Of a stretch of 64,000 bases of DNA, positions 1-64,000 are shown piece by piece (positions within the stretch are counted from its first letter, which is position 1; each line of letters begins with the position of its first letter). Source of the stretch: Phoronis australis. Lineage: Eukaryota > Animalia > Phoronida. The notes under the pieces were generated by a model. That model was not told the origin of the DNA, searched no databases, and was given only the letters and a program-made list of their open reading frames with translations. The position numbers and the translations under genes are program-made. The stretch covers positions 173,017-237,016 of the forward strand of contig NMRA01000387.1 of assembly GCA_002633005.1 (NCBI GenBank). Reading direction: 5' to 3'.

Positions 1-426
1 CATATGTATATATTTCAATAAAGAAAATAATATAAAATAATACACATGAACATCAGAGAGCTGCTGTGTGCCATCTTCTCTTAAAAAAACTTTTTATCGA
101 CACCACTTACCATTGGTCTCAATTTGCTCCTTGGTTCGATTAAAAGTGACTTCTGCATGGTGGCAGAACTGAGATTAGTGTGCCAACTACTGGTTCTACC
201 CAAGCTGAGAGATTTTCCAGTTTGAGTAATGAGCAAGCTGAGACCTATATTGCGTACAACAGTTCAAAGGTCGTTTTTTGTTGAAAGTTGGGTTTATAGC
301 AGTTATGTCAAAGAGGTCCTTCATCAAGGATTATCTTTTAAGCTGTAAGTGAGTGATTAAGGCTATTGTGGAGTTTTCATTTGTTTCGTTTTGGTGTGGT
401 ATATAATGTGCAAGCACTTCTTTCAG

Positions 427-518
427 CGATGAATCAAAGAACATGTCTATTTACGATGAGCTGGCCTACGAAGACTCCAGCGCTATCGGTGAAATTGATG
501 ATGGTGTCGATATAACAG
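427..518 (+). CDS. MAPK8IP3: JIP3/4 exon (DESKNMSIYDELAYEDSSAIGEIDDGVDIT-G)
   Basis: tttcag acceptor, G|gtactg donor; resembles the JIP4 SLFEELSS..IGDVDEGADLLG segment. Confidence 0.9.
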
Positions 519-1129
519 GTACTGGGGGGTGGGCTGTCAAAACTCTTTCATTGCCTTTTCGTTAAATTTTCAGCTTTGAACAAGCTTCAAGGTGAGATTG
601 AGAGCATATCCTTGTCAGATATACAGGTTAGACGCCATAGGTTTTTATATGTCGTATTTTTGTGTTTATGATTGAGAGCGTCATCCTGCTGCGTTGAAGG
701 AGAGGAGATTTGATTTCCCAATGGTATAAATTTTACAATAAATCAACTACCATTACCACAGCCTATCTTTGAAGTAACACATGCGGTAATTCTCCACTTG
801 TTTCGCACAAAATAAATTAAAATCATTTTGCTGATAGTCAGGGTGTGCCAAATATAAAGACTTTGTAGTTGACATTTGTGTGTAATCAAATAAGTAACCA
901 AGCATTGCTAACTGGCTGTGTGTGAATGTAACAGAACGCCACCTGTGGGTCACCAGAATGAAGTGGGTATGCTAAATGAGTGTAGAATTACTGTACATTC
1001 ACTAATGGCACGGAGTCATATCTTTGAAGTAACCAAAATTTAAATGTTTAATACTGGGTGTCAGACATGCCGTTTTTCTTTTACCTTTGAACACTGTGTT
1101 TAGAGTTCTAACAAAATGTGATGTTACAG

Positions 1130-1162
1130 GGCGTCTGTGCACTCCTGGCGACTATTCATCTG
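1130..1162 (+). CDS. MAPK8IP3: JIP3/4 33-nt phase-1 microexon (GRLCTPGDYSS)
   Basis: Branch-like ttctaac, ttacag acceptor, TG|gtaatg donor, frame-preserving; PG[DE]Y motif as recalled in arthropod Syd at this position. Confidence 0.6.
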
Positions 1163-2832
1163 GTAATGACCTTGTAACTGTTGTAGACACATCTTGGTTT
1201 ACGCATCACCAATTTGTTTTGTCCTAGCTTTCGATATTTTTTTCATTTTGCTATATATGCAGCTCTCTGCATGATCTGTAGTGTCCATCAAAACCACTAT
1301 TTTGATCCTTTTTTCCCGAAGCCCTTCTCTTGGACACTATGAAATTCACTGCTTTTGATAAATTTGTCTGAAGTTTATGTATTTTCTTTTAGCATTCGCC
1401 TTGTATGATGCTATGTTTTTGTGTAGTACTTCTTGTAATTAACATTAATTGATTCGTCATCTCACATGTTAATATTCAAAAGTTACATCCAGCTTTCATA
1501 AGTTTCTCTAATTCTTACTGGTTCTTCATTCTGAGTGACTGTTTAGTTAGTGTCTTAGTGTTCACATGTTTCAATGCATGAACTAACACTTTTTGGGTGA
1601 ATACATCACATTAGATGTCCTGCCGAAAATTGGTCCTAAGACACCATTATATTAAAGGAATGTTTCACGTATTTCTGCTTTCCAAGGCAAAGCTCCTGGC
1701 AATACCCATTGACAAGGCATTTTGTCATCAGCTGATTGATGTATTTAACTCATGCCTGAATGCGTAAGATGATTGGTCTATGTCAGTCATTTGATTGTGG
1801 CAAAGACTTACCATGTGATGTGTGTTACCTCTCTTATTTATTCTTTAATGAGGCATTGGACTCCGTTTGGCTTACCGAAAGTTTTTTGTTGCAACTAGAT
1901 CGTGTGGGAAATGTTTGACAAAGGTTTTTTTTCAACAACTCGGAGAAAAATTATTCTTGATGCAAATAGCCATTAGGGGGAGCTGGGCTGTATGAACACA
2001 CGGGCGGTTTTGCTGATTGATTTGCTGTGTAGTAAGCAATGCGGGAATTACCTTCATTAAATAAAATCTGAGAACATATTACGTAACCATGTAAGATATT
2101 TGTATCACACTCATTTCGGTTTTTATGGAACTATAAAGCCATAAAAAAGGCTGGCTTATCAACTGAATACATTGTTACTGCTTTTCAATATTTGCCAGAA
2201 GCTATTCGTTTGACTGTGACTTGTTAGTTGTCGAAATTATCTTTGCCCACCGCAAGTGACCTCATGGTGTCAACGAACTCCGAGGCTGGGAAGTTTCACT
2301 GTGTCCGTTATCTTGACTCCAAGCATTTACATTCAACCCCATGGTCTAATCTCTGAATTCAGACTCAACTTAGGATTCGGACTAAAAAGTTAACCAATCA
2401 GACTGCATGAGGTGAATAGACATTTGTAAGTTCACTCGAAGGGTGCTTTGGAATTTGTCAATTTTGTGTCGAGTTTTGAGTGCTGAGATTAGACCCCAGG
2501 CACTGATAAGTGATCTGGTTGCATGGTAATACCTCACCGTCCTCTATCATTGTCAAGGACTTCTAATATTGGTGTGTGTGTAGTTACAGTACTGAAAATG
2601 AACATGGGAAATTGTCAAAGAAGTGATGCGTATGTTAATAAAAACAACAACGGATTTAAACCGGCTTGTCATACCGCGTACCTTCTGTGAAGACAAGGAA
2701 ATGAAATTTCCTTTATATCCACATTGTGTCCTAAACTGATCAGTAGTTTGTATTTTTGGTGCGCAAAATGGACTCTAATGCCTATCTTGCCCTTAACGCA
2801 TGGTTGATGTTGTCTTTCCTATGTTTTCCCAG

Positions 2833-2859
2833 CTGTCGACAGCGACACAGACTCTCATG
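2833..2859 (+). CDS. MAPK8IP3: JIP3/4 27-nt phase-1 microexon (AVDSDTDSH)
   Basis: ctctaat branch site, strong pyrimidine tract ending ttttcccag, ATG|gtacgc donor, frame-preserving. Confidence 0.6.
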
Positions 2860-4251
2860 GTACGCATCTTCATTATCGTAACTTCTATAATAATTTCTTT
2901 TGTTTAAATAACTGATACCGTGTGATGTGTGATAAACATTCTTCATTTGACAAACAATGTGGCAAGCAAATGGAACCTAGCTGTTAAAAAATTTGGCAGC
3001 AAGTAAAAATTTTATGAATTTGTAGCGCTGTCAATAGTAACTAAAAAGTGAAGAATGTTGCCATATATCAAGTCATTCACTTGAGACCATTGTTCATCTT
3101 GTCAACCATTGACCATTCTACGTTTTTTCAAGCATTGTAAGCACTTAGCTAAGTTTTGATGAACCAAAATTATCACTACAGTAACCCACACCAAAAGTAA
3201 TCAGAAAAATTACCCAGAATTCTCTTTTATTGTGACAGCTGAGTATAAGCGAAATTCAGTGTCAGTTGAGAGTAGCTGATTCTGAATAGTCGTTACCCGG
3301 GAAACAGGATTCTGTCTGATTACTTTTGGTGTGTACTTACGTTTTTACATTTTTTGGAACTTTCCATTCTTTCCTTCTGCACCCTCCATCCAACACGCGC
3401 TGTCACTTCTCAAATGCTTGCTGCATAAAGGTTCTTTGTACTAAAAAATTTGCCATTTTTGTCGCGAAAATGAAGACAAAACACTGGCTATTGTCCATAT
3501 ATAAATTTGTTGGAGTTGAGGCAGACTATGATTGATGGCGTCATATTTGGACCCCCCTTGTTTCTAGACTGTGGACAAATTTGTCATCAGTTCACTGTTT
3601 CACCATCTTGCTGGCACACAGCACGAAACTGACAAAACAGAGAGTGAAGGCGATCTGATGCCTTTCGTGATGTGTCAGACGTGTGCTAGACACTGTGTTG
3701 CATGAAGCTGACAGTGCATAGTAGGTGAATATTCAATGAGGGAAATGTGGTTAAAGCGATTAGCATCATTCAAAAAGTGTCATAAATAACTTTTGATTTG
3801 AATTGCTGGCTTGCTTATTGTTATTTAATTGATATCAAATTAATCCTTACCTAGATTAGAACTGATGTCTGGGGACTGTGATCTGGGGACTGATTTCTGG
3901 ACTTTGGGTGAATAGATGGTTGTTATTGCTTGGGATCTGATACAGTGATCTGATGTCCCTTCTAATTTGTGTAATGGGCAAGTTGGTTAATTTAAGTTTT
4001 TTGTTTAAGTAAATGAGCTTAGTAGCTTAAACTTTGTAATCAGATTAAGTGTGACATGTGGGCTCAATTAAGTGCAGAAATACTGTTAAGATTAAGGAGG
4101 GCTGTGAAACAATGAACTGGTGAAAAAAAATCACTAACAATTTAATGTTTCCTGTAATTTCCAAGTAAAAAGTAATCCATGTTAATTTTGGAGACTTTGT
4201 CCTGGGGTTGCTGTTCACTCTAATTCTTTATCCATCGTACCCTGCAGTGTG

Positions 4252-4664
4252 NNNNNNNNNNNNNNNNNNNNNNNNNNNNNNNNNNNNNNNNNNNNNNNNN
4301 NNNNNNNNNNNNNNNNNNNNNNNNNNNNNNNNNNNNNNNNNNNNNNNNNNNNNNNNNNNNNNNNNNNNNNNNNNNNNNNNNNNNNNNNNNNNNNNNNNNN
4401 NNNNNNNNNNNNNNNNNNNNNNNNNNNNNNNNNNNNNNNNNNNNNNNNNNNNNNNNNNNNNNNNNNNNNNNNNNNNNNNNNNNNNNNNNNNNNNNNNNNN
4501 NNNNNNNNNNNNNNNNNNNNNNNNNNNNNNNNNNNNNNNNNNNNNNNNNNNNNNNNNNNNNNNNNNNNNNNNNNNNNNNNNNNNNNNNNNNNNNNNNNNN
4601 NNNNNNNNNNNNNNNNNNNNNNNNNNNNNNNNNNNNNNNNNNNNNNNNNNNNNNNNNNNNNNNN
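4252..4664. other. Assembly gap (N run)
   Basis: 413 consecutive N. Confidence 1.
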
Positions 4665-4854
4665 AAAACTTTCATTTGGTATGTTTTTGAAAATGTCAAT
4701 AATTATAAATGAACCATGTTTGTTTATCACCTTAAAGTTTGTGAACTTAAAGATTGTAATTTGTGTTCCATTTTCCGCCAATCTTCAGTATGCACTAAAT
4801 GTGGATTGTATACAATTTGCTCATAAAACATTCTCTTTGTTTGCTTCGCTGCAG

Positions 4855-4872
4855 TGAGCGATTCATTCTTTG
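4855..4872 (+). CDS. MAPK8IP3: JIP3 18-nt microexon (VSDSFF)
   Basis: ttctctttgtttgcttcgctgcag acceptor, TTG|gtaaga donor; matches vertebrate JIP3 VRDDFF immediately before GMGKEV. Confidence 0.85.
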
Positions 4873-5520
4873 GTAAGATCCATGTTGTGAACGCATGCTT
4901 TCATTTTGTGCATGAATACGCAGCAATTTATGTGGCTGTATCGCATGCTTCCGTGTAGTAGACAATAGGTTAGCAATTAATGCTTTGGCTTGGAGGGTAT
5001 GCCAAATGTTGTGACTTTTGTTTATAATAATTTGATGGCAAAGATTTTGTATTTAAGGATTTTGAGGTTTACTTTCTTTTGATTTGTTGTGCGAAATTTT
5101 TCATTGATTTATCTGATCTTTATTCATTCTCAATTCAGCCACTGTATTGCTCATCCCGTGGTAGTTTAAAACTTTGTGACAAATAGCCATTACCATTGTG
5201 CTAAGAAATTATATTTTTACGAAATATGAACCAGTTAAGAACACTACTTTGTTGACTAGCTCGATCCATCAGTACAGTCAACAGCTAAATCTTTTGTGTT
5301 TTTAACCAAGTTGTATGTAAGAAAAGCTATTGCTAAATAATTCTAAATGCATTGAATTTTAAGGCTTTTGACATCAGAAAGGATATTCGGATTTTTAATC
5401 AAAGTTGTTGAACAAAAATTGAATTTGCTTATTCCTTTACTTAATGTGTAAAAAGTATTTTCTTTGGCAAACCCTCTTTGCATTATCATGATCCTTGTAG
5501 AAAATAAGGCAATATTCACT

Positions 5521-5604
5521 TACAGGGGCCCCTTATTTTGAGGACCAGTTTGATGCCTGTTAATTAATGGAAAAACCTAGTTCTCAAAATGCGGGGCGCC
5601 TGTA
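5521..5604. mobile_element. Short TA-flanked MITE
   Basis: tacaggggcccc..ttttgag / ctcaaaat..ggggcgcctgta inverted ends; related sequence near 63272-63335. Confidence 0.6.
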
Positions 5605-6791
5605 ACTGACTATTACTGAAAATAATGCTGTAAATAACCGCATGGGTGACAGCACAGAATTATTCCTTAAAGAGAACGGCCGCTTTGCTTACTCTTGCTT
5701 ACTATAGATGAAGAGGGCATAGTAACATAGTTCTTTAATACTTCATGATTATCTACACTTAGTCATCTAGGTGCACAACTTTCTTATAGTAATAACTATT
5801 TTTTTCTGCTGTGTAAAATGTGCAAGGTTTCGTAGCTTATTCGGAATTATTTTTACGAGTGTTGTTTAATAAATTCTCTCTGTAGTAGTTAAAGTTTCTT
5901 TGCTTTGAGGCTTTTTCTTCTTTTTGTTTTATTGCAAGTGAAGGTACAATGAGGACTTTTGTCAATAGACTTCGTTTCTTCTTGCTTGACTTGATTAAGT
6001 ATGGTGATGGTTTTTGTTCGTGATAACCAGATGTTGGCAATATTTTGTGTTTGTAATTATATTCATTGTAATTTTGCAATGCGCAGTTTTTGGTATTCAG
6101 TAGATCAATGTTTTTAATTACCTTAATGCTGAAAAGTTTTTATCCCTGGATACTTTTTTTCAAAACATGGCAAGTCTTGGTCGTTCTGGTTTAACGATTG
6201 GCTTGACTCCAGGTGGTGCCGTACCATGTGTGGATTTAATAGAGCTTTAAATCTGGAGTGCATTCCGTAGATACAAGACATTGACTTGCATCTGCGTTGA
6301 GAAATCTTGGCTTATGGAACGGAAACAATTCAATCCCATGATGCAACATTCCAACCTCACCGACCAATAACTTATCAGTGGCTGCCAGTTTGCTTGGTGG
6401 ATAGGTTGCTAAGCTTGCGAGGATACTTGCAAAGCACTCGCTTTTCGCACGCGTGATTTTGCGAGGTTTTTTTATGATCTCGCTTTTCTCACAAGGAACT
6501 TGTTCTACGGAATGCTACCCTGGTGGGCTATGGGTGGATGTGGGGTTGGTAGTTTTAGTAGAAGACTTGTCAATATTTCTTCAAAAAACAAAGATAGACA
6601 TCATGACAAAATGGTCTTTCAGTTCTGCGGATTTTGAAATTTCAATGCAGTATTCTCCTCTCTCACACTCGTGGTTCCATTTCTACACCATTTGACATGC
6701 TGCTGGAAAATGCAAATGAAAAACTTTAATTTGTTCGAATTCTTTGTTGTGAATGTTTTAATGAATTGTATTGATATTCTGTCATTTACAG

Positions 6792-6849
6792 GAATGGGTA
6801 AAGAAGTTGAAAACCTGATCGCTGAAAATACAGAACTCATTGAAACCAA
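6792..6849 (+). CDS. MAPK8IP3: JIP3/4 exon (GMGKEVENLIAENTELIETK), start of LZII
   Basis: ttacag acceptor, AA|gtaagc donor. Confidence 0.95.
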
Positions 6850-7327
6850 GTAAGCTGGGTGCTTCAGTTATGAAGGACTCTAACTTTGGAAAGTCATATC
6901 TCAGAAATGGTTGATCAGATTCAAATTAAATTTTCAGGTGCCATACTCATAGGTGGATTTGGGGGGCAAGGGGCGTGGACCCCCTTTGGCTGCCGTAAAA
7001 AATAAAACAGCCAGAGCATGAGGAAATATTGAGTTCATTAACTAACCCCAGTAATTAACATGCGGTTGAGATAAGATTTAACAAGTTTCAGTTTGTGTGT
7101 GCGGGGTGGGTCAGTGCCGTCGCAATCGGCTTCCCCTTTTTTTCTTTTTTTAGTCGTGAATAACTTCAGAAGTTCGAGACCCCCACCTATATTTAGGCTG
7201 GGTGCACCCACGCAATCTTGCTTCATGCGATTCCCTGAGACGCAATGTTGGGGCCCACCCCTATGATATCCTATGCCTTGATCTCCATATTGCAGTTAGG
7301 AATTGTTTTCATGATCCACTTTTGTAT

Positions 7328-7736
7328 GAGGGGCTATGAAACATTAGACTTCTATTATGATTTTTCATGAAAAGTCAAAAGTGGCTTGAAACAAACTGTA
7401 ATAACATTTTTGAGATTTCATCTTGGACATTAATCACAAACAAATTGTTGTCATGCTACTGGTACTGTCTTAATGCTATAGACGTACCCTTCTTTTAGCC
7501 AAATTTTGCTAAAAATTTGATCATATATGACATGGTCATGTATGACGTTTGACAGTATAGACCCAGAGTTTGACAACTCTGTGCCTCCCTCCAATGCTAA
7601 AAAAAGTAAAGTTGAAAGTCAAATTTTGCAGGACTTCTACTTATAGAAAATGTGTACTTTTACTGAGTTAAAATCTAGTTTTTTAGGTATTTGGCCAAAT
7701 ACGCATACTTGTTGATGAGGTCCTATGTAACCTTAA
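7328..7736. repeat. Dispersed non-autonomous DNA-transposon-like repeat
   Basis: Colinear diverged copy at 38360-38748 (gaggggctat...gtccta..acctt ends). Confidence 0.6.
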
Positions 7737-8759
7737 ATAAGCTTGATGAAATCTGTTATAAAACAAAATTTATTTATAGCTAGTGGTTTGTTATTCAGTG
7801 TAATCATTGCCTGACATTAATTAGCTTGTATTAATTAGCAACTGTGGGTTTGTGTACATTTATTGTTACCTCATGACATCCAATCTAGGCAGTTATATAT
7901 AGCCATTGATCACCGTAACCTTCCTTCTTCTGATCAAGATTTGTGGTGCTAATTGTACCTATCCTCCAATAATGAAATGTTTTGGAGAAATTGAATTAAA
8001 ATTTGTATATGTCACGCTATGAATTGAAGGTGGTTTAAAGATGGTGGCAGTGAATATTCATGTCAAAATATGGTAAATGGCATTCATTAGAACTCTTGCT
8101 TGGGAGACACAATTTCATTAAGATAACGATCAGTCGTATTGCATTACATAGCCATTTCAATCAAGTTAACCGATATTTTCATTAGTGTTCAACATATACC
8201 ACTATCATAAGAGGACTCCAACCGTGAAAGCCACTATGCTTCAGTTGAGATCAGAATTGATGCAACCGTTTTAGGAAACAGCAATCTTGCCATGCAGCAG
8301 GGACATCTATTGCCAGTCTTTTAGCTGAGCACCGTTTGTCTGGCTGGATCATGTGGCATGCACTTGTTGCTGTGGGGAGAGAATAACCTTTGACCTATTG
8401 CAGAATTTGTTACAGCCTCTCAAACCAAAATCAACATGGGGAAGAAACAACATTTGACCCATTGCAGAATTTGTTCTACCTCTCAAACCACAAGCAAAAC
8501 AGTAATGGTCCATTTACGGAATTAACTAGCTCAATGAAGGTCTGATATCATTGGATGATGCCCTCTAGTGGTCAGTTGGCATAGCTAGCTGTGAATAGAT
8601 TGCCCCAGCTTTGCTGCTATCCTATCCAAGGCTCACTGCACACAATATAAAAAGCAAAGACTTAATGGGTCCTGTAATGGAGCACAAACCCGGCCATTAA
8701 ACGCAGCTCCTATTTCCTGCTTTACTTTAATAATTTTTTTTTTCATTTCTTTCCTCCAG

Positions 8760-8967
8760 AAATGCGCTGAATATAGTGAAGGACGACCTGATTGCTCAGT
8801 TAGACGAGCTGAACAGCGAACAAGAACTTCTAAAAGAGCAAGTGCAATCAATGGAGACGGTGAAATCGAGACTGAAACTGCGTGTCAGCGAATTGGAGGA
8901 TGAGCTGAAGAAAACGAAGGAAGAGCTTAGTCAAAAGGGGGCGCAGAACAATCCTGGCGATGAGGAG
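8760..8967 (+). CDS. MAPK8IP3: JIP3/4 exon, LZII coiled coil (NALNIVKDDLIAQLDEL...GDEE)
   Basis: ctccag acceptor, GAG|gtataa donor; heptad pattern. Confidence 0.95.
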
Positions 8968-9174
8968 GTATAATATGTTACATAAATAAGGATGTAGGGC
9001 GAAATCTTGCAATGCACGCCATACGAATTTTCTCGGTTAGGTGAACGTACAAATGTCTCTTACTTGCCATTCAGTATGTCAAAAATTAATGACACTTTGC
9101 AGAAGTTATATTTTTAACTAGAACTTGTGCGTGTTTACTAAAGGAGTGCCTCTTGACTTCTTATTTCTGTTTAG

Positions 9175-9362
9175 GACGACGTGCCAGTGTCGATGCGTAA
9201 GCGTTTCACTCGTGTTGAGATGGCACGCGTGCTTATGGAGCGCAACCAGTACAAAGAACGGCTGATGGAACTCCAAGAAGCGGTCCGGTGGACGGAGATG
9301 ATCCGTGCCTCCAAAGAACATCCGGATCTGCAGCCAAAGAAAAAGTCCAGCATCTGGAACTT
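9175..9362 (+). CDS. MAPK8IP3: JIP3/4 exon, RH2 domain
   Basis: [40 protein letters not shown]; tttag acceptor, TT|gtgagt donor. Confidence 0.97.
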
Positions 9363-10169
9363 GTGAGTATTTAAGAGGTCCTATGACATGTCATCTTTGG
9401 TAATTCTTTACATATTCAGTGCACAATATAGCCGTCAAGTGGAATTTTAGTTGTCAAATTTCCCAATGAAAGTAAAGATTAAGAAAACGTTAGTCTATTA
9501 TGAGATTAGTTTGGTTTATACTGTGTACGGGTGAGAAACAACATGACTGCTGGACCCAAAATAGGACCACTGGTCCTCCAAATCGGACTGACTCACCACA
9601 AACAGGTCCTAGGGGGATCAAATGGTTCTTACGGTCCAGATAATGGGACTAATGCACCTAAAAAACATGACCGCCTGACAAAATGTTGCCGATGCCTGTG
9701 TGTGATACTGGTTATGACGATACTTTATCCACGCTTGATCTGTCACATGCTCATGACAGTGTATGTCTAATTGGCTTAAGCCTGTATTACTGGGCATTTC
9801 AGTGGATATATTAACTGAAAAGCTGTTATATACAATAAAGATGAGATTTTAATAAGCACACATGTAAATTATGTACCTGCCTTACAAAAAAATATCTAAA
9901 ACACTGGAATCATTTAAAACAAGGAGCTTGATGCCGGGCATTGTCGTTGCCTAAATGAGTGTATACACACAAAAATAACTTACTGACTTCTAATATCACG
10001 AGTCAAAGATAGTCTGGAAAAGAAACAAATTTTCAAAATGTAATAGTCTGTAGTTACATGTTGTACATAAATTGTTCATGTCGGACACGAACAGTTATGA
10101 AGTATATTACAGAGCGGAACGATTGTGCATGGTTCTTTCAATATTGTTTATATGTCATCACAATTGAGT

Positions 10170-10470
10170 GGTGGGGCGGTCACGTTTTATTACCCAGCGG
10201 TCATGTTCAGTCCCTAGCGGTCCTGTTTTGTGTCGGGTGGTCATGTGCTTAGGTGTAGCGGTCCCATTATCTGGTCTGTAAGTCCCATTTCATCCCCCTA
10301 GATCCTGTGTTGTGTTGAGTCGGTCCGATTTGGAGCAGCGGTGGTCCTGATTTTGGTCTGGCGGTCATGCAGTGATGTTGTTTGGGTCCAGCGATTATGT
10401 TGTTTGGATCCAGTGGTCATGTTGTTTGGGTCCAGCGGTCATGTTGTTTTGGTGCAGTGGTCATGTTGGT
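10170..10470. repeat. Degenerate ~21-22 bp minisatellite (cagcggtcatgttgtttgggtc)
   Basis: Repeated gcggtc/gtggtc-atgtt units. Confidence 0.7.
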
Positions 10471-13400
10471 CCCTTAACAAGATGCAACTTTTGAGAAATT
10501 CCATTAAAATTGTAGCTTTTAACTTTCGTAGAGCAACAGCCTTGTTCTAAAAATATTAACATTTAACATCTTAACATGCATGTAGATTGAATGTCCAATT
10601 TAGTTTATTGCTTTTGTTTTTAATCGGTTTCATTTGCTTCTTTACCTTACCCTGCCTCTGTACACTATAGTTGGTGTCAGTGACATTCCCCTCTAATCGT
10701 ACTCCTGTGGTTTTAGTTTCAGTAACATAGTTGGTAGCCCCAGTAGCTCTGAAGATGGAAAGAGAGAAAAGTCAAAAACTGTCACCACCATATGACTATA
10801 GTGGTATGGGATGGCGAACATGGCATGTTGATACTACTGTTTAATGTTTTTAAGACATAGTTAACGTTTACTGAACAGAATGAAAAGTGAAAAAGATATT
10901 CAAAAATAGTACCATGCTCTGGTTTTAAATTAATATCCTTTTTCAGCATACTGTTGTAAAGTTTTACACAGTGTAGCCAGTATAAGTTTTTGATATTCAT
11001 TTGACTTGTACATTGGAGTTTTGGATTTCGGGTTTGTGTTTAGGGATCAAAAGACATTTTGAGGGATTATTAAAGGCAACAAGTAGTTTCAGCAAGATGT
11101 TTGCCAATGTTCGCCCAACCCTGTACCACATTGTCAATTGTACATACTAACTGTTAATATCTGCTTATTTCATTCATTGGGTGGCATACCCAATGGCTCT
11201 GGATGAAATTTTTTGACAAATTTTATCGAAAAGTTTGAATTGTGCAACTTGTACAAACGGTGTTGTATTTTATTGTTTGTTTTGTTTTTTTGATAAGTTA
11301 TTTCACATAATTATTAAGTTTTCATTTTTTGAAGATTACCTCCATGTACTTTTCGTTACTGCCATGCTTTCTGTAGCCAGTCAAGTTTCACTGCTACGTT
11401 AACACTTTGAAGTCAAATCTGTATTGCCTTGAGGGGGTTCTCTGTCACACTATGGATTCAATGGCGCTGTTGAAAAATTCATGTCTCAGACTGCATTGTT
11501 TAGTCAAAACTTTCTACTGACTACTGTAAAATTGCAGACTGTGCACATGACTGCAAAACGTCCAGTTTAGTTATATCTTTTATCACAGTGCTTTTCTTTC
11601 TGCATCCATTCGAGTTAATGCATTAAAATGAGTGAAAAAGAGGAGAGCCCAAAAGTTACTGCTGGAGCACTTCTTATATAAGCACGGAATTTTCTCTTTG
11701 AATGTCAAGGAAGGTTGACACCTTCTGTTCAGCTATATTTACTGGCCAGATTGGCGCTGAAACTTGAATTGTGCCTTATACAAGTTGACATTCTGCTCAT
11801 TCAATAACTTTCAATAGAGGGCGAGTAAGGTTACAGGTTTTTTGGTGTTACACTAGCATGATCTTGCATTATCTCCCCTGCTAGATGGTAGCCTCGTACA
11901 ATACGGGCATGACTAAATCTTTGATTCTGGCTCTTGACATATGTCATATTGTTCACTTTCTCTTTAGTTCTATAACCAGTGCAATATGTATATAATTTAC
12001 TAAAACTCAGTTCTTTGAGTCTCAGCGAAGTCCTAACTATTTGTAAGTCAGCGGGGATCATTTGCATGACTATCCATACTTTCACTGACAAGATTCAGTT
12101 TGGTTTCGATGAATGTTGTAATCATCTTCAGATTGTCAATTTTTTGATTGGCGTGCCTTGCATGTGATCCTGTCTGACTTCAAGCAATGCTCCGCCCACA
12201 TTTTCAGAATTCTTTTTTTTTCTCATGTTGCATTCATCTCATTGGTCAAGCATAAGATCCCCAATGGCAAGGTGTAAAATTGTTGATACAATTTTATACA
12301 TTTTTCACTTATAATAGAGTAAGTCCAGTTCATTCAATACATTCTATGAAGCTTAATATTAGCTTGTCTGCTTGAGAGCGTTACCAAAATTCTTGCTGGT
12401 GCCGGTGAATTTTATTGTTGATGATTATTGAAGATTGTTTAGTGGAATGTTGGGTCCCACTACTTTGCATAATATTTTAATCAAATAATTCATGTACAGT
12501 AAACCAAAATTGTGCTATTTTAATATCAAGTGCCTGTAGGAATTTTTAAAATTTTGAATAATTCTGCTCAAATTCATTCTGGACCAGATTTTGGTGTTGA
12601 TGTTTGAGGTTGTAAAACTGATGTTTTAGTGTTGGTGCTTTGAATGTTACAAATGGTTTCTTTCACTTGATGTGGCTAATTGTCAAGTGACTTGATATTT
12701 TTATGAATATTTTCCATCTTTAAGAGGCTAACATTCCACGATTCTATTTAATGTTTTAGAATTGGAATTGTAAATAAATTTCTATCTAAATGTCCGTGTT
12801 TTTCATCCATGTTTATTGGGATTTTTTTGTATTGACCAGAGATGAATGCAATTTATGTTCTTTTTATGTGCCCACAGACTCATATGGGGGGACATTCGTC
12901 ACTCTGTTGTTGCTTTTACTTGGCAGTATGATTGTATCAGAAACCACTTGTCAGGTTTTGACAAAACTTAAGAGAGGCATTCCTATAGGAGATTTGCTGA
13001 CCCCAGTCGATTTTCAGGCATTTCAAATGTAAGATACAAGTGTAATTTTGAATTTGAGTTTCGTTGAAATTCTCATGGCTTTGTCAATTTTTTGGTGCAG
13101 ACTCTGAAGAAAGTGGACGAAAATAACTCTAAGTCATTTGAAAATTGACTGTAAATTTTCGCTTGGAATTTCACCGATTTTCGACGAGAAGAGTTTTGTC
13201 AACGTTTTAAAAAATACTATGTTGTTCTTGACAAGATGTGCCTTGTTTAATGGTCATTGTCCAAGCGTCTTGACGAGATTGAAAGAAATTTGCCGCATAG
13301 CCTCATGTAGTAATGCACGTTCGTCTGTTGAGTTTTAGATGGATTTAACTAACATAACTTCCCTGTTGGTCAATTTCATGTCCCACAAAGCATTTTCATC

Positions 13401-16400
13401 AAAGCTGTTGTTCCCGGTGGAAATTGGCAGACACCAAATGCTTCTTGGGTGAATTTGACTTTTGCTCCTTTTCCTAGTTTACCACTTTAGTTTTTTGATA
13501 TCCTTAGTGCTTGTTGATTTCAAAATGGCCTGTCAGAATTATTGTAATGAAGTTGGCAGAGTCTGGTATGGCTTGTGGGCGAATCGGTGAAGTGGTCATA
13601 TCGCATTACTGTAAAACAATAGTTAGATTTCAAAATTGAAATGAGTAAATTTGACTAAGTTATGGTGCACAAAACAGTGACTATTTTAATAGTATTAAAA
13701 TATTAAAATATTTTACTGGTAAGAATCTATTTGCTAAGTGTCCACGTGTTGTTCCACATAGCCCTCCAAGCCAAGCATTTCACAAGCGCGCTCTTTTATT
13801 GACAAAAGCTCGAGAATTCTGGCATAAAGTTCGTCCAAGTTTGACAGAATCTTGAGTTCTGTGTAAGTTTGAACAGTTTGTTTTGAAAACTACTGTTTTA
13901 CTAATGAACAGCCTTAGTGTCATAATTGTTGTGATGCGCAACAGGGGCACATGTTAACTTTGCTTCATGTTGGCTCTTCACCATCTAACACAATGATTAT
14001 GAACTGGGGTCTGCCTTCTGCACACCTAAACTGAAAAAAATTCTACATTACATCATCCGCTATTCAAAATTCACCAACATTCTTTTGGGGCATTAAGGTC
14101 ATTCAGATAACGCTAAATCGTCATGAAAGACCATCCGGAGTTGGTATATGATGCAACTCCGGACGGTCTGGGGTCAACAGAAAACCAAAGTTCAACTGTG
14201 AGTCTACACCAATGTGACAAACGAGAGTAGTTCTACTTGATATGTCAGCTGCAGGTATGCTTATCTCTTGTGACACATAATGTGTGACTGGGCAAAGCAT
14301 TTTCAAAATAAATCAGCGGAGTGTGAGACCCCTGAGGTCCCTGTCAAGTCCTCACAACAATTCTAGGTTATGATTCAGGTGGGTTAGGCACACAAGTTGG
14401 ACTTCCCTATTGTGGTGCACAGTCAGTTGTTGCAGTCAGTCCTGATCACTGGTATTCAATCCCTGTTGCCTAATCCCCAAACAAAAGGAGCAGTTGATTA
14501 CAACTTTGAAATACATTCAGGCTTGGCAGTTGGGAAATGACCATGTAAGACCCAATGGGATCACCCAAGACTTCACCAGATATTGCCATGCATAACTACC
14601 AAAGCATGATGTAACACCTTATGGGATCACACAAGACTTAAGGTGATATTGTCATGCATAGTGTGGTCATATTTAGCTTTTCATGCCAGTGTATTGGGTC
14701 TACCAAACCCAGCCCAGGTTAGTCAATTGACACTTATAAGCTTAGAACTATAATATCATACAAAGTGATTTCCATCTCCAGACAAAGTTTCAAAATAAAT
14801 TAAAATGTCATTAATTTGAACAACGAAGATTATAGCCGATCAACCCTTCAAAGATAGGGCTGGCAGTCATGATATCTAAATTCAATCTTGCTTAGGACAA
14901 ATTTTCATAGCCATTGGTACATTTGAGAATCATTATTCAAGTTTAAGCTGTCATTTGGTTGTAAATGGGGGTTATAGTAAGTTGTGGATATTTAAGGGCA
15001 AATACAAGCCATTCAGTGTGCCCAGATTCCGCTTTTGGATACCAGTGAAGCTCTTATGGAAACTATAGTGTTTGTTGCTAGGATCATGTGCAATGGAACT
15101 ATGCAAGAAGAGAAAAAATAACACATCCCACAAAAATTCTCAAGCAAAGTTCCACCTTTGGTTTTGTCCTTTAGATGGTTTCATTTTTGGCATCTAGGTT
15201 GAAGCTGGGTGCTGTAAAATTCACATAAAAGCTCTTTGTTTCATTTTTAAATTTGGGCAGTTTTTTGAATCATTAATTTCCACACATTTTGTGTATTATG
15301 ACCATATTTATGTGAACTTAACAGCATGTGGTGATTGTTTTTTCAATTATTTCTACGTAATATTTTTAGTCAACCCATTTGGACTCGACTTATCATTGAG
15401 GAGTTCATTGGGGTTGACCAAACCTAATGCTACAGGTTTGAAAATGACACATATGCTTTGCCTTGACTTGAGTTACTGACTCATTCGAGACTAATTCAAG
15501 GTTGTATGACAGTGTTATCTCCACGATGATATTTTTCTAAAGTTACGTTTCTGGAAATTCACTGTACAGTTACTGACAAAAATATGTTTCAGCAGTGATT
15601 TAAGCATATTAATTCAAAATTCTATTCATCAAGACAGTTTCGACGTTGCATGCAAAGCTGACTTCCCCATGATCACTAGTCAGAGCACCTGATCAGGGAT
15701 GTCCCTCCGTTTGAATGCATGGTTAACAATCACAAGAATGTAGTACAAATTGAATTTGAATCTGAAAACTGAAGGCATGGTGAGAAGTGGTTTCTATGGT
15801 TGGGAACATCTGATAGTTCATTTTTGCTCAAGCATGTCCTGAACACATCCTAAACAAGAATCCTTCAGCAGGACAGGTTGTATAACCGTATGCATTCTTT
15901 CTGGCACAGCTTCTATTGTGAGTCAGTCATGCATATAATTAGCTGATAACCATGCTGGAAACTACTTTCCAATTAATATTACTTGACCAATTTTGATAAT
16001 TCAAGAACTGGACCAGGTATAGTCTAATTTTTACTCCTCTTATTCAGATTTTATGGTTTCCATTGGTTTTCAAGTCCAAAAAAATGGATAAACAGAGCCT
16101 TGGTGCTTTCAAACCTTTTTATATATGATCTGACAAGAAATAGTAATCACCCTCACTATGTGACTAAGTGAATAGGATCACTGCACTGATGACTAGCCCC
16201 CCCCCAGTGAGACTGGAATGTGGATAGAAGGATTAGTCTGATCTTGGTCACTTGACATTGGAGAAATTCATGATTTTCTCCAAATCTATCATTATCTCAT
16301 TTATAGGGGATGTTTACAGAATGCTAGGCACATTGACTAACCTGCCATGACAAGCCAAATTGCAGATCCTGGTCTTAAACAATATAATCAACTGTCAGTC

Positions 16401-17244
16401 TTTTTCAACATTACCTCACTTATTTTAAATGATCTCTAGCTTAAGTTAGGGACCTACAAGTAAGTGATGTTTTTTGACGAAAGGCATGTTTATAGTAACT
16501 TTGATCTCCTCGTATCTTATGTGACAGTACGAAGTATTACCATGTTGACCTCATTACGGCATTTTAACCGTTGCTCCCAACTAGTCCGATTCTAGAGCCC
16601 AATAACAAGTTGGGATGTTTACCCCTGTAGCCAATATCTTACAGGACTGATTAACTTCATTCTGACATTTATGGTTGGAGGGCCAGCTCTCTTTTATTCG
16701 ATAATTGGTCTAATCTCCAATAAGATCATATCTAGCCTGACTGGGTTGTGCTGTTAAAAATAAAAGTTACGTTATAACATATTTAAACATAAAACAATAA
16801 CATTTCTGACTTCCCCGTCAAATCTTGTGGTGATCATGTTTAGTTTTTGAATCGCCAAAATTGTCCAACTGCAACCAAAGTTACGACAATCTATTCTTTC
16901 CGAATACACCAATGCACTCTGGGTTTGACTGTGTTCACAAGTGGTCTGTAATAAGCCTGGTAGATAATTGGCCTGCCTGTTGTCCTAACAGACAAAAGAC
17001 TGTGCTTGGTAGTTAACAATAGATGTTATCACAGGCTCACCACCCCCTATGTCTGGTTAAGTTTCTGAATGGGAAAACTAAAAACGCTGCCATGTGATAG
17101 AAAAGTTGCCACCACCTAGAGAGTGATATGACAATTGGACCATTGAGGGCAAGTCTTGGGGTTGACTGTATGGTAAGTCATTCTTAGCAACTTGTAGATC
17201 GAAGTTTCTATTTGGCAATGTATTCAAGTTTGATTGTCTTTCAG

Positions 17245-17418
17245 CTTTGCAAATCTGTTCACTTCATCTAACAAACCTTCAAAGCGCCCTCTACCATCTG
17301 CCACGGTGAGGTACAAAGCTCCAACGACCGAGGTTCATCCACTTGGAGACCCCAACAAAAAGAAACGGGAGAAATACGCAGGCAAATCAAAGGCTTATGA
17401 TTTTATGGAGGATGATGG
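17245..17418 (+). CDS. MAPK8IP3: JIP3/4 exon (FANLFTSS...FMEDDG)
   Basis: tttcag acceptor, GG|gtaatg donor; completes the IWNFFANLF motif. Confidence 0.9.
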
Positions 17419-17960
17419 GTAATGTATTTTGTAGCTTCGGATGAACTTTATTGCTTGTGTTATGGAGTGCGATGTTCCAGGTTATGCAGGAATCATCTCT
17501 TCATTTTACACAGAAAAATTTCATCTAGATCCAAATGCAAAACAATTTTGTCAAAACTGTTTACCAAATGACTGGTACTCTTACAAATTGACACCATCGT
17601 TTTCATAATAAATATGTTACAAATAGAATTTGCTGTATTTCTGATTATGTACCGTAAAACGGTAAGCAAAGTTTAATAATGCAGAACTTCACTTTTTAAA
17701 GAAAAAGTTAAACAAAAATTGTGCTGTATTTTATGATATGTTCACATTTTAGTGATATTGTCAGTTATTTATTTGTAACAAGATTCATTGGTAAATAAAA
17801 AGGATTTTCTTTAATTGAACAATGAAATGTAAATCAAAAATTTGTTGAACTTGAATCTTTAATCTTTACTTTTATTGCTAAATAAAATGCCAATATTTCA
17901 CTTCCTAAAGAGCAGCACGTGTGTTCTTGATGATAAGGGTCAAATGCTTCCATTTTACAG

Positions 17961-18189
17961 CGTGTCAGACAAGTCTAGAAAAGAGCGTGAAAGGGAGCGC
18001 CGAGAGCAATACAAGCAAGTGAGAGCACATGTCAAAAAAGACGATGGACGTCTGCAGGCATATGGGTGGAGCCTACCCGCCAAACTGACGACTATCCCCA
18101 CCCACCAAAGCTCGCAAAACAAACCACAGGTGCCAGTACCTGTCCCTGTCTATTGCCGCCCTCTGTTGGAGAAAGAACATGGAATGAAG
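17961..18189 (+). CDS. MAPK8IP3: JIP3/4 exon (REQYKQVRAHVKKDDGRLQAYGWSLP...PVPVYCRPLLEKEHGMK)
   Basis: ttacag acceptor, AAG|gtgggt donor. Confidence 0.96.
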
Positions 18190-19754
18190 GTGGGTTGTTG
18201 GTTTTTCTATAAATGATATCAGTGATATTTCTGCCACATTTTTGGTAAACAACTACTAACTTGACAACTGATGTGAATTGAATTTGAATGATTCAGGTAA
18301 TTAAATTTTTGTGAGAGTCAGGGATGTCATTTCCCGTTATCGAAGTAAAAGTATCTTAGACATTGTTTTAAAACATTCCTCATTATTTTTCAACTTTAAA
18401 CCAGTCAATCTTTTGTGAGTCGAGCATTTCAAAAGTTTATCTCATCAATACACAGATTTTGCCGTAAACTGTCCTGCTAGACCAATAGGGAAACAAAGTC
18501 AAGGATTTTGGCCTACAGTACATAGCATTAACTAAACTACCGTGAAGCACAGGTATTGAATCAGATACACAGTCATACAGTCGTTCATTTTGTCTTAGTA
18601 TTGTGACAGAAGCATGATAAGTTAAAATTTAATCAGATTTTTTGGTGCAATGGGGACAGAAATGTCCATGAATGATGATAAGATCCACAATACTAAGAGC
18701 TCTATTATGTAACATGTTTAAACCACGAAGGGTCTTTAACACTTGCAATATGGTGGTCTGATCATGATAATCACTGAAATGTACTTATAAAAGCTCCTGT
18801 GTTGTGATGTACTGAAGTTATAAACTCTGTCTTGGAAGATTTTAAAGTAGCTATAAACTCGACTTTCATTACAAAAATCAGCTTTAGATTTAGAACTCTT
18901 ACCAATAGGACACAGATTGTCCTCAGTCAGATTGGAGGTGATTTCAGGACTGGAGACACTGACAGTACATTATTGCTTGAAATGAGCCTCTACTATTTGG
19001 CAAGTCATGACATGTCATTTTATGCCNACCGAACATGATCTAAAAGAATATTAATGAAATTCAGTTCTTTGCAAACACAGAAAACCCTTCTTATCTGAGT
19101 AAGGAACAACTTGAAATCAAATTTTCAATGGTTGTGGTCTAAATCAAAGTTTTGCTTTGTAGACAGAACATGGATTGATAACGTCTTTAAATTAATTTGT
19201 AAATTCTTAAAGCCATTAAGCGTGTAACAATCAGCCCTTACCTTGAATGAAACCATGAGTTTTGGCAATGCTCCTATCTGTATTCATTGAGAAAAATCAA
19301 AAAGATCTCCAAGAAGGCATAAGTGACATACACTGTATCGTTCAATGGTTATACAGTGTTTAGTGGTTGTGTTTCATATAGGGTTTTGGCCTAGACTAGT
19401 GCATTTTGTTTGCCGGTTTTGTTTATTAATTCAAGGCTGTGGAAATGCCATGCACGCAGGGGTTGATAAAATAAAATTTTTAACAATGTGTGCTGACTTT
19501 CATCTGTTTTTCTTGCTTTCACGTCTTGTTCCAAAGTTCAAAATAAACAAAGTAAATAGACGATCAGTTCTGGATATTTGTCACAGAAACGGAAAGTTCA
19601 CAACAGACAAAAGTGTCGTAAACCAAGTTTAGTGTTCATGCGCAAACACCAATTTACAATAAGTGTTGTAAAGCAATCTGCGTTTATGCACGAATACCAA
19701 ATCAGTCCCATTTTCAAGCATAGCTTTACAGATATCAGATTCTGCCTTAATATG

Positions 19755-19977
19755 TGGTAAAATCTCACCAATTTTGGACAAAAAGAATTTAACAAAATGA
19801 CATTTTTGTGTTTTCAGGCATTTCTCACATTGTTGCCTGCATTTTTTCGAAACTTTATCTAAGGCAGTTGTAGTAGAAAACTTGAAAATGGAGAAGAATA
19901 ATATGTTTTATGCAAAAACTGATAGAATGAAAATATTCGCTTGTCGTCCACAGTTTCATAATGGAGAGCTTTTACCA
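19755..19977. mobile_element. MITE (ggtaaaatctcacca TIR family)
   Basis: Imperfect TIRs; same family as 53189-53426. Confidence 0.55.
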
Positions 19978-21589
19978 TTTTGCATATCGCTGTGGTCATT
20001 CTCCTTTGATGTAGCTCACTGCATATCAGATATGTGGGTGGCTAGTCTGCCTTGATGTATCTTTAAATATCTGGTCATTAGTTCTAAATGTAGCTTAACT
20101 GCACATTTGCTATGCCCGCCTACAGCGTATGAGATAATTGTGTGGTAGTTTTACCGTGGTGCACCTTTATTGCATATCAGATATGTGGTTGTAACCTGTA
20201 GTTTGTAGGTGACAGCTGTAAATGGACAAGCCATGAACTCAAGGTTTGAATGATGGCTTCTTATCCATTTCATTTCATCTCCCTGCATGCTGATGGTTCT
20301 TATCACAATGGCTTCACTTGGTTGACACAGAAATGCATGTTGCATCACCATAGTGGCTTCAATTGAATCATTTTAGGCAATAATCTTTTGACAAATTTAA
20401 GGAGCAAAGCTTGATGCTGCGCTGTATTTAATCTCATCCTACACTGTCTATTTTTGCATTTTTCGTATTTTTACACTTGAAAACCTCCAGAATTTGATTT
20501 TTTGACTTAATATAAATCTGTCATTAATTGGGTCACAAGCCCATGTCTTTTTAATAAAAAACAAAAAATTGTTATAATTGGTCGGGATGAAATTTCAAAA
20601 ACACTGTTTCAGTTTTCTAAACAACTGTTTCGTTTTTGCCCCTAATGTAAGTTTAACATTAAAAATACGACTAACAGCATTTTGGAAAGATGTGCGTTAA
20701 AGCTAAATCGCAATATCTGAAAGTTTCGTTTCATTCTGCTATTTGGGAGGAAAGATGTTCCAAAGTTATCCAAATTTTAATGTTTTTCTAGGGTCTGACA
20801 TAACCTTAACTGGCAAACAGAATTCAGTGTCATATAAACTCTTAGTATTGGGTGTTTTTGTTTGGTATTTATTATATATTAGTCACAGATAAATCTGACA
20901 TTCTTGAGACTGACTGGTAAAGTCGTGCGATTTTCTGACAACCGCAAGGTGATTTTTCATCCACAAAATTCCGTAAGGACCCTTTCAATAAAAGGAGTTG
21001 GCACTTTTGTAGTCTTGTATTGCCTACCTGGTAACACACCAGTCCCCTACATCATGAAGATATAAAAAAAAAAACAATAAGACATTTCCTTCAAGCCCAC
21101 GCTTGTGTTCAGTTTGCCTTCCATGGACATGAAGTTTTAATTACCATGTGTCTCCATCACCCTGCCGCCTTTCTAATGATGAATTTTAACAGCTTTACTA
21201 TGCACTTTATAGTTTGTAAGTAGCTTAAATGCTGCCAGGATGTGCTCCAGATTGCAGGTGAAAGTACTAACACCTGTATGCACCCAGTGTGACTTCTGGG
21301 TCATTTAATGAGTTTGCAACAAAAGACAATTATATTTGATGATAATTTTGGCTTATGTGTGGGTTAAAGGTAATTCCAGTGTGAAGTCTTGTTTTATACC
21401 CAAAGCACAGCATGCTGTTTGTTAAGGCAATTACTTCACTCTATAACAGTGCACACCTAGGACCATATCACTCCCAGTTGCACATAAAAGCCCTGCAGTA
21501 GTCACAGGTAATTGCCCTTAATTTTTGTGTTGTAAACAATATTTGTTGATAGATTACACAAATGCATACATGTTCAGTTAATTGGCATA

Positions 21590-21920
21590 ATAGGTTTAAT
21601 CCCTAATCACAGTTTTATTATAACATGCTGCCTTTCTTTCTTGTTCTGACACCTGCCAGGTGACATGTCAACACTCATAATCCTTCCATTGTTTCCTTCT
21701 GGGTTCAACCATGTGACTGAAGCTGGCTTCCTATTGGCTGATGGTTTTCATGTGTCAGATGGCTGTCAGTAAGGTGTCCATGTTAATGGCAGGATTAGGT
21801 CTGTGTGTTATTCAGTCTATGGGGGTGACAACTGTCAGGCATTTAGTACAAGGTTCTTCCCTTGACGCCTGTCATTGTCTCTGTAGTATAAAGGCCCTGG
21901 TCTGGGCTGAATTGATCATA
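21590..21920 (+). promoter_or_regulatory. Promoter of the nested intronless gene
   Basis: TATAAAGG at 21887, Inr-like TCATA at 21916-21920, reverse CCAAT at 21733, eight TGACA/TGTCA at 21647-21874, three TAATCC/GGATTA. Confidence 0.65.
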
Positions 21921-21985
21921 ACCAATCGACCAGCCTTTGAATACACACATTTGACTGAGAAGACATTGGACACTTGATTGAAAGG

Positions 21986-22282
21986 ATGGAGAGGTTTCGC
22001 CTGCATGCACAACTCTACCAGACTCAACAGAAGTTCTTAATGAGCTGCACCCAACTCAAGTTGCTGGACCGTGAATTGAAGGACTTGTGTGTACGCCACA
22101 AGCGAGCAATGAGTAGGGGTAACAAAGGTATATCAGCCCAACTTTTCACCAGATGGATGTGCACGAACAATTTACGGCAGGTGTACTTCTGTTACGTCCA
22201 GGAAAAAGCACAGGAAGTAATCGACTTAAGATGGAAGGCATTTGGCGAAGACGACGACTGGAGGGACATATTCTCATCATAA
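21986..22282 (+). CDS. Nested intronless gene, 98-aa uncharacterised helical protein (MERFRLHAQLYQTQQKF...DIFSS)
   Basis: AGGATGG Kozak context, coding-like composition, own TATA promoter, ATTAAA at 22617; not spliceable into the JIP3 frame. Confidence 0.75.
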   Translation: MERFRLHAQLYQTQQKFLMSCTQLKLLDRELKDLCVRHKRAMSRGNKGISAQLFTRWMCTNNLRQVYFCYVQEKAQEVIDLRWKAFGEDDDWRDIFSS

Positions 22283-23230
22283 ATGGTCACATCATGTGCC
22301 TGAGAAACCAACAGTCCTTTTAAGGACTACCCACACCATCCAAAGAGATCTGTTCACTTACTGAGTATCATTGGACCAGTTAATTCACTTCATATGTTAT
22401 TGTTCCAAAATTTGTTCTGATGTTAACTGCTCACAATGCTGAAATACGTAAATCGGTTCCAAATTAGTAAAATTAATATTTTATACCATCATTGGAAATG
22501 TCATTTTTTAAAACGCCTTTTGAATTTCCCAAGCTCTGTATATAATGTGTTAGGAACATGCGTTACAAATATTATGATTATGAATTTCTGCTTTATTTTG
22601 GCATGGTTTAGTGTTCATTAAATCAACGCTTGATCAACTGCTGTTTATTGCTAATTAATATGGTAAGCCGTTGATCATTGGAAAAAATGCCAATGAATAT
22701 TGGTGGTAATTTGTGCGTGCAAAATGATATAATTAGGATTTCAGTAAAATGTCTGTTTGACAGTTTACATTCGAATAGGTGGTATTGCAATAATTTCCGA
22801 GTTGATGATACTAGCAAGTTGCAAAAATCTTCATATTACTTTACTGTCAAAAGTCGTGCTTTATCAGCACAGTTTGGCAATCAAGTATTAGTAAATTGTA
22901 AGTAATACAGTCAAGTTTTTATTTTGTGTTGGAGGCAAAAATCTTCAGTAAAAAACTCTCAATTAAATAATCGCCACTGTCTGCAATTTGTGTTTCTGAA
23001 ACTTGTTGGAGAAATTAAAGGGACCATTTACCAAGTATTTTTTACTGTGATTATGCACTGTCAGTAATAACCTCTGAGACTAGGAAACAACTGATCATGT
23101 GTTGTTTGGTCATGTTTTTAAACTCTGTTATTGTTTCTATCCATTTTAAGAATGTTCAAATAATCTCCCATGATGTTGAATACCACCAGTTGTATATTGA
23201 TGGACATATTATTCTCGGGTTTTATTACAG

Positions 23231-23377
23231 ATGTGGTGCGCTGCTGGAGTGACCTTGTCTGGTGGCCGCACGCAAGATGGCGGATCAGTAATTGGAGCTA
23301 GCGTGTTCTACACTAATCCACCAGAGGACACTGAGAAACCAACTAACGACTTGGAGAAACTCAGCAGTGAATTAGAT
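23231..23377 (+). CDS. MAPK8IP3: JIP3/4 exon (MWCAAGVTLSGGRTQDGGSVIGASVFY...)
   Basis: ttacag acceptor, GAT|gtaggg donor; conserved WCAAGV. Confidence 0.95.
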
Positions 23378-24338
23378 GTAGGGGTTTACTTTCAACTGTA
23401 TTTAGAAGCAATAATCTTGACTATTGTATATAAATGGTGGTATAAGTGATAATTATTACTATGTAGTTACTAAAAGTATCAAATTATTTTAAAACTGTAT
23501 TTGTAATACATTAAAGAATGATAGAAACATATAATCAGTAACATAACAATCGGGAATATTCGGTAATATGCTTGAACTTTGGAGATAGTATGGCTGAAGT
23601 GGAATTTAATATTTTTCAACAAAAAAAACTTGTGAGAAATGTTAAATTTGTTCCCTCCGTAGTGTTTTGGTACAGTACAGTGCATTTTGGCAGACTGTAT
23701 TTACATCAATGTTGTAAACCTTTGAATATTGGGAAAATTGTGGGTTTAACAATTTATTATTTTTTCTCACGTTGAATAATTTTTACCGCAATTAACTGCA
23801 GCGAGGTCACATGAAGATTTAATATCTTCCCAAGAGCATGTTATTGTAAGTCAAATTAGACTAGATGGTCATTTTCAACCCAAAGACATGGTTCATGGGG
23901 CCTTGCAATTGTGTAAATGAATCTGAAATTTATAAAAGCGAACTTTTTAGTAAATTGTGGACTGGTACAAGAGCATTTGTCAGTGTCAATTTCTGCTGTT
24001 TTTGTAGTCATTGATCTTAAAATTGTGTCTTGCTCTTATGGTAGGAATAGTTTATTCTTCTGGAATGTTTTAGCAATCCTGAATATAAGACCATGACTTT
24101 GTATTCACATACAAGGCTATACTGTTATGTTATAATTAGTCATGTTCATAGTTGTAAATATTGTGAAAGATGAGAAAATATCGGGTAGCTTAAACTATAC
24201 GACAAAATGCGATGCATCACAATGTGAAATGCGAATATCCTGAATATAAAACCACAGAATTTTGATGTATTCTTTTTTAATTGTTATTTGCTACATTCTC
24301 ATATTTCTTTTGTAAATTCATAATTGAATTCCTGCCAG

Positions 24339-24513
24339 GAGCACAAAAAGGCACTAGTGTCTGATGATGACCAGATGTCGTCGCTGGTGTGGATCTGTAC
24401 GACGGCGCAGGCAACCAGCCGCGTGACGGTGATAGACGCCAACAACCCCGGCGAAATTCTGGAGTGTTTTCATGTGACTTCGTCACACATTCTGTGCATA
24501 GCCAGTGTACCAG
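24339..24513 (+). CDS. MAPK8IP3: JIP3/4 exon (SSLVWICT...HILCIASVP-G)
   Basis: ctgccag acceptor, CAG|gtatga donor. Confidence 0.95.
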
Positions 24514-25010
24514 GTATGAAACGCTACGTGGGTTTGGTTTGTGCAGCGACAAGTGTTACAACGATTTATCGCCAATGCCATCACTAATTAAAAGAAATTA
24601 AAATCAAGTCCAAGACAGTGAAGAATTCATGCACACAAGGCAAAATGTTTGGTGTTTGTATAAAGTTTTTAATCGATTCTGAAAAAATTTGATTCCCACC
24701 ATTAATAACTATGCCTGATTGAAATAAGCTGTGTGGTTTAGCTGGCAACTAGTGTGTTTGTAACACTTACAGTTTGGTTCACATGTCTGTTGTGTGGGTT
24801 GAATGGTATTTTGCACCGTGTGGCCCAGCCCCCTCAAATGGTGCTGGCATGCTGTTTTTGGGATATAGTTACGAACTCTTATTCTTAAGAAATTGTAGTT
24901 GGGTCCCTGCTTGCATCATCCAAGATCCACCAGTGGGCATCATTGGAAAGGCTTACAGTAACCCTTGTCGCGTATGTTACATCATAACATCCTTTTTCTT
25001 CATTCAATAG

Positions 25011-25259
25011 GTGCAAAAGAGAACGACTTTCCTGTTGACGAGGAATTCTTAAACATTGGTGAGAGCACACAATCTGAGTCATCCAGTCAGAGTCAGATGA
25101 GTAAGAACTCAAGCTCGGCCAGTCTGACCAGTGAGAACAGTGGAAGTACCGATGCAACTGGGATAGGGGGCGTTACCTTTGTGCAGTGTGCAACAGGAAG
25201 TAGTCGAGCTAGTAATGCAGCAACACCTGTTGGCTCACCAGCGACACCAACGGTGAAAG
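25011..25259 (+). CDS. MAPK8IP3: JIP3/4 exon (GAKENDFP...TPTVK), Ser/Thr-rich linker
   Basis: caatag acceptor, AAG|gtatgg donor. Confidence 0.9.
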
Positions 25260-25639
25260 GTATGGGAAGTGTGTAATCGTATAAAAACAAGTCTTCTACA
25301 GTAGCTGCTGTAAACTCTTGTGTATTGCATGTAAACTCATTCTGTATTGACAGTCATTAATTTTGTTTAATCCGTGTTCTAGAAAATTGGGGTTCTGTTT
25401 TGTTCAGTTTATCTAATAATTAAACTTTTATCCGTAGCTTGGTTTGTAGCGTAGTTGTTACATTTTGCTTATTTGCTGCGATTAGTGAAATGGGAAAAAT
25501 GACAATTTTTGCCAATTGTATTCAGCTGATTGTAGTATTTGGCATGCTGCTTTCATATGGTTACTTAATTGCCGATTTCATGCTGCCAATTATGTTAACA
25601 TTGCTACATTCATACTGTTCCACTCCTGTTAATACATTC

Positions 25640-25835
25640 ATATTGCTGCTTTTGCATTATTTGCTACTTTCATATTGCTACTTTCATATTGCTACTTTCA
25701 CATTGGCTACTTTCATATTGCTATGTTCATATCGCTACGTTCATATTGCTACTTTCATGTTGCTCCGTTCATATTACTTCTTACATATTGCTCCATTCAT
25801 ATTGCTGCTTCCATATTCCTACTTCCATATTGCTA
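25640..25835. repeat. 15-bp minisatellite (catattgctactttc); second copy ~26900-27101
   Basis: Tandem degenerate units. Confidence 0.85.
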
Positions 25836-25837
25836 AG

Positions 25838-25915
25838 AGCTGAGTCCTGAAGCCAGAACCAGTATTACACAAGTAACTGAGGCCGTACAGAATATGACAG
25901 CTGATACTCTCCGAG
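25838..25915 (+). CDS. MAPK8IP3: JIP3/4 candidate 78-nt phase-1 exon (ELSPEARTSITQVTEAVQNMTADTLR); duplicate at 27104-27181
   Basis: ctaag acceptor, GAG|gtaaca donor, open frame; the only difference between copies is synonymous (CTC/CTT). Confidence 0.65.
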
Positions 25916-28353
25916 GTAACAAGCATTAGGTTATAATTTGCACGTGATAGGAAATGCGTGAGAGCAAGTGTTATCCTTATTGCAGTGTATCTGTCCATTT
26001 AGTGCACGGAATAGCCACGTCCCCAATTCATACTCTCCTCTTTTGCGGAGATAGAGAACGCACTGTTTGGATGACTGACTTTAATTTATTGTTTGGTAGA
26101 TAGGCAACTAAGACACTTTTGAGGTGGACATTAATAGAAATGGTTTACCACACCCTGCTGAACTTGTTGGATTCGTTGGTGTCAACAATGAAGACAAGCT
26201 GTACTGCCCTTGACAAAAGATACATTTACGTATTTTTCATTAGGCTCAGTATTCTTATTAAAGCTGTACTTTGCCCTGTTTAGCTGGCTGAAACAAAAAT
26301 CGAATTGGGCCTTTAATTCTCATAAAATAGGTCTAAAATTCCTTGCCATGATAGGGCTTTTTTTCAATGATAAAGAATAACATAAAATTACAGGCCTTCA
26401 TATACTGGTTATGAGATGCAGTAGAAAANAGTAATGCAGCAACACCTGTTGGCTCACCAGCAACACCAACGGTGAAAGGTATGGATAAAGTGTGGAATCG
26501 TATAAAAACAAGTCTTCTACAGTAGCTGCTGTAAACTCTTGTGTATTGCATGTAAACTCATTCTGTATTGACAGTCATTTATACTCTAGCTCATTCATCA
26601 TTAATTTTGTTTAATCTGTGTTCTAGAAAATTGGGGTTCTGTTTTGTTCAGTTTACCTAATAATTAAACTTTTATCCGTAGCTTGGTTTGTAGCGTAGTT
26701 GTTACATTTTGCTTATTTGCTGCGATTAGTAAAATGGGAAAAATGACAATTTTTGCCAATTGTATTCAGCTGATTGTATTCAGCTGATTGCAGTATTTGG
26801 CATGCTGCTTTCATATGGTTACTTAATTGCTAATTTCATGCTGCCAATTATGTCAACATTGCTACATTCATACTGTTACACTCCTGTTAATACATTGCTG
26901 CTTTTACATTATTTGCTACTTTCATATTGCTACTTTCATATTGCTACTTTCACATTTGCTACTTTCATATTGCCATGTTCATATTGCTACATTCATATTG
27001 CTACTTTCATGTTGCTCCGTTCATATTACTTCTTTCATATTGCTCCATTCGTATTGCTACTTCCATATTGCTACTTCCATATTGCTACTTCCATATTGCT
27101 AAGAGCTGAGTCCTGAAGCCAGAACCAGTATTACACAAGTAACTGAGGCCGTACAGAATATGACAGCTGATACTCTTCGAGGTAACAAGCATTAGGTTAT
27201 AATTTGCACGTGCTAGGAAATACATGAGAGCAAGTGTTATCCTTATTGCAGTGTATCTGTCCATTTAGTGCACGGAATAGCCATGTCCCCAATTCATACT
27301 CTCCTCTTTTGCGGAGATAGAGAACGCACTGTTTGGATGACTGACTTTAATTTATTGTTTGGTAGATAGGCAACTAAGACACTTTTGAGGTGGACATTAA
27401 TAGAAATGGTTTACCACACCCTGCTGAACTTGTTGGATTCGTTGGTGTCAATAATCAAGATAAGCTGTACTGCACTTAGCTGGACAAAGGATACATTTAC
27501 GTATTTGTCATTAGGCTCAGTATTCTTATTAAAGCTGTACTTTGCCCTGTTTAGCTGGCTGAAACAAAAATCGAATTGGGCCTTTAATTCTCATAAAATA
27601 GGTCTAAAATTCCTTGCCATGATAGGGCTTGTTTTCAATGATAAAGAATAACATAAAATTACAGACCTTCAATACTGGTTATGAGATGCAGTAGAAAATC
27701 GTTGGTTTTATTAGTTGGCCAATCCTATAATTCTCAAATGGCATACAAAGATAAGCCAGTCACATGACCGATGACACTCAATGAGTGGCCATTTCCTGTG
27801 AGTTCAGTAGATCAGCTGTTGATTTTGACTCTAGTTGAAAACTTGAAATATATTTAAAGTGACAGCTTAACATTGCACAATTCAGCTTTATTTACAGTAC
27901 TGTACAAGCAGTGTAGCATTGTGATATTTTAAGAAGTGTGTAACTTGTCGCTGTTAGATCTGTTCATAGTTAGCTCAGAACCTAGCTACAAACCAAACCA
28001 AAACTCTGTGAAACAGATAAAAACTCAAGTCTCGTTTTGTAACTTGACAAAAACTTTAGATCCTCGTGGATTCTTTCCATGAGCCACTACTCTTGTACCA
28101 TAAGCATGTCCCTGTTTTTACTCTAAAAGGCACTTGCTAATTTCAACCTATCCATAACATGCTCAAAGTTTTTGTAAATTTCTCTAAACCCAACTTTTAA
28201 AAGGCTAGTGGTAACATTTTTATTTCTTACTTTATGTCCTTTCATCCATGCATCTGTTTTCTTGTCCTTCTGTCAGTCTGTTTGTCTGTCTGTGTTTTTG
28301 TCTGTTATTAATGTCTGTCTGTCTGTGTGTCTCACGGTTTGACTTTACTTTAG

Positions 28354-28413
28354 ATGAGTTTTCTGTGGATCCTTCACTGAGTGCTGAAGAGGATGATGAA
28401 AACAATGCTGCAG
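28354..28413 (+). CDS. MAPK8IP3: JIP3/4 60-nt exon (DEFSVDPSLSAEEDDENNAA)
   Basis: ctttag acceptor, CAG|gtgaaa donor, phase 1/1. Confidence 0.75.
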
Positions 28414-28784
28414 GTGAAATTGCCATAAACTTGTAATGTCTTGAAAGTTTTCCTTTGAAATTGCTTAACGTGTGAAATTGAACAATGATCTTCGAAGCAT
28501 ACTTCTGAATATGCCTGGCTTGTGAGGTGACAGAAAAGGATTTGTGTGTGTAAAACATTCCAGTCAGACTTTGAACAGCTAGAAGTTTTTAATGGAGTAT
28601 GTTGCAGATATTGCTCGAAGGATGTAAAGCATTGTGGGTCATGCCATCACTTAGTAACACTGCATCTTTTCGTGTTATACCAAGTTGCCAATTTGTTCCT
28701 TTTGTCTGTTCACATAGTGATGCTACTGTATGTATTGTTCCAAAGACGATGGTTGTCTTACGAAAGTCTGGCTTATTTTTTTAG

Positions 28785-28895
28785 ATCCTCTCGATGCATC
28801 TAACACTGATACAATCAAGACAACAGTAATCCGGGCAGTTGGGTCACCAGTACATTCAAATGAGAGCTCACCTGCCAGAACCCTCATCTCTTCAG
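28785..28895 (+). CDS. MAPK8IP3: JIP3/4 111-nt exon (DPLDASNTDT...RTLISS)
   Basis: tttttttag acceptor, CAG|gtgagc donor, phase 1/1, open frame. Confidence 0.78.
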
Positions 28896-29930
28896 GTGAG
28901 CCATGTTGAACTGTGCACAATCTGTGCTAGGACTACAGTTGACATTTACTAACCGGTCATCCTCGATCCAATATTGGGCAATTGTCACATACAGCTATCC
29001 CTGGTTTTGAGAACACAAGCAATTTGATGCTCGTTATTCGGTGGAGGAAACTATTTCACAAAATGCATTGGCCTCTGTAAGTGACTTTTACCCAAGAGTT
29101 TTTAATGCAGGAGATTAAAAATATCTTATACACCATTGATCTTTTTGTTATACCTAAACCTTGTTTTTAAGTATGAAGTCTAAAACAATGACATACTCAG
29201 TTTTCATTTTCCAAAGGTTTACACTTAATAACAGATGTGTGGCACAAATTTTTTTGGCCAAAATTCACCTTGTCATCAAATTGCATGAAGTCCAAAGTCA
29301 CGTATTTTATTAATAAATACCTGGTATCTAATGGAAATACAACACTCCACTGATCTCTTTGTCGTAACTTGCCTGAATCAATGAAAAAATGATTGATATA
29401 CACAGCTGAAGAAGATCGATTAGGTTTCCTGCCTGTCCTTTCTCGCCAAAGTGGAAAAGGTAATGCCGTGTGTAAGAAGCACTTGACCTCGGCTTGCTTT
29501 TGCAATTTAAGGGCTGCACGCTTCTTATTCATGTTAAAATTGACTACAAAAGGAGGATATGTCCACTTACATTCTTGGTTAATTTTTATTTCTTCATCAG
29601 TGCTTTATATCACTTTTTAGAGAGTTGGGTTATGAGGTGTCAGCACTACTGCTGATGTAAGAACAGTGTTTTTTCATGGAGATCTAATTTATAATGTCCA
29701 GAAAAGTTAGTCACGAATTGAGTTCTCTTCTAACAAATGATGTGAATTCTATGTTGAATGCTAAAGGATATTCAAAAATCATTTATGATTAGGTTTTGAG
29801 ATAATGTACATTTTGTAGCGGAGGTTCCCAGGACAGTGTCTCCATCTCGTGAGTTCAGAAATGTGCTTCAGATTTGAAACAATTACACTATAGTAATTTA
29901 GGTTTTCTTTGCCTGGCCTCACTTGCAATA

Positions 29931-30900
29931 CCGTATTCACCCTAATAAGCGCCCATGCCACTATAAGCGTCCCCTACGCATTTTCAGACTTTGCTAAAAT
30001 AAGCGCCCAGCCCATGAACGTGACTGCGTATACATGCGAAAAATGCCTTACCTGCAGTTCTAAAATTCTATAGTAACGTCTTCAATTTATCAATAATATC
30101 TGACAGTCCTGACAGGCCTTTCAGAACAGACGCAGCTTACTTATCAACAGGATTGTATCGTATCTTTCCTGTACAGATTTTCTCCCTCAACAGGAATCTA
30201 GACTTTTTTGTACACGTGAAAACTGCAAATCGAAGACTAATAAAAAAACTTGACCAGTGTTAAAAGCCCATGGCAAGGAAGCGCACACTACATACATGTA
30301 GGCCTGCTACTGGGGCGAGTGAACTCTGACGACACGCACGTGCTTGCTTGCTCGGCACACACCTGCAGACGAACTTCAAAACAAATGTCACGTGACAACA
30401 ACATGTGTGTTTGTGGGCTGTTCATCCATATTTTTCTCGTGTTGCTGGGTGCGATCTAGCGCAGATTTGGACTTAATCGGCAGTTAATCCCGACTCCACT
30501 GGAAATTAAAAATCTTAGGGACGCTATTTAGAAAACTTTAGGAGGATTTCAGGTAATTTGTTGAGTCGAAACTGTATTTTTATTCAAGAATTCAAGTTGC
30601 CCTAGTGACGATCGCGAGGCAGCGACGCATCAGTTGGCGAGTTTTCACCCAGGGATTTCCGCACAATTTTCTAAAAAAGGATCTAATTTAACAATGAAGT
30701 TTGATAGCAATGCACCACAGTTGTGTGGAAAGTCTATCATAGGTTATAGATATGTCGCAGAGTGTAAATTTGATGAATCTTCGCTTCCAATTTCACCCGT
30801 TTTGGAGAGCGGATTTCAACCGCCTTTGGCTACAATGAGCGCCCCCCCTCCCAAAGCGAGTTTTTCTAAGCTCCCTGGACGCTTATTAGGGCGAATACGG
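29931..30900. mobile_element. Non-autonomous Tc1/mariner-type element (~970 bp)
   Basis: TIRs CCGTATTCACCCTAATAAGCG / CGCTTATTAGGGCGAATACGG, flanked by TA on both sides; partial second copy 31812-32658. Confidence 0.85.
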
Positions 30901-33131
30901 TATATCAATTTATCATTGGTTTTGTGGAAATGCAGTTCTTGCTGTTTTTGCATGAAGTATCCCTTGATGTGGGGTAGTATCCCCTTATGTGGGGTAGTAT
31001 CCCCTTATGTGGGGTAGTATCGCCTAAAATGGGCCTTAGCTTACTACTATTGCTCAATATTATATAATTCTCTTATCCTGTTCCTCCCCTTTTCCTATTT
31101 CTTGGGGCATTTTGCTGCAGTATGCAAATGCTGTACACAGCTAGCTCTCCTTTACAGTCTCACGCAGCACTAGTAAGGTCAAGCCAAAGAGGCAAACTCC
31201 AATGTGAATAAATCAAGTTAGTGACGGTAAATCTTTCAGTTGTAGTAATCAGCCAGCTTCATTCGGTCCGTGATGTAACTAGGAGTTTCAACTCATTGTT
31301 TTCAAAAACCAAAACAAAGGATTCCATCCCTAAGGGCTGTTCCAGCAAAATCTGTATGGGAGGGGGGGGAAGGCACTTTTATTTCGTACCCACCGCCCAT
31401 ATTTTTCATTTATTTCTCCAACCCATGACCCATAATTTTTTAATTATTTTTAATAGGTTAAAATATAAAATCCAACACTTGCAAACAAATTGCCTCCAGG
31501 AGGACCTGTTAAGAACTTAGATGATTGACAGACAAGAACTAGTTGTCTTGTCCAATATTGTCAAAAATTAAAGTAGCCTGTGAACAATACTTTTGGCAGC
31601 CACCAGGTGTCTCTGTTCACCATGTGTCTATAATTTCAATGAACATTTTTTCAATTATAAGGATCTATGAATCTCAAACTGTCTCCACAAACTCTTTTAT
31701 ACTTCTATGTCAAGTGAATATTGGAACTTGTTTATCTTACTCCTCATACTTTTTATTTAAAAATCATCAATTTTCTTATATGTGTTAACACCAGTTTAGT
31801 GTTGCATAACNTGCGAAAAATGCTTCACCTGCAGTTCTAAAATTCTACAGTAATGTCTTCAATTTATCAATAATATCTGAATGTCCTGACAGGCCTTTCA
31901 GAACAGACACAGCGTACTTATCAACAGGATTGTATCGTATCTTTCCTGTACAGATTTTCTCCCTCAACAGACTTCTTTGTACACGTGAAAACCGCAAATC
32001 GAAGTCTAATAAAAAAACTTGGCCAGTGTTAAAGGCCCGTGGCCAGGAAGCGCGCGCTACATACATGTAGGCCTGCTACTGGGGCGAGTGAACTCTTGAT
32101 GACACGCACGTGCTTGCTTACTCGGCACACACCTGCAGACGAACTTCAAAACAAATGTCACGTGACAACAACATGTGTGTTTGTGGGCTGTTCATCCATA
32201 TTTTTCTCGTGTTGCGGGGTGCGGTCTAGCGCAGATTTGGACTTAATCGGCAGTTAATCCCGACACCACAGGAACTTAAAAATCTTAGGGACGCTATTCG
32301 GAAAACTTAAGGAGGATTTCAGGTAATTTGTTGAGTCGAAACTGTATTTTTATTCAAGAATTCAAGTTGCCCTAGCGACAATCGCGAGGCAGCAATGCAT
32401 CAGTCGGCGAGTTTTTGCCCAGGGATTTCCGCACCATTTTCTAAACAAGGATATATATTTACAATTAAGTTTGATAGCAATGCACCACAGTTTTGTGGAA
32501 AGTCTATCGTAGGTTATAGATATGTCGCAGAGCGTAAATTTGATGAATCTTCACCCGTTTTGGACAGCGGATTTCAACCGCCTTTGGCTACAATAAGCGC
32601 CCCCCCTCCCAAAACGAGTTTTTCTAAGCGCCCTGGACGCTTATTAGGGCGAATACGGTATGTCAATTTATCATTGGTTTTGTGGAAAGGCAGTTCTTGC
32701 TGTTTTTGCATGAAGTATCCCCTGATGTGGGGTAGTATCCCCTTATGTGGGGTAGTATCCCCTTATGTGGGGTAGTATCCCCTTATGTGGGGTAGTATCC
32801 CCTTATGTGGGGTAGTATCGCCTAAAATGGGCCTTAGCTTACAACTATTGCTCAATATTATATAATTCTCTTATCCTGTTCCTCCCCTTTTCCTATTTCT
32901 TGGGGCATTTTGCTGCAGTATGCAAATGCTGTACACAGCTAGCTCTCCTTTAAAGTCTCACGCAGCACTAGTAAGGTCAAGCTAAAGAGGCAAACTCCAA
33001 TGTGAATAAATCAAGTTAGCGATGGTAAATCTTTCAGTTGTAGTAATCAGCCAGCTTCATTCGGTCCATGATGTAATTAGGAGTTTCAACTCATTGTTTT
33101 CAAAAACCAAAACAAAGGATTCCATCCCTAA
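30035..33131. repeat. ~1.3 kb direct duplication (30035-31333 / 31812-33131); second copy begins after single N31811
   Basis: Near-identical copies; probable allelic haplotypes. Confidence 0.88.
30961..31020. repeat. 20-bp VNTR (ccccttatgtggggtagtat) x3; x5 at 32719-32818
   Basis: Head-to-tail units, no spacers. Confidence 0.9.
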
Positions 33132-34867
33132 ACAGGAACCATTAGTTTTTAAATATAGCTCTGCAGTGTATATGGCTTTCACATACTACGATTTGAGCAC
33201 TGAGTATTCAACGATTTAGTAAGAAATACATGTCACGGTAACATATCAAATTCTTTGAATGAAATTATATAACTAAACAACGTCTAGGTGAGTAACAAAT
33301 GTAGCTGTTTGTTGGTTTGTATTTATTGTACTGTATGTTGTGGGTTGATGACATGACTGTAACATCGCTGCATCAATCGTCGATGTTTAGTGATGACGTA
33401 CGTGACACTATTATGACGCATTTGGACCCTTAGATGGCTACAGAAATGCAGTCACATGTCATTTCAAAAAAATTTTCAAAGGTCTTGGATTTTTCCAAGT
33501 TAGGTAACTTTGGGGCAATTTAGCACTTGAAATTTTTACAAAATGATCTGTTTGGATTAATGGGTGTGCACCGACAATGGTTGCACCCACTGTATGCTAC
33601 AAGGGAGTTGAGAAAGATTAAGATTGACCCGGTCGATAGCCAGGTAAAAATTTTCGAGCTGCTTAATAGTAATTTATGGCACTATTTAATTGTGGCCTAA
33701 TTATTATCATTTTTCTCAATTTTAACATTTTAATTTTATCAGACTGGGTCCAAAACGTCAAACTGACGTCATACTAAACAAGCGAATGCCGTTGCTTAAT
33801 TTTCAGTTCTAAAACTTCAAAGAGACTTAGCAAAAAGCATTCTTGTCTAATAGTGTGTTATTAACACAAATAACTTGGGAATTCAATTGATGGCACACGC
33901 AATTATTATAAAGTGTTGGAAATGTGAATTACTTATAAACGTTGCCATAGTTACCAGGTGAGCGTTGATGTAAATTTTTCAAATTCAGTTTGATCAAATG
34001 TCAATCGACGTAACATGAGTGTTTTTCAAAGATTGGATAACAAGAAGAGTTATTTGCCTACTGTAGATATTAGATATAACAAACTTTGTTTCAAAGTCAG
34101 TGAATTTTTGATAACATGCATTGTGTAACAATACAATTTCTTGAAAGTTAAATATTTGTGAATTCGCGGCTTATTTTATTTTATTTCTTTACCATAGCAA
34201 TATTATGCCAACGGACGGTGGTATGATTATTACACAGCTTTTGTTTTGCTTTTTTCTTAAAAAAAATGTGACACTTATGTGGCTGTCATGACAGGTAATG
34301 ACTTGTCACACTTACTTTGCACTCAATAAATTTAAATATTTTCCTGATAATCAGGGTGTGGCAAATAAACTGAAGTTGATGGGTGTGCGAAATTGACTGT
34401 AACCAACATTGCTAACTGCCGCGTGTGAATTTAATGAAACGCAGACTGTGGGTTGTCAACGTGATCCAATTAATAGTAATTAATTCAATTATTTTATCTT
34501 CTTCCAATATAAGTAGTCAGTAATTTAACCCATGATTAGTGAAACACATGTTTCAGCGTATGGCTGTGATTGACACCATGCTTATCCAAGTCTTCCTATT
34601 CATCACATGTAAATAAGCGAATGAGATATTCGATATTTTGGGATAAATCAAATGCTGAATATACAATTTCACATCTCCTTAATACAGTGAGAAAGATATG
34701 TACTACTAGAATTAATTACAAAGGTTTTGCAGTAGCATTTTCCGAAGTAAAAAACTGGCTGTGTGAATAAGATGGCGAGGTAAAAAATTCAACCAAGAAG
34801 CCTCATGCGAAATGAGTGTGCTAAATTAGTTAAGAATAACACTTGCTGTGATTCGACATTCCAGCAG

Positions 34868-34927
34868 CTGTGCAGGTAACTGTGCAGGTAACTGTGCAGG
34901 TAACTGTGCAGGTAACTGTGCAGGTAA
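34868..34927. repeat. 12-bp tandem repeat (ctgtgcaggtaa) x5
   Basis: Perfect units. Confidence 0.95.
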
Positions 34928-35047
34928 CTTCCACATACACTTAGTCATCGTGATGGGGAAATTCCACTCTGATTATTTTTGGGTTGTAGTATCCATCTTT
35001 TTGCTAGAATTACCACTCAATCTCAAATCTTCACTGCTTTGCTCTAG

Positions 35048-35192
35048 AATCCCGCCGTCTGTCGGAACCAACGGAGCTGGTAAAGGATGGTGTCAATGCC
35101 GTTGCCAACAAAGACAGTGACTTCATGATGGTGCAAGTCAAAAAAATGAGCAGCATATTACCCACCATGTGGCTCGGCTCACAAAGTGGAAG
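35048..35192 (+). CDS. MAPK8IP3: JIP3/4 exon (...KKMSSILPTMWLGSQSG)
   Basis: ctctag acceptor, AG|gtcagt donor; conserved MSS.LPTMWLG. Confidence 0.93.
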
Positions 35193-35721
35193 GTCAGTTG
35201 AGAAGGCTCCGCATGTTGCTGCTGCATATTTAAAATCTAGACCAAACGAGGGCCGTTGATAACAAAGAAATTTTTTTCCAATTGCTGAAAACCCTACCTG
35301 AGACATTATCACTTATTAGCGATTTTTGACCTCAAATTTCCCCCCTGGATGTGTATTATTTCAGTGTGTATTTAGACTTTTTGTCATGAGGTTGGTAATT
35401 CTCCAGTTGAAATGTCACATGACATGCCATATGACCGAAGTCTGCACATGCCCAGAACCCCAAATGTTTCGAAAAGCGATTCTTTGTGTTATTTTTACCT
35501 TGGTGAATTAGTGTTCCTAATGATGCATGACAAGGCATCAGCGGGAAGTTTGAAGTATGAGATTTTGCCTTAACCTAATCACGATGGTTTGGCTGCATTT
35601 AAGACTCACGTATTTGTTTGATTTTCCCTTCCTGGTATGTTTTGGTAGTTGATTTTAAAAATATTGTGAAATTGTTTTGCTGTATTACTTGTTCTATTGA
35701 TTATCTTCCATCTTCTTCCAG

Positions 35722-35802
35722 CTTGTATGTTCATTCAGCCGGCGCTCAGTGGAAGATATGCCTTCACTCTGTCAAATTGAAAGATTCTGTTCTGAGTATT
35801 GT
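35722..35802 (+). CDS. MAPK8IP3: JIP3/4 exon ([27 protein letters not shown])
   Basis: cttccag acceptor, GT|gtaagt donor. Confidence 0.95.
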
Positions 35803-35834
35803 GTAAGTTTTTTTGTCAAAAATCCAAGACAAAT

Positions 35835-35996
35835 ATAGATTATTACATGTCGAAGTTGTTATCCTGTTATCTAGAGCCTGAGTGGATATTGGAGAATTAT
35901 CGCTCGAGGGGCGTTTGCCCCAAGGATGATGATTCTCCAAAATCCACGAGGGCTCTAGATAAGGGGGATAACGACTGAGAACATGTAATAATCTAT
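35835..35996. repeat. ~160-bp imperfect palindrome (foldback element)
   Basis: atagattattacatgt...acatgtaataatctat arms, with inner ttatctagagcc/ggctctagataa and ttggagaat/attctccaa pairs. Confidence 0.85.
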
Positions 35997-36543
35997 TTAT
36001 ACCACATACTAAACGAGAAACATTGCAATGAATCGATCTACCTTTCTCGACTCGCCTCGGCTTTGTAACTACTTTCTATGTCAGAGGCCCGGGGTCGGAG
36101 GTTGTGACCTTTTAAGGAAAGCCGAGTTATTTTTGTCAAAAATGCTTTTACTCAAAACTAATTGAAAAATAAAACAAAATAGAAATAAAGTGAATCTATA
36201 AATTAAGGTTTAGCAACTATTATAGCTTACTACACATTTTATCACGCTAAGCTTCGACCGGGAAAATATCTTCTGCTACAGTAGGTTACCACTAGTAACT
36301 GACTATAATGCTCATGTCAAAGGATCCCTACGACACGATACGCACATTCAAATTAGAGATCGGTGATTTACAAGTGAGAGAACACGAGAGAAAAATTTCA
36401 CTGATGAATTAAAATATCGTTTTTATGGAAATTATGCGTCTTATTTTTCATAGCGTATAAATGTCGGTGCAGTGCCCTTTGCTGAACATGGGATTGTTGC
36501 ATGTGCTAATTTAAGTATTCTATTTTCACGTTAGATGACATCA

Positions 36544-36614
36544 GCCGCTGAGTGGTGCAGTGGTAAAGTAGGCGACTCGAAACTCGAGGCCCGGGTTCGA
36601 ATCCGGCCTCGGTT
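36544..36614 (+). pseudogene. tRNA-derived sequence (pseudo-tRNA or SINE head)
   Basis: A box TGGTGCAGTGG and B box GGTTCGAATCC at tRNA spacing; acceptor and anticodon stems pair poorly. Confidence 0.65.
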
Positions 36615-38822
36615 TCCTGCCAAGTGTTATCTCACTAGTGAGATAACTTGATGGGTTATTACACGGTTGTATCTGCCATTCAAGGCTAATAATGCAAAGT
36701 TTTAAGATAATGCAACTATCTATAAGATTTTGTTAAAGCTGATACAAAAGGTAAATCCCTGACATAACAACAGGATTTGTATCAGGTTACTGGGTGATAG
36801 CATTTAAGTCAAACTGGTCCTCTCATCCGAAGCGGGTCGGGTCGGTAAATCAATACACTCTGTCAGCTAATGTTTATTTCATTTTCTTCTCACTTTTCAA
36901 TATGGGGATGTGCAAACTTGCTTTAATTAAAAGAATTCTTAGTCTGATTGCAAATAAAATGACTTGGCATTTGCGCCCATGTATTAGAGATGTTTGCATA
37001 AAAAGAAACAAAATGAAATGAATGTAATTTACTTTATGTCTCGGAAATGCTTAATTTCTAATTCAAATCCTTGATTCTCTTGTGGTCTTTCATCACTTAC
37101 ACATGATCTCCCATGCGCAGCTCAACACTGCCAACTTTGAGATTCAAAAGATTTTAATGGTCAGTATTTGAAGTCATTTCTGCGCAATTTTGAGAATGAA
37201 AAATTAATTTAAGATTGATGGCTTTTTACGACTGGAAGACAAGGATGGCTTCTATTCTGATGGTCAGTCAGCCGGTCTTGTTATGTATCCCCTTTCACAT
37301 ACCCAGATAACATGATTTTTCTTTATTTCGACTGATTACAACAGAATAATAAATAAATCAAACAAATAAACAGTTTTCGTTAAATATATTGTCTGCATAT
37401 TTGTTGAATTTATACGACAATAAGCAGGACCTGTTTTGTAGGCAGCTTGTTTTGAAGTACCTGTATGTGTGATTGTTTCAGCTATGTGTCATGTGTTAGC
37501 TACTTGTCATCAAGTTGTCGGCATTTGATAATCTATGGGGGTAGTTAGTATGCAGTCAGAGATAAACCATAGTCTTCCGGTCATGTCAATAGTCAGGATT
37601 TATGGTGACTTTTTTCCTTAAAGCAAATATTCTCCAAATACTATGAATTCGGTGAATCAGTGTCAAGTTTTCTTCCAATATGAGCGATGAGTTTTTTCAC
37701 AGTACACCCGAGTCAGATCAGCTTCAGTGGTGTTTGCACTTAGTTACATAACCTAGTCATTCAGTGGCATAGTCTCAGTGGGATTCTGTCTGACCTTTAA
37801 CTTTGCTGGAGAGACTGATCACCTGAAATGTTTACTCTTTGCCAAATAGAACAAAGTACAACACTATGACCCAGACAGATGTTGCATAACTCAAAGTGGC
37901 TCCTTTGGCATCAGGAGAAGCCTGTGTTTATAGCGTGTTATGTTGGCAAAAGAATTATGTATCATTATTGATGGGCAATTACACGATGAGCCATCAATCA
38001 GGTTTTTTTCTGACAACTGACCCTTAAATATGTGCCACATTTTATTTACGATCTAGCCGACAAAAAATTCATCAGTTGCAAAAACAAAATATTTTTGCTA
38101 CAATAATCATGAATAAACAATTATGTAACTAAATGGAAATTGAAAAAGTTAAATATTTTACCTACCTTCCCAGAGTAGGGTGGGTGATGGGAGGACACAC
38201 TAACAAAATTATTTTATGGTGGTCCTACATGCTTAACTATCTCACAAATGTCTTACCGGTATCTCACTCATACGAAACTTTCAGATACTATAATACTTTA
38301 TGCATTGTTCTCCAAAACACTTTTTAGGAAATTGTGTTTTGCATGTTTCTCTTTTGTTTGAGGGGCTATTAACATTAGGACTTCATTGATTTTTATGAAA
38401 AAATCTAAATTTGCATAAAACGAAAAAATGATAATTTAGAAAATTGTTACTTGTAGCAACTTTTTTGAGAGATTTCACCTTGAACCTTTATATCAAGCAA
38501 AATTTGTTCAGTTAATTGTTTCCGTGGTTTTGCAATGAATGTGTGCTTCTTTTTCACTAAATTTTGCTAAAAAATCTTTTTCTTTTTCACAAATCCCAAT
38601 TAATGATATACTGATATGAGGGTTAAAAATCACTGTTCACAGGTTTTTTCTATATTCATAAAATATATTTTTAGTGTCATTTGAATTTGAATGTTGTGTA
38701 CATATTTGGCCTCATGCACACATTTGTCGATAAGTCCTACACGACCTTGAACTACTGACTTGGAACTATATTATCTCATGCCTACCTCATACTAAATAAC
38801 TTGATGTTTGTTTTTTCTTCAG

Positions 38823-38890
38823 CCATGTTCGAGGCAGAGTACTGGTTGCATTAGCTGATGGAACTGTAGCAGTGTTTCACAGGGACAAAG
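38823..38890 (+). CDS. MAPK8IP3: JIP3/4 exon (HVRGRVLVALADGTVAVFHRDK)
   Basis: cttcag acceptor, AAG|gtacgt donor. Confidence 0.95.
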
Positions 38891-39544
38891 GTACGTTCCT
38901 TTGCTGATGTTTTTATAGGGATGTTAGTTTGTCAGTAAGAGTTGTTTTGTCCAGAGGTGTTTCCGATTCACGTTGGGCTAAAAGATGAACGGAAAAAGAC
39001 ATTTTTGGCTGGAGATCATTTACTGGTGGTAAATGAAATCTTCTGTCCCAACCCCATGTAGAACCGATGTGATGGTTAGTTAGGACACTTGATTACAATA
39101 GAACCTCTCAAATTTGATAATGCTGCAAAATGGTGTGTTTTATGTACTTTGCACTTGGTATTTGATGGTATGGAAATCCCATTAGTAATGTGGATTTTGT
39201 TTTGATTTGTGGTCTAAAAAGTTAGGCTTGCATTTTGGAAAGGCAAGAATTTGTTGTACTGTCTTGTTGCAACTGTTGCTCCTAAGATTTTGTTGTTTGC
39301 TTTGGATTATGTTATGGAATGTTGTCCTAGACTAATTTTAGAATCTTATCAAACAAGGATTGTAATTTAACATTCATGACAGAAAAAAAAAATTTCAGCC
39401 AGATCTTGTATTATTATTAAATTTTGTTTTGTAAGAATATTTTATGGTTCATATTACTTCAGTTATTCATTTCTGACACTTTGAACATAATTTGACCAAT
39501 TAGAAGAGTGAAAACTTTACTCATCCACCTTCCTACATTTGCAG

Positions 39545-39696
39545 AAGGTCAATGGGACCTGAAGAACTACCATCTACTTGACCTCGGTCGACCCCACCAT
39601 AGTATACGATGTATGGTGGTAGTGGCCAATAAGCACGTCTGGTGTGGGTACAAGAATACAATACACATCGTTAACCCAGCCACTCTAAAGGTTGAA
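39545..39696 (+). CDS. MAPK8IP3: JIP3/4 exon ([23 protein letters not shown]...KVE)
   Basis: ttgcag acceptor (CAGAAG tandem acceptor), GAA|gtaagt donor. Confidence 0.96.
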
Positions 39697-40789
39697 GTAA
39701 GTTGCAAATGAATATACAGGGTTTATACTATGGTAGCTGTTGTACACTTCATTTCTTCAACTTGTGATCGCAAGACCTTTTACCTGCTGCAATACGCTGT
39801 GTGTTACTTACAGACCTAATGTGCCAGTGTTAAATCTCAGCAATTTAATATGCAATAAAGCTGGCAAGTCCAATTTTATTTTTGTGTTTCCGTAATAGAT
39901 AAATAGAAGCTTGAACAACCATTTTCAGTTACTGTACAATAGCGATGATCTGATGAATCAGTATTGCGAAAGTTTGGGCTTGTGCAGCATTGTAACTTGA
40001 AGCTCTTGAAAAATGAAAAAGGGGCAATTTTGATGTTTTTTTTTAACTTGGTGAGGCGCTACTGCAGTTTCATTCTTTTGAAAGCAGCAATACAGGTCCT
40101 TCAGACAAGCAATAATGCCGCCCATTTATGATTTGGGTTAAAAGCTTGTTTTTGATTGAATTTATTTCATTTCATCAGAAAATTTGTATTTCTGTGTAAT
40201 TCTGTTGCTGTTTTAGAGATCCTTTACCTTAGTTTGCAGTCTGCTTACGCTAGTTTGCTAGGCCATACACGAACTTTGATAGTTCAGGTTAGAATCTTTT
40301 AAAAAGTGCATTGCACTCTAGAGTTCTGATTTCTATTTTCTCTCTTAAAGTAAAGTCCTGCTGAAGCCGTCTTCAAGTTAGTAATACTCCAAAGTGTCTT
40401 CACATTTTTATTGCTCATCGAACGTACTCCCTTTGAGATTTACAAGATGTTGCAAAAATGATGAATCATTGAAATTTTTACTAAATCCGTATCAATCGTC
40501 TTTAATATTTCCTTTCAAATTCGGTAGGCTTTAACTTCAATCTGAGGACGATCCTTCCACAAAGTTTTAACCATGTGAGTCAATATTAAATGAACTTTTT
40601 TCATTTTTTCTAAAGGAGCTGGAATGAACTTTATGCAAACATTGGGGTTTGGTTTTTGGGTCACCCTGTAAGTTGTGAAGCTAAGACCGTGCTTTAAAAA
40701 TGTACAAAAATACCTCGATTGTAAACAAGTTCAATAAGCTATACTGGTGCGTGAGTTTTTTTTAAACCACAGGTGAGTTCATGACATAA

Positions 40790-41200
40790 GCCACATTCAC
40801 ACAAGAGACGGCTCCCAGTGCAGCTAACACGGTACAACTGCTACAGTGCAAGTGTTTGTGTAAACACGAATGACATGGAGCGAGTTACACGGCAGCACCC
40901 AGTTTCTGACACCCGTTTTATAGGTAGTGCGAGTTACACATGATCAGTTGCTCCAGTGTCAACTACTCGTCTAAACACAAATTTCAATGCGCTTGCGCAA
41001 TAGCATGTAATGGGTGATCAACTGGCATTCCATGTGGTTTGGACATTTGCTAATTGTTTATGCAAGCATGCGCATACAGTCTTCATGTAAGTGACTCTTG
41101 ATCCAGTTTGCGATCTAATGTCTTGTAATTGTGACTAAAGTGGAGCAAGTCGCACCGTGACCCTTGACACGGTGACAACTGTCTCTCATGTATAAGTGGC
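40790..41200. mobile_element. MITE, PIF/Harbinger-like
   Basis: Imperfect TIRs gccacattcacacaagagac / gtctctcatgtataagtggc, TAA-type flank. Confidence 0.6.
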
Positions 41201-41268
41201 TATAATGAGATGTACCCACTTTGTTAACCCATATCAAATAACCTTACTGATTATACGTCTTTTCTCAG

Positions 41269-41440
41269 AAATCTTTTGATGCTCACCCACGAAAAGAAAG
41301 CCAAGTCCGCCAGATGACGTGGGTTGGTGATGGAGTCTGGGTCTCTATTCGTCTGGATAGTACCCTGAGGCTGTACCACGCTTACACTTACCAACATCTA
41401 CAGGATGTCGATATCGAGCCGTACGTCAGCAAAATGTTAG
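41269..41440 (+). CDS. MAPK8IP3: JIP3/4 exon ([15 protein letters not shown]...EPYVSKML-G)
   Basis: tctcag acceptor, TAG|gtgaga donor; highly conserved peptide. Confidence 0.97.
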
Positions 41441-41535
41441 GTGAGAGAGATTATGCTTTTATTTTCTTTTGATGCCTGTGATTGCGCACGGTTATTTCTG
41501 CAATTGTCATTGCTATATTTTTTATTATAATTGTA

Positions 41536-41536
41536 G

Positions 41537-41592
<56 letters not shown>
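41536..41592. repeat. (GTT)n microsatellite
   Basis: About 19 perfect units. Confidence 0.97.
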
Positions 41593-42169
41593 GCAGTTGC
41601 TATTATTGTTATTGTTGTTGTTGTTTCGTATTATTTATTATACTAAGTATGTTATTATCGTTATTCTATGTTTCCCTTCAGAAAACATGTTGTTAATTTG
41701 TTTGTGAGACAGTGTAAAGAACTTAAAAAATGCATCTATTCAATAAGTGTTTAAGATTAAAGTCTGAAAAATATAAAGTTTTTAACCTGACTGAGAAAAT
41801 ACATCCGTTATTAATAAGTAAATTGTCAAAAAGCATTTGGTTATCTGCTTTTTTCTTCCTTCGAAAAAGTTGACAAATTTTGTGAAATTCATTTGGCACT
41901 GTCAAAGTTTTGACGAAAAGCCAGAAGGAAACCAGATGAATAATAACTAAATCATTTTAGAATTAGCCAAAAAATTTTGTTTGAAATATAGCCAATTTCT
42001 AACAGTAAGAAATTCCATAGACTTTAATTTCACATATGAAAAATGTAATAAATGCAAAAATGAATTAGAAGACTTGTTTCTCCAAAGATGGTCAGTTTTT
42101 TACCCTTTAAATGAAATACAGATGGAAAAATATTTTTGTTTAGTTTATTAGCTTAATATGTAATCAGAA

Positions 42170-42478
42170 GGAATAAAGTAGAGACCTATTGGTGGCCTTG
42201 TTGTATTTGAGGATCTAGCTTTTGGTCCCGTCCTGGGCCCTTCATCGGAGTACTGGAGTGGAAATCTCCGTGTCATATGGCCACTTGGTGGCTATCACTT
42301 GAGAGGAGGCGCGGGTAAGTGGCCCGTGATTTCTAGCCAGCACCTCCCCAAGTACCGCCCAGAGGTGGCCACGTGACACTGAGATTCCCGCCAGTACCCC
42401 GACGAAGGGCCCGGGGTGGAACCAAATGCTGTTGGTCCTCAAATACAACTACTTGGTGATAGGTAACTACTTTATTCC
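42170..42478. repeat. ~310-bp imperfect palindrome (foldback element)
   Basis: ggaataaagtag...ctactttattcc ends; inner gttgtatttgagga/tcctcaaatacaac, gggcccttc/gaagggccc and tggccac/gtggcca pairs. Confidence 0.85.
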
Positions 42479-42748
42479 CTGTACTTTGTAGTGGCATCAG
42501 CTGTGAGTATCGTTCCACTTTTATGTAATCATGTTTTTGTTTGGTGAAATGGTGTGTGTGTGATATGTCATTGGGGAATTGTCTAAAATTGTCTGTTATT
42601 AATGCAATAAGCGTTAAAAAAATCTTTCTTCAAAACTACTGATAGGTTTTCTCCCAAAAGGTCGTAGCCAGAAAGGTCCATTGCGTCAGTTTAATTTCTG
42701 CCTAGTCTCAAAAATCGGGTGAGCTTCACAGCTTTTGTCTCTTTGTAG

Positions 42749-42862
42749 GAACTGGAAAGTTAGGCTTCTCTTTTGTCCGAATAACGTCCCTCGCCATCTC
42801 TTGCAATCGCCTTTGGATTGGAACTGGAAATGGCGTAGTGATATCTGTGCCTTTGTCTGAGC
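42749..42862 (+). CDS. MAPK8IP3: JIP3/4 exon ([14 protein letters not shown]...[17 protein letters not shown])
   Basis: tttgtag acceptor, GC|gtaagt donor. Confidence 0.96.
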
Positions 42863-44384
42863 GTAAGTATAGAAATAACAAAATGTTTGTTTTCTTATAA
42901 TGTCCTGAGTTTTGTTAAAAAATAATTGAATAGTTGAGAAATATTGCCTTTTGAGTTTGGACATCTGAAACTCGTCAGACAATAGAGTATTTTTCGTGTT
43001 TTTATTTGTTGGGCATGAAGTTGGTACATCAGTGTGTGCACATGTTTGAGTGACTTTGGATTTCTTTAGTCCAAGTACATGATTAATAGCTACGGGTGAT
43101 CAATCAACAGATAAAATGATGTGATTTGTCGTGGAATTGATTATATGGACTTAGAATGAGCATTTTTCTTTCAATTTTTTCGTGTTGGAAAATCAATATG
43201 TTATCTAATTCTAGTTAGTGGGTAATTTCTTTGTAAGCCAATATTAGCGTGTATTATGTTACTGATATCTGGTCATATGTAACCCTATGCGGTGTTTCCA
43301 GGCGACATCAAAAGCGATGCTTAGCTGACATTTCTGCTTTTGATAACTGGGTCTCATTTCTTCTGCTTTGGATAAATAACTTTGTGACCATCATGTCTTT
43401 TAGCATTAAAAATTAACTCAGTTGGGTTTTTGATTTTTAAAAATCAGTGGGTAAGCTATTGACTGAAATCTCTGAAATTTTAGATGGCATCCGAAAGCCT
43501 TTGACTTGCTGGCTGATGATTACATTAACCAGCATTAGTGTTTAGGTATCACCACATACAATAGCTAGTGTCAATAGGCAGTGCAAGTGTGTCTCTGAGT
43601 TTTCGGAAGGCTTTGGGTTATAGGCTGTAACATAACTAAAAATTCAGGTCATGTTGAGCGGACTCCCAGAATGTTACTCACATGACATGTTGTTTGGCAG
43701 TTCTTGATGAGTCAAGTACGGAGGAGATGGTCTCGCCACCTGTTGACAGTCTAGTGCATAGCACAGATGATATATTGCTTTGCAGGACTTAGCTGATACA
43801 GGCAGAACAGGATTGCATTTCATAGATCAAAATATTCCCAAGAATAGCTAATGTGGTCATGTTCTCTGTTGGACACTCGGCCATCTTACAAAGACAAATG
43901 TGATCTCCTCACTTTGCTCAGGGTCTAGCCTTTGTACTCGAAATGAAATTCAAAATTATTTTTGGCATTTTCTGTGCTACTTTGTACTTGCTCAGTTAGA
44001 TGAAAGTCAAATTATTTTGTGTTTGGGCACATTATGGGTTATGCATGTGACCTTCCAGTTGAGATTTCGAGTAATAACTTAAAACTTTGAATTCAGACTC
44101 AAACTTTAAGCCTCAATGTTAGTCAAGTGCAGACTAAGATTAGACAGTTACTCAGTGACACTAAGCCATTATATACTCAAGCATAGAATTATGGACACTT
44201 ATCTTGAGTTAGCATAAAATTAGAATATGAAAACTCACTACAAATAATTTCAAATTCTGTTTCAAATAAAAAGCTTAGACCCTCTAACCTAGGTGTGTAG
44301 AATGCTGTCCAGTTTTCCCTGACCTCAAAAGCATGCAGTGGTCGAACACTACATACAAACATAAGGCTGATATTCATTTTGCAG

Positions 44385-44573
44385 ACAACAAACACCCGGT
44401 CACCACTGGCAGTGGGGGCAGTTCACGACCCGGCGGAGTGATACGCGTGTATTCCGACGCCAAGGGAGAAAGAGTGACCCCTGGTAGCTTCATCCCATAC
44501 TGTTCTATGGCACAGGCTCAGCTCTCGTTTCATGGACATAGGGATGCAGTCAAGTTCTTTGTGGCTGTTCCAG
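44385..44573 (+). CDS. MAPK8IP3: JIP3/4 exon (RPGGVIRVY...FIPYCSMAQAQLSFHGHRDAVKFFVAVP-G)
   Basis: tttgcag acceptor, CAG|gtacgt donor. Confidence 0.96.
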
Positions 44574-46044
44574 GTACGTGGTTGAAATGAGATTGCAAAA
44601 AGTGAACTTTACTCAACGAAGAACAAACAATTACTAAAGAAGAGATCCAAACTTGAGGCTTCTATAGAATGATGTGAAATGCATTCCTTTTTTCTCTTTT
44701 TATGCAATGAAGCCTTAACTGAGATAAGTTTGTGACAAATCTACTGTAGTGTACATATTTTTGCTTTTGATCCATGCATATTAGCAGTATAGCCCATTAT
44801 TCATTGACTTGTAATAATTACCCATTACAGTGTTCTGTGGTTCAGTAACTTTTCCAGACCTGAGGGGTGCTGAAGGTGCAATAACATGGCTCATTTGTTA
44901 ACTGCCCAGCTCAGTCTTTTGTCCCGTATGATAACAAGCAGGCCAATTATCTCCCAGACTTCAAAGGAAACGTATGGTGGTTGCACGCTATTACTGAACG
45001 CGCATGAACACAGTCAAACACAGTGTGTCCGTTTGGACAGAATAGATTGTCTTAACTTCTGTTGTAGTTGGGCGATTTTGGTGATTCAAAAACGGAACAT
45101 GATCAGCATTTGAGAAGGAATTCAGAAATACTATTGGTTTAAGCTCAAATATGTTATAACTTTCATTTTTATCAGCCCAGCCCAGTCATTCTAGATACAA
45201 TCTGATCAGAGATTAAGAGCAATTATCGAACAAAAGAGTGCAAGCCCTCCAACCATAAATGCCAGAATGGAGTTAATCAGTCATGTAAGATATTGGCTAC
45301 GGGGAGGGGGGGGGGGGTTGTAAACTTCCCAACTGGTTGTTGGGTTATAGAATATATCGAACAAGTTGGGAGTAACGGGATGTCGCCGTCATGATAACGA
45401 TGTAACCTGTGTGGCCTTGGCTTTACTAGGTCCTGCAGTCTATTACAACATGACGTGAAAAAGAGTAATGCTTGAAACATTTGGTCTTCTATGTTAAACT
45501 GTTTTACTAAAGGGACATTATATACCTGTATTCCACCACAAACAGTGATTTTTGATTTAGACTATGTACCATATTATGAAATTTGACCCAGTTTCTTCCC
45601 GTAATTAGATGTGACCTGGGCGTGGAAAGAACGTGATAGGTTAAGAGCAGCCTCTGCAAGTTGACCTGTCACGATGTGTCATTTCATTCACCAGTCACGG
45701 TCTTGAGGAATAACGAACTGTCATTCTTTGCAATACCAAAACTGCTTTCATGTGAGTAAGGAGAAAATGGACTGATTTTCTAAAAGCAAGTGATCTAAAT
45801 CAAAATTCAATTTCTTCGACAGAATGCGGGTTCCAGGTTTGTTGCCAAGTAGTAAGTTCCGGTGTTAGCATTTTCACGCTCAAAAATGTCATTATTTGAT
45901 GTTCCTATAAACAACCTTACAATGAGTATGCATTTCAGTTAAAGGAAAGGCCATGCAATGATGCTGTTCAGGTTGTGTGACTTGTACAGTCCTTACTTCA
46001 TCAAGAAAACGGTGCTTTTAAAATCATTTTATTTCCTTTTTGAG

Positions 46045-46164
46045 GTGTTGGTGCTCAGGGACTGGGAACAATTAAACAACTTCCTAAAACAGAGAGTTCA
46101 AACTCTCTAAAGAAAACCATGCTGGTTATGTCTGGAGGAGAGGGGTATATAGATTTCAGAATAG
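46045..46164 (+). CDS. MAPK8IP3: JIP3/4 exon (...MLVMSGGEGYIDFRI-G)
   Basis: Conserved motif; TAG|gtaagt donor; the in-frame acceptor is a GAG after a strong pyrimidine tract. Confidence 0.88.
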
Positions 46165-46220
46165 GTAAGTGCACTCAAGATAAGTGTTTACATGATATGA
46201 ATTGTGTTTGTTTGTTTTAC

Positions 46221-46286
46221 GCTCATGTATGATTGATAGCTGCTCATGTATGATTGATAGCTGCTCATGTATGATTGATAGCTGCT
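46221..46286. repeat. 21-bp tandem repeat (gctcatgtatgattgatagct) x3
   Basis: Perfect units. Confidence 0.9.
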
Positions 46287-47741
46287 TATGACAGGTGATG
46301 TGGTGTCAGTACAATAAAATGCTGTTGTGGAACAATAAAACTGATCTTGTGGGACCACCGAGTTACTAGTCTCCCCCTCTTGTGGACAGGAGAGCCATTA
46401 AATGTTTGCACAACATGCTTTAATTTAGATCTTGTTTATCACAATGAGTAGTTTAAAGAGATTCAAGATTTATTGCTTAGTATGTTGCCTACTATGAATT
46501 AGAAGTATTTACATTTCATCGTGCTACTTAGCTTAATTTTATCAAGCTTAAATGGAAAGTCACCTTAGTCAATATTTTTTCCAACCTTAAATTCCCTCGC
46601 TCATTTAAATAACTCGTTTACCTTGAAAAATACTATTGATGTGTAAGATAGATCAGGCTTGTCAAAAAATCTTGAACAAGCTTGTTGGATCAGACACCTT
46701 TTTCATGTTATTATCCCTAGCTTGAGAAACTTCAGCTCTTGGTAACCATTGTTGTGCTAATTAATTTGAGTATTATAACTCAGTGGACTTTTCATATTGG
46801 CGCTCTCTAGAGTAATTAGAGCACGAATGTGACTTCGGATTGATCCCGACTCCGTTTTGGTGGAGAGGAATTCAATTACTACACAGAGGTTCATAATTTA
46901 ATATAAAATTAAAGCAGAGTAATAAGTTCCCCGTTCAACCAATCTCATTGTCTGATAATTAATTAAAGTTCACTTTGATTATCTTGTTGACACGTGTTGG
47001 AATCAAAGTTCTCCTGGCCACTTTATCATCGGCAGCCAGTGGCTTTGTTGCGGATACATCTTGCCAATTGGAAATGTATTGAGCAGGACGTCATTGCTCA
47101 TCAACTGATATTTCAAAAGGTTTGCTCGCTTTTTGTAAGGCATTAATACATCCCATCGCACACCAGTGGTACTTTGCCGGTATTATAATAGGAAAGGTGT
47201 TACACGCTGTTTATACCAGAAGGTTGAAACCTCCCGTGTGCATTACTTGGGTTCTATTGGCGGCACTGAACGCCTGCCAACATTATGACCTGATCACCGT
47301 CTAGTGGGTTAGTGAATTTCAATGTGTCAAGGATGTTTTGAAAGTCAGCTATTTAAGCTGGCTGTCTTTAACGTATTCTGTCTCTAAGTTGTTTTCGTGT
47401 CTTGATCAACGTGGTATCAAAACACAAATATAACATAACCAGTTCATATGTGTTGTGTGGTTCACTCATGTGCCCTACAATAAAGATGTCTGCCACATTT
47501 ATAGCAAGGTACTCTGAGATCAGTGTGGAACCTTGGAACAAAGTAGGTCCAAAAAGCTTGAATGATATTGGCCAAGCTTGAATAAGGTTGTTCATTTTTT
47601 GGTTGGTTGGTTAATCTTGCTAATGAGGATAATTCAAATTTGATGTGATTACCATTGGGGGTGGCAGCAACTGTCGTCCATACAGGGTGACCTGGGGCTG
47701 GTTCTCAATGAGTCTATTCTTTTGGCTAAAAATCAGTCTAG

Positions 47742-48239
47742 AGTCCCGTTTAGACATCAACTTTTGGCCCAGCGCAACTGACACGGAGCAAATTGACCCG
47801 TGTCAAGTGGCCGTTTACACACACAACTCACTTAACCGTGGCAAGACGGAAATTAAAGGCTGGAGAGACTGGATCGCACATGCGCAGGTTTACAAATGAC
47901 GAGAGTTGCAGAGACAAAGAACCCGTACGTAGGTCATTACACAAGCGTAGTCTCCTACATAGACACATGAGTATCCGTGACGTCATCTTGTGAGGCCCGG
48001 GAACCAGGTTATGCACAAGCGCAGTAGAGATGATCCTTTCCGGTTTGCTCCAGTTTCGTGTTTAGACGTATAATTGACACGGCGCAAGATGTTCGGGCGC
48101 AAATTGCTCTATCTCACAAACGGGTGGCAAAAATTTGTCACCGCGGTGTCAATTTGCTCCGTGTCAGTCTGTTTACACACTGGAACAACTTGTTCCATGT
48201 CAGCTGATCCGTTTCAACTTAGTAAGTGTAAACGGCACT
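47742..48239. mobile_element. MITE with 3-bp TAG target duplication (PIF/Harbinger-like)
   Basis: TIRs agtcccgtttagac / gtaaacggcact, TAG on both sides, internal inverted ctgacacggagcaaattgac. Confidence 0.75.
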
Positions 48240-49156
48240 TAGGGATGGCTTGTCCAGTTTCACCATATAATGCAAAGGCTAAAAGTCAGAAAATCTGTTT
48301 ACATCTCGAAGCCAAAAAATAGAAACCCATAGTCTGCTCAGAGTCAAGACTAAAAACCAAGGCCCAAACAGGGCCCTGACATTGTTGCATTGTTAGTCTT
48401 CTGCTGCTTACAATCACTAACTGTTGCTTGTGTGTCACATTTTGTGAAACACGTCATTAGAGAAAAAGACAACACCAAGGTTGGCAGTTTTCCTTCTTCA
48501 CAAACTGCATGAGCTTTCTTAGTCTTTTTCTTCACAACAAACCACATGGGCTTTCTCATAGCCAATCATGTTGTAGAACTACTAAGCAAAGGCTTGCTCA
48601 TGCATCCTGTCAGAGAATGATAGGAACTATGGTTCATGAGAAGAGAATTGTAGTTCAGGAGAAAGTAACTGTGGTTCATGAGAAAAGAACTGTAGTTTAT
48701 GAGAGTCAGAAACTGTTGCACTGATCTCGTGAGTTAAGAATGGAGCTGGTAGTAAATGCATCATGACTTTGACGTGCACTTTGTGAGTAAGAAGATTTAA
48801 CTGGTTCTGAATATGAGTATGATGTTGGTAGGTCGGTCTGTCTTAAAAAACTTTCAATCAGCACATAGAACGTTGTTGCGGTCATAATGTGTCTTGTGGA
48901 CACATTTATGAAATTTAATCATTTGTCCTATTTACAAGCACTTGGTGAAATTGCGTGGTAAACTCTAGCTGCAGGTGATAAGTTTTTCAATTGAGTCAGA
49001 TTTTTTATCTATTTTGTTAATGCAAGAAGGATTTTAGTCTAATGATGTCTGATTAATAAAGTGTTTGTGGTTTTGAGGAAATTTGAAGCTGTGGCCATCA
49101 CTTACTGAATTGAATTCCATTTTTTGTCTATTATGGGTAAAACATGATACATTTAA

Positions 49157-49571
49157 GGCTCTTTCCCACTGGTGTCAACGCATCAATTTTTGGGGAGTTG
49201 CAGTAAGTATGAGCAGTTAACTTGGGTCCTGGATCGAAGTTAACAGCACCAGTTCACTTCGCTGTTAACAGCAGAGTATCCAAGCTGCGGTGCGATATGA
49301 ACGGCCAACTTCAATCTCATTGAAGTGATCACCAGGTGCCACTGCAATCGTCAATAATGAAAAGGCAGTGTTGTTGCTAATAGATGCTCAAATAATCACC
49401 AATCGAATTCAAAATAATCTCTATGTCTATTAGCACTAATCACTTCTCAAATGTCACCTACCGTTTACTTCAATGCTGTCACCTGCCAAAGCTGGTATGA
49501 ACGATTCAATTAACTTCGCTGTTTAGGTCGACGCTGCACTTATACCGGAGTTAAGTTAGTATGAAAGGGCT
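49157..49571. mobile_element. MITE, PIF/Harbinger-like
   Basis: TIRs ggctctttcccact / agtatgaaagggct, TAA/TTA flanks. Confidence 0.55.
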
Positions 49572-49850
49572 TTAATATTCATTATTATATTGAGCTAATT
49601 CACTGAACGTGGCTTGGAATTAATTAGCTAAATTAGCACTTTGTTAAATCTAGAATCTCTTTCCAGTTCTGGTGTACCATTTCTGGAGTAGACTGAAATG
49701 AACAATTAGATTTGATTAATTTCATTAATTTTAAAACTAATATGCCATTTCATTGATAATCTTGTCTATACCTCCTCCTTCATGTAACTCTGTAGTGGAG
49801 ATAGAGTTACAAGTGATGGTACCCACCAAACACTCATGAATGGCAGTTTT

Positions 49851-50006
49851 CAATGGTGGATTTCCGGGAGGGCCAAGGGGACCATGCCCCCCTCCCCCCT
49901 AAAATTCTTCCAGATTCCATTTGGCAGTTTGAGGTTGCGAATGTCTGACGGGCTTATACTCTGCCCTGTCCCCTCCCCCCAACTCAAAATCCTCGATCCG
50001 CCCCTG
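49851..50006. mobile_element. Short GC-rich MITE with 5-bp TSD (GTTTT)
   Basis: caatggtggattt...gatccgcccctg ends; same family as 59034-59206 and 6948-7265. Confidence 0.65.
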
Positions 50007-50786
50007 GTTTTAAATCTCACATGTGTGTTGAAAGTTACCTTCAGAACATAGATAGAGTTGATGTTAAAGCTCAAGTTGTGAGATTTTGATGTTCTGCACA
50101 TTCATTAATGATGGAAGTAGGCAGACTCCAGGTTACCCTCAACATGTGAGGCTATGTCCTGTTTGTGTTCAACCTAATATTGAGTCTGAGTTTCACTTTT
50201 TCCTAGAATGTCCCTTTTTACAGTGATCTATGATGAAAGATATGCGACACCAATTGAAAGGCAAATTTATAGACACGATACAATGCGAAAGTATAACCAA
50301 ACTGAAGTGTGACATGTCTGTAAATTTGCATATAAAATGAGACTGGAATAGTGTTCAGCTTTCTATTAGAACTTACTCTTGTGCTATCTTACATTTATGT
50401 TGTATGATATTGTAACAAAGCCGGCAGTCTAGTTTACGGAAATAAGTATGTAGGTGTAGACCAGTCTACTGAAATATTAATGTCCTACCCATCCTTTCCA
50501 TCCTCTGATCCACCCATCTGTCCTTCTATGTCTCTGGTTACTTTGATAAAAAATTGGCTTTGAAAATTTGGAACAAACAACTTTTCCAATTTTCATTGAA
50601 GACAAAAATTAAAATTTAAGTATCTTTGCCCTTGTGTAAGTGACTATAAAATGTATGCGACTCAAAGCATTTTATTTGCTCTATGACAACAGATTTTTCA
50701 ATAAATTGTAGAAATTAAATTCCTTACTACAAAAATGTGTGAAAGGTGAAAAATGAAATGTTTATTGGCTTCCCTTTCCCACTCAG

Positions 50787-50854
50787 AGGACGGAGAATTG
50801 GATGAGATGAAACAAAAAATATTTCAGATCAGGCCTAAATTTGTAAATAATTAA
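50787..50854 (+). CDS. MAPK8IP3: Candidate alternative terminal exon of JIP3/4 (EDGELDEMKQKIFQIRPKFVNN*)
   Basis: Strong acceptor cttccctttcccactcag in phase 1; EDG-acidic start parallels GDGDEDE of the canonical last exon. Confidence 0.45.
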
Positions 50855-53061
50855 TCTCTGATTTACTTCATGATTTTAATTTTAAGCGACACGAAATCCA
50901 TGCTTTTCCATACAAACAAGCTTAGATTGAGACCACTTACCATTAAATTCTCTTGTAGTTTACAATTGATGTTAGGGGCTCAGAAAGAAATGGTTGTTTG
51001 TTATGTCTTCAGATCAAGCTTATAAAATTTCAAGTCACGCTGTGATGTCAACAAAATAAGGCAATTTCAAAGAGATAGCTTAATTATTCAAAGTTCAGTT
51101 AGTTAGAGAGAAAGAGAAATGAGTATTACTTTAGGTGCACTTTCACTGACGAATAGTCATGTGTCTGTATACTGTAGAGGATTGGTTGGTGTCTTGCAAA
51201 CAAGTCACAGTTCCTCTTTGGCGGTGCTTTAAAACTGCCTTCAGTGAAAAACTAAGATGAACACTTGGGTTATTTTGCTTTAAAAGTTTGTTCTCAACTC
51301 GTTCCTTACCCAGTTTTGAAGTGATATCTGGCCTATGAAGAACCAACAGTTCACTACTGCTTGAGGCAACGGCTTCAGGTCATGCCTTGAGGCCATGCCT
51401 GGAGCATAAACCTCCTTGAGCTTAATTGCAAGCTGTCAGTTCTTCCATTAAGGCCAGAAATGCCTTCTGCGATGAGAAAGAAACAAGTCGAGGCTATTTT
51501 AACTATCGAGGGGGGGAGCATTTAGTAAAAGTTTTCAGACACACCTTTTACACACATTTCTGTGGGAGTCATGGCATTTTACCCCCACAGCCCCAGGAAC
51601 GCATAATGCCCTCACATCAAAAGCCTAAGGTTCTAGCCTCTCAGTGTACAGGAAGCTTGGCTATTGTTAGATCTGCTCTGGCGTAATTAAGATTGATCTT
51701 ATCTGGTCATAAACTGTGGTAAACAACTGGGGCCTAATTTACAAAAGCTGCAATTATAAAATTCCAAGAAAATGACCTTCACTATGTTCATCAGCTAGAA
51801 AAATTAATCCATGTGGGTCTTTGATTTTTAAAAATCAGTGGGCGTACTGCTAACTGAAATCACTACAACTTTAAAAGGTTCCGAGAGCTTATCAACTTGC
51901 TGACTGCTGACTACGTTAAACTTTCTACTTCGTTTGTTTAGAGATCTCCACATGCAGTTGACATGTTCAATAGGCAGTGCAAACATGTCTGTATTGTTAC
52001 TAGGTTTTTGAATAACTGGCTGTTACTGTACAAAATCTGGTCACGGACTGCTCAAATTAGGGGGTCCCCAAACTTGCTGTAAACATTGCCTTTAAAGGAG
52101 ATAAGGATCGATTTGGAGAAATTTCTGACGGGTTCTATCCACTCCTTGAATCCCATTAGGGGGCTAGTCATCAATAGAGTCATTGTTCACAAGGTGAGGG
52201 TAATTACTGTTTCAGGTGACTAGTGTAATGGGCCCCGGCCTTGTGGACTAAACACGACTGATGTACCGCAAAAGGCATCAGACCACCTGCACCTTTTTTA
52301 ATTACTGTTTCTTATCAGGTCATAACTAAATAGAGGGCTTGAAATCATTCAGGTTCAATTTTTTCATTTTCTTTTTTGGGACATGAAAAGTGATGGAAAC
52401 TATAAAATCTGACTAGAGGAGTAAAAATTAGACTGTGGGCTCTTAAATTTTAAAAATTTGTTAAGTAATAGCGATTTTGTCAACAAAAACCGAAGCCTTG
52501 AATTATTCATTGGAAAGTAGTTTCCCGCAGCAGCTTGGGTTATCAGCTAATATGCATGACTAACTCACAATACAAGCTGTGCCTGAAAGAATGTGGATAA
52601 AACTAGTTGTGATGAAGGAATCTTGTTTAAAGGGCATGTTCAAGACATGACTTTTTATACATAACTCTTAACCGGAAATATTGCTCCAGAATTTTTGCCA
52701 GTTTGTTTCTGGTTCATAAAGCTTCAAGCTGGGTCTCCAACAGACGCCTCCTTCTATTACAAGCCAAGGGGTCGAGGTACGCTGAAATCAATAAACGCCG
52801 GGTCTCTAATATAAGTCACCTCTAAGCAATATAACTTTAGAGCACACAATTGGAGAAGGCAAATTTTTTCGTTTACCATCATACAATACCAAGTGTTGTC
52901 CTACCATAGGACCGAAATCAATAAATTTCAGGTCTCATATAAACACCACCCTCTGAAAGATGCCGGGTCTGGAGCACGTCTGAAAAAAATAAATGCCCTG
53001 GCTACTGTTAGAAGCTTTACGGTATGTGTGACGATTGTACATTGCTGTTTTACACTTACAG

Positions 53062-53177
53062 GTGATGGTGATGAGGATGAGGAGTCTTTGGAAAATCCCA
53101 CGGAACTGCAGAGTGCCACCATCAGTCGTGGGGAACGCAGTCATCTGATTGTCTGGGAGGTCGCTTGTCCTGAGTAG
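53062..53177 (+). CDS. MAPK8IP3: JIP3/4 terminal coding exon (GDGDEDEES...ERSHLIVWEVACPE*)
   Basis: cttacag acceptor; conserved RSHLIVW C-terminus; TAG stop. Confidence 0.95.
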
Positions 53178-53188
53178 ACAGCCATGTA

Positions 53189-53426
53189 CGGTAAAATCTC
53201 ACCAATTTCTGACAAAATTACTAAAACTGCTAATTTTCAAGGCCTCCTGGCATTGTTTTGAATAAGCGCATTTTTTTCAAAACATTATCTGATGGTTGCT
53301 TTGGTTTACACCTTTCACATGGAAAAGCATTAATTCGGCGTAGTATTTCTTTCAAGAAAAATTGATAATCAAAAAACATAATTTCACTTGTCAGTCATAT
53401 TGTCCTAAATTGGTGTTATTTTATCG
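53189..53426. mobile_element. MITE in the JIP3/4 3' UTR
   Basis: ta-cggtaaaatctcaccaatt / aattggtgttattttatcg inverted ends. Confidence 0.6.
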
Positions 53427-53968
53427 TTATTGATTGGGTACACAAGACACTACAGCTTCCCTGGATTCAGGGCTTATTGATCATAACAACCTATCTGACA
53501 CTAAGTTCACATGAATAACGTTTCCCCCAGATGTTTTAACGTAGTGTGTTTTCTTTTATTGTGTCCATTTCCCTTGCATATCAGTGACTGGGCATGCTCA
53601 GTATTTTGACTGTGACCTATAGAGCTATAAAATATCCAGAAAAATCTTTTTGCAACTATTCATGTGAGGAATTCTAACCAGTTGCACTTGTGGCAAAAGA
53701 CAGTTAGAAATAAGCCTTCCTATAGTTTTGCCCTGGGTTGAGAAAGGGAATATTAGGCATAAGTTAAGGCGTGGAATTACTTTAAATCCACTTCTGACTA
53801 CATACAGGATATCTTGCTTTCATTTGCCTGCAGTTGCAGTCCATAGGATCTAAGAATCCAATGAAAAAATCCTAGTCTGTTGTATTGTTACTTTGTTGAG
53901 TTTTTTGTTGTAAAGATGTAACAAATTGAAGTTAGATTCTAGTGACCATTCTGTTGTGCTTAGAACTC

Positions 53969-53974
53969 AATAAA
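53969..53974 (+). terminator. Candidate proximal polyadenylation signal
   Basis: AATAAA followed by U/GU-rich sequence. Confidence 0.45.
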
Positions 53975-54184
53975 GTTTTATGTTGGATTCACAATTGGGT
54001 TCTCTTAATTCATAGCTGAGTGTGCGGTTTTACATTTAGTTTGTCCAAAGTATCTCTGTACTGTATTAGTCAACTTGAATCTTAGTCAGCACCACATTTG
54101 TATTTTTCGAGATTAAACTATCGCCATCATACGTTGTGAGGTCTGCAGTGCGGGCTTGTCCAAGTGACAGTTAAGGGTGCCACT

Positions 54185-54295
54185 GGGGCCCCCACACAAA
54201 ATGGGCCCAACACAAAATGCAGGATCCACACAAACTGAGGACCCCACGCAAACTAGGGGTCCCACACAAACTGGGGGGTCACACACGAACTAGGA
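54185..54295. repeat. Degenerate ~19-20 bp repeat (ggggcccccacacaaaat)
   Basis: About six diverged units. Confidence 0.65.
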
Positions 54296-56221
54296 AAATA
54301 TTCATACTTTGGCTGGAAATGATGGTGACCAGGGGTGGGGTATCTTGTAAATTGTGGCAACCAGGGAGTTGAGCTCAAATTACTAGGACCTCAAGATGTA
54401 GGGTCTCAAGAATTCTTAAAGCAACTATAAACTCATCTTCTATCACAAAATAACATTTTTTATTAGGCTGCTTATCGTTATGAAATCAGTCTCAAACTGT
54501 TCCTTAAGTTAATTTATAGTCAAATTAGATGTGATTTCAGGAATTTGTAAGAACTGGCAGCTAGTGACAGGCTATCCTAGTTGGCTTTGTCAAACTGTGT
54601 CATTTTATGTACCGAACATGGTCTCGAGGAATAATTGTCAATTCTTAACGAGCCAAGAAATCAATTCTCATCTTAGTACGAAACAATTTGTGACCCATTT
54701 TACACCAGTAAGTAGTCCAATTCACAGTTTACTTCTTTGACAGCTTAATAGCTGCTAATTCTGTCATTGCATGGGTTCTGCGTTGTTGCAGCCTAGTAAT
54801 AACTCTGTTTGCATTCACTCTCTAAAAAGCTATGGAAAATGAGTGTACCATGTGTAGCTCCACGTAGAGAAATGTCCACAAGAAGCGAGAGTTAATGATC
54901 CTCTTATCCCAAGTCTCGCACCCACGCACTTTTCAGCACCTGCTTAGGGCCATGTTGTGTTCATTATTGCGTTGTTGATTTGCTTGTTCATGAGAATATT
55001 GTTTTGATTTATCAGTTTAACTTATGTTATTCGCTGTTTATTTATATTTGAATCTCTTAATTTATTTAGCTATCACATGAGTAATTAGATTTAGGAAGTA
55101 ATGTTTTGATGGAATTTGAATAACTCTCAGCAAAACACTCGTCGGCCAGAAACTTTAATGAGCAGAATTTTTTGCAAAATTTGAATAATTTGTGTTCAGA
55201 GTTTTGAAGTCATAGTATATGTGAAATGAATAGTCACATCTCAGAATTAACTCATCTGTCGCAGAGGTAGAAAAATAGTACATTGGGCATTTGACCTAGT
55301 TTTCAAAAGATATGTTTCTCATGCACCTCTGATCTGAGTGAGACAGTTTAGTAATGAACAATATATTGTGTGCTACTCAACCTCATGGGTGGAAATGAAT
55401 TCATGTAGGTGCCTCTATAAATTCCAGCGATGTATCACCAACTAAAACCTCTGCCTGCAGACACAAAATCCATAGTATAAAACCCCAGACCTGTGCCCCT
55501 AATTTACTAGAAACACGCTCGCTGGGAAAATACTGCATTTAGAATTACAAACTCCAATCCTGTGGAACAAAGTCTACTCCTGGGGATCAGTACAGGTGAG
55601 GAATTTTGTCTCCAGGATTGGAGTTTAGTCACTGCGTGTATAGATTGACCCGCTGGTCTGGTGATTTTACCCAGAACAGGGGTTTAGAGGCATTGTCATG
55701 GAATTGTTACCACCTTCATGTTTTGTAATTTTTTGGCACTGCTGCAACACACTGCATAGCAGTAACTTTTATGTTGTTAGAATGACCAGTGATGAACTAA
55801 TTTTAATGTAAAATAGTTATAATCACTGCAGCAGCCAATGAGACAAGTGCCCTGTTGATGCCAAGCATGATGGGTAATTACTGGAGAATTGTAGTGAGGT
55901 TGTAGTAGTTTGGGATAAGGCTATTGTACTTTTCTCAAAGTGTACTGGAAATTTTATCTGTCCAAGCTCATTTTATCCAAAATTTGATAGAAATGTGTTG
56001 CTTGTGTGTTGACATTTTTAATGGATTTTATATCAACCTTCACTAATAGAATGGAGAAATATCAACAAAGAAGGATGCCTTTGGTTACAGGGTTTTGTAA
56101 TTATGGTTGTTTGCTTGCACTTTTTGTTTTAGCAATGCCTATATGGGTGTCTAGTTTCATCCCTCGATGTTTGCCTGTAATGGTGGCATAACCTGTACTC
56201 TACTGTATGGACAAGGTGACA

Positions 56222-56227
56222 AATAAA
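56222..56227 (+). terminator. Candidate distal polyadenylation signal of JIP3/4
   Basis: AATAAA followed ~20 nt later by tgttggtgttttttct; composition turns CpG-rich just downstream. Confidence 0.55.
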
Positions 56228-56479
56228 TATGCTATACTATAAATGTTGGTGTTTTTTCTGGGTATTGACTTAGTACTGTTGGATTACTAAGGTCGAGTAA
56301 AAATAGACAATTACAGACCTTTCAAATTTAAATGTACCTTTTTACATATTGAAGAATGCATTACCGTATATGCCACATATCCATGTAGACATCTTTGGAG
56401 CTGGACAGATACGTTATTGTTTTCGCCGAAAATTGTTTTTATATAAGTAATCCATGGTATTCCGTACACAGGCGCATAT

Positions 56480-57500
56480 TCCTTTTAACTGATGCGGGGG
56501 TGTCGGGTTGTATCAGCCCTTGTGCACTGGAATCATTGCATATATTTTCGGTTCATCCAGCTAACCTTTGTCAATTATTTGGAAACACGTACGTCCTCTC
56601 CAAAGGTAGAGCCGGGTGGCTCTGGAGAACTTAAACCAATGAGGACGCTGTGCCGCTCACGTGGCTGACTTCTGGTATGGATGGATTCGACCTTACGAAG
56701 GGTGCTTTTCCCGATTACATTCCTTTTCAAACGAAGTTCACTCCATTTTTACTGTAGATCTCACCTGAGGTGTTTCGCACTTTGTCGAGGTTTTGCAGTG
56801 TTAACGTCTAAAGGACAGTCGACTCTTCAAAGAAGCTCCCAACGAATGGGCCCCAAATGCCAAAACCGCGATTAGGAAAGTTTGCCAGTCAGAACAGGCT
56901 GTACTGAAGCCGAATGCGTGGTGGCGGCCGGAAAGACGAAAGGCGCGTACCTGTACGGGTGCGCGGGTTTGCTACGGGAATCTCAGAATCAGTACTTGAT
57001 TGTACACTTAAACGCGAACAATGCGTTTCCTACGACATTATGCAAGACAATCACGATATCGGTGGAAATGATAAAATCCCGTCCAGTACCCCGGTGCCTT
57101 CTTTAGCTGTATGAAAACGAAAATCCGAATTAGGCTTTAGTCACCCACATAAAGCCGGTCTCTTAATACGGGCAAGCGCTTTACCGTGGCAAGAACTCAA
57201 GTCCTGTAGGCCGCGTACATGCTTATTTCCGAATTCGTAATTTAAGGGTCGACCAAACGTTGAGCCAACGTTTTCTATGTTGGGTCACTTTTGGTTACGG
57301 TGTTCTTGTTTTTAACCGCAATGATAAAATTCTGATATTGAATTTATGAGAGTAAAAGGCCCAATTTGATTTTTTTCTTTTTTAACCACTGACCATGCCG
57401 GGACAAAAATGATCTCTCAGAGCCAACTCGGCGTTGTTCTGAGCATCTCACTCGGCTGCCGGTAGAACTTACTCGTACCAGGAAGATCAGCTTTTAAGTG
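56480..57500 (+). promoter_or_regulatory. CpG-rich promoter / non-coding first exon candidate of ADCY9
   Basis: Sharp rise in CpG, CCAAT at 56636, CACGTG at 56658, consensus donor GTG|gtaagt at 57501. Confidence 0.5.
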
Positions 57501-59033
57501 GTAAGTGACCAACTCTACGTTTTCAAAGGCCGCAGTTCGCCATTACATACTGTTCAGTTGACTAAAAAGTGGAGTTATGCCATGCGCGCACCCAGCCTAA
57601 AACATAGGGGGCTCGAATCCTTCGGATTGTGGACCTTTTACTAACAAAAACATGGGGGACTAATGAAGGGTACCACGTTCACAACTGTGATTTGTGCATT
57701 CGCGCGCCTTTTCAGTGAACTTTTTTCTCATTTCACCTCGGACTTTTTGTTCCTCTCAGGCGGACCTTTTTGCCTACTACGCTATATGGAGAACCCCCAC
57801 CCGATCCCCCACCCCTGGGTGCGCGCATGTATGTATTGGTGATAGGAGTTTAGTCCCTTACCAACTAAAAGACTTTCCTTTTGAGTCACGTATGGTTTTG
57901 GTATTTTTGTAACTAACAGAAAATAGAATCCTACGGAGATCGATTTGTGTGAGAATGAGGTCTAGTTCAACTTTTGTTATTAGCTACTTAGGGCAAAATG
58001 CCGCTTTAAATATTTAACTAACACTGTTTGTGTTGACATACGTCAGGTTTATAACACCTTGTTTGTTGCAATCTTTGACAAATCCACTCGCCCACAGGAA
58101 CACGACCTGTCAAGCGATATGCCTCGTTAACAGCTACTTGGCAAAATATCAAGATTCACTAAATACGGCGGATGCACACATCGTCGAAAGTATTGATCAA
58201 CAATGTTTCGTGTACCAGATGATCATAGCTTGATTCGTTGTCACTTGCATGTGAACTGCTTTTCAACTGGACCCGGCTGCAGTAAATTACAGTGTAAGCC
58301 CAGCCTTTTCAGCAGTAGAGTTTTAAATACGATGCACAACCATATTCCACGCTATTGGTACATCTGTCAAATGTGGAAATCAGCTGTTCCCAGCATTTTG
58401 AATAAAAGGATGTTTAAAAAACAAGTAACGTTCGTGAGTTGTGGAACACAATTTCATGTTTTATTAAGATTTATTTTAGAACTTCCTAGAAAAAATGACT
58501 CATATAGCTAATATAAACTCCGATCATTACCTTTTAAACACAATGGTAATTTGTGTCTTCGTTGGTTTTGGCCGGTTGGATTGCGCCCAGCTCAAGTAGT
58601 TGGCCACTGCGCGTTATTTCCACTGCGCGTTATTTTTCTATTTTGTTGAAATTTGATTACTGAAGTACAGGTTATATTTTGTACATGTAGATCTCCTGAA
58701 TTATATTAATGGCTAACAAGAAAGTGTCATGAAGATCGTATCAATTTGAATTGAATAAATTAGTCATTAATTAATTGACGTGTCATCTGGCAGTCTTTCG
58801 TTCTTGTTCCGTGTCACAGATAACGTCTAAACAAGTTTTTAGTTTCCGGTGAACAAGACGAATATCGTTGAGGCCAAATGACCTTTAAATCGTATTTTTC
58901 CTATTCAAAATAGCAACGCCGGATTACCTATGAGCGATATTTTTTATATTTTTTGTTAAATAGCTATTTCTGGAGATTTCTTGCTTCCCCGCATTTAATG
59001 TGACGCAACCTGAGTCACATGTAACAGAACTCG

Positions 59034-59206
59034 CAGTGGCGGATTTAGGGGGGCCCGGGGGGGGGGGNCGTTTTTTTTTTTTAGTCAACAGGTCCGCATT
59101 CGAGGCCTCTGCATCCCCACAATTTAGCCTGGGCGCGCGCATCTGCCGAAATTCTGGTTATTCCCGTGCCCTGCCCCCCTAATTCAAAATCCTGGATCCG
59201 CACCTG
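59034..59206. mobile_element. Short GC-rich MITE with 5-bp TSD (ACTCG)
   Basis: cagtggcggattt...ggatccgcacctg flanked by actcg on both sides. Confidence 0.7.
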
Positions 59207-60992
59207 ACTCGACCTGGAACTTTAACAAAAAATATCTCATGATAAAGTAATTAAATATAATTGAACTGGATGACGACCTGTCGCCCGTGTTAAAAGTAAT
59301 GAAATTACCTAACTAATATGAACCACCTCTAAATTTTAATAACAGCAGACAACACCTGGTGCAAAGTCATAATTTCTACCGATCTAGGGACTTATATAAA
59401 GGTGTTAAATATAGAACGCCTGTATACTTGCTTCAGAGTACGAATGTTACAAGACTGGTGCGGAAGTGCTTATCAGAAAACCGTGAGTTTCAGGTATATT
59501 CTGTGACCATCTTCAGAATCAAATGAAACGCTCGTTTTATTGAAGGCAAGGTAAAAAAAAACTAATAAAAAAAAAAACTAATGTGAAGGAAAGACGATTC
59601 CAACATCCGAGTGGTTTTAAGAAGTGTTGATCCTGCTTGTAAAACTACCGTACATTCAAAAGGGATTACTCGATATACACCTAGGCCTATTCAGGGCCAT
59701 GCACCTATATTCGAAAACAATGCTTTGTTTCAAAGCAATTTGTTCTCTCAGATGTTTCACATATCGGTGCGCGGTGCCGTAGGCGGAATCCCTTGCACAT
59801 ATATAAGAATGTCTAATTGGTATGTTGTAGTGACACAGGTCCACAGTCTACAGCGGTTCGAACTTTGTCACTGCAATAAAATACAATACCACTGAAGGCG
59901 CGGCTTGGGCCTACTAAAGGCGCACATTGTCTCGGCCAGATCGTCCAAAATAATACAATAGTAAGATGCTTCTCATCTACTATAACAGACCTATTACAAC
60001 CATCCACCATAATATGGGGCGCTGACTGTCTAAATTTCAACCTTTAGCCACTGATGCTATATAGGACATCGATACTTTTATAACTTTGGAAAAAGATTTA
60101 TTTCCTACTTATTCGTTTTGTGCAACTTCAGAGGCCCGTGCTCATATAGACAGTCGAACCAAGACACAGATTGAGAGACCAAACCAGCAGGAGATTTACG
60201 TTTAAAATGGCTGAACGAACAAATTGTAAAATTTTGTTTACAACGACACTACATTTTTGACGATATTCTGTCCTTCAGCCATCTGAGTAAATATTGGTTT
60301 TGACTGAATGAACGCGGATACTTTATTGACGCTTTTGACATTACCTCCCTCTGAAAAAGTATGATCAGCACCATAAATTCATCAAAGGAGAATGAAATTA
60401 AAAAGCCACATAATTGGAGTCATTAATTACTTAAATGTTTATCGATAAAGATACTTTCACTTTTGAATATATTTGACCTTTAATTTTTATTCTTTTTGTA
60501 TAATAATAGGGAGGGTGATAGTTTGCCATAACAGCTCCGCCTGACAGCGGGTTTCACGATTTGTAAGCTGAATACCGTTTGGTCAGAATGCGACTGTCGG
60601 TGATTGCGGCTGCGTTGTCGCATTCATTTAGCATACAGTCTCCAGGTGAGTCTTGTGCAAGCTTCTATGATATGTAATTCTTCTCAATAATCTTTGTATG
60701 TCTGATCTGAATCGGTGTCTTTTTAATTCAGCTGTCATTTCTAACTTCCGCGCAACAACCTAAGACATTGTCTGTCGATGATTGTTTTTGACGTCTGTCA
60801 GTGCGGCTTAACGTAACACTTATTGATTTAGGAAAGGGTATTGACGTCCGATGTGTCTGTTTTGTAGATGTGCTCTGACGGAGGAACACAAGCAAGCATT
60901 TTGCATAGGGGCTGAACGGGTGCAGGTCTGGAATAATCCCGGCGAAAACTTTCATTTATTTGTGTCCCTTTTCTGACCTAAAAACTTCCAAG

Positions 60993-62409
60993 ATGGCGAC
61001 TTCCGAAAACAATGTGGTGTTCGTAACCTCCAAAGAAGCCGATGCCAACACCGTGAGTGTCGACATCGAATCGCCCGCCAAAAACAGAATACGAGGCACT
61101 CCAGTCAGTGGTGCGACTGCTAAACCGCGAAGATTTCCCATCTTGTTTGAGAGAGCTGCAAAAAGCTGGTACAACCCTAGATTTAACTCTACCCTTCTCG
61201 AGAACCAAGTTGGAGAAAGTTTCTTCCCCCAGACTCGGACGAGATTCCAGTTTGGCTTGGGATACATCATCTTTTGCTGTGTTGTTTGGACCATCTTCTT
61301 TTCAATTCAAGGCGAGGACCATTGGACCAGTTATATTATAGGAACACTATCTTTATTAGCCGTTTCTGTTTTGATTCTTATATTTACGTTCACGAGGTTT
61401 TATGAGTCCTATTTTGTACCGGTTTCACTTGGCTTGTCCATAATATTGTGTGCCCTGGTCTGTGGACAGTTTGGTCTACAGCCGTCTAATTTGTCCACAG
61501 TTGGCGCATTCACGGGCGCCATTGAAATAATTTTCCTGATGTATACTGTGTTCCCTATGCCGTTATACTCTTGTGTTTTAATTGGAGTCATATTTTCAAT
61601 TGTGTTTGAAGTATTGTGCGCGGTTTTGACTGACATGACGAGTGGTCACTTTATCGTTGGAAAAATCATGCTCCATATCTGTATTCATCTTATTGGCATT
61701 CACACGTTCATCATGTCTCAAGTACGTAAACGAAGTACATTCTGGAAGGTTGGACAATCAATCATTGCTCGCAGAGATTTACAAGTTGAAAAGCAACTCA
61801 AAGAAAAAAGCATCCACTCACTTATGCCTCCCAAAGTGGCGCGTGAAGTCATTGGTGCACGTGACACCTCCAAAAGTGCTGATGGAAAAATTGCCTTTCG
61901 TCCATTTAACATGCACGACCAGGACAATGTTAGTATATTATTTGCCGATATTGTCGGTTTCACAAAAATGAGCTCCAATAAGACGGCGGAACATCTTGTT
62001 GATTTACTCAATGATTTATTTGGCCGGTTCGACAAACTCTGTGTGGAGTGTGGTTGCGAGAAAATCAGCACTCTGGGTGACTGTTACTACTGCGTCTCTG
62101 GTTGTCCTGAGGCACGTGATGACCATGCAGTGTGTTGTATTGAGATGGGTCTGGGAATGATCAAGGCGATTAAAGAGTTTGACGAGGACAATAATGAACA
62201 AGTAAACATGAGAGTGGGTGTTCACACTGGCAAGGTGCTCTGTGGTATTGTGGGTACACGCCGGTTCAAGTTTGACGTTTTCTCCAATGATGTTGATCTA
62301 GCCAATTATATGGAGTCATCTGGGAAGCCAGGTCGTGTGCACATCTCAGAGATGACCTATGAGTTTGTCAAGGACGAGTACGACGTTGAAAAGGGATCAG
62401 AAGTTGACG
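60993..62409 (+). CDS. ADCY9: Adenylate cyclase type 9, first coding exon (N-terminus, M1 transmembrane helices, C1a); 3'-partial
   Basis: LFERAAKSWYNPRFNS, IHSLMPPKVA, AFRPFNM, VSILFADIVGFTKMSSNKTA, CEKISTLGDCYYCVSGCPE, NMRVGVHTG, FKFDVFSNDV are AC9-type motifs; CAAGATGG start; donor GAC G|gtaggt (alternative AG|gtgagc at 62413). Confidence 0.95.
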
Positions 62410-64000
62410 GTAGGTGAGCCACGCTGTAGTGGGCAGCGAGACTTGTGGTTAAACCCCTTATTGAAAAAGTATTTAATGGGTGAAATCCAAATTGTTAGGC
62501 ATTTCAAGAAAGCATAGTTGGTTCTGATCTGTGTTCGACTGTGCAACTCATTTTGTGTCCTGTGCTCATCGACAAGAAATGAAAATGTCCGCCCGCATTA
62601 TTTCTTGTCAAGATCTCGTGTTTTTGTCAAGGTCTTGTGTTTTTTTGAAGCTCCAGTCAAGCACATAAGCAAAGGCAACCAAGATTTGATTTGAAACTTG
62701 GCACAATTTGCTAAGCGATGAGTAAAAGAAAAGGAAATCTGTTCTTGACCCAAGAAGATTTCTTTTTTGAAAAAATGAACAGTAACTGAAAACAAATACT
62801 GCACGTCCATTTTCAAAACCAACTATGCTAATACAAAGCCTCTGATATGAGCCTTTGTATTGCCAAATTCAATTCATTCTGGATGTTATGTGTTATTCAT
62901 ATCACACTGTAACATCCCAACTAACAAATTGTAATTTGATATCCAGTTACAATCCAAGAAAACCTTGGCATATGTGCGACCTTTCAACTACGTTGCATGG
63001 TGCGTAACTGAAATGCAATGATGATGGAAGTCAATCACCATTGTGAGCTATGATCCCTACTATGCTAAAGTTCTCTGATAGAACACACCATTGGAACATT
63101 CAGTATAAATTTAACTTGTTTGATTTTGACATTGGCTTACAAAAACCAGTCCAGCTCTGACTTGCCTGGTATCTCTAGTCTAGGGAAGTTTGATAATCAC
63201 ACAAAATTTCTTAGGAATCAAATTAATTCCAGCACTAATATTTATGTATTACATTTAAAGCAATTGTCTGATACAACGTGTCCTTATTTTGAGAACCAGT
63301 TTGATGCCTGTTATTCAGTGGAGAAAGCTGGTTCAGGCACGTTATATCAGGCCATTACCACATTTAAAGCTGCCTTTTGAAAATGAAAAAGGAGAATTTG
63401 GCTTATACTCTCATAAAATCGGTCTCATAATACTGGTTGTAAACAGCACTAGAATTGTATCATGTTAAGGGATGTTCCCAGACCGATTTTATGAGTCTGA
63501 GTAAAAAGCCATTCAATTTTTGGAACAGTGTGAAAAATGTCATGAATAAAATCTACTCTGTTATTCTAATTAAAACATTTTGAATTATCAGTGGCTATGG
63601 AATGAGTTATCCAAAGTGTTTAATGTTTTCCTTGTCCCCTCAGGTGTTAGTTATATTAGTTAGCTTCATAGCTTCACAGTTTCTCTATTGTACTTAAACA
63701 CTTCAGACAGGGTGGCAAAGTGCATAGGACTCCTTTGCATATTTCTGTGCTTGGCTTCCTATCGTCCAGGGTAACTTTATTATAATGATTCTGCTAATCA
63801 ATGTTCAATTTGAAGTTGCATCCATAAACAGCCTGCACAGATGTATTACATTCCAGGTACATAAGTTTTGGATTAAGGGGAGCATTTCTGCTGCACTCTT
63901 TTTTTCCGTTGGGCGCATTTAATTATAAAGCTCGATCATGTTATCAGCCAGCATAACATGTTTGTATTAAGTGTTTCTATTTGTCTAGACACTATTCTGC

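What the first reader, a model, noticed from the sequence alone, without database searches (positions are those of the whole stretch)
1130..4872. Array of phase-1 microexons (33, 27, 18 nt) just upstream of the JIP3 LZII exon
Seen: three tiny frame-preserving exons with proper splice signals lie between the GVDIT-G and G-MGKEV exons, reading GRLCTPGDYSS / AVDSDTDSH / VSDSFF. None is visible in the ORF track. Known: vertebrate MAPK8IP3 carries alternatively spliced GEFS/VRDDFF inserts at this position, next to LZII (kinesin light chain/ARF6 binding). Inference: the cassette is combinatorial (up to 8 isoforms) and tunes motor-adaptor binding; the acidic 27-nt exon may be lineage-specific.
Basis: partly seen in the sequence, partly recalled or inferred. 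Interest (0 to 1): 0.7.

Follow-up and report, generated by a model that had tools for sequence, protein, structure and literature searches.

The report
Ancient three-microexon cassette in JIP3
Three tiny optional exons in this animal's gene for JIP3, an adaptor that hooks cargo to dynein and kinesin motors, are spliced into RNA and match inserts found from flies and molluscs to sea stars and vertebrates, where they likely tune the linker between the adaptor's dynactin anchor and its cargo-binding coil.

Summary
All three exons are real: A 1130-1162 (33 nt), B 2833-2859 (27 nt), C 4855-4872 (18 nt), phase 1, in a lophotrochozoan JIP3/syd gene. RNA reads join upstream exon to B (11), B to C (12), B past C (4), C to the LZII exon (20); 4 reads lie only on A. 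No skip-all joint was listed, so eight isoforms are not shown here.

B is not lineage-specific. Homologous proteins carry the same ordered slots: motif A, acidic spacer B, motif C. All three occur in 27 of 83 genera, seven phyla, including a sea star and an acorn worm. C equals the known vertebrate 18-nt microexon (13/18 nt identical to mouse) and probably the fly syd microexon; vertebrate GEFS looks like a shrunken A. A 2026 preprint calls syd microexons convergent; these data favour common descent from the protostome-deuterostome ancestor.

The cassette lies between the dynactin-binding Spindly motif and LZII, 16 residues before the kinesin light chain site. Inferred, untested: it lengthens that linker from 18 to at most 44 residues and adds two short motifs. 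Verdict: new member of a known kind, with a new evolutionary reading.

The parts
427..518 (+). Upstream JIP3 exon; encodes the Spindly-type motif (IYDEL) and the 18-residue base linker; phase-1 donor
   Evidence: motif consensus and human LYHEL; alignment to homologs
1130..1162 (+). Exon A, 33 nt (GRLCTPGDYSS), homolog of the conserved PG[DE][YF]AS slot; weak acceptor, CTAAC branch-point-like site about 22 nt upstream
   Evidence: 4 reads confined to it in X3; profile p 1e-6, best of 74 candidates; splice scores; motif
2833..2859 (+). Exon B, 27 nt (AVDSDTDSH), acidic spacer slot; default exon in the runs read
   Evidence: Joints 518>2833 (11 reads), 2859>4855 (12), 2859>6792 (4); acidic slot in 43 of 83 genera
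4252..4664 (.). Assembly gap of 413 N inside the B-C intron
4855..4872 (+). Exon C, 18 nt (VSDSFF), homolog of the vertebrate Mapk8ip3 18-nt microexon; TGC close to the acceptor, 65-nt AG-free zone
   Evidence: Joints 2859>4855 (12), 4872>6792 (20), skipped in 4; 13/18 nt to mouse, 12/18 to zebrafish
4893..4947 (+). Three GCATG elements at +21, +38, +71 after exon C (Rbfox core motif, label recalled); the only 100-nt stretch of 1-53000 with three
6792..6849 (+). First LZII exon (GMGKEVENL...)
   Evidence: (joint 6849>8760, 47 reads)
8760..8967 (+). Second LZII exon, holding most of the KLC/ARF6 surface
   Evidence: (PF16471 on the hits)

Best explanation
The three exons are spliced, frame-preserving cassette exons of a lophotrochozoan JIP3/syd gene that sit between the Spindly motif and leucine zipper II, and they are likely inherited from a three-slot cassette of the protostome-deuterostome ancestor that would tune how JIP3 couples dynactin to cargo. 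Shown: the exons, their splicing, their position, and same-order slots A-B-C in homologs. Inferred, origin (about 0.8): common descent, with vertebrates keeping a 4-residue A and a 6-residue C and losing B. Inferred, regulation (about 0.6): C is a neural, eMIC- and Rbfox-type exon. Inferred, mechanism (about 0.4): inclusion lengthens the flexible linker from 18 residues to 27 (B), 33 (B+C) or 44 (A+B+C), which would change the reach between the dynactin pointed end and ARF6- or KLC-bound LZII; B would act as an acidic spacer, while A and C would add short binding motifs, since their sequence is conserved and B's is not.
For: Splicing. Slots by pattern match in 83 named genera: A 50, B 43, C 59, all three in 27 genera of 7 phyla, among them Patiria and Ptychodera; 0 of 2 cnidarian genera (sequences). 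A profile trained on protostomes only recognises deuterostome slots: C human p 2.5e-5, sea star 3e-5, three controls 0.2-1.0; A sea urchin VDPGEFS 2e-6, sea star 5e-5, human GEFS 2e-4. Turtle, musk deer, desman and orangutan models show none, GEFS, VRDDFF or both. Position: LYHEL 382-386 binds dynactin p25, and the Spindly-to-ARF6 distance is about 7.5 nm (PMC7615804, passages). Insert-free linker is 18 residues in 14 of 18 genera where it could be measured, cnidarians to apes, and in the window. AlphaFold model of an oyster A+B+C isoform: cassette is coil, LZII helix starts at the Met after it, confidence reaches 50 only at the A core and the last three residues of C. Function elsewhere: zebrafish 18-nt exon rises from PSI 0 to 0.92 in development and was deleted (PMC12626420, passages and supplement rows); fly syd 18-nt exon is eMIC-sensitive (PMC8797185 supplement) and its knockout gives late hyperactivity and fewer offspring (bioRxiv 2026.09.05.749416, section 11).
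Against: No binding or motility data exist here. Exon status in other species is read from protein isoform models, not from their DNA or reads, and such models can over-combine exons. Slot B shares only acidity and position, so its homology is the weakest. The register for GEFS was chosen by eye after a first, mis-registered test gave p 0.1-0.5. No slot was seen in lamprey, two tunicates or four fish models, so the vertebrate link has a gap. The base linker is not fixed: 15, 15, 17 and 21 in four genera. The cryo-EM study models LZII from residue 406, which would place human GEFS/VRDDFF inside the coil, unlike the oyster model. Zebrafish microexon mutants in general had weak phenotypes. Tissues of the RNA runs are unknown. 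A and B lack a TGC near the acceptor, and A has a weak acceptor. The preprint infers convergent gains in this gene.
Confidence: 0.6

Rival explanations
1. Convergent origin: the phase-1 intron before LZII is a hotspot in which unrelated microexons arose separately in arthropods, spiralians and deuterostomes.
For: [quoted passage not shown] Lengths differ (A 4-12 residues, C 6-9) and lamprey and tunicate models show no slot.
Against: Same order A-B-C and matching motifs in seven phyla; protostome-trained profiles score deuterostome slots at p 2e-6 to 5e-5, and human GEFS at 2e-4; sea urchin VDPGEFS bridges protostome VHPGEFAS and vertebrate GEFS; C has the same 18 nt and phase as mouse with 13/18 identity.
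Confidence: 0.15
2. Motif-only function: length is irrelevant; A and C are docking sites for a partner (pointed-end subunits, a cargo adaptor, or JIP3's own RH1 domain), or C caps and stabilises the start of the LZII dimer.
For: A and C are conserved in sequence across phyla while B varies in length from 6 to over 20 residues; local rise in model confidence at A core and C end; cryo-EM model includes these residues at the start of the long coil.
Against: No partner is known; KLC2 and ARF6 complexes were solved with constructs that start after C; the base linker length is itself mostly conserved. Not exclusive of the best explanation.
Confidence: 0.35
3. Direct tuning of KLC or ARF6 affinity on LZII (first reader; also suggested by the preprint).
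For: C abuts LZII; KLC and ARF6 sites overlap and compete there; fly knockout has phenotypes.
Against: KLC2 contacts begin 16 residues after the junction and binding occurs without the cassette.
Confidence: 0.15
4. Chance splice-like sequence or splicing noise.
For: 87 chance candidates exist in the intron and two to nine outrank each exon by splice score; support for A is 4 reads in 1 of 3 raw-read runs.
Against: 47 junction reads for B and C; A, B and C match slots in other phyla.
Confidence: 0.02

Closest known systems
Vertebrate MAPK8IP3/JIP3 18-nt microexon (zebrafish vRDDFFg, mouse chr17:24,908,411-428; PMC12626420 supplement) and the GEFS insert
   Same: Same junction, 18 nt, same phase, 13/18 nt identical to mouse; optional in isoform models
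   Different: Vertebrate models show two slots (4 and 6 residues) and no acidic B; here A is 11 residues and B is the default exon in the runs read
Drosophila syd 18-nt microexon (DmeEX0009788, eMIC-sensitive; knockout in bioRxiv 2026.09.05.749416)
   Same: 18 nt, immediately adjacent to LZII; D. sechellia syd has ANDNYF at slot C and a full slot A. That this peptide is the knocked-out exon is inferred from length and position
   Different: The preprint text treats it as conserved only to hoverfly and convergent elsewhere, and names no three-slot cassette; the fly model seen lacks B
Isoform models of JIP3/4-like proteins in Lingula, Mytilus, Panulirus, Priapulus, Patiria, Ptychodera
   Same: Same A-B-C order; all 8 combinations modelled in Panulirus and Mytilus
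   Different: Database annotations only; window A is one residue shorter than the usual 12
C. elegans unc-16/JIP3 84-nt cassette exon (UNC-75, EXC-7, PRP-40; PMC8378409, passages)
   Same: Neuron-type-specific splicing of the same gene
   Different: 84 nt; its place in the protein was not checked, so no claim of homology

Membership tests
JIP3/JIP4/syd/UNC-16 | LZII, RH2 and C-terminal WD40-type region in order | tested here: met
   18 tblastn segments in order against Lingula JIP3/4; Pfam domains on hits; PDB JIP3 match via homolog
JIP3/JIP4/syd/UNC-16 | N-terminal RH1-LZI domain | not testable with these tools
   Lies upstream of the window; no genome is held
JIP3/JIP4/syd/UNC-16 | Spindly motif before LZII | tested here: met
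   IYDEL aligns to human LYHEL at the same 18-residue spacing; Ile replaces the first Leu, as in many spiralians
Neural (eMIC/SRRM4-type) microexon | Length 27 nt or less, frame-preserving | tested here: met
   B (27) and C (18) meet it; A (33) exceeds the 27-nt definition (definition in the abstract listed)
Neural (eMIC/SRRM4-type) microexon | Alternative inclusion | tested here: met
   C included in 12 and 20 reads, skipped in 4; A spliced in X3, bypassed by 11 reads; skipping of B not shown
Neural (eMIC/SRRM4-type) microexon | UGC near the acceptor, long AG-free zone, pyrimidine tract (features as) | tested here: inconclusive
   C has TGC and a 65-nt zone; B has an 85-nt zone and no TGC; A has neither. 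Six of the 18 other exons scanned also have a TGC there
Neural (eMIC/SRRM4-type) microexon | Neural-specific inclusion and eMIC dependence | not testable with these tools
   Tissue of runs X1-X3 is not given
Ortholog of the vertebrate Mapk8ip3 18-nt exon (slot C) | Same protein junction, length, phase and similar sequence | tested here: met
Ortholog of the vertebrate Mapk8ip3 18-nt exon (slot C) | Continuous presence in intermediate lineages at the DNA level | tested here: inconclusive
   Present in hemichordate and echinoderm proteins, absent from the lamprey and tunicate models seen; amphioxus not retrieved; no genomic DNA of relatives available

The most novel reading that the evidence does not exclude
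The JIP3 Spindly-to-LZII linker carries a three-slot splicing cassette that dates to the protostome-deuterostome ancestor. The fly syd microexon, the vertebrate VRDDFF exon and this exon C are one exon; vertebrate GEFS is the remnant of slot A. What has been read as a hotspot of convergence is deep homology, and the cassette is a splice-set ruler plus motif switch for how close dynein-dynactin sits to ARF6 cargo membranes.
Probability: 0.4. Interest if true: 0.68.

Novelty: new member of a known kind. Interest (0 to 1): 0.5.

Why it matters
Few neural microexons are thought to be shared between flies and vertebrates, and a 2026 preprint uses syd as its example of repeated independent gain. Spiralian, priapulid, echinoderm and hemichordate sequences fill the gap and point to one ancient cassette, which would caution against calling short exons convergent from sparse sampling. 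It also joins two knockouts (fly, zebrafish) to one structural site, the linker between JIP3's dynactin anchor and its cargo coil, and so gives a direct isoform test in a dynein adaptor mutated in human intellectual disability. The locus itself is an ordinary member of that cassette.

Tried and rejected
No genome was held, so no upstream exons or paralogs could be searched. No indexed RNA holder was listed; three raw-read runs and one contig set came by species label. X4 contigs did not span the cassette. Splice-site score alone does not single out the exons; the top-scoring candidate 574-591 had no listed joint and was set aside. The first slot-A profile test was mis-registered by one column and gave p 0.1-0.5; it was redone. 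A careful tree did not finish in two runs; placement rests on the quick tree. A complex prediction for the idea that slot C binds the RH1 domain was not available, so that idea is untested. The monomer model did not support helix extension by C. Paper searches: JIP3 + Spindly motif + microexon 0 papers; microexon + MAPK8IP3 3 papers, 2 listed; 1 paper; nothing relevant in the listings, 30 of 391 listed, only 1 of the 30 with the word microexon. No description of a three-slot cassette was seen, but subscription journals, VastDB and the preprint's figure 5j and supplements were not visible and may hold one. Earlier findings of this scan: none.

Full report
Observation. The window holds the 3' two thirds of a JIP3/JIP4/syd gene on the + strand, from exon 427-518 to a stop at about 53176. 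Between exon 427-518 and the first LZII exon 6792-6849 lie three AG..GT exons of 33, 27 and 18 nt, all phase 1 and frame-open: A 1130-1162, B 2833-2859, C 4855-4872. Signals alone are not enough: 87 such candidates exist in this intron and the three rank 10, 3 and 5 by a matrix from the gene's own sites.

RNA. Three raw-read runs of the same species label (about 18-19% of each read) and one contig set were laid on 250-9400. Listed GT..AG joints, as X1/X2/X3: 518>2833 5/5/1, 2859>4855 6/5/1, 2859>6792 3/1/0, 4872>6792 9/8/3, 6849>8760 25/15/7, 8967>9175 7/12/18. A joint is listed only with 3 reads from 2 starts in one run; none was listed for skip-all, upstream-to-C or any joint of A. On 1086-1205, all 4 reads laid from X3 cover only exon A plus the few bases shared with neighbouring exon ends and continue as unlike sequence, with no depth on the intron; X1 and X2 gave 4 and 1 reads running over the ends, two of the X1 reads stopping at 1162; X4 gave none. 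So B is the default exon in these samples, C is optional (roughly 75-85% included on 12 and 20 against 4 reads) and A is used in at least one sample, perhaps by few molecules. At least three isoforms are shown, not eight. Tissues are unknown.

Host. A quick tree of 26 proteins puts the gene among lophotrochozoans (SH-aLRT 95) and outside the 9 molluscs sampled (98); the careful tree did not finish.

Conservation. Three word-index searches, one profile search and three cluster look-ups gave 475 proteins. In them the junction carries up to three inserts in fixed order: A with a PG[DE][YF]AS core, B acidic and variable in length, C of the form V-x-D-x-F-F. By pattern match in 83 named genera, A was called in 50, B in 43, C in 59, and all three in 27 genera of Arthropoda (5 of 18), Mollusca (17 of 28), Brachiopoda, Nemertea, Priapulida (1 of 1 each), Echinodermata (1 of 7) and Hemichordata (1 of 3). 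Vertebrates showed A and C in 6 of 13 genera and never B; tunicates 0 of 2 and cnidarians 0 of 2 showed none. Left out: unnamed proteins, Hydra, Pomphorhynchus, Carettochelys and fragments without the anchor; for turtles only some isoforms were tallied. The sample is whatever the searches returned, and a missing slot in one gene model is weak evidence. All 8 combinations appear among 41 Panulirus and 23 Mytilus models, which may over-combine. In the isoform sets inspected the inserts start with G, V, A, D or E, as a phase-1 exon after a G requires. Profiles from protostomes only give human VRDDFF p 2.5e-5 and sea star C 3e-5, against 0.2-1.0 for three control hexamers; for A, the window 1e-6, sea urchin 2e-6, sea star 5e-5, human GEFS 2e-4, with the register set by eye after a mis-registered first try. 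Exon C matches the mouse and zebrafish 18-nt microexons at 13 and 12 of 18 bases.

Regulation. C has TGC next to its acceptor and a 65-nt AG-free zone, and is followed by three GCATG within 75 nt, the only such cluster in the first 53 kb. GCATG as the Rbfox core is recalled; the eMIC features are from PMC8797185 (one passage), whose table lists the fly syd 18-nt exon as eMIC-sensitive. A and B lack the TGC. Neural inclusion here is inferred, not tested.

Position and mechanism. The upstream exon encodes IYDEL, aligned to human LYHEL, the Spindly motif that binds dynactin p25; with cargo bound, LZII is proposed to leave the pointed end and hold ARF6 about 7.5 nm from this motif (PMC7615804, passages). 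The insert-free linker is 18 residues in the window and in 14 of 18 genera where it could be measured, from Nematostella to Pongo, and 15-21 in the rest. The cassette raises it to 27, 33 or 44. KLC2 contacts mouse residues 433-450 and was crystallised with a construct starting at 417, after the cassette; the KLC and ARF6 sites overlap (PMC6224480, passages). An AlphaFold monomer of oyster P0083 (48-sequence alignment, mean pLDDT 59.7) shows the cassette as coil, the helix starting at Met518, and pLDDT of 50 or more only at 489-495 and from 514. The cryo-EM model starts LZII at human residue 406, which by my numbering includes the inserts, so their structure is unsettled. I commit to this reading: B is a spacer, A and C are short motifs, and together they set the reach and perhaps a contact between dynactin anchor and cargo coil (about 0.4).

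Known work. The zebrafish exon was deleted with mild brain-activity effects (PMC12626420, passages and supplement rows). [quoted passage not shown] I could not see their figure 5j or supplements, so their statement may concern other exons or gains of regulation, and the conflict is not established. Also seen: PMC13499124, PMC12772503, PMC8378409, PMC12287369 (passages only). Nine searches showed no account of a three-slot cassette or of its place in the Spindly linker.

Verdict. Real, expressed and ancient. The locus is a new member of a known kind; the added value is the evidence for deep homology of the fly, vertebrate and spiralian exons and a testable structural context. Interest 0.5.

Noticed in passing
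window 25211-26428 and 26430-27698; 30032-31333 and 31809-33131: Two tandem near-duplicates of about 1.3 kb (92% and 91% identical), each meeting a single N (26429, 31811); probably both haplotypes assembled in series. The first repeats the end of a coding exon.
   Followed up: partly
window 60993-62408 +: Large first coding exon of an adenylate cyclase 9-like gene, same strand, 7.8 kb after JIP3 (E 5e-146 to PDB 7pd4). Human MAPK8IP3 and ADCY9 are both on 16p13.3 (recalled, not checked), a possible old linkage.
   Followed up: partly
window 574-591 +: Best-scoring 18-nt frame-open candidate in the intron, only 55 nt after the upstream donor; no joint listed.
   Followed up: partly
   Followed up: no
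window 6475-6512: About 1,500 reads from an abundant opposite-strand transcript elsewhere match 38 intronic bases at 90-95% and run on unlike; a repeat fragment, not this gene.
   Followed up: no
window 9340-9362 and 17245-17260 +: The JIP3 autoinhibitory helix after RH2 appears conserved and is split by a 7.9-kb intron; not searched for alternative exons.
   Followed up: no
P0161 and cluster members (Lineus); P0219, P0430 (sea stars); P0381 (Lingula): Extra slots beyond A-B-C: a fourth acidic insert before A in Lineus, a 23-residue extension before A in sea stars, an alternative last insert in Lingula.
   Followed up: no
PMC8797185 table S2: Mouse Spag9 has a 12-nt neural microexon (MmuEX0044508), the length of GEFS; whether it is the paralogous slot A was not checked.
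   Followed up: no

Follow-up and report, generated by a model that had tools for sequence, protein, structure and literature searches.

A TGACA-rich region upstream of an intron-nested gene of Phoronis australis is likely the promoter switch of a gene family with histone-type 3' ends

The window analyzed here, i.e., the whole stretch of 64 kb of Phoronis australis DNA, contains a short gene that is nested, on the same strand, in an intron of a JIP3/JIP4 (MAPK8IP3/SPAG9) gene (Table 1). The host was identified by matches to Pfam JIP_LZII (E 2e-19) and WD40_2, and both JIP3 and JIP4 chains matched it. Spliced RNA reads skip the 5,041 nt of the intron, from 18187 to 23229 with GT..AG ends (22 junction reads in two of the four runs), and these junctions span both the motif cluster and the open reading frame, which bears out the nesting proposed from the DNA letters. 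The cluster itself occupies the proximal upstream region of an intronless, TATA-bearing gene, as the original prediction had it.

Table 1. Features at the nested gene and its host intron, in window coordinates.
Feature	Position	Strand	Basis or remark
Host intron of JIP3/JIP4 (MAPK8IP3/SPAG9), 5,041 nt	18190..23230	+	same strand as nested gene
Three TAATCC/GGATTA sites (21597, 21678, 21792)	21597..21797	.	enriched at the locus, not in relatives
TGACA/TGTCA cluster, eight sites (21647, 21661, 21666, 21753, 21764, 21826, 21833, 21870)	21647..21874	.	likely proximal promoter of the nested gene; motif scan, shuffles, relatives
One-mismatch TALE dimer site; first 8 bases also a T-box-like half-site	21647..21658	+	
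Second one-mismatch TALE dimer palindrome site	21826..21837	+	
Third one-mismatch TALE dimer palindrome site	21863..21874	+	
TATA box TATAAA	21887..21892	+	motif scan
Predicted initiator TCAT, A 31 nt after TATA start	21916..21919	+	inferred from sequence
Intronless ORF, 98 aa, divergent member of a two-helix coiled-coil family	21986..22282	+	family profile E 4.9e-16
Histone-type stem-loop, 6-bp stem, UUUA loop	22313..22328	+	31 nt after stop
ACCCA, predicted cut after it	22329-22333	+	directly 3' of stem-loop
Purine-rich histone downstream element AAAGAG, predicted U7 site	22342..22347	+	14 nt after stem

Other observations concern the host and its neighbor. A large exon of adenylate cyclase 9 lies 3' of the JIP3/JIP4 gene (60909-62417); it is closest to Haliotis (61%), Mytilus, Lineus, and Owenia, with deuterostomes at 50-53%. 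The JIP3/JIP4 and adenylate cyclase 9 genes also share one human chromosome band, which suggests an old linkage between the two. Within the host there is a tandem duplication of ~1.25 kb (25211-26400 and 26430-27671, 92-98% alike) whose repeated part takes in one JIP3/JIP4 exon end and the beginning of the spliced piece that follows (25838, 27104); it may be an exon duplication or the assembly of two haplotypes. A second tandem duplication, with a period of ~1.77 kb, is found inside a host intron (30032-31255 and 31809-33053, 93-98% alike).

The upstream region had been singled out for its TGACA/TGTCA, TAATCC/GGATTA, and CACCTG/CAGGTG motifs and its TATA box, and a motif scan recovered all of them where they had been reported, CACCTG at 21650 and CAGGTG at 21657 included. 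The claim that their density exceeds the background is borne out for TGACA, which occurs 8 times in the 311 bp from 21590 to 21900, vs 1.49 times expected, a count that none of 2000 dinucleotide shuffles reached. Over the 64 kb, no other 230-bp window holds as many TGACA as the cluster (8 sites vs 6 in the runner-up and a mean of 1.0). The motif was chosen post hoc, and its P at the locus, corrected for being the best of 512 5-mers, is ~0.045. Hence, the locus alone provides modest evidence and the independent test comes from the relatives of the gene. TAATCC is also in excess (3 vs 0.12 expected; one of the 2000 dinucleotide shuffles reached 3). The excess of CACCTG is not significant (2 vs 0.38 in shuffles, P 0.05); instead of a separate signal, its better interpretation is that it belongs to T[CG]ACACCT or to a TALE dimer.

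Three sites of the region are within one mismatch of the dimer-like sequence TGACA[CG][CG]TGTCA and account for three of the five such sites in the 64-kb window; shuffles of the region give 0.01, and none of 2000 reaches 3. The promoter of the nested gene also has one exact and five one-mismatch T-box sites, and the motif scan found no PBX-partner site in it. The reads of two RNA runs differ from the window by T to G at 21858, a position that shortly precedes the third dimer-like site; no read differences are listed within the dimer-like sites themselves, at low read depth.

Searched against 1.84 billion representatives, the 98-aa protein of the nested gene gave 42 matches at E 0.001, the best at 6.5e-9 with 39% identity (one of the 42, with low coverage, is omitted from the protein alignment), and a search with the family profile gave 172 further matches. 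The named sources among the 30 clusters looked up are Dreissena, Patella, Lineus, Tubulanus, Magallana, Pinctada, Mactra, and Mya, to which the profile search added Mizuhopecten. All named members are annotated as hypothetical or uncharacterised, and no Pfam family is common to the 42. Judged by these matches, the protein is a member of an uncharacterised coiled-coil family of molluscs and nemerteans. It lacks the family's central FRYNLRL-type motif, and the family profile still recovers it (Table 1). A search with a word index found no match for the 98-aa protein, and the Atlas gave only scores of ~0.8 for it and for an oyster relative. In its predicted structure (pLDDT 92.7), two helices of 40 residues form a hairpin, for which Foldseek returned no match at E 0.001. 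A wider structural search matched generic coiled coils (Z 10-11.7) with no leading match among them, so we draw no function from the fold, and the solved structures that match the protein by sequence include no histone. Across the family, the helical hairpin is basic and an acidic tail is often attached to it; we guess that the protein acts in the nucleus, likely as a partner of chromatin. A viral origin of the gene has no support, since viral contigs yielded no relative.

Genomic loci of relatives came from one metagenome scan, of which the best 80 of 104 relatives were kept, corresponding to 76 loci. The family is multicopy and dispersed, as had been supposed: this follows from the protein matches, from the profile search, and from the multiple family loci. 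A second copy lies on the same contig in five of them (L009, L024, L027, L052, and L034), and copies are arranged as tandem units of 1.5-2.0 kb, with one head-to-head pair in L034. In two loci, 5S rRNA genes are found within ~1 kb of family members (L059:364-482; L066:1434-1552 and 1803-1886). Near other family genes there are exon-like pieces of formate-tetrahydrofolate ligase and of glycogen debranching enzyme on the opposite strand (L044:313-633 (-) and L053:1176-1895 (-)), which makes it likely that other copies are nested in introns too.

For the analysis of promoters, 12 of the 76 loci were dropped because they had less than 300 nt upstream, and the remaining 64 fell into 35 groups, each with one representative, whose upstream regions align neither with each other nor with the Phoronis australis window. 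TGACA is the top-ranked 5-mer upstream of these 35 non-alignable relatives and is present in 31 of their promoters, in agreement with the expectation that paralogs carry the motif cluster. It occurs 108 times in 12.2 kb of upstream sequence, vs 218 times in 59.9 kb of other flank (2.4-fold, P 8e-13, the P values overstating independence since the loci are interrelated) and vs 52 +/- 7 times in shuffles. The enrichment is specific to the motif: seven of its single-base variants range from 0.7- to 1.2-fold, and TGGCA is the exception with 2.0-fold. The longer TGACAG and TGGCAG are enriched 3.2- and 4.1-fold in these promoters. Both orientations of TGACA are evenly used (55 vs 53), no pairs with fixed spacing were found in the relatives, and none of the 35 promoters has more than 6 sites, vs 8 in that of the nested gene.

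These sites are concentrated just above the TATA box. A TATAWA is found 40-250 nt upstream in 24 of the 35 relatives, in which TGACA sites number 18-21 per kb over the 100 nt above the box and 1-5 per kb below it; the same 24 have a weak bias for C then A at +30/+31. The 150 nt above these family boxes contain 2.58 TGACA on average, vs 0.48 above other TATA-like sites of the same contigs (158 sites) and 0.63 above those of the 64-kb window (115 sites). Within the largest group, 16 of 18 alignable promoters retain three TGYCA sites amid drifting flanks, and the promoter of the nested gene aligns with none of these 16. The same group (L001-L021) also conserves ATTGTT, which we take to be Sox-like, AACG, and the 5' leader motif TTGCAATAGC. 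One-mismatch TALE dimer sites occur 7 times upstream of the relatives vs once in the background, and none of the relatives' promoters has a perfect palindrome, which indicates that the dimer arrangement belongs mainly to the nested Phoronis australis copy. As for TAATCC, the suggestion of a K50 site stands for the excess at the locus, but the motif is not a signal of the battery, because it occurs once upstream of the 35 relatives vs 12 times in the background (6 vs 15 when all 64 loci are counted).

The 3' side of the nested gene carries a histone-type end that had been missed in the first reading of the DNA and that, going by its letters, points to messages that would be linked to the cell cycle and lack poly(A). 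The full model of Rfam RF00032 matches positions 22308-22353 (E 4e-7, 32.4 bits vs a gathering cut of 34), and nothing else in the 64 kb matches Rfam at E 0.05. In the 40 relatives scanned, 6 RF00032 matches reach 34 bits and all Histone3 matches are on the gene's own strand. The 6-bp stem has G-C as its second pair and U-A as its top pair, and the loop has U at positions 1 and 3. The hairpin is the best fold within 26 nt (z -3.6), and is not the lowest-energy fold in its 78-nt context.

This type of end is frequent in the family. Among the 71 loci that have at least 150 nt downstream (5 of the 76 were dropped), 56 have a stem-loop and a downstream element on the sense strand, or 22 out of 31 when redundancy is removed, and none has them on the antisense strand (0/71). 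The stem-loop follows the stop codon by 14-174 nt in the relatives (median 36), and the downstream element keeps the same spacing from the stem. In 30 aligned stem-loops, 97.8% of the cells pair, four of the six pairs change on both sides, and the covariation exceeds that of all 500 shuffles; these rows were hand-picked for the hairpin, so the covariation weighs more than the pairing rate. The stem of the nested gene keeps all six pairs, two of them through changes on both sides. Promoters of genes with a stem-loop have on average 3.2 TGACA and those without it 2.7, which is not a difference (P 0.49). In two loci, a single gene is followed by a tandem pair of stem-loops (L071:1377-1414 and L035:589-625). 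Three of the loci with a stem-loop group with named proteins of Mya, Dreissena, and Mactra in a quick protein tree (120 columns, many open forks), which was used solely to place them beside named bivalve proteins.

We searched for the transcript of the nested gene in about one-fifth of each of three stranded RNA runs, and saw none. The stretch 21400-22600 received 20 reads, of which many start upstream of the TATA box; a single pair spans the predicted cut, and read ends do not pile up at the nested gene. The read depth is equal in introns elsewhere in the host. Hence, these reads look like host pre-mRNA. A message that lacks poly(A) and is limited to certain stages would escape such runs, so this result speaks neither for nor against expression.

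Given these data, the reading that we prefer, with a probability of roughly 0.6, is that the TGACA cluster is the promoter code of a family of histone-ended genes, which is probably read by a TALE factor and whose message is predicted to be cut by SLBP and U7. Its parts differ in strength. It is very probable that the region above the TATA box works as a promoter, and we expect with good confidence that the message of the nested gene stops at the stem-loop and carries no poly(A). Together, the comparisons of sequence make the cluster a likely switch of a gene battery widespread in marine animals, and possibly one that acts in the early embryo. With several short sites next to a TATA box, a short, unspliced message would be made in a rapid burst; it would be cut through the histone SLBP/U7 route, and its level would follow S phase. 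A TALE factor would read TGACA and a T-box factor would be the second input.

One alternative concerns the class of the factor, namely that a T-box factor is the main reader, that TGACACCT and TCACACCT are the optimal half-sites, and that many TGACA are weak versions of them. T[CG]ACACCT is indeed more strongly enriched than TGACA (24 upstream vs 5 in the background, 21-fold, in 17 of 35 promoters), and it peaks 0-100 nt above the TATA box in the relatives. TCACACCT, which has no TGACA inside it, is still found 12 times upstream vs 4 in the background, and its presence in three of the four promoters that lack TGACA fits a T-box reader. Drosophila Midline selects AGGTGTCA, according to the available part of the source (PMC3485041), and the nested copy has the exact and near T-box sites described above. 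However, TGACA remains enriched 1.9-fold after masking of the one-mismatch T-box-like sites, TGACAG and TGGCAG are not T-box sites and yet are enriched 3-4-fold, and the nested copy has three dimer-like sites that resemble the MEIS3 dimer motif TGACAGGTGTCA, listed in a table row of PMC5449588. We thus consider it rather unlikely that a T-box factor is the main reader and lean slightly towards the TALE class. The simplest reading of the two overlapping signals would be a TALE factor acting with a T-box factor. The original prediction of a TALE input is accordingly retained in part, for a TGACA that is family-wide and for the three near-perfect dimer sites at the nested copy.

Another explanation accepts the code but makes it general: the motif would belong to spiralian histone-type or proliferation genes, expressed in any cycling cell, and the nested gene would not be an early-embryo target. 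Histone genes adjoin 5S rRNA genes in some animals, and the family has copies in tandem units of 1.5-2.0 kb or head to head, two of them beside 5S rRNA genes, as well as a 3' end that is the S-phase histone cassette; TGACA may also mark many TATA promoters in these animals, two scans for histone genes with which to compare the promoters having returned none. Yet inspection by eye of the longer ORFs of the 76 loci revealed no histone gene, and three RNA runs are without the transcript, though poly(A) selection would hide one. We regard this explanation as unlikely. It is still harder to credit that the family code is real and the nested copy a drifting orphan with a promoter and a 3' signal that are inherited relics. 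This copy has at most 39% identity to any relative and a changed central motif, it is single inside its intron, and the three RNA runs have no transcript of it, but its ORF is open, full length, and predicted to fold as the family hairpin (pLDDT 92.7), its stem keeps six pairs with two compensated on both sides, and its 8 TGACA are more than in any of the 35 relatives. Finally, a common 5-mer could have accumulated here by chance, or the cluster could serve JIP3/JIP4 as an enhancer and be unrelated to the ORF, to which the corrected P at the locus alone (~0.045) would leave some room. The first rank of TGACA in 35 non-alignable relatives, at a fixed place above the TATA box, largely refutes this, and we give it hardly any weight.

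How far the preferred reading extends to the embryo is a matter of timing. The available text of PMC8524836 describes the SPILE D and E genes as maternal in mussel and limpet and the expression of SPILE A/C and B as starting at 4-16 cells, and that of PMC12550047 places the beginning of zygotic transcription in annelids at 4-16 cells. These data make an early timing plausible, not demonstrated, and we found no SPILE binding sequences or targets in print. It is conceivable, at somewhat less than even odds, that the battery fires in the fast-dividing cells of the cleavage and blastula stages, where maternal TALE factors of SPILE type are present. The more specific proposal of a spiralian first-wave battery, made of dispersed coiled-coil copies switched on by maternal SPILE and T-box factors and processed by SLBP and U7, seems doubtful to us. 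If true, the battery would be missed by embryo atlases that are based on poly(A) selection, and it would provide the first candidate direct targets of SPILE factors.

Histone messages are taught as the sole mRNAs with a stem-loop and U7 processing, a rule that a non-histone family with such an end would break. By the account in the available part of PMC4604434, no cellular mRNAs other than those of histones are known to lack poly(A), and SLBP CLIP in HeLa cells gave no true non-histone target. In the accessible text of a preprint on the evolution of the pathway (10.64898/2026.10.14.759114) there is no exhaustive metazoan screen and the word non-histone is absent, and the accessible portions of PMC13525598, PMC6210712, and PMC12862220 do not mention such a family. 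In the mostly open-access literature, supplements aside, we found no report of the coiled-coil family or of its 3' end. A family with a histone-type end would be under-counted in poly(A) RNA-seq. The motif common to its non-alignable copies hints at the kind of factor that may drive the battery, and it offers a short, testable promoter for targets of spiralian TALE (SPILE) and T-box factors, an open question for spiral cleavage.

The nested gene and its family resemble several known systems. They are similar to targets of TALE factors (MEIS/PKNOX/TGIF) by the enrichment of TGACA and TGACAG in either orientation, and the nested copy approaches the TALE dimer with three sites at one mismatch from TGACAGGTGTCA. 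They differ from such targets in that the relatives have mostly monomers, that the nested copy has no PBX-partner sites, and that all sites are predicted ones. Promoters with T-box half-sites (Brachyury, Tbx20/Midline, VegT, Eomes) share with the family the 21-fold enrichment of T[CG]ACACCT near the TATA box, but this half-site is found in only 17 of the 35 family promoters, has one exact occurrence in the nested copy, and does not account for the enrichment of TGACAG. First-wave zygotic genes, as described in fly and fish, are short and intronless with a TATA box, and the anatomy of the nested gene, with short sites clustered near such a box, is like theirs. However, their messages are polyadenylated, whereas the end of the family is of histone type. 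Histone messages end without poly(A), according to the available part of PMC4604434, and for the family a processed message of this kind is predicted. Replication-dependent histone genes differ from the family in their product, which in the family is modeled as a two-helix hairpin with no histone fold. In other respects the family is like them: its genes are short and intronless with a TATA box, they end in a 6-bp stem with a 4-nt loop, an invariant second G-C pair, and a purine-rich element at fixed spacing, and they occur in tandem copies.

What the first reader, a model, noticed from the sequence alone, without database searches (positions are those of the whole stretch)
21986..22282. Intronless, same-strand gene nested in a JIP3 intron, encoding an uncharacterised 98-aa helical protein
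Seen: a complete compact transcription unit inside the 18190-23230 intron, with TATA box, Inr-like site, short 5' UTR, good-context ATG, coding-like ORF with amphipathic heptads (LYQTQQKFLMSCTQLKLLDRELKDLCVRHKRA...LRQVYFCYVQEKAQEVIDLR) and ATTAAA at 22617. The flanking JIP3 exons join in phase without it. From memory, unverified, it resembles a multicopy family of unannotated ~100-aa lophotrochozoan proteins of the pattern 'LY.AQ.KF..SC.QI.LLN..I.DL..RY.RA...R.MYY.YA'. I recognise no named domain. Same-strand nesting is the less common arrangement and requires the host to read through its poly(A) site. This is the best candidate for an undescribed system in the window.
Basis: partly seen in the sequence, partly recalled or inferred. 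Interest (0 to 1): 0.85.

Follow-up and report, generated by a model that had tools for sequence, protein, structure and literature searches.

The report
Non-histone gene with histone mRNA end
A small intronless gene inside another gene's intron belongs to an unnamed protein family of molluscs and ribbon worms whose genes end in the RNA hairpin and downstream signal otherwise known only from histone genes, so its message is likely finished without a poly(A) tail by the histone route.

Summary
The 98-aa ORF is real and lies in a JIP3 intron that RNA reads splice out in frame. It is a divergent member of an unnamed lophotrochozoan family (41 family hits of 42 at E<=1e-3; named members in bivalves, a limpet and nemerteans). 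The family folds as a basic two-helix hairpin with an acidic tail (pLDDT 92) and has no Pfam or PDB relative. Thirty bases after the stop lies a histone-type stem-loop, ACCCA and a purine-rich downstream element (Rfam RF00032, E 6.7e-7, 32.4 bits, just under the gathering score of 34). The same hairpin follows 41 of 45 homologous genes, with compensatory changes. Homologs are intronless, TATA-driven, sometimes tandem, once in a repeat with 5S and U1 genes. Papers call histone mRNAs the only ones ended this way. The mRNA is therefore likely about 415 nt, non-polyadenylated and SLBP/U7-processed. This is untested: three RNA runs show no independent transcript, and the protein's role, probably chromatin-associated, is inferred.

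The parts
17961..18189 (+). Upstream host (JIP3) exon
   Evidence: RNA depth and joint 18189->23231; in-frame join
18190..23230 (+). Host intron that holds the nested gene
   Evidence: GT..AG, 5041 nt skipped by 12/10/0 reads in X1/X2/X3
21597..21797 (.). Three TAATCC/GGATTA sites (K50 homeodomain-type, label recalled) and an inverted CCAAT at 21733
   Evidence: 3 observed, 0.18 expected; picked after the fact, not significant after multiple testing
21647..21874 (.). Cluster of TGACA/TGTCA sites (TALE-homeodomain-type core), three of them near-palindromic 12-mers
   Evidence: 8 sites in 300 bp, the densest stretch of the window; 3 of 5 window matches to TGACASSTGTCA with 1 mismatch lie here, 0.66 expected window-wide; TGTCA also enriched in homolog promoters, 35 against 17
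21887..21892 (+). TATA box
   Evidence: most homologs carry a TATA-like box 50-240 nt before the ATG
21916..21921 (+). Initiator-like TCAT, predicted start at 21918
   Evidence: 31 nt after the TATA start; similar spacing in many homologs; start not seen in RNA
21986..22282 (+). Intronless ORF, 98 aa: two-helix hairpin (residues 2-43, 47-86) plus short acidic tail
   Evidence: (95 bits against a profile built without it)
22313..22328 (+). Histone-type stem-loop: 6-bp stem, 4-nt loop, second pair G-C, top pair U-A
   Evidence: RF00032 match 22308-22353, 32.4 bits, E 6.7e-7; only match to the pattern in 64 kb, both strands; folds at the predicted mature end
22329..22333 (+). ACCCA, predicted cleavage site and mRNA 3' end
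   Evidence: sequence; position by analogy with histone pre-mRNA (recalled)
22342..22347 (+). Purine-rich histone-downstream-element-like box (AAAGAG)
   Evidence: 13 nt after the stem; purine box 12-16 nt after the stem in 25 of 28 aligned ends against 46 of 669 control windows
22617..22622 (+).
   Evidence: position not conserved in homologs
23231..23377 (+). Downstream host (JIP3) exon

Best explanation
This is a solitary, divergent copy of an unnamed lophotrochozoan multigene family for a basic helical-hairpin protein with an acidic tail, and its gene ends in a histone-type stem-loop and downstream element, so its mRNA is likely cut by the SLBP/U7 pathway, left without a poly(A) tail, and likely made in bulk with histones in S phase or early embryos to supply a probably chromatin-associated protein. 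Shown: the ORF, family membership, intronless layout, the hairpin plus purine box and their conservation with compensatory changes, tandem arrays in relatives, and splicing of the host intron over the gene. Inferred: a start at 21918; SLBP binding and U7-guided cleavage at 22333 (family-wide about 0.85); that this copy is expressed (about 0.65); activation by TALE-type homeodomain factors through the TGTCA cluster in cleavage stages or germ line (about 0.4); and a role as a histone or DNA partner through the conserved basic and aromatic face of helix 2, with a chaperone-like acidic tail (about 0.4). The host transcript likely escapes cutting because histone 3' processing is coupled to the gene's own promoter (recalled knowledge).
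For: Family: 42 hits at E<=1e-3 among 1.84 billion representatives, 41 of them family, 1 a repeat artefact; 172 further hits with the profile; P0001 scores 95 bits against a profile built without it. 3' signal: RF00032 full-length match, E 6.7e-7; pattern expected 0.2 times per window by chance, found once, 30 nt behind the stop; hairpin behind the stop in 41 of 45 homologous loci, 12 of 15 promoter clusters, and behind all 5 copies in each of L046 and L047. In 28 aligned ends, pairs G2-C15, C5-G12 and U6-A11 never vary, pairs 1, 3 and 4 change on both sides, 17 cells, 0 of 500 shuffles. Purine box in 25 of 28 against 6.9% of controls. Histone-like gene organisation: one uninterrupted ORF in 44 of 45 loci, tandem copies, linkage to 5S and U1 genes; histone genes are 5S-linked in mussels (PMC13525598, passages). 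Protein: pLDDT 91.9 hairpin, median core charge +7, tail -6. Promoter TGTCA 35 against 17 expected in 15 clusters, Wilcoxon p 0.004.
Against: No independent transcript: depth over the ORF is about 1, like the rest of the intron; reads run upstream of the TATA and across the predicted cut site; no start or end pile-up (tissue and library selection unknown, 18-19% of each run read). The Rfam score, 32.4, is under the gathering score of 34 and the whole-window gathering scan is empty; only 2 of the 20 loci pass gathering. With the downstream element attached, the 78-nt minimum-energy fold is another structure (z -0.29). Pair 4 is a mismatch in 15 of 28 aligned ends. This copy has lost much of the family's conserved helix-2 face (F49, R50, Y51, R54, E61, G62, Y68 of the consensus) and lies on a long branch. 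L041, L045 and the second L027 copy lack the hairpin and L024 has an altered one. Nothing here ties the protein to chromatin. Loci were found with a narrow alignment and over-represent one clade (21 of 45).
Confidence: 0.6

Rival explanations
1. The family is a real client of the histone pathway, but this copy is a silent or decaying orphon that moved into the intron.
For: No independent transcript in X1-X3; loss of conserved helix-2 residues; long branch and unusual composition; broken copies exist in the family (L045).
Against: ORF, hairpin core, TATA-initiator spacing, TGTCA cluster and a perfect 6-bp stem with its purine box are all intact, though the intron DNA has no blastn match to any homolog locus; this suggests lasting selection. 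A poly(A)-minus, stage-limited mRNA would be missed by ordinary RNA-seq.
Confidence: 0.18
2. The gene makes an ordinary polyadenylated mRNA ending after ATTAAA 22617, or both forms like H2A.X, with the hairpin as a passenger.
For: ATTAAA is present; H2AFX keeps both signals (PMC4604434, passages); 27 of 37 sequences have some AATAAA/ATTAAA within 400 nt; some family proteins are annotated in NCBI gene sets.
Against: Those hexamers are scattered in AT-rich flanks, while hairpin and purine box keep tight spacing and covary; no read pile-up ends near 22640.
Confidence: 0.1
3. The family is a selfish or virus-derived gene that borrows the SLBP/U7 pathway and spreads by tandem amplification and transposition, with no host function.
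For: Varied settings: intron, 5S array, 5S-U1 repeat, tandem and divergent pairs; high copy number (clusters of up to 102 members); an unchecked scan note reports a Polinton gene with such ends (e1-8580448).
Against: No terminal repeats or duplications round this copy; no relative in viral contigs, PHROGs or BFVD; my listing of long ORFs in the loci showed nothing that looked like a transposase (by eye); near-invariant residues across phyla.
Confidence: 0.07
4. The mRNA end is histone-like but the protein is a non-chromatin coiled-coil adaptor, such as an ESCRT-III-like or HR1-like hairpin used in cleavage divisions.
For: ESCRT-III, PspA and Vipp1 hairpins recur among fold matches (Z about 10) and share a basic core and acidic end (recalled); weak HR1 hits in 12 of 99 members.
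Against: Matches are generic (217 chains at Z>=8; Foldseek E>=0.25; 5-20% identity); HR1 hits reach 17.6 bits against a cut-off of 33.1 and cover about half of the model; the family lacks further helices.
Confidence: 0.15

Closest known systems
Metazoan replication-dependent histone genes (stem-loop RF00032, histone downstream element, SLBP, U7 snRNP)
   Same: Intronless, TATA-driven, short UTRs, 6-bp/4-nt hairpin followed by ACCCA-like bases and a purine box 12-16 nt on; multicopy, tandem arrays, 5S linkage; one possible hairpin-less subfamily recalls replacement variants.
   Different: The protein is not a histone: two 40-residue helices, no histone hit in PDB sequences or for this protein in Pfam; no histone gene in any fetched locus; one large clade has a mismatch at stem pair 4.
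H2A.X (H2AFX) dual 3' end
   Same: Hairpin and downstream element with a further poly(A)-like hexamer behind them.
   Different: Hexamer position is not conserved in the family; the protein is unrelated.
Acidic-tailed histone chaperones (nucleoplasmin, NAP1/SET; recalled)
   Same: Small protein with a D/E/S-rich C-terminal tail (net charge <= -3 in 83% of 64 non-redundant members).
   Different: No sequence or fold match; their mRNAs are polyadenylated (recalled); the core here is basic.
ESCRT-III/PspA, HR1, ROP, ING N-terminal and prefoldin helical hairpins
   Same: Antiparallel two-helix hairpin, rmsd 1-3 A over about 85 residues.
   Different: Generic geometry, 5-20% identity, no match standing above the rest.
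Nested intronic genes
   Same: A whole unit inside a spliced host intron.
   Different: Same strand, and likely without a functional poly(A) site; the nesting is not seen in homolog loci.

Membership tests
Replication-dependent histone genes | Encodes a histone (histone fold or H1 winged helix) | tested here: not met
   Confident model is a two-helix hairpin; no histone among 10 PDB sequence hits at E<=5 with the family profile; Pfam gives this protein only a phage family at E 0.17
Replication-dependent histone genes | 3' stem-loop of 6 bp and 4 nt with invariant G2-C15 and U6-A11 | tested here: met
   Rfam score 32.4 is just under gathering 34
Replication-dependent histone genes | Purine-rich downstream element about 12-16 nt after the stem | tested here: met
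   AAAGAG at 22342; 25 of 28 ends against 46 of 669 controls
Replication-dependent histone genes | Downstream element pairs with the organism's U7 snRNA | not testable with these tools
   no genome held, U7 not available
Replication-dependent histone genes | Intronless coding region | tested here: met
   window and 44 of 45 loci; the 45th is broken
Replication-dependent histone genes | mRNA not polyadenylated, ending after the hairpin | tested here: inconclusive
   no independent transcript in X1-X4
Replication-dependent histone genes | SLBP binding and S-phase-coupled expression | not testable with these tools
   needs experiment
Unnamed lophotrochozoan hairpin family (alignments A1, A2) | Gap-free ~82-aa core with L10, F17, C21, Q23, L27, R37, A41, L53, Y67, Y70, K74, L81, R82 | tested here: met
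   95 bits, E 2.5e-22 against a profile without it (the profile rows were first found with this protein); column table
Unnamed lophotrochozoan hairpin family (alignments A1, A2) | Helix-2 surface motif (F49 R50 Y51, R54, E61 G62, Y68 in 73-92% of members) | tested here: not met
   this copy has I49 S50 A51, F54, N61 N62, F68: a divergent member
HR1 domain (PF02185) | Pfam gathering score over the full domain | tested here: not met
   best 17.6 bits against 33.1, about half the model
ESCRT-III/PspA | Hairpin plus further helices and detectable sequence profile | tested here: inconclusive
   hairpin geometry matches at Z about 10 with many unrelated chains; Snf7 and PspA are not among the 25 of 74 Pfam families shown
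ELM1 mitochondrial fission protein (label on five JGI hits) | ELM1 domain | tested here: not met
   the five labelled proteins of 109-110 aa have no such Pfam hit; likely a transferred label
Transposon fragment | Terminal repeats, target-site duplication or transposase homology | tested here: not met

The most novel reading that the evidence does not exclude
Lophotrochozoans have an ancient, overlooked 'sixth histone-class' gene family: a non-histone chromatin protein whose multicopy, intronless genes are switched on by TALE homeodomain factors, processed by SLBP and U7 into poly(A)-minus mRNAs, arrayed with 5S and U1 genes, and backed by a hairpin-less replacement-type subfamily. It was missed because poly(A) RNA-seq does not capture it. 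This window holds a diverged paralog with a remodelled binding face.
Probability: 0.4. Interest if true: 0.92.

Novelty: new variant of a known kind. Interest (0 to 1): 0.8.

Why it matters
Replication-dependent histone mRNAs are described as the only eukaryotic mRNAs that end in a stem-loop instead of a poly(A) tail (PMC4604434, PMC5054213, passages). A non-histone family that keeps the full signal with compensatory changes would break that rule and name a second client of SLBP and U7. It gives a direct test (3' RACE, poly(A)-minus RNA-seq, SLBP pull-down in oyster, mussel or limpet embryos). It would explain why a widespread multicopy family has no name, warn that poly(A)-based atlases of spiral-cleaving embryos miss a gene class, and point to an unknown protein that these animals may need in step with DNA replication.

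Tried and rejected
No genome was held, so paralogs, histone genes and U7 of this organism could not be examined. Word-indexed protein search and exact look-up with the ORF found nothing; only the full HMMER scan did. Atlas feature scores were 0.80 and 0.77, below the lead threshold; its best structure row was an unnamed, mostly mollusc cluster. No second copy in the window. Codon-usage scoring was uninformative. No RNA holder was listed for the stretch; X1-X4 came by species label. Fold searches gave only generic hairpins, none at E<=0.001. PDB sequence searches gave nothing under E 0.05. The homodimer job on a typical family member gave no verdict (score 0.01, alignment not used), so it says nothing either way. 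Recalled likenesses to the PBX PBC domain, the H2A alpha2-alpha3 junction and the ING N-terminus found no support in Pfam or PDB searches and could not be tested by profile comparison, because no histone or PBX sequences were obtained (two hairpin-pattern scans of viral contigs gave 0 hits and 1 phage contig). The tree is a quick one with most forks open; dN/dS was impossible without a close ortholog. Literature: 10 searches; searches returned 0 papers; the listings showed no title or abstract opening on a non-histone family with histone ends. Two papers recalled by DOI (5S-U1 linked units of razor shells; early evolution of histone 3' processing) were not held and may bear on priority. No supplements were read; subscription papers were not searched.

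Full report
Observation. The 98-aa ORF at 21986-22282, the TATA box (21887), the initiator-like site (+1 at 21918) and ATTAAA (22617) are as described. The host intron 18190-23230 is spliced out by 12, 10 and 0 reads in three RNA runs carrying the same species label, and the flanking exons join in frame. The host has a JIP leucine zipper. The neighbouring adenylate cyclase 9 exon is closest to Haliotis, Lineus and Owenia at 51-53%, so the animal is a lophotrochozoan. ORF length is weak evidence alone: 15.8% of simulated introns give one as long, and codon usage is uninformative.

Family. Pfam, the word-indexed search and the exact look-up were empty. The full phmmer scan gave 42 hits at E<=1e-3, best 6.5e-9; one is a repeat artefact and was dropped. 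The profile found 172 proteins at E<=1e-5 among 1872 candidates. The window protein scores 95 bits against a profile without it. The core of about 82 residues is gap-free and basic (median +7), the tail acidic (median -6). With 99 aligned sequences AlphaFold gives a two-helix hairpin at pLDDT 91.9. Fold searches return only generic hairpins. Helix 2 is conserved on all faces in the family, which suggests a binding surface; this copy keeps the buried core but has changed most of that surface and sits on a long branch of a poorly resolved tree.

The main finding. Scanning homologous loci for RNA families turned up the histone 3' stem-loop, and the window has it too: stem 22313-22318 with 22323-22328, four-base loop, ACCCA, then AAAGAG at 22342. 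Rfam RF00032 matches over its whole length at E 6.7e-7 with 32.4 bits, under the gathering score of 34. The pattern occurs once in the 64-kb window, where 0.2 matches are expected, and it lies 30 nt behind this stop on the sense strand. Of 45 homologous loci from metagenome contigs, 41 carry the hairpin (at least 5 of 6 pairs), nearly all 25-65 nt after the stop, three at about 170 nt and one before a shifted stop. The four others are one cut at the contig end, one broken copy, one altered hairpin and L041, which belongs to a distinct subfamily. Grouped by promoter similarity that is 12 of 15 clusters; 21 loci belong to one clade. The relaxed rule gave 6 further hits in 170 kb of both strands: two belong to neighbouring copies, two are the reverse strand of a true hairpin and two are chance. 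In 28 aligned ends three pairs never vary and three change on both sides (17 cells, 0 of 500 shuffles), though pair 4 is a mismatch in 15 rows. A purine box follows at 12-16 nt in 25 of 28 against 46 of 669 control windows. The hairpin is the minimum-energy fold at the predicted mature end (z -2.85 for 31 nt, -1.44 for 51 nt) but not when the downstream element is attached.

Gene organisation. The domain lies in one uninterrupted ORF in 44 of 45 loci. L019 holds a tandem pair, L027 a divergent pair, L043 and L044 lie among 5S genes, and a 15-kb contig filed in a bacterial assembly, evidently animal DNA, is a 2.14-kb repeat of this gene, a 5S gene and a U1 gene. No histone gene was seen in any locus. 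Mussel histone repeats are 5S-linked (PMC13525598, passages).

Promoter. The 300 bp before the TATA box hold 8 TGACA/TGTCA sites, the densest stretch of the window, with three near-palindromic 12-mers (motif recalled as a MEIS/PKNOX/TGIF dimer site). That choice was made after looking, but the same 5-mer is enriched in homolog promoters: 35 observed, 17 expected, 15 clusters, Wilcoxon p 0.004, third of all 5-mers. TGACAG is the Prep half-site of TALE complexes at zebrafish genome activation (10.1101/720102, passages), and expanded TALE genes are switched on in early spiral cleavage (PMC12550047, passages). Early-embryo expression is thus an inference; germ-line TGIF-type control fits as well.

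Expression. Not shown. Depth over the ORF is 0.6-1.3, within the intronic range; reads extend upstream of the TATA box and, in X1, across the predicted cut; no starts or ends pile up. X3 has three read pairs over 21764-22091, deeper than most of its host exons, but they begin before the TATA box. Tissue and library selection are unknown, and a poly(A)-minus mRNA would be lost from poly(A)-selected libraries.

Mechanism. Most likely the gene is run like a replication-dependent histone gene: transcription from 21918, SLBP on the hairpin, U7 on the purine box, cleavage after 22333, an mRNA of about 415 nt, made in S phase or stored for cleavage. A protein made on that schedule, with a basic conserved face and an acidic tail, is most simply a chromatin component or histone partner; that step rests on analogy only. 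The host intron can be read through because this processing is normally tied to histone-type promoters (recalled). Rivals: a silent orphon, a polyadenylated or dual-end mRNA, a selfish element, or a non-chromatin adaptor.

Comparison and novelty. It works like a replication-dependent histone gene but is not a member: the protein fails the histone test. Two papers state that histone mRNAs are the only ones ended this way, and a human SLBP CLIP study found no non-histone target (PMC4604434, abstract and passages; PMC5054213, passages). Ten literature searches showed no description of this family or of such an exception; subscription papers and supplements were not seen, and two recalled papers were not held. 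Notes from other windows of this scan, read after I had found the hairpin, describe what seems to be the same family; they are unchecked and are not counted as evidence, but they mean this window is one more instance, not a first sighting.

Verdict. A real gene of an unnamed family with a conserved histone-type mRNA end; known machinery, new class of client. Interest 0.8. The nesting is incidental, and expression and protein function remain to be shown.

Noticed in passing
L046-L048 (15-kb contig in a bacterial assembly): Animal DNA contaminating a metagenome-assembled genome: a 2.14-kb tandem unit of the family gene with its histone-type end, a 5S rRNA gene and a U1 snRNA gene. Published 5S-U1 linked units of bivalves (recalled) may hide the same gene in their spacers.
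   Followed up: partly
L041:1781-2131: Member of a distinct subfamily (7 rows, support 98) with no hairpin, no TATA by my rule and an AG right before the ATG: possibly an intron-containing, polyadenylated replacement type. One locus only.
   Followed up: partly
L001-L021, 3' ends: A large clade keeps a C-A or A-C mismatch at stem pair 4 of the hairpin, which may tune SLBP binding.
   Followed up: no
L004, L005, L008, L012, L013 promoters: A conserved TAATCTAATCA element (like the recalled DUX-type paired homeodomain site) about 200 nt before the ATG.
   Followed up: no
L024:1017-1170; L031:589-625: L024 has a longer altered hairpin but keeps the purine box; L031 has two hairpin-like units in a row.
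   Followed up: no
P0169, P0173, P0183, P0184, P0188: JGI labels these family members 'mitochondrial fission protein ELM1', with no Pfam support: a likely propagated misannotation.
   Followed up: yes
P0105: A Mya arenaria model of 276 aa holds three copies of the domain in a row; may be fused tandem genes.
   Followed up: no
window 25211-27698 and 30032-33131: Two local duplications inside the host gene: 1.28 kb at 92% and 1.34 kb at 91%. The first overlaps the end of a JIP3 exon.
   Followed up: no
window 21200-21985: CpG is strongly depleted (observed/expected 0.08 against a window median of 0.52) upstream of the nested gene.
   Followed up: no
window 19755-19789: A short repeat shared with many unrelated transcripts (loose read ends on both strands).
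   Followed up: no
window 60993-62414: First large coding exon of an adenylate cyclase type 9 gene downstream of JIP3.
   Followed up: partly
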